The notes under the pieces are model-generated. The model saw only the letters and a list, made by a program, of their open reading frames with translations, did not search any database and was not told the origin of the DNA. The position numbers were made by a program, and so were the translations under genes. Shown one piece after another: positions 1 through 30,905 of a stretch of 30,905 nt of DNA. The DNA comes from a virus (Duplodnaviria > Caudoviricetes), in IMG/VR virus record IMGVR_UViG_3300033067_000044, positions 1-30,905 of that record; one strand, written 5' to 3'. Numbering within the stretch: the first letter of the stretch is position 1; each line of letters starts with the position of its first letter.

Positions 1-26
1 AAGCTGTTGCTTCTGGTGGTCGATAA
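1..26 (+). CDS. 3' end of an upstream virion gene (partial), possibly tail hub/tube protein
   Basis: Reads ...AVASGGR* ending at TAA 24-26; lies just upstream of the ejection-protein cluster. Too short to identify. Confidence 0.3.
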
Positions 27-65
27 GCGCGTGTGCGCTATTGAGTCGCCAAGAGACTAAAATTC

Positions 66-383
66 ATGCAAGAGTTGCAAGGTGGGAAAGTACCTGTTTG
101 TGTTCGTAAGGAATACGTCATGTATTTTGAATACTTCAACGACAACATCTGGTTTCACACGGACATTTTCAAATGGACGGCTGATGTCAGAAGGCGTTAC
201 ACGGAAGATGTAAATAAGCTGTTGTCGTTGGTGAATTGTCCAATTGCTGCGTTGATTCGTGAGAGCGACACCAAACTCAAAAGATTCGCTGAATCATTTG
301 GCTGGATTGAGAAGTGTCAAATAGTTTTGGTTGATGGCTCGAAAGCCTACATCTACGCTTCAAAGCGTAACAAAGGGGAATGA
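66..383 (+). CDS. GNAT-like (acetyltransferase-fold) phage protein
   Basis: 105 aa; KLKRFAESFGW resembles the GNAT C-terminal rf.e.lGf motif; position before the ejection genes matches T7 gp13-like genes. Confidence 0.5.
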   Translation: MQELQGGKVPVCVRKEYVMYFEYFNDNIWFHTDIFKWTADVRRRYTEDVNKLLSLVNCPIAALIRESDTKLKRFAESFGWIEKCQIVLVDGSKAYIYASKRNKGE

Positions 384-384
384 T

Positions 385-1623
385 ATGGGTGGTGTTGTAA
401 GCGCAGTTACAGATACGGTTGGCGGTGTTGTTGATACGGTCAAGGATGTTGCATCAAGTGACTTAGGTAAAGCAGCATTGATCGGTGGCGGTCTTTACGC
501 TACTGGTGGTTTAGGTGGGCTTGGTTGGGGTGAAGCTGCTCCTGAGCTGCTTGGTGAAGCAAGTGGCGCATGGGCTACAAGTCCTGCTGCTGGTAGTGGA
601 ATATCTAGCCTTCTTGGTGGTTTGTCAGCTGGTCAAGCATTAGGTCTTGGCGCTGGAGCTTTAGCTCTCGGCGGTGGTCTTGGTGGAAAACAGCCAACAC
701 AATCAACCACTACAAATGCCATCGACCCTGAAATGAAGGCTGCTTACTTGCGCAACTTGCAAGAAGCTCGCACAACTGCTGCTGGCCTTGGTCAAAAGCA
801 GTTTGCTGATTTCAGTTCACAGTATGGTACTGCTGAACAGCAATTGCGCAACATTGGTCTTGGCGGTGCTGGTCAAGCAGGTACTGCTGAAGCATCACGC
901 CTGTCAAGCCAATTAGCTGGCTTTACACCACAACAGATTCAAGCTGGAACTGGCGCTCAGTACATGGGTTCTTATCAAAACCCATACGAGAACCAAGTTG
1001 TTCAAGCTGCTCTTGGTGATGTTGAATTGGCTCGCCAACGTGCTGGCTTGTCTGATCGAGCTGCTGCTACTGCCGCAAAAGCATTTGGTGGCTCACGCCA
1101 AGGCGTTGCAGAAGCTCTGACAAATGAAGCTGCGTTGCGCAATGCTGCAAGCACTGCTGCGAACTTGCGCTCTGCTGGCTTTAACACTGCTGCTCAACTT
1201 GGTCAAACTGATGCAGCTCGTATGCTTGCAGCGGCTGGAACTAACCAAGCAGCGGACATCTCTGGTGCTGGTTTACGTTTGAACGCTGCTGGTCAAATGG
1301 GCAACTTGGCTGCTCAACAGCAAAACCTTGGTATTGTTGGCTCTCAAGCTGTGATGAACGCTGAAGCTCAACGTCAAGCACTTGAACAAGCAAAGCTCGA
1401 TGCTGCTCGCAACTTATCTCTTGAGCGTTTGGGCATCTCTCAATCTGCTTTAGGTCTGCAACCAGCAAACCTTGGCGGTACAACTACAACGCCAATCTAC
1501 AAAAACCAATCTGCTTCAGCTCTTGGTGGGGCATTGTCAGGCGGTATGCTTGGCAACATGATTGGTGGAGCTGGTGGTGCAGGTTACGGCGCTTTAGCTG
1601 GTGGCTTGTTAGGTCTTCTGTAA
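385..1623 (+). CDS. internal virion / DNA ejection protein (Gly/Ala/Gln-rich)
   Basis: Start moved to ATG 385 (SD AAAGGGG upstream); YQNPY..QVV and AFGGSRQGVAEA motifs typical of podophage pilot proteins; Gly-rich hydrophobic C-terminus. Confidence 0.7.
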   Translation: MGGVVSAVTDTVGGVVDTVKDVASSDLGKAALIGGGLYATGGLGGLGWGEAAPELLGEASGAWATSPAAGSGISSLLGGLSAGQALGLGAGALALGGGLGGKQPTQSTTTNAIDPEMKAAYLRNLQEARTTAAGLGQKQFADFSSQYGTAEQQLRNIGLGGAGQAGTAEASRLSSQLAGFTPQQIQAGTGAQYMGSYQNPYENQVVQAALGDVELARQRAGLSDRAAATAAKAFGGSRQGVAEALTNEAALRNAASTAANLRSAGFNTAAQLGQTDAARMLAAAGTNQAADISGAGLRLNAAGQMGNLAAQQQNLGIVGSQAVMNAEAQRQALEQAKLDAARNLSLERLGISQSALGLQPANLGGTTTTPIYKNQSASALGGALSGGMLGNMIGGAGGAGYGALAGGLLGLL

Positions 1624-1630
1624 GGAGTAA

Positions 1631-2965
1631 ATGATGGCAACTCAAGATTTCGGTGGTTTACTCTTTGGTCAAGGCGGTACAGGTCTTGAAGAATATCTGA
1701 CACCAGAACAAACTCAAGGTATTCAGAACCAAGCAATGCTGCAAGCAGCAGCAGCCTTGCTTCAAGCTGGCGGTCCTAGTGCGCGTCCTATCTCTCTTGG
1801 CCAAGCACTTGGCGGTGCTTTGCAAGCAGGACAGCAAGGTTATGGTCAAGCACAGCAAGGTGCTGTTCAAAATCTGATGGCACGTCAGAAACTTCAAGAA
1901 GCACAGATTGAAAACAATCTTCGCAAATTGATGTTGAGTGAATCAGGAATGACACCATCAGGTCAGGCTATTACAACTGCTGGTACAAATCAAACTGGCG
2001 CAGCTCCTGTTGTTGGCGTTACACAAGGGCCTACTTCTGGTTTATTTAGCGCGTTGACACCTGAACAACGTCAATTGATGGCATTTATGAAACCATCAGA
2101 AGGTGTTGCTGCTGCTTTCAAAGCTGCTGGTGAGAAGTATTCACAACTTACACCTGAACAATTGCAAGCAATGGGTATGCAGCCAAATGCTGTGGTGTTT
2201 AAAGGTCCATCAGGTAAACCTGAAATCGTATCTCGACCTGATTATCAGTGGGTTGAAACACCTGCTGGTGGTAAGCAGTTGATGGACATGAATAACCCAT
2301 TAGGCACTGTTCCAGCAAAGACAGCAAAAGCTGCTGTTGCTTCTGGAGCTGCTCCTGCTCCCACAACTACTGCTGGCGGCGCTCCAACATATGGCGGTGG
2401 CATGGCTCCAGCATTGAAGCCAGAGCAGATCATGACAACTGTCGCTGCTTGGGATAAGGATTACCGCAAGCCAGTTGAAGACATCTTGTCTAGCTATAAG
2501 ATTGTTGAAGACTTAGCCACAACTGGTGGAGCTGGAATCTCTGATTATGGTATTTTGATTAAATCATTGAAGGCTCTTGAGCCTAACTCTGCTGTTATGC
2601 AGGGTGAATCTGATTCAGCTCGTCAAATGCAATCAATGGCTGACCGTATGCAAGGATTGGTTGACCGCATTGGTCAAGGCGGCATCGGAGCAGAACAGGC
2701 TCGTTTGGACTTGTCAAACTTGGCGCGTACATCTGCAAACGTTGCTGTTGATGCTTATAACCGTCAAGCAGTACGCAAGTCTCAATTGCTTGGACAATAC
2801 GTTCCGAAGTCAGTTCTTGAAAGCACATTTCAACAATTTGAAAAGCCATCTGCTTTGACAAGCAAGGCTCAAATGGAAAAAGAAATTCGCGCTAAAACAA
2901 CTCCTGCTGCTGCTGGACAAACATTGACCTATGACCCTGCAACCAAAACTTGGGGATACCGATAA
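1631..2965 (+). CDS. internal virion / DNA ejection protein
   Basis: 444 aa, SD TAAGGAG; Q/A/G-rich N-terminus (P.SLGQALG); position in the ejection cluster. Confidence 0.65.
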   Translation: MMATQDFGGLLFGQGGTGLEEYLTPEQTQGIQNQAMLQAAAALLQAGGPSARPISLGQALGGALQAGQQGYGQAQQGAVQNLMARQKLQEAQIENNLRKLMLSESGMTPSGQAITTAGTNQTGAAPVVGVTQGPTSGLFSALTPEQRQLMAFMKPSEGVAAAFKAAGEKYSQLTPEQLQAMGMQPNAVVFKGPSGKPEIVSRPDYQWVETPAGGKQLMDMNNPLGTVPAKTAKAAVASGAAPAPTTTAGGAPTYGGGMAPALKPEQIMTTVAAWDKDYRKPVEDILSSYKIVEDLATTGGAGISDYGILIKSLKALEPNSAVMQGESDSARQMQSMADRMQGLVDRIGQGGIGAEQARLDLSNLARTSANVAVDAYNRQAVRKSQLLGQYVPKSVLESTFQQFEKPSALTSKAQMEKEIRAKTTPAAAGQTLTYDPATKTWGYR

Positions 2966-4893
2966 TGACAACAATCGTAGTTGAAGGCGTTGGTCCAGTA
3001 ACTCTGCCTGACAACATGAGCCGCGAGGAAATGGAAGCAGCCATTGCGTTGCTTCCAAAGCCTGAGACTCAGCGTATTCGTCAGTTTGCTCAAGGTGCAA
3101 CTCTCAATACTGCTGATGAGGCAGAGGCTTACTCACGAGCTGCAATGTTTGGCACAAAGCCAGAAGATGAGTTGAAGCAGATTCGCGCAAAGGTTTCTGC
3201 ATATCAAAAAGCCTATCCAGTTGAGTCAACATCGTATGAACTGGCTGGCGCGTTGGCTCCATCAGTTGCAATGGCTCCATTCACTGGTGGCACATCTCTA
3301 ACTGCTGCACCAGTTCAAGCTGGCCCTGCACTTGGGCGCTTGATGGCTATGGGCGCTGCTCAAGGTGGTATCTCTGGCTTTGCAAGCGGTGAAAGCACTA
3401 TGGCAGACCGTTTGCAACGTGCTGTTGGCGGCACTGTTGCTGGTGGCCTGATGGCCCCAGTTGCACAGCAAGCCGTGAAAGCTATTGGCGGTTTGGTTGG
3501 TGGTGTGATTGATACAGTTCGTCGTCGTGTTGGTGACCGTGGTGCTAAAGTCGTTGAGACTGAGTTGCAACGCCTGACAACTGAAACTGGTTTGACACCA
3601 GATGAGATTGTTGACAAGATCGCCAAGGGTGAAATCATGGCTGAGAACGCCACGCTGCAAGACGCTGTTCGCGTATTTGCTCGTGGCGGTGGTCAGGCAT
3701 CAACAATTCTAAAGAAGGCTTTGACTGAGCGTCCACCAGCATTGCGTGGCCAAGCTATGAATGAGTTGCAACAAGGCTTGGCTGGTGATTTAGACACCAA
3801 CGTCTTAAAGTCATTCCGAGCTGGTGAGGCTGATCTTTTAAAAGTTGAAAATGATCTTTATAAAGGTGCATTTGGAAAAGGCGGTATTGTTAACAACGAT
3901 ATGCTAAATGCCGCATCTAGTGCATTAAAGAGAACTCCTGAAAGTGGAAAAGCAATTAATGAGTTCTACAAATCAAAAACTGAAAAAGACCCATTTTTTA
4001 GAGTGATGGAAAATGGTGAGGTCAAATGGGACAGGATGCCAACACTTGAGGACATGGAGATTATTCGCAGAGGCATTGCTGACGCGAAGAACAAAGCGTT
4101 TACCACAGGAAGCAAGGGTGTTGGTATAAACCTTGGCGAAGCAGAGCTTGCACTTCGTGCTGAATTGGATAAATCTTCTTTGGCTTTGCGTGATGCTAGG
4201 GCAACAGTTGCTGCTAACCGTAGCGCATCAGAAGCGTTTGATGCTGGCCGCAAGGTGTTCACAAAGAGTGCTGATGAGATTCAGTATGACTTTGAGAACT
4301 TGGCCGCAAAGAGTGAAGGTTCAGCCAAAGCGTTTCGCGCTGGCGTGATGGATGCGTTGCGCAACAAGTCCAGCCTTGGTGCTGGCAAGACGATGATGCA
4401 AAAGATTGAAGACCCTATGTCTAAAGAAGGTCAAATTCTGCGCACTATCTTTCCACAAGATCAGATTGACTCAATGCTTGCAACAGTTGGTCGAGCATCA
4501 CAATCGCAACGCGCAGCAACTGCTGTGCTTGGTGGTTCATCAACTGCGCCAACGCAGTTTAATGCTGCTCGTGTTGGCATGAACATCTCTGCTGAAGAAG
4601 TTTCAAACGCTGCAAGTGGGAACCCAATTGCAATTTTTAACGTGACAAAGAAGGCTCTGGCTAAAGCCACGCCAACATTGTCTGATGCTCAACGCGCACA
4701 AATTGCACAAATCTTGGTGTCTGAAGACCCTAAGTTTGTGTTGAACGCATTGAAAGATCAAAGCGGAATCAAGATGCTGCAAGACCGTGTGACTCAGATG
4801 TTTGGTCAAGCGCAGCGTGTAGCGCCATCAGCAGCAGCAATTACTGCTGGCAGCTTGGGTGGTGATGTAACTGGTGGACTCTTGGGACGTTAA
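2965..4893 (+). CDS. large internal virion / DNA ejection protein
   Basis: ATG 2965 overlaps the previous stop (TAATG); Ala/Gly-rich and predicted helical; RQFAQGATLNTADEAEA motif typical of podophage ejection proteins. Confidence 0.65.
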   Translation: MTTIVVEGVGPVTLPDNMSREEMEAAIALLPKPETQRIRQFAQGATLNTADEAEAYSRAAMFGTKPEDELKQIRAKVSAYQKAYPVESTSYELAGALAPSVAMAPFTGGTSLTAAPVQAGPALGRLMAMGAAQGGISGFASGESTMADRLQRAVGGTVAGGLMAPVAQQAVKAIGGLVGGVIDTVRRRVGDRGAKVVETELQRLTTETGLTPDEIVDKIAKGEIMAENATLQDAVRVFARGGGQASTILKKALTERPPALRGQAMNELQQGLAGDLDTNVLKSFRAGEADLLKVENDLYKGAFGKGGIVNNDMLNAASSALKRTPESGKAINEFYKSKTEKDPFFRVMENGEVKWDRMPTLEDMEIIRRGIADAKNKAFTTGSKGVGINLGEAELALRAELDKSSLALRDARATVAANRSASEAFDAGRKVFTKSADEIQYDFENLAAKSEGSAKAFRAGVMDALRNKSSLGAGKTMMQKIEDPMSKEGQILRTIFPQDQIDSMLATVGRASQSQRAATAVLGGSSTAPTQFNAARVGMNISAEEVSNAASGNPIAIFNVTKKALAKATPTLSDAQRAQIAQILVSEDPKFVLNALKDQSGIKMLQDRVTQMFGQAQRVAPSAAAITAGSLGGDVTGGLLGR

Positions 4894-4895
4894 AA

Positions 4896-6128
4896 ATGGC
4901 AACACAAAACCCATACTCAGATTCTCTTTTGATGGATGCTTTGCGAGGCTCGTTGAGCAACGCAGAGTCTTTAGGTCGTGGGTTTGCTGTTGCACCTGTT
5001 GGTTTGCTTGGTGATGTCAATGCCTTGGCGCGTCAGTACATCACACCACGCTTGTTTTCACGAGTGCAAGGCTTGTTGCAAGCAGCGCCAGCAGCACCAA
5101 CAACTGAGCAAATCCTTGCAAACATTCCTCGTGCTTCTGCGCCACGAATGGAGACTTCAGGCATGGAGCAGTTGGGCGCTGCAATGAATCCACGTGGTCC
5201 TGTTGAGTTGGCTCGTGGTGCTGGTCGCATTGCTGGCAATGCCATCAATGATGCAATAGTTTATGACCGTGGGTTGCTGGCTGGTATTACGCCACAGCCA
5301 AACCGTATATTTGTTCCAGCATCTTCTGAAGAATCATTGAGAGCATCCCGTATGCTAAAGACAATGAAGCCTGAAGACGTTTGGCGTGAAACTGGTGTTG
5401 GTAATTGGGGTGGTGAATACGTCAAAGAGATTTCTGACAAAGGTGCAAAGTTCAACACAGCGCAAGATATTGCTACTGACGCTCAAAAGATTCGTGATCG
5501 TAATCTTGAGTTAAAGCAAACCATCAAAGAAAGCCAAAGCACATATCCTGATTTGTTTCCAAAGGAATTGACTGCTGCTCGCAGACCTTTACGCGAGGAA
5601 ATCAAAGCGAACCAGAATATGCTTGAGCGTAACTATGGTTATGAGTCGGACCCAAAGTGGATGGGTAATTTTGCTCAATTGGCTTATGAGCATCCTGAAC
5701 TTTATAAAGCATTTCCTGAGTTGAAGAATGTTGTAATTCGTCAAGGTCGTGAAGGCGGCCCATACCTAGGCTCTTACGAGAGACTTCCACATCTGCAAGT
5801 TGGCTCAGTCGATGTGTACGGACAATCTTTGCGTGGAAATCCAAAGTCAACAGCTACGCACGAGATGCAACACGCAGTTCAAGACATTTCTGGTTGGCAA
5901 TCAGGGGGCACACCTGAACAGTTTATGTCTTCTGAAGTCACTAATGGATTTACTCCATTTGAAAACTATCAGCGCCTTGCTGGTGAAGCTCAAGCTCGTC
6001 TTGCACAGACAAGACTTGACTTGACACCAGAAGAACGCTTGCAGTACTACCCATTTGCTCAAGGAAAATACGGCCTTGATGTAAGCCCTGATGAGCTAAT
6101 GTTTGATACTGGCTTACTAGGACGCTGA
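4896..6128 (+). CDS. virion-associated protein with LPD23-like zincin (HExxH) domain
   Basis: VWRETG...EISD, HPELYKAFPELKNV, THEMQHAVQ..GWQSGG and YQRLAGEAQARL..R motifs. Confidence 0.7.
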   Translation: MATQNPYSDSLLMDALRGSLSNAESLGRGFAVAPVGLLGDVNALARQYITPRLFSRVQGLLQAAPAAPTTEQILANIPRASAPRMETSGMEQLGAAMNPRGPVELARGAGRIAGNAINDAIVYDRGLLAGITPQPNRIFVPASSEESLRASRMLKTMKPEDVWRETGVGNWGGEYVKEISDKGAKFNTAQDIATDAQKIRDRNLELKQTIKESQSTYPDLFPKELTAARRPLREEIKANQNMLERNYGYESDPKWMGNFAQLAYEHPELYKAFPELKNVVIRQGREGGPYLGSYERLPHLQVGSVDVYGQSLRGNPKSTATHEMQHAVQDISGWQSGGTPEQFMSSEVTNGFTPFENYQRLAGEAQARLAQTRLDLTPEERLQYYPFAQGKYGLDVSPDELMFDTGLLGR

Positions 6129-6494
6129 CCCAAAAAACGCAGCCGTCAACGGGTCGCGTTTGATCTTACGTTTAAGCTGACGTTCACGCGCCAGCCTAAA
6201 CGCCTTCTTTTCCACATCTTCCTTTTCGCGCATCTTCTGCACTCGCTCTGTACTGGTCATTGGTCTTGGCTTAACAGCGTCAACACCAATGCCATAACGG
6301 TAAGCAGCAGTTGGGATGCCTTGATACTCAGCATGATGCCACTCTTGGATGTAAATCTGATTGCGCTGGTACAGCTCACGCAAGATTGCTCTCGCGTGGC
6401 GTACATGGCAATGAATAACCTTCGACACTTCAGTGGCCGTCAAAGGTTTATCCATGATTGCATTGATGAGCCTTGGTCGCTGGACTGACTTCAT
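6117..6494 (-). CDS. HTH-containing DNA-binding protein
   Basis: PLTATEVSKVIHCHVRHARAILREL looks like a winged HTH; ends with RDPLTAAFFG; last gene of the leftward operon. Confidence 0.55.
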   Translation of the reverse strand: MKSVQRPRLINAIMDKPLTATEVSKVIHCHVRHARAILRELYQRNQIYIQEWHHAEYQGIPTAAYRYGIGVDAVKPRPMTSTERVQKMREKEDVEKKAFRLARERQLKRKIKRDPLTAAFFGSAS

Positions 6495-6754
6495 TTCAAT
6501 CTGTTCGCTACCAAAGTTGCGTAACCAGAGATGTCATGCCACGAGTCAGCATAATCAGGGTCTCCATTAAGAATCCTAGCTATCTTATGGAAGATCATAT
6601 CTAGTGCTTCTTTTTGGTCGTATGCCATTCCATCCCATGTTTGTTTATGCTCTTTGCGGACGTAACTTTTAAAGTTCTGAACAGTCCTAGCGTTGTCCAT
6701 AAACTCTCCGTAGTTAGCGCCACGCTGCGCCAATGTTTCATTAATGTCTGTCAT
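6491..6754 (-). CDS. DUF6378-like small helical protein (nucleotide-associated family)
   Basis: TLAQRGANYG...KIARILNGDPDYADSWHDISGYATLV signature. Confidence 0.7.
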   Translation of the reverse strand: MTDINETLAQRGANYGEFMDNARTVQNFKSYVRKEHKQTWDGMAYDQKEALDMIFHKIARILNGDPDYADSWHDISGYATLVANRLK

Positions 6755-7029
6755 TACATTCCTTTTGAATTATTAGTGGCAAAAAACAAGTGCATGAACT
6801 TGTGCATTTCATTTGAATCAATGTGAGCCTCTCTGGCAACTTCATCAGCTTGCAATGCCAAGAATTGATGATATGCAGCGTGTTGAGCTTGCTCCTCTTT
6901 GATTCGCACATCACTTGCACGTTCAAATGCAACAGCACATCTAATAGATTGATGAAGATTTGCAACAGCAATAGCTAGATATTGAGTTGCAACTGCTTTT
7001 AAAAGCATTTCTGATCTGTCTATTTTCAT
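6754..7029 (-). CDS. hypothetical protein
   Basis: 91 aa; start and stop overlap the neighbouring genes. Confidence 0.6.
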   Translation of the reverse strand: MKIDRSEMLLKAVATQYLAIAVANLHQSIRCAVAFERASDVRIKEEQAQHAAYHQFLALQADEVAREAHIDSNEMHKFMHLFFATNNSKGM

Positions 7030-7154
7030 TTCTTCTCATCTTTCTTTTCTTCTGGCTTTTCCTCTGGCTTCTTTTTCTTGCCAAAGATTGCATCAAAGTT
7101 TGTTTCAAATGTTTTGCGATCAGGGATAGGACGAGGTACAGAGCCTTTACCCAT
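7026..7154 (-). CDS. small basic hypothetical protein (42 aa, not in ORF track)
   Basis: Manual translation MGKGSVPRPIPDRKTFETNFDAIFGKKKKPEEKPEEKKDEKK; SD GAAGGAG; ATGA overlap with the next gene. Confidence 0.75.
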   Translation of the reverse strand: MGKGSVPRPIPDRKTFETNFDAIFGKKKKPEEKPEEKKDEKK

Positions 7155-7157
7155 GAC

Positions 7158-7460
7158 TCACTCCTTCACCCAAAGGCCATCAGCGTTTAAGCTGCCCTTG
7201 CGGTCTTTGATTTCTTGGTATGCCAATTCAAAGCAAGTCTGCAAGTCTAGGTCTGCGATGGCAGCACCCATTACAAGCGTAACCAAAATATCTCCATAAG
7301 AGTCAGCCATTGCATTGCGGTCATTGTTTCGGATGGCATCAATCAGCTCATCCAGCTCTTCCTGAGTCTTGATAGCTTGTGCTGCTGGTGTGCTGTGCTG
7401 CACGATTCCACGGGCTTCTCCCCACTGGATAACTTTGATCTCTGTTGCTGCGTAACTCAT
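7158..7460 (-). CDS. MazG-like nucleotide pyrophosphohydrolase
   Basis: W..ARGI, KTQEELDEL, DSYGDILVTL and AYQEIKDRKG give the EExxE...DxxGD acidic motif of all-alpha NTP-PPases. Confidence 0.8.
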   Translation of the reverse strand: MSYAATEIKVIQWGEARGIVQHSTPAAQAIKTQEELDELIDAIRNNDRNAMADSYGDILVTLVMGAAIADLDLQTCFELAYQEIKDRKGSLNADGLWVKE

Positions 7461-7783
7461 TTTTTCTTTCCTTTTGGTGTGACGTCTGCTGTACCAGCTC
7501 TACTAAAAACCTTGAACTCACGGGGAGCCAAGTCGATTCTTTCTTTGGTGGTCTTCTTAGGCTTCATCATCTCTGGCGCTCGCATGACATGAAGTGGCTT
7601 GACCATGTGATGAATTGTGCCAAGAGATGGGTTTGTCTTGCGAAGTTCCTCAGTGTACTCAGCCATCATTTGCGAAGACTTTTTGTGCTTGTTCTGCACC
7701 ATGATGCTGGCTGTGAAGTCCTTCATATACGTTTTGACGTAATCAGGATGAAAGCAATTTATTATTTGATTAGTCGCGGTCAT
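7457..7783 (-). CDS. hypothetical protein
   Basis: 108 aa; overlaps both neighbours in the operon. Confidence 0.65.
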   Translation of the reverse strand: MTATNQIINCFHPDYVKTYMKDFTASIMVQNKHKKSSQMMAEYTEELRKTNPSLGTIHHMVKPLHVMRAPEMMKPKKTTKERIDLAPREFKVFSRAGTADVTPKGKKK

Positions 7784-7913
7784 TGAATGATTCCATTAAA
7801 AAAAGAGATGTGATGTAAATGGCTGCAACGCCAATGAATGTGATGAAGCCAATGCCAAGCAAGAAGCAAAGCAGGGCAATGTTTGAGATGTCTTCAGTTG
7901 CAAAGTCATTCAT
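7770..7913 (-). CDS. small single-TM membrane protein
   Basis: Start at ATG 7913 (ATGA overlap with upstream gene); hydrophobic IALLCFLLGIGFITFIGVAAIYI. Confidence 0.6.
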   Translation of the reverse strand: MNDFATEDISNIALLCFLLGIGFITFIGVAAIYITSLFLMESFNDRD

Positions 7914-8095
7914 GGTGTACCACCACGCTTGATACGGCATTGCAGAGCAAAGCCCCATCCTAGCCCCCAAATAGTCCAAAGCCATCTGTCAATGTATGGC
8001 CAAAACTCAGGGTTACTGTTCCAGTTAATGAACCCAAGCAAGACGTAGACAACTGCCAGCATGATTGGGTACGCGATCAGGTCAATATATTTCAT
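7910..8095 (-). CDS. small two-TM membrane protein
   Basis: SD AGGAG; two hydrophobic segments around FINWNSNPEFW. Confidence 0.65.
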   Translation of the reverse strand: MKYIDLIAYPIMLAVVYVLLGFINWNSNPEFWPYIDRWLWTIWGLGWGFALQCRIKRGGTP

Positions 8096-8273
8096 GGTTT
8101 GCTCCTAAATTCCTTGATGCCCACTCTATGAACTTTTTGTCTGTTTGTACTCGTTTGCTTGGATTGTTTGGTGGTGGTGGTTTGCGTTTATTCGCAACAG
8201 CTTTTGGCTTTGCTTCTGGCTTGTTAGGCCACGGCGCGTTAGGTGCAAGTACAGTTTTAATAATCATCTTCAA
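8082..8273 (-). CDS. hypothetical Pro/Lys-rich protein
   Basis: 63 aa with VLAPNAPWP motif; fills the operon. Confidence 0.55.
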   Translation of the reverse strand: MKMIIKTVLAPNAPWPNKPEAKPKAVANKRKPPPPNNPSKRVQTDKKFIEWASRNLGANHEIY

Positions 8274-8454
8274 TCTCTCTTGGTTCTATGCCAGAGCCGT
8301 GGCACTTACGACAGGCTGCACCGTCATACATACCTTCACCGCATCCACCACACCAGCTACACACTTCTTCTTCGTCATCTTCTTCTAGTTCATCTTCCAT
8401 CACGCACTCAATGCAACTGCAATGAGTTGTTCCACAGTTCTGAGGTTTGTTCAT
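8257..8454 (-). CDS. small Cys-rich protein with DnaJ-type zinc-finger motif
   Basis: CSWCGGCG...CRKCHGSG (CxxCxGxG pair) plus N-terminal NCGTTHCSCIEC; SD GAGGAG. Confidence 0.65.
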   Translation of the reverse strand: MNKPQNCGTTHCSCIECVMEDELEEDDEEEVCSWCGGCGEGMYDGAACRKCHGSGIEPREIEDDY

Positions 8455-8561
8455 TTTTGCTCCTCATCTTCCATTGCAATACCAATACGAACAACAAATA
8501 AAGCAAAAACAAAACCACAAATAAAACCCCAAGCAATCAATATTTGTTCAAAAAATGTCAT
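8451..8561 (-). CDS. small membrane peptide (36 aa, not in ORF track)
   Basis: MTFFEQILIAWGFICGFVFALFVVRIGIAMEDEEQK; ATGA overlaps at both ends; SD GGAG. Confidence 0.7.
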   Translation of the reverse strand: MTFFEQILIAWGFICGFVFALFVVRIGIAMEDEEQK

Positions 8562-9034
8562 GTTTTCTCCAATACTGAACGTGCTTTACGCATCTTGATT
8601 TCTTTTTCAACGATCTTCATGGCTTGTTCAAGTTCACCAATTGTGGTGATTTCCAACTGAGCATCATGCACGAGCATGGTTTCAACAATCGCTGTCAGCT
8701 CCTCAGCCTTCAACACAAACCTGTCATCACGACTCACCCCACGCTTGGCAACTTCAAGCAAAGCATCTTGGCCAGCTTTAATTTCCTTTGCGTAGTCATC
8801 GCCAATCTTCATTCGTGACAATGCTTCTGCAATGTTGAACGCGCCAATGATTGTGTCAATGTCAATGCGTCCAGCTTCACCTTTGCGCAAGCACTCCAAG
8901 GACTCATGGTTCTTGATCTTCAAGTGCAAGACAGCGTCACCTGTCTCGCTGATATTTCTGAAGCCATTGATGACCCAAGTGATTGCGTCAAGACGAACAC
9001 CTTTGGGTTTGTACTTCTTACGGGGTTTGCTCAC
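8558..9034 (-). CDS. conserved phage hypothetical protein
   Basis: 158 aa, GTG start, basic N-terminus RKKYKPKGVRLD; coupled to neighbours. Confidence 0.7.
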   Translation of the reverse strand: MSKPRKKYKPKGVRLDAITWVINGFRNISETGDAVLHLKIKNHESLECLRKGEAGRIDIDTIIGAFNIAEALSRMKIGDDYAKEIKAGQDALLEVAKRGVSRDDRFVLKAEELTAIVETMLVHDAQLEITTIGELEQAMKIVEKEIKMRKARSVLEKT

Positions 9035-9204
9035 TTCTCAAGCTCCATATTGCTAATCTGCTCATGCAGTGACTCAATCTCTTGTTCGTATTCCTCAAGC
9101 TGCTTGACCAAATCGCAAAGCAACGTAGCAATCTTTGATGTACCAACAGCTTGGTAGGCTTCCAGTTCACGCGCCATCAGCAGGGCTTGGATGCGGTTTT
9201 TCAT
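9031..9204 (-). CDS. small coiled-coil protein (57 aa, not in ORF track)
   Basis: MKNRIQALLMARELEAYQAVGTSKIATLLCDLVKQLEEYEQEIESLHEQISNMELEK; SD AAGGAG; GTGA overlap. Confidence 0.7.
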   Translation of the reverse strand: MKNRIQALLMARELEAYQAVGTSKIATLLCDLVKQLEEYEQEIESLHEQISNMELEK

Positions 9205-9207
9205 GTC

Positions 9208-10188
9208 TTACTCCTTGATGCCGTGGGCGGCTTCGATGGCTCGGGCAAACATCTCAGGTGTCGTTTTGCTGCCACAAGGAAACGCAAGGCTAAGTGCATA
9301 CTGTTTTGCAATTTCACGCACTTGCTCATCCGTCAGCGGCTTGCGCTGTGGTGCAATCTTGTGTCCTTCTGACGCACAAACTCCAGTCAACAAACAATCG
9401 CCTGTCCTAACCTTTGGCTGCTCTGGATAATGACAAGGCCCATCATTACGGTGAATGACACCAAGGTTAGTTATGTCTCCACAATAGCAATGTTGACCAT
9501 AAAAAGCATCCCAAGCAGCCATGTAAACAGAACTGGCGTGACCAGCATACAAACGCTCGTCATAACCTTCCATTGAACATTCATCCATTGCCTTGAGCAT
9601 TTCTGGCGTTGCTTCTCTTGGCATTAGTTTTAAGTTTTGCTCTGGCTCTTTGGGTTGTGCCTTAGGTACGGGTGGATGTGTGTAGAGAGGCAAACAGTTA
9701 TCCCATGCTTTTGTTGCATAGAAAATTGGCTCCATCTCTTGATTGCCAAAAATATCTTCATTCCGATACCACGCCACAGGCTCCAAGTGCTCGCTAACGC
9801 TTCGCTGTTCTGTCTGTGTCAACGGGGGATCAAAGACGACAGGCCCGCCCCACATTGCCCATGCCTTGCCGATGCACTTAGGCTCCTGCTTATGTTGCTC
9901 CGCAACGGCTGGCTGTGCCAACTGATTACGCAATCGTGCAATCTCAGTACGCAACTCGCACTCTTTGCTCATGTTTTCGTGCGGGTGGCTGCGTGTGCAA
10001 TCCTGCTCTGGCTGTGCCAAGGTTTCTTTGATGGCTGTGATGGCTGGTTTAAAAACCGTTTCTTTATCCATCCGCAAATCAGCATCAGAAAGTCCAAGTC
10101 GCATACCTAAACGCTCAACTATTCGCACGGATTCTTCCGCCTTCTCCAACGCCTCAAGCGCCATATTCAATGCTTCTGTTTGTGTCAT
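9208..10188 (-). CDS. mosaic accessory protein (EPVAW...PLYT family)
   Basis: EALNMALEALE start, EPVAW..PLYTHP, PLTDEQV and FARAIEAAHGI end; repeated AQP/PEQ linkers. Confidence 0.7.
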   Translation of the reverse strand: MTQTEALNMALEALEKAEESVRIVERLGMRLGLSDADLRMDKETVFKPAITAIKETLAQPEQDCTRSHPHENMSKECELRTEIARLRNQLAQPAVAEQHKQEPKCIGKAWAMWGGPVVFDPPLTQTEQRSVSEHLEPVAWYRNEDIFGNQEMEPIFYATKAWDNCLPLYTHPPVPKAQPKEPEQNLKLMPREATPEMLKAMDECSMEGYDERLYAGHASSVYMAAWDAFYGQHCYCGDITNLGVIHRNDGPCHYPEQPKVRTGDCLLTGVCASEGHKIAPQRKPLTDEQVREIAKQYALSLAFPCGSKTTPEMFARAIEAAHGIKE

Positions 10189-10466
10189 TTCTGCTCCATG
10201 TAATTAAGTGCGTGCCAGTACAGGAATGAAGCCATAGTCATCAACATATCTTTGGCTTCTTGGTTTTCTTTTTTCTTCATGTCTTCTGCCATGTAGCACC
10301 ATTGCAGTTCACCAAGGCTGTACGCATGAGGGTTTATTTTTTCATCTTCTTTGATGACTTTTGCCAACTCAGAAAAGAACTTGATTTGTTCCGTTGACTT
10401 CATTGCCCAAAACGCTTGAGCCATAATTTCTGGAGTGACTTTGATGTTTGCTGTTGCATTAGTCAT
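10185..10466 (-). CDS. hypothetical protein
   Basis: Start moved to ATG 10466 (ATGA overlap); TPEIMAQAFWAMKSTEQIKFF motif. Confidence 0.65.
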   Translation of the reverse strand: MTNATANIKVTPEIMAQAFWAMKSTEQIKFFSELAKVIKEDEKINPHAYSLGELQWCYMAEDMKKKENQEAKDMLMTMASFLYWHALNYMEQK

Positions 10467-10567
10467 AGCGGAGCCTCTGGCAGTTGTGCGCGTTGTTGTT
10501 GCGCGTATTCTTTGATTTGCTTGTGCGTCCACGGTGTTGGTGGATGTGTTGGGAAGGGCCAGTTCAC
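10463..10567 (-). CDS. small WPFP-motif peptide (34 aa, not in ORF track)
   Basis: GTG start; MNWPFPTHPPTPWTHKQIKEYAQQQRAQLPEAPL; SD AGGAG; overlaps both neighbours by 4 nt. Confidence 0.65.
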   Translation of the reverse strand: MNWPFPTHPPTPWTHKQIKEYAQQQRAQLPEAPL

Positions 10568-10773
10568 AGCTTCTGCTCCTTCATATTCACGCTTCGCGTA
10601 TGTTCACGCTCCTGCTTAACACCACCAAGCCAACCAGCCATTGCGCCACGGCTTGCAGCTTCACGAATCATGGTGGCCAGCTCATCAGGACGAATCACAC
10701 CAACCTTGCCACCTGAACGGCGAATGAAGTCAGTCACGATGTCGTCAATATCGTTTTGTAGTTGCTCAGACAT
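10564..10773 (-). CDS. hypothetical protein
   Basis: Likely start ATG 10773 (MSEQLQ) after GGAG. Confidence 0.6.
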   Translation of the reverse strand: MSEQLQNDIDDIVTDFIRRSGGKVGVIRPDELATMIREAASRGAMAGWLGGVKQEREHTRSVNMKEQKL

Positions 10774-10796
10774 AAATTGTTCTTCTCCAAAAAGCA

Positions 10797-10997
10797 TTAG
10801 GCAAACAGATGGCAAACCAAGAAACCAGCAGCAAAGGCAAGCGTGATGTGAACCCAGTATTCGGTTTGCTGTGATGCGTCAGAGCTGCTGCCTTCCATCC
10901 ATTCCCAACGCTGGCGTTGCTCAATGGCTTTTACTGTGTTGGGGAAAGCATCCTGCATGGTGCGTGGATAGGTACGAGTTGTGTTGTTGAGTTTCAT
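10797..10997 (-). CDS. small membrane-anchored protein (TRxYPRT motif)
   Basis: TRTYPRTMQDAFP plus a C-terminal hydrophobic helix. Confidence 0.65.
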   Translation of the reverse strand: MKLNNTTRTYPRTMQDAFPNTVKAIEQRQRWEWMEGSSSDASQQTEYWVHITLAFAAGFLVCHLFA

Positions 10998-11209
10998 TTG
11001 ATTACTTTCCAGTTGATGTCGATGATTTGTGGATTTGCAAGTTCTACTGCATATTCAATTGCTTGTTGTTTTGACTTCTGACCACCTTCATCTTCACTGG
11101 CAAAACTCTGAAATGACTGTTTTTGCTGCCATGAAAAGAATGTCTTAACTTCTACATTCCAGCGATGCCATACACCATCAGGTGGCGATTTACGAATTCT
11201 TACTTTCAT
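10994..11209 (-). CDS. hypothetical protein, first gene of leftward operon
   Basis: SD TAAGGA; directly downstream of the leftward promoter. Confidence 0.65.
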   Translation of the reverse strand: MKVRIRKSPPDGVWHRWNVEVKTFFSWQQKQSFQSFASEDEGGQKSKQQAIEYAVELANPQIIDINWKVIK

Positions 11210-11241
11210 GGTTTCAATCCTTAGTGGTTGTTGATGAGTGA

Positions 11242-11269
11242 ATCATATCACACTTGATTAGGTAGACAA
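11242..11269 (-). promoter_or_regulatory. sigma70-type leftward early promoter
   Basis: Minus strand TTGTCT-16 nt-TATGAT with an extended -10 TG. Confidence 0.6.
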
Positions 11270-11286
11270 GGATTATTTTATTGGAT

Positions 11287-11315
11287 GTGCTTTTTTTGCA
11301 ACAAATCCCTAAAAT
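11287..11315 (+). promoter_or_regulatory. sigma70-type rightward promoter
   Basis: GTGCTT (11287-11292)-17 nt-TAAAAT (11310-11315). Confidence 0.5.
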
Positions 11316-11320
11316 CCTAC

Positions 11321-11414
11321 ACGGTGGGTCGGTTTCTCCCACCTATGCTGTGCAGTTCTCCCCTGCGCAGTTGCCTTTGAATGGGTGGCAGTTCGCGCTG
11401 TCACCCATCTTTTT
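11321..11414 (+). ncRNA. candidate three-hairpin small RNA (or attenuator leader)
   Basis: Three consecutive stems between a promoter and a T-tailed terminator; TTCTCCC occurs twice. Confidence 0.5.
11381..11414 (+). terminator. intrinsic terminator
   Basis: ATGGGTGGCAG-ttcgcg-CTGTCACCCAT (11-bp stem, one G-U) followed by CTTTTT. Confidence 0.7.
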
Positions 11415-11458
11415 AACCTTCGTGATTATGTCGTCAAGTTCATGTTAACATACTACGC

Positions 11459-11680
11459 ATGAACACTTCAACATACATCACAGACATCAAGGCCAAAGCC
11501 GAAGCTGCTGGCTTCAATATGGCAGAGGTCAGCCGTAAAGCCGAGATTGACCAAGCGCAAGTCTCTCGGTGGATTTCAGGCAAGACAGTTCCATTGGTGT
11601 CATCCGTGGACAAGCTCAAGGCTGCGCTGGACGAGCTAATCGCACAGCGTATTGCACAGCTCACCAAGGACTCAGCATGA
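11459..11680 (+). CDS. Cro/XRE-like HTH regulator
   Basis: NMAEVSRKAEIDQAQVSRWISGKTVP is a typical XRE HTH; 73 aa; no SD upstream. Confidence 0.8.
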   Translation: MNTSTYITDIKAKAEAAGFNMAEVSRKAEIDQAQVSRWISGKTVPLVSSVDKLKAALDELIAQRIAQLTKDSA

Positions 11681-12144
11681 TTCGCGTCATGGGCGTGGAC
11701 ATTGGTGCTGCTGGCGCTTTCTCCTTGTACGTCAATGGCAAGTTCGAGCGTGTAATTGATATGCCTTGCGTTGAGGTCATTCGTGGTGGCAAGAAAAAGA
11801 ACCACATCTCTGCACAAGGTGTGGCTGCTGCCATCAAGGAATTGAATCCAACACACGCAGTGGTGGAGAAGGTCGGCGCAATGCCCAACCAAGGCGTGAC
11901 TTCGATGTTCGCGTTTGGTCGTGCTGCTGGAATCATTGAAGGTGCATTGGCTGCTCTCAATGTGCCAGTGACGTACGTCACACCACAAGCGTGGATGAAG
12001 ACAACGCAATGCGGCAAAGGCAAGGATGCAATTCGTCATCGCTGCATGGAGCTGCACCCAGAGCATCAGCAACTGTTTGCGCGAGTGAAGGACAGTGGCA
12101 GATCGGATGCCACGATGATTGCTTATTACGGAAGCAAACTATGA
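11677..12144 (+). CDS. RuvC-like Holliday junction resolvase
   Basis: Start ATG 11677 (ATGA overlap); VMGVDIG, VVEKV, GVTSMFAFG, VTPQAW and RSDATMIA motifs. Confidence 0.85.
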   Translation: MIRVMGVDIGAAGAFSLYVNGKFERVIDMPCVEVIRGGKKKNHISAQGVAAAIKELNPTHAVVEKVGAMPNQGVTSMFAFGRAAGIIEGALAALNVPVTYVTPQAWMKTTQCGKGKDAIRHRCMELHPEHQQLFARVKDSGRSDATMIAYYGSKL

Positions 12145-12368
12145 CCGACAACAAAACAGAAACCGAAGTGATGCGCGAGCATATTGTGTGGCTTGGCTCA
12201 GAGCTGATGAAGACGCAAGCGCAGCTCACAGCTCGCAACAACATCTTGCAAGATATGCTGAACCCTGATGTGATGGGTTGGTCTATTCCACATGAGGTGC
12301 GAGCCACCATTTACAACTTATTCAGCCAAGAGCGTGAGGAGGAGGCTCAATCATGGAATCGAAAGTAA
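12141..12368 (+). CDS. hypothetical protein
   Basis: Start ATG 12141 (ATGA overlap); LNPDVMGWSIPHEVR motif. Confidence 0.65.
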   Translation: MTDNKTETEVMREHIVWLGSELMKTQAQLTARNNILQDMLNPDVMGWSIPHEVRATIYNLFSQEREEEAQSWNRK

Positions 12369-12568
12369 ATCGCGCATTGCTGTTGCAGCAATTCTTGGCT
12401 TCATTTGCACACGCAAGACAAAACGCCATTGATGATGGCGGCTTTGAAAACGCAATGACACATCACTTCTTTTGGCTACTTCATGCAGACGAATATGTCG
12501 AGCTTGTAAGGTCAATGACAGAAGAAGAAAGCACAAAATTTATGTTGGCAAAAAATTGCTTTGATTAA
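12353..12568 (+). CDS. hypothetical protein
   Basis: Strong SD GGAGGAGG; 71 aa. Confidence 0.6.
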   Translation: MESKVNRALLLQQFLASFAHARQNAIDDGGFENAMTHHFFWLLHADEYVELVRSMTEEESTKFMLAKNCFD

Positions 12569-12591
12569 CAACAATACGAAAGAAAGAAACC

Positions 12592-13656
12592 ATGATTAAG
12601 CTAAGACCATCAGCAGCATCGCGCTGGATTAACTGCCCTGCATCAGTCAAGCTGTGCGAAAACATCCCCAACAGTCCAGCAGGGGAAGCAGCGCAGATTG
12701 GCACAGCCATTCACGCAGTCGCTGAGACTTGCATCTTGACGGGTGTATCTCCATACGACTTTGTTGGCAAGGAAGTTGAAGGTATCTTCATCACTGACAA
12801 CAACGCTGACTTTGCACAGAAACACGTTGACCACATCCGTGATCTAGAGCTGCGCTTAGGCACACTGAAGGTAGAGCAGTACGTCACAGCCTTCAAGAGT
12901 GATGCAGTTGAGCTTGGCGGCACAGCAGACGTTATGGCGTACAGCTTCGATCAGGACACGCTGTGCATTGCTGACTTGAAGACAGGTCGCGGTTACGTTG
13001 ATGCTGATTCAGATCAGATGAAGATTTACGCTATCGGTGCGATGCGTTCACTCAAAGAAGAATTCAAGAACATCGAGCTGGCGATCATTCAGCCGCATCA
13101 TGGTGAGCCACGCACTCACAAGATGACGTTCAAGGAGCTGAACGATTGGACTGCGTTAAACCTAACTCCAGCTCTTAGTGAGATTGCCAAAGGCACTACA
13201 ACACCAACGCCATCAGAGAAGGCTTGCCAGTGGTGTCCAGCTAAAGCAACTTGTCCTGCGCACGTTGAACAGTTCAATGAGATTGCAGCGCAGCCCCCAA
13301 TGCACGAGATGAGCGAGGAAACCATTGGCGCAATGTTGGCCAAGGTGGACATGGTGGAGGACTACATAAAAGCCTTACGCAAGTACGCCACAGAGCGCTT
13401 GGAAGGTGGCGCTGTGGTTCGTGGTTGGCAGTTGCAACCCAAACGCGCATTGCGCAAATGGAAAGATGAAGCAGCAGCAGCAGACGCGCTCATCTCCCAC
13501 GGAATTAGTCGGGAATTGATTTACACAACTTCAATCATTAGTCCCGCAGAAGCAAGCAAACTGTTGTCTAAAGACGACAGAGTGTTGCTGGATGACATCA
13601 CCAAAAAAGAAAGTTCTGGATTGACGCTTGCAAGAGCAGTCGGTCTTGGTGAATAA
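12592..13656 (+). CDS. DUF2800-like / Cas4-like PD-(D/E)xK exonuclease
   Basis: PSAASRWINCPAS, GTAIH, GTAD...IADLKTG, QMKIYA and CQWCPAKATC (Fe-S staple cysteines). Confidence 0.85.
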   Translation: MIKLRPSAASRWINCPASVKLCENIPNSPAGEAAQIGTAIHAVAETCILTGVSPYDFVGKEVEGIFITDNNADFAQKHVDHIRDLELRLGTLKVEQYVTAFKSDAVELGGTADVMAYSFDQDTLCIADLKTGRGYVDADSDQMKIYAIGAMRSLKEEFKNIELAIIQPHHGEPRTHKMTFKELNDWTALNLTPALSEIAKGTTTPTPSEKACQWCPAKATCPAHVEQFNEIAAQPPMHEMSEETIGAMLAKVDMVEDYIKALRKYATERLEGGAVVRGWQLQPKRALRKWKDEAAAADALISHGISRELIYTTSIISPAEASKLLSKDDRVLLDDITKKESSGLTLARAVGLGE

Positions 13657-13703
13657 TCCACTCCCGCCACACATCGTGGCATTTTTAAACTCGAAAGGCT
13701 CAA

Positions 13704-14297
13704 ATGCTTAATCTCTCATCCTCTGGTGGTTCAGGTAACTACATCCGTTTCATGCCATCTGCAAACGCTTGGCTGAACAACGCTAAAGAAGAAATCCAAT
13801 TGAAGAAGGTGGTCTTCGACATCGACAATGTGCAAACAGGTTGGATGTTGTTGGCTGAAGGTGCGCGTGATTGGCAACCTGATGCAGCTCTTGGTCAGAA
13901 GGGCAAGCAGCCATCTCCTGAGCATAAGCGCGGTTTCTCCGTCAAGTTCTACAACAAAGAACTTGGAACTGTGGAGTGGAGTGCAAACGGTACAGGTCCA
14001 AACATGGGCTTGGAAGCTCTCTACAAAGCAGCATCAGCAGATCGCGCTGCCAATGCTGGCAAGTTGCCAGTGATTGAGTACACGGGTAGCAAGTTGGAGA
14101 AGATCGGGAAGGGTACGACTCGTATCCCTAACTTCAACGTGGTGTCATGGGTTGCAAAGCCTGAAGGCATGGATGCTCCTGCTGATGATGGTGAGCAGGA
14201 CTTCGACAACTCAGGCAAGTTGAGCATGAGTCAGTCAGGTTTGTCACAACCTAAGTCAGCGATGGCGCAAGCTGTCGAAGATGACGAGATGTTCTAA
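13704..14297 (+). CDS. putative single-stranded DNA-binding protein
   Basis: Lies between the nuclease and the primase; beta-rich core with acidic aromatic tail EDDEMF. Confidence 0.55.
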   Translation: MLNLSSSGGSGNYIRFMPSANAWLNNAKEEIQLKKVVFDIDNVQTGWMLLAEGARDWQPDAALGQKGKQPSPEHKRGFSVKFYNKELGTVEWSANGTGPNMGLEALYKAASADRAANAGKLPVIEYTGSKLEKIGKGTTRIPNFNVVSWVAKPEGMDAPADDGEQDFDNSGKLSMSQSGLSQPKSAMAQAVEDDEMF

Positions 14298-14306
14298 ACA
14301 TCAATG

Positions 14307-14343
14307 AAAAGACGGGGCTGCTTAACGGCGGTCCCGTTTTTTT
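14307..14343 (+). terminator. intrinsic terminator
   Basis: GACGGGGCTGC-ttaacg-GCGGTCCCGTT followed by a T run; A run on the 5' side. Confidence 0.75.
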
Positions 14344-14349
14344 GTCACT

Positions 14350-14478
14350 ATGAAAATACTCAACGAAGAATTTATGGAGTTGCTCGTAATTGCATTGGCT
14401 CAAAGGGTCTATGAATTGGAGCAGCGTTTAGAAACACTAGAAGAATTTGAAGGATACGAAGATGAAGAAGCCGCATAA
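14350..14478 (+). CDS. small acidic coiled-coil peptide (42 aa, not in ORF track)
   Basis: MKILNEEFMELLVIALAQRVYELEQRLETLEEFEGYEDEEAA. Confidence 0.55.
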   Translation: MKILNEEFMELLVIALAQRVYELEQRLETLEEFEGYEDEEAA

Positions 14479-14785
14479 ACACGCAGAACTCATCAAGGCT
14501 TGGGCTGATGGTGCAGAGATTGAATACTTCGACAAAATTTGTCACGCTTGGCTTATCTGTCAGAAGCCACCAACTTGGGAAGAAGAAAGTTCTTATCGCA
14601 TTTTAAAAGTGCCAAAGCCTGATTACACAGATACAACATCTGTTTACAGAAACCTAAATTACAGATTTGAAAACGAGCGTTTAAAAAATACATATACCCT
14701 TGGGTTTGCGCCTGATTACATTGGTGAGTTAAAACTTACCTTTGACGGCGAGACAGGCAAACTGAAATCAGCGGAAGTTTTATAA
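14462..14785 (+). CDS. hypothetical protein (KHAELIKAWADGAEIE family)
   Basis: Start ATG 14462 after AAGGA; recurring phage motif; C-terminal LKLTFDGETGKLKSAEVL. Confidence 0.7.
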   Translation: MKKPHKHAELIKAWADGAEIEYFDKICHAWLICQKPPTWEEESSYRILKVPKPDYTDTTSVYRNLNYRFENERLKNTYTLGFAPDYIGELKLTFDGETGKLKSAEVL

Positions 14786-16822
14786 ATGCAAGCCGAACAA
14801 ATAGCAAAGGCGCTAGGCAACGCGAAGAAGGTCAATGGGAGCTGGTTAGCGTCATGCCCACTGCCTACGCATGGGCAAGGCAACGGTGACAAGAATCCAT
14901 CACTCTCAATCACTGATGGCCCTGACAGCAAACCGCTGTTCAAGTGCCATGGTGGGTGCGATCAGCATGATGTCTTCCAAGCCATTAGGGATTACGGATT
15001 GTTGCCAGACTTGGAGCCACGCGCAGAACTGTTAGCGTCAATCAAGCCAATCCAGCAGACAACGCTGGAGCAGGAGTGGCACTACACGGATGAGGACGGT
15101 GTGACGCTGTTCATCAAGCAGCGTTACAAGACGTATGACGCGAAGGGTAAGACGTATAAGCAACTCAGGGTGGACGAGCAGGGGCGTAGACACGCAACCA
15201 TCACTGGTGCGAAGATTGTCCCGTACAACTTGCCAGAGGTGGAGCAAGCCAGAGTCAACAACCGAACCGTATTCCTGACGGAAGGCGAGAAGGCTGCTGA
15301 CGCGCTCAAGTCAATCGGTGTCTGTGCGACTTGTACCCATCAAGGTGCAAGCAGCTTCCCTGAAGATGCAATCCAGTACTTCTCAGGGCTGAACGTGGTC
15401 ATCCTGCCAGACAACGACAAGGTTGGTTGGGAGTTTGCGAAGAAAGCGGTCAAGGCCATCAAAAACGTGACGAACAGCATCCGAGTCGTTGACTTGCCAC
15501 TGGAAGACATCAAGGAAGATGCTTATGAGTACGTGAACAGGTACGGTTACGACAAGCAGGACTTGGCAGCAATCACGAAGAAGGCTGAGAAGATCAGCAG
15601 CGAAGATGACGTAACGATTCCTGAACGCTTCATCCAAGCAGAGGAAAAAGCAACAGAGCCGCAGCCAACGCTAGAGCTTGGTACGTCAACCATCCAAACA
15701 CAACGTCAACCATTCAAGATTGAACAGCTAGACGACATCGACGACGAGCCTGTGGAGTGGCTCATTGAAGGTGTCATTCCCAAAAAGGCTTTCGTAGCAC
15801 TGTACGCACCACCAGCGAGCTTCAAGTCATTCGTGGCATTGGACATTGCGGAGTGTATTGCCACGGGCAGGGAATTCCTGACTAAAGAAGTCAAGCATCA
15901 AGGTGCAGTTCTTTACATTGCCGGTGAAGGTCACGGTGGTATCGGTGCGCGTATCAAGGCCATGAAGAAGCATCACAACACGCCAGCCGGTGCGCCTGTC
16001 TTCTTTCTACGCAAGCAAATCAACCTGCGAAGCAGCGCCACTGACATCCAAGACCTGATTCAAGCCGTGGATGACATCCAAGCAACCCACGATATTCAGT
16101 TTGAGTTGGTAGTGATTGACACATTAGCCAGAGCCTTTGGTGGTGGCAATGAGAACGCCAGTGAGGACATGGGAGCCTTCATCACAGCAGCTGGTGCAAT
16201 CCAAGGAAGATACAACTGCGCATTGCTAGTCGTCCACCACGCTGGTAAGGATGCCACCAAGGGATTGCGTGGACATTCAAGCCTATTAGGTGCAGTGGAC
16301 ACGGAATTGGAAATCATCCGCATTGAGGACGCGCCAAAAGGAATCTTGCACATCAGCAAGCAAAAGGACGGTGAGGACGGACAGAGGTACGGATTCCAGA
16401 TGATTACGGTGGAGTTATCCACAACACATTTGGGATTTGATTCTGTAAGCTCATTAGCCGTGGAAGTGGACAATGAGATGAATGTGAATCAAGCTAGAGG
16501 ACAAGCGCAACCACCAGACAGGACAGGCGGTGGAAGGAACCAACAACTGGCGCTCAACTGTCTGCACAGTGCCATCAAGAAGTTCGGGATGATGGAGAAC
16601 ATTGACGGCAAGAGAAACAAAGCAATCAAGTTGGACCAATGGAGGGACGAGTTCAAGGCAAAACTTGGCAGCGATGTGGAGCCACAAACATTCACGAAAG
16701 CATGGGCAAGGGTAAAACTTGGACTCAGTGAACTCGAAAAGGTTGAGATTCACAACGATTGGTGTTGGGCAATCTATGCTGAGAACGATGGTTCAGGTAC
16801 TGTGATTCCATTCAGTAAATGA
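14786..16822 (+). CDS. primase-helicase (Zn-binding + TOPRIM + RepA/AAA_25-type helicase)
   Basis: CPxxxH...CHGGC, TEGEKAADA, LPDNDKVG, Walker A-like APPASFKS, Walker B VVIDTLAR, VVHHAGK and RGHSSL. Confidence 0.9.
   Translation: MQAEQIAKALGNAKKVNGSWLASCPLPTHGQGNGDKNPSLSITDGPDSKPLFKCHGGCDQHDVFQAIRDYGLLPDLEPRAELLASIKPIQQTTLEQEWHYTDEDGVTLFIKQRYKTYDAKGKTYKQLRVDEQGRRHATITGAKIVPYNLPEVEQARVNNRTVFLTEGEKAADALKSIGVCATCTHQGASSFPEDAIQYFSGLNVVILPDNDKVGWEFAKKAVKAIKNVTNSIRVVDLPLEDIKEDAYEYVNRYGYDKQDLAAITKKAEKISSEDDVTIPERFIQAEEKATEPQPTLELGTSTIQTQRQPFKIEQLDDIDDEPVEWLIEGVIPKKAFVALYAPPASFKSFVALDIAECIATGREFLTKEVKHQGAVLYIAGEGHGGIGARIKAMKKHHNTPAGAPVFFLRKQINLRSSATDIQDLIQAVDDIQATHDIQFELVVIDTLARAFGGGNENASEDMGAFITAAGAIQGRYNCALLVVHHAGKDATKGLRGHSSLLGAVDTELEIIRIEDAPKGILHISKQKDGEDGQRYGFQMITVELSTTHLGFDSVSSLAVEVDNEMNVNQARGQAQPPDRTGGGRNQQLALNCLHSAIKKFGMMENIDGKRNKAIKLDQWRDEFKAKLGSDVEPQTFTKAWARVKLGLSELEKVEIHNDWCWAIYAENDGSGTVIPFSK
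16415..16423 (+). promoter_or_regulatory. consensus DnaA box inside the primase-helicase gene
   Basis: Exact TTATCCACA; function not shown. Confidence 0.35.
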
Positions 16823-16942
16823 GGACAGGACAAATGGACAAATGGGGACAAATGGAGGACAAATGGGAAAGCCATTTGTCCCGACAATTGGGAGGACAAA
16901 TGGGGTGTGGGTCTATAAGACACACCCATATGTCCTTTTGTC
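16823..16942. repeat. iteron-like repeat cluster, putative replication origin
   Basis: GGACAAAT at 16828, 16836, 16846, 16857 and 16894; inverted copy at 16874-16881 and near-copy at 16928-16935; directly after the primase-helicase stop. Confidence 0.75.
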
Positions 16943-17000
16943 GCAGTCGATTTGGGATGTATTTGTAAGAAAAGTGTAAGAGAAGAAAAAGGACAGAAAC

Positions 17001-17675
17001 GTGGCAACTAGGAACATAAAAAAGAAGGTGGAGCAGCCGAGTATTCCTTCGGACCCTTTTGAGTTGTTTATGCGAAGCAAGTTGATTGAATTGATTAACG
17101 TCAAACAACAGCATGAGCAGAAGTGGGGAGTTGAAAGGATTATTGGTTTGGTGGATGAGGGGTTTCGTACCAAGGTCTGGCAACAGAACGAAAGAATCTT
17201 CTTGGCGCAGAAGCAGCGTGATGAAGTCAGGTTGGCAAAGGCAGTGGATGGGATGAAGAAGGCTTATGCGGCACTGGATGCGTGGGCTGTGGAGCATGGC
17301 GTAAGCCAGTCTCCGCGTATTAAGCATTGCCAACATCTGATGGCTGACGGGTCAATCATGGTGGTTGTGGAGACTTACGAGGACGCGATGCTCTTTGACC
17401 AGATGATGGGGCATGATGACAAGCGTCACATCTGGTGCATGGAAGAGCTTGAGCTGGTGATGAACGCTGAGGTGGTCAAGGAAACTATGGCGCTGAAGCG
17501 TCAGTATCCACAAGCTCAGATGGTGAGGCTTGATAAACCACCGACAAAGTTTCCTGAAGGTGGGAAGACAGGGCTTGATGACATGGTTGGAGATGATGGA
17601 ATATTAGACGGCTCTCGCGCTCCAAAGGTGTTTGATACAAATACAGTCAAGAAGGCAATGCAAAAAGGCCTCTAG
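17001..17675 (+). CDS. hypothetical protein
   Basis: 224 aa, GTG start after AAGGA; EQKWGVERI motif. Confidence 0.7.
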   Translation: MATRNIKKKVEQPSIPSDPFELFMRSKLIELINVKQQHEQKWGVERIIGLVDEGFRTKVWQQNERIFLAQKQRDEVRLAKAVDGMKKAYAALDAWAVEHGVSQSPRIKHCQHLMADGSIMVVVETYEDAMLFDQMMGHDDKRHIWCMEELELVMNAEVVKETMALKRQYPQAQMVRLDKPPTKFPEGGKTGLDDMVGDDGILDGSRAPKVFDTNTVKKAMQKGL

Positions 17676-17767
17676 GAAGCGTTTTAAGCATGATTAAACG
17701 CGTTAAAAAAGAAAGTTAATACCCGCGCTAGGGTTTTGAATTAAAAACGATTGTAGGAGTTAAGAAA

Positions 17768-18202
17768 ATGGCTGGTAACAAAAAGAAGGTTCACGACATG
17801 GCAATGCTTGATACGTTGCCGAAGGAGCAACTTGCCAATATGTTTGAGGCTGGAATGTCTGAAACCCGCATCTGCGTTCAACTTGGTGTAAGTAAGCGGG
17901 CACTAACTTCGTGGCTAGACCTTCCCGAGAACGAGGGCTTCCTCTCACGCGTACGCGCGAGGGCTGCCGATCATCTCGTGGCACAGACCATCGAAATCGC
18001 CGATGAGACGGACATTGCAGAGGTTAACAAAGCTCGTTTACGCGTCCAAACGCGCCAATGGGTAGCTGAACGCTGGAATCCAGCAGCGTACGCACAGAAC
18101 AAGATGCCGAGCGTTACGGTCAATCTGGCTAACTTGCGGCTTGATGCGCTGCGACATGGCGAGTTCATCGAGGCTGAGTTACCCACAGACAAACTGAGCT
18201 AA
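17768..18202 (+). CDS. terS: terminase small subunit
   Basis: N-terminal HTH; ARAADHLVAQTIEIAD...KARLRVQTRQWVAERWNP..Y resembles Sf6-type TerS; SD AGGAG; upstream of terL. Confidence 0.8.
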   Translation: MAGNKKKVHDMAMLDTLPKEQLANMFEAGMSETRICVQLGVSKRALTSWLDLPENEGFLSRVRARAADHLVAQTIEIADETDIAEVNKARLRVQTRQWVAERWNPAAYAQNKMPSVTVNLANLRLDALRHGEFIEAELPTDKLS

Positions 18203-18276
18203 GTTGTCCAAGTTATCCACAGTCGTCTTGATTTGTTGCAGCGATGCAACACAATCCATGTATAGGCTGTGGGCAA
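18179..18276. promoter_or_regulatory. DnaA-box cluster with central palindrome
   Basis: TTACCCACA 18179-18187, TTATCCACA 18213-18221, inverted TGTGGGCAA 18268-18276; TGTTGCA-gcga-TGCAACA 18234-18251. Confidence 0.55.
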
Positions 18277-18286
18277 CACTGAAATA

Positions 18287-18314
18287 ACTTTACATAATGG
18301 ACATTGTATAAAGT
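18287..18314 (-). other. dif-like XerC/XerD recombination site
   Basis: Minus strand ACTTTATACAA-TGTCCA-TTATGTAAAGT; 11-6-11 layout; right arm matches the E. coli XerD arm TTATGTTAAAT at 9/11. Confidence 0.7.
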
Positions 18315-18520
18315 ACGTACACGCTTTAGTATTCACTCTGCATCTAGGCAAGGACTGTGCCAGCCTGACCCGCCCTTGACCCCCCCGTAGGGGCGTGTGG
18401 CGGGGCGGCTGCTACAGACGCAAGCCCACACCTACCAAAAAATAATTTAATAACGCACCCCCTGCCACCCCCTTATTAAAGCAATGCTCAAAAAAATTTA
18501 AAAAATTACGGCACAATCCC

Positions 18521-18550
18521 CACATGACTAAAGAATCAACACCAAAAGAA
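18521..18550 (+). repeat. 30-bp direct repeat, copy 1 (MTase start)
   Basis: CACATGACTAAAGAATCAACACCAAAAGAA, identical to 19636-19665. Confidence 0.95.
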
Positions 18551-19642
18551 ACCACCATTATTCATGGCGACTGCTTGGAGAAGCTAAAAGAGTTGCCAGA
18601 TAACAGCGTAGACAGCATAGTGACTGACCCGCCTTACGGTCTTTCATTCATGGGCAAGAAGTGGGACTATGACGTTCCAAGCGAAGATATATGGCGCGAG
18701 TGCTTCCGAGTGCTAAAGCATGGCGGTCATCTTCTTTCATTCGCGGGGACACGCACACAGCACCGAATGGCTGTTCGTATCGAAGACGCTGGCTTTGAAA
18801 TCCGAGACATGATTGCTTGGGTTTACGGCTCTGGGTTTCCGAAGTCTCACAACCTGAAAGACGAATGGCAGGGATGGGGAACAGCCTTGAAGCCTGCACT
18901 GGAGCCAATCACCGTAGCGCGTAAGCCACTAATCGGTACAGTTGCGGCCAATGTGCTTGAGCATGGCACAGGGGCTTTGAATATTGATGGTTGTAGGGTT
19001 GGCGTATCTTCAGACGACCCTAATCACAGGAATCAGCTTGACAACAACAGCTCAGAAAAGTCAATGTTTGGTATTGGCGGAACAGGTTGTTTAGGCTCAG
19101 GCCGCTGGCCAGCCAACCTAATCCACGATGGAAGCGATGAGGTGCTCAATGGGTTTCCTGTGACTGGGCCAAGCAAGGTTCAAGCAAGAAATCAACAAGA
19201 GCGTAGAGATCAGCCATCTAAAGGGTTTGAATATGCAAGAACTGGCGTAATGGGGCATAACGACAGCGGTGGCAGCGCAGCCCGCTTCTTCTACTGCGCC
19301 AAGGCCAGCAAGAAAGATCGTGATGAAGGGCTTGAGGATTTTACGCCAGCCAAGACCAACGATGGCCGAAAGTTTGACGCAGACAACGCTTATCAAAGAG
19401 GCGCAACACTTCGCGCCAACGTCCACCCAACAGTCAAACCAACCGACCTGATGCGCTACCTGTGCCGCTTGGTAACTCCACCAAACGGAATTGTTCTCGA
19501 CCCTTTTATGGGAAGCGGCTCCACGGGTAAGGCTGCGCGTCTTGAGGGCTTCAACTTCATTGGCATTGAGCGCGAGGCTGAGTATGTTGAAATCGCCAAG
19601 GCTCGTATTGACGCAGCTATCAAGGTAGACTTGTTCACATGA
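18524..19642 (+). CDS. orphan DNA methyltransferase (N4-C/N6-A, beta class)
   Basis: DSIVTDPPYG (motif IV) precedes HPTVKP and VLDPFMGSGSTG (motif I); no adjacent REase. Confidence 0.92.
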   Translation: MTKESTPKETTIIHGDCLEKLKELPDNSVDSIVTDPPYGLSFMGKKWDYDVPSEDIWRECFRVLKHGGHLLSFAGTRTQHRMAVRIEDAGFEIRDMIAWVYGSGFPKSHNLKDEWQGWGTALKPALEPITVARKPLIGTVAANVLEHGTGALNIDGCRVGVSSDDPNHRNQLDNNSSEKSMFGIGGTGCLGSGRWPANLIHDGSDEVLNGFPVTGPSKVQARNQQERRDQPSKGFEYARTGVMGHNDSGGSAARFFYCAKASKKDRDEGLEDFTPAKTNDGRKFDADNAYQRGATLRANVHPTVKPTDLMRYLCRLVTPPNGIVLDPFMGSGSTGKAARLEGFNFIGIEREAEYVEIAKARIDAAIKVDLFT

Positions 19643-19665
19643 CTAAAGAATCAACACCAAAAGAA
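19636..19665 (+). repeat. 30-bp direct repeat, copy 2 (terL start)
   Basis: Identical to 18521-18550; both encode MTKESTPKE. Confidence 0.95.
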
Positions 19666-21141
19666 CCAAAGAAGAAGCTGCACCCAGACACGCAGGAGCT
19701 GGTGGACAACGCGATTAAGAAGCAAGAGGAAAAGATCGCAGCAAACCCTTTTGTGGCTTTCACGGCTCGCTACCGCAACAACCCCGTGTTGTTTGTCAAG
19801 GAAGTCCTGAACACCACGCCTGATGCTTGGCAAGAGACGATGCTCAACCACATCGCCAAGGGTGAGCGAAGAATCAGCGTCCGAAGTGGTCACGGAGTTG
19901 GTAAGTCAACAGGCGCTTCATGGGCAATCATCTGGTATCTCTTACTGCGTTACCCCGTCAAGGTCGTTGTCACAGCCCCCACGTCTAGCCAACTGTATGA
20001 CGCGCTTTTCGCGGAATTGAAGCGATGGGTCAAGGAGTTACCACCGACTTTGAGAGATATGCTTGAAGTCAAGCAAGACCGTATCGAGGTTAAGGAAGCC
20101 CAAACCGAAGCCTTTGTGTCAGCGCGTACATCCCGCGCCGAGCAACCCGAAGCACTGCAAGGTGTCCACAGCGAGAACGTGATGCTGATTGGGGATGAGG
20201 CTTCCGGTATTCCTGAACAGGTCTTCGAGGCTGCTGCTGGTTCAATGTCCGGCCACAACGCTGTGACCCTACTTTTGGGCAACCCCGTCCGAAGCTCAGG
20301 CTTCTTCTACGACACCCACAACCGTCTGTCAGGCGATTGGGTGACGATGAAGGTTTCTTGCGTGGACTCGCCACGAGTTTCAGAAGCCTACGTTGAGGAG
20401 ATGAAAGCTCGCTACGGCGAGGAATCAAACGCATATCGGATTCGCGTCCTTGGTGAATTCCCCCGTTCTGACGACGACACCGTAATTCCAATGGAGCTGC
20501 TGGAACTTGCCAAGCACCGAGATGTTGAGGCCAGCCAACACGCAAAGCTGATATGGGGTTTGGACGTTGCTCGCTTTGGTGGCGATAGGTCTGCTCTGGC
20601 CAAGCGCCAAGGCAATGCACTGGTGGAGCCAATCAAGACTTGGAAGAACTTGGACTTGATGCAACTCACCGGCGCAGTCGTTGCCGAGTGGGAAGCCCTG
20701 CCATCCAGCCAACGCCCACATGAAATCTTGGTGGACTCGATTGGTCTTGGCGCTGGCGTAGTTGACCGACTGCGTGAGTTGGGTTTGCCTGTTCGTGGCA
20801 TCAACGTGTCTGAGTCGCCAGCGATGGGACAGACTTACAAGAACTTACGCGCCGAGCTTTGGTACAAAACCAAGGCTTGGTTTGAGGCTCGTGACTGCCG
20901 TATCCCTTCAGACGAGGAGCTGGTGGCTGAATTGGCCACAGTGCGTTACTTCTTCACGTCCAACGGCAAGATTCAGATCGAGTCCAAGGATGACATCAGG
21001 AAACGCGGATTGCGCTCCCCCGACAAGGCTGATTCGCTTGTACTGACGTTTGCTACCGATGCCGCGATTGGTATGTTCGGCGCTAACACTGCGCAGCAAT
21101 GGTCAAAGCCGCTGCGCCGTAATGTGTCTAGAGTTGCATAA
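19639..21141 (+). CDS. terL: terminase large subunit
   Basis: Walker A SGHGVGKS, Walker B LIGDEAS, GNP coupling motif, nuclease GLDVARFGGD and SPDKAD. Confidence 0.93.
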   Translation: MTKESTPKEPKKKLHPDTQELVDNAIKKQEEKIAANPFVAFTARYRNNPVLFVKEVLNTTPDAWQETMLNHIAKGERRISVRSGHGVGKSTGASWAIIWYLLLRYPVKVVVTAPTSSQLYDALFAELKRWVKELPPTLRDMLEVKQDRIEVKEAQTEAFVSARTSRAEQPEALQGVHSENVMLIGDEASGIPEQVFEAAAGSMSGHNAVTLLLGNPVRSSGFFYDTHNRLSGDWVTMKVSCVDSPRVSEAYVEEMKARYGEESNAYRIRVLGEFPRSDDDTVIPMELLELAKHRDVEASQHAKLIWGLDVARFGGDRSALAKRQGNALVEPIKTWKNLDLMQLTGAVVAEWEALPSSQRPHEILVDSIGLGAGVVDRLRELGLPVRGINVSESPAMGQTYKNLRAELWYKTKAWFEARDCRIPSDEELVAELATVRYFFTSNGKIQIESKDDIRKRGLRSPDKADSLVLTFATDAAIGMFGANTAQQWSKPLRRNVSRVA

Positions 21142-21175
21142 TCTAGTCATTCCATTAACTTTGAAGGGGTAAGCC

Positions 21176-21340
21176 ATGAAGAAAACAAAGACTGAGAAGA
21201 AGATTTCCAAGGTATACAACGAGTTCAAAGCTGGCACTTTGCACTCAGGTAAAGGCGGTCCAGTTGTGAAGTCCAAAGCTCAAGGCTTGGCGATTGCCTT
21301 GTCTGCTGCTGGCGTTAAACCTAAAAAGAAAATGAAGTAA
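21176..21340 (+). CDS. DUF6496-like small basic protein (54 aa, not in ORF track)
   Basis: MKKTKTEKKISKVYNEFKAGTLHSGKGGPVVKSKAQGLAIALSAAGVKPKKKMK; SD AAGGGG; TAATG overlap with the next gene. Confidence 0.75.
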   Translation: MKKTKTEKKISKVYNEFKAGTLHSGKGGPVVKSKAQGLAIALSAAGVKPKKKMK

Positions 21341-21777
21341 TGGCTACCTCAATCCCTAAACAATACGAAAGCGCGATGCGCCAAATGATGTCTGAAGGCG
21401 ACAGCTCAAGCTGCCCCATCGCCACACAAGACATTACCGTCAATTTGAAGAACCGCGCAAAAGCCATCACCACGGCTAAGTACGGTCCTGAGAATCCAAC
21501 CCTGCCAAACACCAAGTTTTGGCAAAACAAGGCTGACCAATGGGATGTGTCCGTAGAGGATGCCAAGAAGTCTCGTTGCGGTAACTGCGCTGTGTTCGTG
21601 GTGTCCGACAAGATGAAGAACTGCATTGCTGAAGGCATTGGCAATGAGTCTGATCCTTGGGGTGCAATCAAGCTGGCTGATCTAGGCTACTGCGAAATCT
21701 TCGACTTCAAGTGCGCGGCACAACGTACCTGCGATGCTTGGGTTGTTGGTGGACCAGACACGGGTGAGGAATCTTGA
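21340..21777 (+). CDS. Cys-rich protein with HiPIP-like cysteine spacing
   Basis: RCGNCAVF...GYCEIF...RTCDAW; seven Cys in total. Confidence 0.55.
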   Translation: MATSIPKQYESAMRQMMSEGDSSSCPIATQDITVNLKNRAKAITTAKYGPENPTLPNTKFWQNKADQWDVSVEDAKKSRCGNCAVFVVSDKMKNCIAEGIGNESDPWGAIKLADLGYCEIFDFKCAAQRTCDAWVVGGPDTGEES

Positions 21778-22472
21778 TTCCAATCTGCATCTCCACAGTA
21801 CATGGCAAAGGGTTGCCTGTACTGCTTGAATCCATTAAGCAATACGCGCCAGAGGCGTATGTTTATCTTCGTGGCCCTGAGTCCGTGATTGGGAAGTCAG
21901 AGCATTTGGCTAACGCTCGCATCATGGTTGGCGAGCCACGCAACTTCGGCGAGGACTACAACGACATCATTGACGATGCGTTGAAGTACCACACAGCTTG
22001 CATCGTCTGCAATGATGATGTTGTTTTGACCCCCACCAGCTATGCCAGACTACTTGAAGACGTTGCTACGATTCGTGAGTTGGAGCCTTCGGTTGGTTGG
22101 GTTGCTGCTCGTTGCGATGCTTCTCGTGCTGTGCAGAACATCAGGTTCAATCGGGAAAACGAGAAAATAGACATGATGAAGTTCCACGCCGAGAACTACA
22201 TCTTCCCCACCGATGTCGTCAGCCCGATCTTTGCGTATGTCTCGCGTGAGGCATGGAACCACGGACGCTTTGGGCCTTTGAACTGGTACTCAGACGATGT
22301 GTCCTGCTTGGATATGTCGGCCAAGGGTTACTCGCATTACGTTTCAACTTCGTACGTCCACCACGTTGGGAGCCAAACAGTTGGCCTTGACGCTAAAGAA
22401 TTAGTCCTTGAGGCTCTGCCTTGGATACAGGAAAACCGTCCACAGTATGTCGAACAATTCTTTGGTTCTTAA
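21774..22472 (+). CDS. GT-A fold (GT2-like) glycosyltransferase
   Basis: NFGEDYN, CNDDVVL (DxD-like), WYSDD and YVHHVGSQT; TTG start after GAGGA. Confidence 0.8.
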   Translation: MIPICISTVHGKGLPVLLESIKQYAPEAYVYLRGPESVIGKSEHLANARIMVGEPRNFGEDYNDIIDDALKYHTACIVCNDDVVLTPTSYARLLEDVATIRELEPSVGWVAARCDASRAVQNIRFNRENEKIDMMKFHAENYIFPTDVVSPIFAYVSREAWNHGRFGPLNWYSDDVSCLDMSAKGYSHYVSTSYVHHVGSQTVGLDAKELVLEALPWIQENRPQYVEQFFGS

Positions 22473-22980
22473 TTTAGGCTCTGGCAAGGATTGGCGCGAA
22501 GACTGCATTAACGCAGACATCCAGCGTCGAATCAAATCCGATTGGTGTCTTGACATTCAGGATGTTCATTGGGGTTCTTTGCTTGTGACTCGCAAGGGAG
22601 ACTATCGCGTCAAGCCTGAGATGTTTGATGTCATCTTGGCCAACGATGTGCTGGAACACGTACCCGATCTTGTCAAGACCATGACCAACTGCAAGGAATT
22701 GCTCAAGGAAGGTGGCGAGATGCGCATCAACGTGCCTTACGACCTGTCTTATGGCGCGTGGCAAGACCCCACCCATGTACGCGCCTTCAATGAAAAGTCG
22801 TGGCTGTACTACACAGATTGGCATTGGTATCTAGGTTGGGAAGATCGTTTCCACCTGAAGCATCTGGAGTTCACGCTCTCAAGCGTTGGGGAAAGTCTAA
22901 AATTACCGCAAGATGAGATTTTGAGGACTCCACGGGCTGTGGACTCCATGTACGTCATATTGCAAAAGGGCAAGAAATGA
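22447..22980 (+). CDS. class I SAM-dependent methyltransferase (non-DNA type)
   Basis: Start ATG 22447; VLNLGSG, INAD, FDVILANDVLEHV, LKEGG and DPTHVRAF. Confidence 0.85.
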   Translation: MSNNSLVLNLGSGKDWREDCINADIQRRIKSDWCLDIQDVHWGSLLVTRKGDYRVKPEMFDVILANDVLEHVPDLVKTMTNCKELLKEGGEMRINVPYDLSYGAWQDPTHVRAFNEKSWLYYTDWHWYLGWEDRFHLKHLEFTLSSVGESLKLPQDEILRTPRAVDSMYVILQKGKK

Positions 22981-25247
22981 AAGTTCCATACGAGTTTGAG
23001 TCCGAGACTACCAGCGCTTTGCTCAACAAGGCTAAAGAGCAAATCGAGGACATGATGGAGTCCAAAGACCCTGAAGAAGTCAAAGAGGAAGAAGCCGAAC
23101 ACCAGCCAATGGATGACGAAGAACTTGAGGCCATGATTGGCCAAGAGATCACAGACGCTGTTTCCTACATCGACTCAGACTTGTCGCCTATTCGTGCGAT
23201 GGCGACACGCTACTACCGTGGCGACCCCTTTGGCAACGAAGAAGAAGGCCGTTCACAAGTTGTGGCAATGGAGACACGCGACACCATCTCGGCCATGATG
23301 CCTTCACTGATGCGCGTATTCTTCAGCTCAGAGAACGTGGTCGAGTTTGTCCCGCGTGGCCCTGAAGATGTGAAGAACTCACAACAAGCCACAGATTACG
23401 CTAACTACGTGTTCACGGCTGACAACAATGGCTTTATGACCGCATACGCCACGTTCAAGGACGCTTTGGCTCGCAAGTGCGGCATCATGGAAGCCGTCTG
23501 GGAAGAAACTGAAGAAGTGCGCATTGAGCAATATTCTGGCCTTGATGACCAGACTTTGCAGCTTTTGATGCAAGAGCCAGAAGCTGAGATGAAGATCGTT
23601 GTGTCTTATCCAGACGATGCAATGCAAGGCGAGATGCTGCTTGACCCAATGACGGGCGAGCCAATGCCACCAGCCATGCTGCACGATGTCGAGATCAAGC
23701 GCATCGTCAAGTCTGGCCACATCCGCATCAACTCTGTTGCACCAGAAGAATTGCTGCTTTCGCGTCAAGCTCTGGACTTCGAAAACGCACCAATCATTGG
23801 TCGTCGCAAGATGGCTTCTGTGGCTGAATTGATTGCTATTGGATACGACGAAGACGAAGTGATGGAGTATGTTGGCTCGTCTGACTTGGCTGATAATGAA
23901 GAAAACTTGGCTCGTCATGCCTTGAACAATCAGCAGTTCACAGATCAAAGTGCCAACCCAATGGAGCAGCGCGTCCTGTACTGCGAAGTCTACGTGCGCG
24001 TTGACTTTGACGGTGATGGCATCCCTGAGTTGCGCAAGGTCTGCACGATGGGTCCAAGCTACGAAGTAAAGCGTAATTTGCCTTCAGCTTACATCCCATT
24101 TGTGGCCTTCCCATGCGACCCAGAGCCACATACTTCCCCACTAGAAGCTGGTTCAATCTTTGACATCACCCACGACATTCAAGAGATCAAATCTGAGATT
24201 CTGCGCAATACGTTGGATTCATTGGCTCAGTCGATTCACCCACGTACTGCCATCGTTGAAGGCCAAGTCAACATTGACGATGTGCTGAACAACGAAACAG
24301 GCGCTGTCATCCGTATGCGTGCGCCAAACATGGTGCAAACCTTTGCACAGCCATTTGTTGGCCAAGCTGCCTTTCCAATGCTGGACTATGTGGACAGCAT
24401 TAAGGAAGACCGTACCGGCATGAGCAAAGCCGCAATGGGCTTAAACGCTGACGCTTTGCAGTCTTCGACACGTGCTGCTGTGAACGCCACTATCAGCGCC
24501 AGCCAAGGCCGTATTGAGCTGACTTCTCGTTTGCTGGCTGAAGGCATGAAGACCCTGTTCAAGAAGATTTTGTTCTTGACGGTCACACACCAAGACAAAG
24601 CTCGCATGATTCGCTTGCGCAATGAGTGGGTGCAGATCGATCCACGTTCATGGGACACGTCTATGGATGTGGCTGTGAACATCGGCTTGGGCAACGGCGA
24701 CACCAACGAGAAGCTGGCTGCCTTGGCTCAGTTCTCTGCCAAGCAAGAGTCAATCATCAACCAATACGGCTTGGATAACCCTGTTGTGTCACCACAGCAG
24801 TATGTCCGTACCTTGCGCAAGATGGTTGAGCTATCAGGCTTCAAGGACGCATCCAGCTACATCAATGACTTGCCAGACGATTGGAAAGCACCTGCCAAGC
24901 CAGAAGCCAAGCCATCTCCTGAAGAAGTCTTGGCTCAAGTTCAGGCTCAGTCTATCCAAGCCGACATTCAGAAGAAAGCGGCGGAACTAGAGCTGAAGCG
25001 TCAGCAAATGATGATGGATGATGATTTCCGTCGAGATCAAATGAATCAGGACAGACTACTTAAACAATACGAACTTGAGTTAAAGTACAACACACAGATC
25101 AGCACTGCACAAATCGTGGCAGAGCAGAATGTGAATCGTGAGATAGTCAAAGAGCAATCGGCAATTGTGCAAAACGCAGTGCAACAAGTACAGCCTCAAG
25201 TGCAAGAGCCGTATATGCAACCCATCAACCCGCAAGGAATGGTCTAA
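22977..25247 (+). CDS. portal protein (P22-like)
   Basis: 756 aa; RYYRG..EEEGRSQVV, DFDGDG..ELRKV and Q-rich helical C-terminal barrel; between terL and scaffold. Confidence 0.88.
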   Translation: MKVPYEFESETTSALLNKAKEQIEDMMESKDPEEVKEEEAEHQPMDDEELEAMIGQEITDAVSYIDSDLSPIRAMATRYYRGDPFGNEEEGRSQVVAMETRDTISAMMPSLMRVFFSSENVVEFVPRGPEDVKNSQQATDYANYVFTADNNGFMTAYATFKDALARKCGIMEAVWEETEEVRIEQYSGLDDQTLQLLMQEPEAEMKIVVSYPDDAMQGEMLLDPMTGEPMPPAMLHDVEIKRIVKSGHIRINSVAPEELLLSRQALDFENAPIIGRRKMASVAELIAIGYDEDEVMEYVGSSDLADNEENLARHALNNQQFTDQSANPMEQRVLYCEVYVRVDFDGDGIPELRKVCTMGPSYEVKRNLPSAYIPFVAFPCDPEPHTSPLEAGSIFDITHDIQEIKSEILRNTLDSLAQSIHPRTAIVEGQVNIDDVLNNETGAVIRMRAPNMVQTFAQPFVGQAAFPMLDYVDSIKEDRTGMSKAAMGLNADALQSSTRAAVNATISASQGRIELTSRLLAEGMKTLFKKILFLTVTHQDKARMIRLRNEWVQIDPRSWDTSMDVAVNIGLGNGDTNEKLAALAQFSAKQESIINQYGLDNPVVSPQQYVRTLRKMVELSGFKDASSYINDLPDDWKAPAKPEAKPSPEEVLAQVQAQSIQADIQKKAAELELKRQQMMMDDDFRRDQMNQDRLLKQYELELKYNTQISTAQIVAEQNVNREIVKEQSAIVQNAVQQVQPQVQEPYMQPINPQGMV

Positions 25248-25511
25248 ATGAGCAATGAAGAAGCCGTGAGAAAAGGGAAGAAGGCCGAGAGTCTGATACA
25301 GGACGAAGCCTTCTCAGCAGCTCTGCTGCAAATGGAGAACGATGCCGTCTGGCTTTGGAAAAGTACGAAGTCAGAGGACACCGTGAAAAGAGAGAGCGCG
25401 TGGCACATGATTCAGGCGATTGAGCAGTTCCGTAACCAGATCAACAAGATCATGGATAACGGCAAGATTGCACAGCGTCAAATCGAACGCGCTCAGAAAT
25501 CATTGGTATAA
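25248..25511 (+). CDS. small head-module hypothetical protein
   Basis: 87 aa, helical; between portal and scaffold; SD AAGGA. Confidence 0.7.
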   Translation: MSNEEAVRKGKKAESLIQDEAFSAALLQMENDAVWLWKSTKSEDTVKRESAWHMIQAIEQFRNQINKIMDNGKIAQRQIERAQKSLV

Positions 25512-25523
25512 AGGAATTTGGAA

Positions 25524-26531
25524 ATGTCAGACGGAAACGCCAACCCCACAGGGAGCATCCCCGCAGGTCCAATGTCAGTGGACGAAGCGTCCAATGCACT
25601 CGCTCAATTATTCGGCCCTGAAGAAGGACAAGCCGAAGAAGAAGTTGAGGCGCAGTTGTCATCCGATGAGGATGACGCGGCATCTGTCGATGAAGAACTA
25701 GACACGCAAGACGATGAGTCTAGTGACGAAACGACAGATGAACAGTCAGAAGATTCTGATGAAACCGAGGAAGACGAACAGCCACAAGTTTTCTCCGTCA
25801 AGGTTGACGGTAAAGAAATCGAAGTGACGCTGGAAGAACTCCAACAAGGTTACAGCAGGACCCAAGACTACACACGAAAGACGCAACAGATCGCTGAAAC
25901 CCGTAAAGCGGTTGAAGCTGAAGCTGCTGCTATTCGTGCCGAGCGTGAACAGTACGCTCAGTTGTTAGGAGCGTTGCAACAGCAACTTGAGTCGGCTGGT
26001 GAACAGCCTATTGATTGGGACCGTCTTTACGCAGAAGACCCCATTGAATGGGTACGCCAGCGAGAGTTAGTGCGTGACAAGCAAGAAAGACAGGCAGCTA
26101 TTCAATCTGAACAGCAGCGACTTTCTCAATTGACACAGCAACAACGTGCAGAGGAAATGAAGGCAACACTTGCGAAAGAAAGTGAAGAACTCATTAAAGC
26201 CATACCTGAGTGGAAAGACGAAAAGAAGGCGAAGGCTGAAAAGGCTTTGCTTATCGAGTTTGGCCAAAAGGTTGGTTACTCTGAAGAAGAACTCAAGAAT
26301 GTTTTTGACCATAGGGCTGTCATCACACTGCGTAAAGCAGCGTTGTATGACCAGATGGTGTCTAAGCGTAAAGACATCAAACCCGTAGTCAACAACGGTC
26401 CACGACCAGTAAAGCCTTCGGCGGCTGGTCGTGTCTCCTCATCAACTGAAAGTACTCGCGCAAAACAGCGTCTTGCAAAAACTGGTCGCGTCGATGATGC
26501 GGCTAAAGCAATTGAACTTCTTATGAAATGA
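25524..26531 (+). CDS. capsid scaffolding protein
   Basis: Acidic N-terminus, VKVDGKEIEVTLEEL..GY.R..DYTRKTQ, coiled coil; directly upstream of the capsid gene. Confidence 0.85.
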   Translation: MSDGNANPTGSIPAGPMSVDEASNALAQLFGPEEGQAEEEVEAQLSSDEDDAASVDEELDTQDDESSDETTDEQSEDSDETEEDEQPQVFSVKVDGKEIEVTLEELQQGYSRTQDYTRKTQQIAETRKAVEAEAAAIRAEREQYAQLLGALQQQLESAGEQPIDWDRLYAEDPIEWVRQRELVRDKQERQAAIQSEQQRLSQLTQQQRAEEMKATLAKESEELIKAIPEWKDEKKAKAEKALLIEFGQKVGYSEEELKNVFDHRAVITLRKAALYDQMVSKRKDIKPVVNNGPRPVKPSAAGRVSSSTESTRAKQRLAKTGRVDDAAKAIELLMK

Positions 26532-26540
26532 GGCACTTAA

Positions 26541-27503
26541 ATGGCTATCGTAACTAACACATTCACCACCTTTGATGCCAAAGGCATCCGTGAAGACCTG
26601 TCAAACGTCATCACAAACATCTCTCCCGAAGAAACTCCTTACATGAGCAACATCGGTCGTGAGTCAATCAGCAACTCGTTGTTCGAGTGGCAGACTGACG
26701 CATTGGCTTCTGCTGCTGCTAACAAGCAGTTGGAAGGTGATGATGTCACTTCGTTTGACGCTGTGACAGCTACTGTGCGTTTGCAAAACTACGCTCAGAT
26801 CAGCCGCAAGACAATCGTGTTGTCTGCTACTGAAGAAACCGTCAACAAGGCTGGTCGTAAGTCTGAATTGGCTTACCAAATCGCCAAGCGCGGTGCTGAG
26901 TTGAAGCGTGACCAAGAATTCACATTGTTGAACGGCGCTGTGGCTGCTGCTGGTAACAGTACAACCGCTCGTGGCACTGCTTCTTTGGGCGCTTTCGTGA
27001 AGACCAACGTGGATATGCAAACGAACGGTGCAAACCCTTCGTACACCACATTGCCTAACAGCGCACGTACAGATGGCAACGTCCGTACATTCACCGAAAC
27101 CATCTTGAAGAACGTGATTCAACAAGTGTGGGCTGCTGGTGGTACACCAAAGATGTTGATGACAGGTCCAGTGAATAAGCAGCGCGTGTCTGGCTTCTCT
27201 GGTATCGCATCAAGCCGTTTCAACATTGACGGTGGCGCAAAGCCAGCGACTTTGGTTGGCGCTGTTGACATCTATGTGTCTGACTTCGGCAACGTGCAAG
27301 TTATCGCTAACCGCTTCCAGCGTGAGCGTGACGCATGGGTGATCGACCCTGACATGGCCAAAGTTACTACTTTGCGTCCTTACCAACAAGTTGAACTCGC
27401 CAAGACCGGTGACGCTGAGAAGCGTATGCTGATCGTGGAATGGGGTCACAAAGTGTTGGCCGAGAACGGCATGGGCTTGGCTGCTGACTTGATTACTTCT
27501 TAA
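26541..27503 (+). CDS. major capsid protein (DUF5309/SU10-like)
   Basis: REDLSNVITNISPEETP, FEWQTD, NYAQI.RK, ELKRD and LAKTGDAEK; SD GAGG; followed by a terminator. Confidence 0.9.
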   Translation: MAIVTNTFTTFDAKGIREDLSNVITNISPEETPYMSNIGRESISNSLFEWQTDALASAAANKQLEGDDVTSFDAVTATVRLQNYAQISRKTIVLSATEETVNKAGRKSELAYQIAKRGAELKRDQEFTLLNGAVAAAGNSTTARGTASLGAFVKTNVDMQTNGANPSYTTLPNSARTDGNVRTFTETILKNVIQQVWAAGGTPKMLMTGPVNKQRVSGFSGIASSRFNIDGGAKPATLVGAVDIYVSDFGNVQVIANRFQRERDAWVIDPDMAKVTTLRPYQQVELAKTGDAEKRMLIVEWGHKVLAENGMGLAADLITS

Positions 27504-27514
27504 TCAAACCAAGG

Positions 27515-27544
27515 AAAGGGGCGGGGTAACTCGCCCCTTTTTTT
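27515..27544 (+). terminator. intrinsic terminator after the capsid gene
   Basis: AAAGGGGCGGG-gtaa-CTCGCCCCTTT followed by a T run. Confidence 0.85.
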
Positions 27545-27546
27545 AT

Positions 27547-27861
27547 ATGAACGAATCACGACTCTTTGACTATGACGAATACACAGGCTTAAAGAAGGTC
27601 TGGCATTACGACGAGGAAAAGGATGAGGCAACGATTGAGACTATTCAAGACGTTAACCCCATCATTGAGATGAACAAGATGGACTTAACGCAGTCCGACA
27701 ACAACGGCTGGAAGGGCGAGTTCCACCATGTTGCAAGAATCCCTTTGTCGATTTACTACAAGCTGCAAGCTGAAGGCAAGCTAAATGACGATGCCTACAT
27801 GAAGCGGTGGTTAAACGACCCCGATCAAAGATTCTTTCGCGTGAAAGAAGGACAAGTATAA
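27547..27861 (+). CDS. conserved post-capsid hypothetical protein
   Basis: QDVNPIIE.NK, HVARIP and WLNDPD..FFR motifs; 104 aa. Confidence 0.7.
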   Translation: MNESRLFDYDEYTGLKKVWHYDEEKDEATIETIQDVNPIIEMNKMDLTQSDNNGWKGEFHHVARIPLSIYYKLQAEGKLNDDAYMKRWLNDPDQRFFRVKEGQV

Positions 27862-27864
27862 AAA

Positions 27865-28521
27865 ATGACACAAGAAACCAAATACATCGCGGTATGCACA
27901 CCAGCAAGGGACATGGTCCACTCGAACTATACGTTCTGTCTCGTAAACATGGTCGCATACCACACACTCAACACACCAGACGCGATTGCTCTGAAGATCA
28001 ACCAAGGCACACTGATTCAGAATCAACGTGCTGATCTATGCCTTGAGGCCATGCGAGAAGATTGCACTCATGTGCTTTTTATCGACTCAGACATGACTTT
28101 CCCGCAAGATATGGTGAGTCGTTTATTGGCGCACAACGAAGACATCGTTGCTACCAACTGCGCTCGTCGTCGTATGCCAACAGGACCAACAGCTCGCAGT
28201 TTAGATGGTGAGCTTATTTATTCAATGCCTGAATCAACTGGCTTGGAAGAAGTCGAGTCAATTGGCATGGGCGTGATGCTTATCAGTCGTAAGGTGTTCG
28301 AGAAGCTGTCAGAGCCATGGTTTGAAACTCCTTGGCGCACAGACAAGCGTGGCTATATTGGCGAAGACGTTTTTTTCTGTCGCAAAGCAAGGGCTGCTGG
28401 CTTTAAAATCTACATTGACCACGATGTGTCGAAGGAAATCGGACACATTGGGACATTTGAATTCAGGCACGAACACACTTGGGTGATGCGTGACTTGGAG
28501 AAAGCACAAAAGGCATCCTAA
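27865..28521 (+). CDS. GT-A fold glycosyltransferase-like protein
   Basis: THVLFIDSDM (DxD), GMGVMLI, PWF, GEDVFFCRKA..AG..IYID and GHIG. Confidence 0.8.
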   Translation: MTQETKYIAVCTPARDMVHSNYTFCLVNMVAYHTLNTPDAIALKINQGTLIQNQRADLCLEAMREDCTHVLFIDSDMTFPQDMVSRLLAHNEDIVATNCARRRMPTGPTARSLDGELIYSMPESTGLEEVESIGMGVMLISRKVFEKLSEPWFETPWRTDKRGYIGEDVFFCRKARAAGFKIYIDHDVSKEIGHIGTFEFRHEHTWVMRDLEKAQKAS

Positions 28522-29141
28522 TGGCACTTACGACATACTCAGAGCTGAAGTCCTCAGTTGCAGATTGGCTCAACCGAACCGATTTGACAACAACAATCCC
28601 AGACTTCATTTCGCTGGCAGAAGCGCAAGTTGAACGCAAGCTGCGAACCCGTCAAATGATTGTTCGCGCAAACGCAACTATTGACACTGAGTATGGCACT
28701 GTGCCTTCAGACTACCTTGAAGTTAAGTCTCTCAAGCTGCAAACGAACCCAATCACTCCTTTGCAATTTGAGACTATTGATGCTCTTGATGGTTTGCAAG
28801 CTCAATACCCATCAGCAAGCAAGCCACGATTCTTCTCAATCGTTGGCTCTCAGATTCGTACAGTTCCAACACCAGATTCATCCTACACGGCTGAACTTAC
28901 CTATTACGCAAAGTTGACTAAATTATCAGATTCAGTGACCACCAATTGGTTGCTGACTTCTGCACCTGATGTCTATTTGTATGGTGCTTTGCTTCAGGCT
29001 GCTCCATACCTGAAGGATGATGCGAGAATTAGCGTATGGGCAACGCTGTATACGTCAGCAATGGAAGACTTACAAGTTGCTGATGATCGTGGTTCCACTT
29101 CTGGTGGCGCTTTGATTGCTAGAGCAAAAACTTTTGGATAA
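28521..29141 (+). CDS. head-tail adaptor protein
   Basis: TYSELK..VADWLNRTDL, IPDFISLAE, NWLL..APDVYLYGAL; about 200 aa, after the capsid gene. Confidence 0.75.
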   Translation: MALTTYSELKSSVADWLNRTDLTTTIPDFISLAEAQVERKLRTRQMIVRANATIDTEYGTVPSDYLEVKSLKLQTNPITPLQFETIDALDGLQAQYPSASKPRFFSIVGSQIRTVPTPDSSYTAELTYYAKLTKLSDSVTTNWLLTSAPDVYLYGALLQAAPYLKDDARISVWATLYTSAMEDLQVADDRGSTSGGALIARAKTFG

Positions 29142-29151
29142 GGAATAAGAG

Positions 29152-29550
29152 ATGTCATCTTTTAGCGATTACACCGAGAACCTCGTTCTCACTTGGCTGT
29201 TAACTAGCGGCTCTGCCACACGCCCCACAGCTTGGTATGTTGGTCTGTTCACTGCTGCCCCATCAGACACTGGTGGTGGTACTGAAGTTTCTGGCAGCGC
29301 TTACGCTCGTAAGGTCACTGGGACAATCACTGTTTCTGGTACTTCACCAACGACTGCAACCAACTCTGCTGCAATTGAATTTGCTGCTGCTTCTGGTGGT
29401 AACTGGGGAACAATCACCCACGCTGCAATCTTTGATGCTTCTACTGGTGGCAATATGCTGGCATGGGCTCCATTGACTACATCACGTACCATCAATGATG
29501 GCGATGTGTTCCGCATCCCTGCATCTAGTCTGACAGTAACTCTGACCTAA
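29152..29550 (+). CDS. small beta-rich tail-associated structural protein
   Basis: YVGLFTAAPSDTGGGTEVSG..YAR, WGTITH..IFDASTGGN and GDVFRIP. Confidence 0.7.
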   Translation: MSSFSDYTENLVLTWLLTSGSATRPTAWYVGLFTAAPSDTGGGTEVSGSAYARKVTGTITVSGTSPTTATNSAAIEFAAASGGNWGTITHAAIFDASTGGNMLAWAPLTTSRTINDGDVFRIPASSLTVTLT

Positions 29551-29552
29551 TC

Positions 29553-30317
29553 ATGGCAGCTTACGGCTCTGGCTATTACGGCGGGGGCAATTACTCTCGT
29601 GGAGTAAGCCTTGGAGCCGTAGCAATCGTAGATACTTCAACAGTATCTACAGCAGCAATTCGCGTCTGTGAAGGCGCGTTTTCTGTTTCTAGCGCCAGTT
29701 CTATTGCAGTTGCAGCCAATGTCGTAAAGCCAGACGCATCATTTACAGTTGAATCCACCAGCTCAGTTGCTGTTGCTGGTCAGCGTGTTGAAGATAGTGC
29801 TGTTGCCATTGCTTCTGCAAGTTCTGCTTCTGCTGCTGGTGAACGCATTGGGATTGGCGCTGCCACTGCTGCTTCTATCAGTTCTGTTTCTATTGTTGCA
29901 GAACGTATTGCAGTTGGCTCATTTATATCAACTGACGTAAGTGCAGTAACTGTCAATGGACTTCGTATCGCATTGGCAGAGATGAACGTCTTTGACGATG
30001 CTGTAATGACCGTTGGTTCACAAGTTATTGTGAATCAGCCAATGGTGTTTGATTCATACAGTCAAGTCATAATTTATGGCGAACAAATCCAAGAGCAAGG
30101 CTTCACAGTTTCGTGTGTTTCTGAGATGTCAGTCACAGCGCGTAAAAAGTGGGAAAATGAGGGCGATACAAGTGAGGCGTGGACAGACATTAACGACACA
30201 TCAAATGATTGGGTTGTAGCGTCTGACACTTCAGAGTCTTGGACCAATATTGATGACAATTCAGAGACTTGGACACAAATCTCTGATAACACTGAAACGT
30301 GGCAAGTTGCTGCATAA
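29553..30317 (+). CDS. Ser/Ala-rich virion protein with C-terminal Trp decamer repeats
   Basis: YGSGYYG N-terminus, S/A/V-rich middle, six Trp spaced exactly 10 aa apart. Confidence 0.7.
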   Translation: MAAYGSGYYGGGNYSRGVSLGAVAIVDTSTVSTAAIRVCEGAFSVSSASSIAVAANVVKPDASFTVESTSSVAVAGQRVEDSAVAIASASSASAAGERIGIGAATAASISSVSIVAERIAVGSFISTDVSAVTVNGLRIALAEMNVFDDAVMTVGSQVIVNQPMVFDSYSQVIIYGEQIQEQGFTVSCVSEMSVTARKKWENEGDTSEAWTDINDTSNDWVVASDTSESWTNIDDNSETWTQISDNTETWQVAA

Positions 30318-30327
30318 GGATTGAAAA

Positions 30328-30905
30328 ATGGCTGATACCACAACCACTAACATCTCGTTGACCAAACCAGAGGTCGGCGCATCAACTGACACATGGGGAA
30401 CAAAGATCAATACCGATCTTGACACCATTGATGCGATCTTCAAAGCTGACGGTACTGGTACAAGCGTTGGTCTTAATGTTGGGTCTGGCAAGGTTTTAAA
30501 CGTTACAGGAACAGCAAACTTTGCAACCATTGCTGCATCTGGCAATGTCACGCTTGGCGATGCCTCCACCGACACATTGAACGTAGGTAATGGTGGTCTT
30601 GTTAAGGATGCGTCAGGTAACGTAGGTATTGGTACGAGTTCTCCAACATCAAAATTAGATGTTAATGGGAATATAACCGTTCGCAACGGTTCGGGTGTTG
30701 CATTAGGGTATGCTCAAAACAATAGCGGCTGGTTTGATTTTAGTGGTAGCAGTAACACAAACGGAGTACAACTCTCTACAGATTCAGCACTTCCAGTTAG
30801 ATTTGTTACAAATAACGCAGAACGCGCCCGTATCGACTCCAGCGGTAACTTGCTGGTGGGGACTACGAGTGCTCAAGCAAAAATAACTACTTTTACAGGC
30901 TCTAA
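30328..30905 (+). CDS. tail fibre/spike protein (partial, runs off window; not in ORF track)
   Basis: SD TAAGGA; MADTTTTNISLTKPEVGASTDTWGTKIN..., GNVGIGTSSP and ERARIDSSGNLLVGTT fibre motifs; open to the window end. Confidence 0.85.
   Translation, partial: MADTTTTNISLTKPEVGASTDTWGTKINTDLDTIDAIFKADGTGTSVGLNVGSGKVLNVTGTANFATIAASGNVTLGDASTDTLNVGNGGLVKDASGNVGIGTSSPTSKLDVNGNITVRNGSGVALGYAQNNSGWFDFSGSSNTNGVQLSTDSALPVRFVTNNAERARIDSSGNLLVGTTSAQAKITTFTGS

Follow-up and report, generated by a model that had tools for sequence, protein, structure and literature searches.

A conserved dif-like site beside the small terminase gene of aquatic tailed phages, probably recombined by host XerCD

The window, i.e., the whole stretch of DNA analysed here, is a whole virus contig of 30,905 bases with a podophage-like gene layout. 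Its packaging region contains the gene of an Sf6 gp1-like terminase small subunit (terS, 17768..18202, plus strand; phrog_1482, PF20901, 37% identity to the terS of Sf6/HK620), a DNA methyltransferase gene (18524..19642, plus strand; phrog_67, PF01555) and the gene of the terminase large subunit (terL, 19639..21141, plus strand; 56% identical to the terL of phiM5). Portal, scaffold and capsid genes follow downstream of terL, and upstream of terS lie genes for a primase-helicase (14786..16822, plus strand; AAA_25, weak Toprim), an exonuclease, a RuvC-like Holliday junction resolvase (11677..12144, plus strand; phrog_1770) and an HTH protein that PHROGs classifies as repressor-like. No DNA polymerase was recognised in the window with PHROGs or Pfam. 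Likewise, neither an integrase nor a resolvase was found among 47 window ORFs compared with PHROGs, 39 of which were also compared with Pfam, as expected from the first-pass annotation of this DNA, which had seen no integrase.

A dif-like core of 11-6-11 architecture, ACTTTATACAA-TGTCCA-TTATGTAAAGT, is located on the minus strand at 18287..18314, 84 nt past the terS stop codon. It had been placed in the terS-terL gap; its coordinates, strand and sequence are correct, but the methyltransferase gene separates it from terL. The predicted XerC arm ACTTTATACAA occupies positions 18304..18314, the 6-bp spacer TGTCCA 18298..18303 and the predicted XerD arm TTATGTAAAGT 18287..18297, all on the minus strand. 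The arms are complementary at 9/11 positions and, relative to E. coli dif as printed in PMC3603311, the XerD arm agrees at 9/11 and the spacer at 4/6 positions, all as first reported. On the other hand, the XerC arm, which had been described as divergent, is only one or two bases away from arms common in the genus Limnohabitans: it has one mismatch to the host arm ACTTTATACGA and two to the commonest host arm. The XerD arm exactly matches one of two XerD arms common in these hosts, and the spacer departs at positions 4-5 from TGTATA, the main host spacer. Searching both strands of the window with a generic dif pattern (up to two mismatches) returned this place only (chance mean 0.13), and the Comamonadaceae-type dif pattern matched once, at the site (chance mean 0.01); the scan with dif patterns that had been recommended, betaproteobacterial type included, leaves the site as the sole match. 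Palindromy of 9/11 is common, being reached at 14 window positions. In addition, a 13-2-13 palindrome is present at the site, and a weak promoter-like match overlaps the XerD arm (2 such matches found vs 0.9 expected).

The flanks of the core carry further features. A DnaA-box-like 9-mer lies 10-14 nt from the XerD arm (18268..18276, minus strand), with two mismatches here and a mostly canonical sequence in relatives; it is followed by a perfect copy, TTATCCACA, at 65-69 nt (18213..18221, plus strand) and by a third DnaA-box-like 9-mer (18179..18187, plus strand) within the 3′ end of terS. A C-run followed by G-runs (18380..18409, plus strand), the only C6 or longer run in the window, is the presumed genome-end or packaging signal. 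The slot past this run, which holds the methyltransferase gene in the window (18524-19642), is variable: relatives have nothing there, other small genes or a resolvase, and a methyltransferase-type ORF is absent from the site-terL interval of three complete relatives. The ORF at 17001-17675 was considered as an Xer activator and rejected, having no family and no Atlas match and being missing from most other dif loci tested.

The conservation check after terS that the first-pass annotation had advised was carried out on the best 80 of 122 terS relatives in IMG/VR. The site is kept in 79 of them, and the 80th contig ends inside the site. In these 79 relatives the XerD arm is invariant except for one A/T column, and the flanks drift; this set alone is unbiased with regard to arm conservation, the scan patterns used elsewhere having fixed the XerD arm. 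Across lineages the XerD arm is better kept than the XerC arm and the spacer is the most variable element, the same order as that given for dif-like sites in the available part of PMC5790767. The arms match different host dif types in different phage clades, and the orientation of the site flips relative to terL with the XerC/XerD asymmetry retained. Five relatives are complete genomes of 36-38 kb, two of them with end repeats. Each contains one site and none encodes a tyrosine recombinase (PF00589), which for the relatives answers negatively the suggestion that the missing part of the genome might hide an integrase. In three of these genomes, 63 ORFs without a counterpart in the window yielded neither a recombinase nor a partition family, and no ParA/ParB-type partition gene was recognised either in these ORFs or in the window. 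Outside this group, comparison of the site region with 50,697 phage records by blastn gave chance matches only, and no such site was seen near terS in the cultured relatives P26218, Venkman, HTVC010P, HTVC106P (7 kb covered) and phiM5 or in the metagenomic DSL-LC05. A locus with 88% terL identity (L101) has no site in the 2.6 kb upstream and a different gene order.

In phage C72C1 (OQ984150; L560:19397-19424), which additionally encodes a Sak-like annealing protein, a canonical-arm site with spacer CGTCCA lies 72 nt past terS, ahead of a C-run. Another dif-like site (L347:2501-2528) is found between terL and portal of a 39-kb phage of another terL family.

The dif pattern was matched in 86/101 Limnohabitans-genus genomes, with the spacer TGTATA in about 62 of 88 listed sites (counted by eye), and one listed variant differs from the phage site at three bases, two of them in the spacer. 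These host sites behave as chromosomal dif. KOPS in five genomes point toward the site from both sides (left, 20 forward and 4 reverse; right, 2 and 21), GC skew drops across the site in 5/5, XerD is above cut-off in 5/5, and the distance from dnaA to the site amounts to 42-53% of the chromosome in the four single-contig genomes. Converging KOPS, the mark of a chromosomal terminus, are seen at the host sites and not at the phage site. The phage site shares with the chromosomal dif/XerCD/FtsK system the 11-6-11 core, an identical XerD arm, an XerC arm one or two bases off, a non-coding location and the single copy, but differs in lying on a 36-38 kb phage beside terS, with a changed spacer, no adjoining KOPS and a DnaA-box array. 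The same dif type occurs in 54/401 genomes of the family, which points to a likely host in the Comamonadaceae, probably Limnohabitans-like. Scanning species genomes for terL returned four short contigs, whose bins carry the labels Polynucleobacter, Burkholderiaceae, Limnohabitans and Opitutae; the closest MAG copy (95% terL) is in the Polynucleobacter-labelled bin. Within the Polynucleobacter-labelled genus the dif pattern is found in 10/151 genomes, no more than by chance or in the control; the genus may use a different dif or lack one. Given that the arms track host dif types, the site could serve as a cheap host predictor for uncultured phages.

The position of the site relative to the packaging genes was scored at 241 loci: it follows terS in 143 and precedes it in 26, in either orientation. 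A C6 run is found 3′ of the site, in the direction of terL transcription, at 116/119 distinct loci (median 81 nt) and 5′ of it at none. In phiM5 (terL 56%), the annotation places the end of a 357-bp terminal repeat 35 nt before terL, and the only long C-run of this phage, a C9 at base 315 of the repeat, is near the repeat's right end. By analogy with this one annotated record, from a phage that has an integrase, no dif and a candidate terS as its repeat ORF, the C-run may mark the right end of the terminal repeat. If the window ends are homologous to those of phiM5, the site would lie within the repeat, giving two direct copies per virion DNA, and the resolvase gene of the sister phages described below would lie a short way in from the left end, as an early gene. 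At the 26/241 loci where the site precedes terS, a pac within terS would leave the site unduplicated. Contig right ends fall within 400 nt of terS in 15/37 cases (p 4e-5), and contig ends fall within 400 nt of the site in 13/33 cases upstream (p 0.01) and 6/14 downstream (p 0.05), a weak signal, as the ends are scattered and both C-runs and shared sequence act as confounders. All 24 read runs found were contig-only data; the four analysed gave no molecule ends, and no loose end at the site is among those listed. The terS unitig of run X23 has a repeat-like depth of 136 vs 59-75 for six others, that of X24 does not (29 vs 17-33), and these depths were not used.

In place of the site, MW202879 (terL 68%) has the gene of a 222-aa serine resolvase directly after an Sf6-like terS. 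The protein belongs to PF00239, and its nearest solved structures include gamma-delta and Tn3 resolvase. At 80 loci found with the MW202879 terL, the resolvase loci score at most 4.2 on the dif matrix, on which shuffled sequence reaches 1.7 and the window 31.9, and the dif loci are devoid of resolvase. Considering all 198 terL loci at 45% identity or more, 130 (window included) carry dif, 17 the resolvase, none both and 23, mostly distant, neither; the slot is unseen in 28. The resolvase was found at one of 333 other loci, again without dif, and its 11 close relatives all (11/11) lie beside terS/terL of this clade, without dif. At most resolvase loci read, one or two res-like palindromes are present between the terS end and the C-run, which is the dif position, and the gene often starts about 130-150 nt past the C-run behind a promoter-like stretch (by eye). 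In a terL tree of 56 representatives the resolvase occurs in two clades with one dif phage nested among them, which, with weak inner support, would correspond to about three independent changes. Compared with the Tn3/gamma-delta resolvase-res systems, the sister phages have a PF00239 gene and upstream palindromes in common; however, their gene is in the packaging region with no transposase seen, and it is an alternative occupant of the dif slot, absent from the window. That the terS-terL slot of this terL clade holds either dif or a small serine resolvase, never both, is new here; our literature search among open-access papers returned no account of tailed phages with either element next to terS. 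The swap, a natural experiment, points to resolution, not integration.

The 9-mers next to the site form an array. TTATCCACA-type 9-mers occupy the XerD side, about 10-14, 50-54, 65-69 and 85-95 nt from the arm; the array turns with the site in 77/81 distinct relatives and 63/77 scan loci. We take the 9-mer to be a DnaA box from the DnaA-box consensus and from its position, TTATCCACA lying just upstream of dnaA in 5/5 host-type genomes. Window-wide, DnaA 9-mers are not enriched (9 vs 6.3), and the box spacing of the phage was not found near host dnaA. No DnaA boxes were found at host dif in five genomes, and strict XerD-side boxes occur in 0/78 canonical-arm loci. KOPS aimed at the XerD arm were found within 1 kb in 0/81 relatives, and within 150 nt in 7/78 canonical-arm loci. 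Three KOPS in the window and two in the five complete relatives all point toward the XerD side; they are at least 2 kb off and follow the G-rich coding strand, and we do not count them as support. The boxes may serve as accessory sequences, as an origin or in both roles. DnaA-box-like 9-mers are also seen around the gene in the terS position of Venkman (L556: 52, 365, 38614) and HTVC106P (L559: 5448, 6281), which have no dif site.

We consider it probable that host XerCD recombines phage with phage at this site, be it to close genomes or to resolve dimers. The use of host XerCD, as proposed in the first-pass annotation, is supported by the conservation of the site, its match to the host dif arms and the absence of a recombinase from complete relatives, and the lack of a recognised partition gene speaks more for a role in every infection than for a stably kept plasmid prophage. 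As to the step, the chances seem about even that XerCD closes the injected genome to form a unit circle, in all likelihood soon after entry into the cell. Host XerC and XerD would bind and cleave the dif core; the presumed terminal repeat would put one copy of the site at each end of the linear genome, and recombination of the two copies would yield the unit circle. The changed spacer would permit phage-phage recombination and hinder fusion with the chromosome, the DnaA-box array would help to assemble or activate the reaction or start replication of the new circle, and the RuvC-like enzyme could finish a half-done Xer reaction. Genome closing is favoured by the tie of the site to terS and the C-run and by the absence of recognised partition genes. 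In P1, loxP is close to pac. Cre-loxP closes the linear, terminally repeated virion DNA of that phage, according to the available part of PMC2841073. Site-specific closing of virion DNA would be common to both systems, the terminal repeat being deduced here from phiM5; P1 differs in that the present phages would use a host recombinase, or a serine resolvase in the sisters, with no phage tyrosine recombinase in five complete relatives. Against genome closing stand the state of freshly injected linear DNA, which is not supercoiled, the count of KOPS toward the XerD arm (0/81, though dif needs FtsK) and the terminal repeat, which is borrowed from one 56%-identical phage, phiM5. The loci with the site ahead of terS, the 23 loci with neither dif nor resolvase, the small number of independent swaps and the closest copy's place in a Polynucleobacter-labelled bin also count against it. 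The question bears on how tailed phages without an integrase, an Erf/Sak-type annealing protein or a polymerase close and copy their DNA.

A close rival to genome closing is dimer resolution, a real possibility even if not the one we would expect: host XerCD, or the resolvase in the sisters, would resolve dimers of a circular, theta-replicating or plasmid-like genome, with the boxes as origin or as cer/psi-like accessory sequences. It is favoured by the need for supercoiling of cer/psi and of Tn3-type resolvases. The latter work on supercoiled circles, and small serine resolvases prefer such circles with direct repeats. The same substrate is given for accessory-dependent Xer sites in the available part of bioRxiv 10.64898/2026.02.23.706985. 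That part also describes cer (ColE1) and psi (pSC101) as borrowing host XerCD through a dif-like core with a fixed array of host-protein boxes, an arrangement that the phage site would share; the phage boxes differ in being DnaA-type and on the XerD side instead of PepA/ArgR/ArcA sequences, and their carrier is a tailed phage without a recognised partition system. The fixed XerD-side offsets of the boxes, their turning with the site and their absence at host dif in 5 genomes fit dimer resolution. So do the 9-mers of Venkman and HTVC106P near terS without dif, a replicating island of genome G202 that carries the same spacer, and the lack of a recognised DNA polymerase, owing to which host replication proteins are likely used. 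In cer and psi the PepA/ArgR/ArcA sequences are on the XerC side. Resolving dimers, on the other hand, does not account for the closeness of the site to terS and the C-run across several terL families; partition genes were not recognised in the window or in 63 ORFs of three complete relatives, canonical-arm sites are without boxes (0/78 strict, XerD side), and multimers are useful as packaging substrates during lytic growth.

It is unlikely that the site binds proteins without recombining, as a decoy titrating XerCD and DnaA and thereby stalling host replication and division, as a packaging platform, or as an operator or promoter. Both dif and DnaA boxes are host cell-cycle signals, and the weak promoter-like match over the XerD arm and the 13-2-13 palindrome would suit such a role; yet the orientation flips relative to terL with the XerC/XerD asymmetry kept, the arms follow host dif types by clade, a pure decoy gains nothing by avoiding the host spacer, and a recombinase substitutes for the site in sister phages.

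Going further than phage-phage recombination by host XerCD, we tentatively suggest, as a speculation, that many aquatic tailed phages have a dedicated genome-closing slot in the terminal repeat, filled interchangeably by a host-matched dif with a private spacer or by a serine resolvase with res, and that in Comamonadaceae phages XerD is activated by phased DnaA boxes in place of FtsK/KOPS, which would tie circularisation to the onset of replication. An Xer reaction aided by DnaA, if real, would represent a new means of activating XerD. Xer use is documented for plasmids and non-tailed phages in the available parts of PMC12715192, PMC3025954 and bioRxiv 10.64898/2026.02.23.706985, and a host-XerCD route in tailed phages, if true, would add a further kind of carrier to the plasmids and small non-tailed phages that hijack Xer.

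Integration at host dif, the other use of XerCD put forward in the first pass, fares worse, and we regard it as very unlikely. The phage would behave as an IMEX, with a XerC-first exchange on three matching spacer bases that replication or its own RuvC-like enzyme would finish. The IMEX described in the available parts of PMC12715192 and PMC3025954 (CTXphi, VGJphi, TLC and dif-type double jelly-roll phages) set a precedent among non-tailed phages, and the present phage resembles them in having no integrase and a dif-like site whose arms are nearly identical to those of the host; it also has HTH repressor-like and RuvC-like genes. Unlike them, it is a tailed dsDNA phage with no host-dif junction found, no recognised XafT-like partner and a spacer that avoids the host's. 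A relaxed Comamonadaceae-type viral scan gave at least 120 matches, of which 80 loci were taken and 79 scored. Among the matches listed, 69/79 scored sites lie within 1 kb of a terminase gene, in both orientations and in at least three terL families, with 16 spacers, none of them TGTATA. In a canonical-arm scan (80 loci among the matches listed, tallied by hand), 36/63 non-TGTATA sites vs 1/17 TGTATA sites are beside terS/terL (Fisher p 1.9e-4). Over all groups, among the matches listed, 184 terminase-adjacent loci (not deduplicated) have 45 spacers, and TGTATA accounts for 0/184. The window spacer opens with TGT like the host's, as do those of 73/184 terminase-adjacent loci among the matches listed; 111/184 have no TGT start and 183/184 no ATA end (one does), and pairing of the spacer with host dif on one side is not kept across the family. 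The spacer TGTGCA is common to two host genomes and two phage loci, which counts against full avoidance. Recombining Xer pairs of Acinetobacter plasmids have a common central region in the available part of PMC5790767, which fits a self-with-self use.

Searches for integrated copies agree with the spacers. No XerD arm followed by a DnaA box was found in 127 genus genomes (0/127), and among 401 family genomes one close terL was found, on a 3-kb contig, and none on a long contig. Eight metagenome matches combine phage arm and host spacer with no protein of this phage within 2.5 kb, and neither they nor four viral matches with the host spacer have a protein of this phage or a terminase nearby. 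Prophages ending at chromosomal dif, which we had been advised to look for, were not found in the genome and metagenome samples examined; these are samples, in which absence is not proof. Moreover, the same slot in sister phages is filled by a small resolvase, a type of enzyme that does not serve integration. Lysogeny is not necessarily implied by the presence of a dif-like site in a phage.

Host-type arms with TGTATA were seen in just two plus two viral contigs, all of them rolling-circle Rep plus repressor elements (by Pfam for two contigs, by eye for two). Such elements (L209, L210, L579, L580, L289) end at a Comamonadaceae-type dif with host spacer and are inovirus-like dif integrators of freshwater betaproteobacteria; they are a positive control for the appearance of dif integration here.

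Finally, the reading of the site as a chance look-alike, for which one could cite the 14 palindromes of the same shape (9/11) in the window, is refuted practically beyond doubt by its conservation in 79/80 relatives, with the arms kept while the flanks drift, and by expected means of 0.01-0.13.

Several other sites were noted. The Limnohabitans-genus genome G202 has a second dif-like site, with spacer TGTCCA (G202:C2:116078; L198:19579-19606), which looked like a prophage but was rejected as such: it sits at a distance from chromosomal dif in an island of about 10 kb that encodes an integrase-like ORF and a DUF927/Toprim primase and may be a satellite with the same trick. Two viral contigs of 37.6 kb and 18.5 kb (L372:2501-2528, L386:2501-2528) carry an exact enterobacterial dif (TGTATA) just past an Rz-like spanin gene and are tailed prophages, which may adjoin chromosomal dif or make use of it. 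Eight canonical-arm sites have non-host spacers (L348, L371, L381, L388, L391, L395, L405, L409), and four of them adjoin a lambda O-like replication initiator gene instead of a recognised terminase. In MW202483 (L558:1363-1465), two symmetric 11-6-11 palindromes resembling doubled XerD arms lie upstream of the terminase genes. The complete relative G002 (L164:18157-19500, L165:3-1151) has a PBECR5 nuclease domain in the gene that ends the ejection-protein block.
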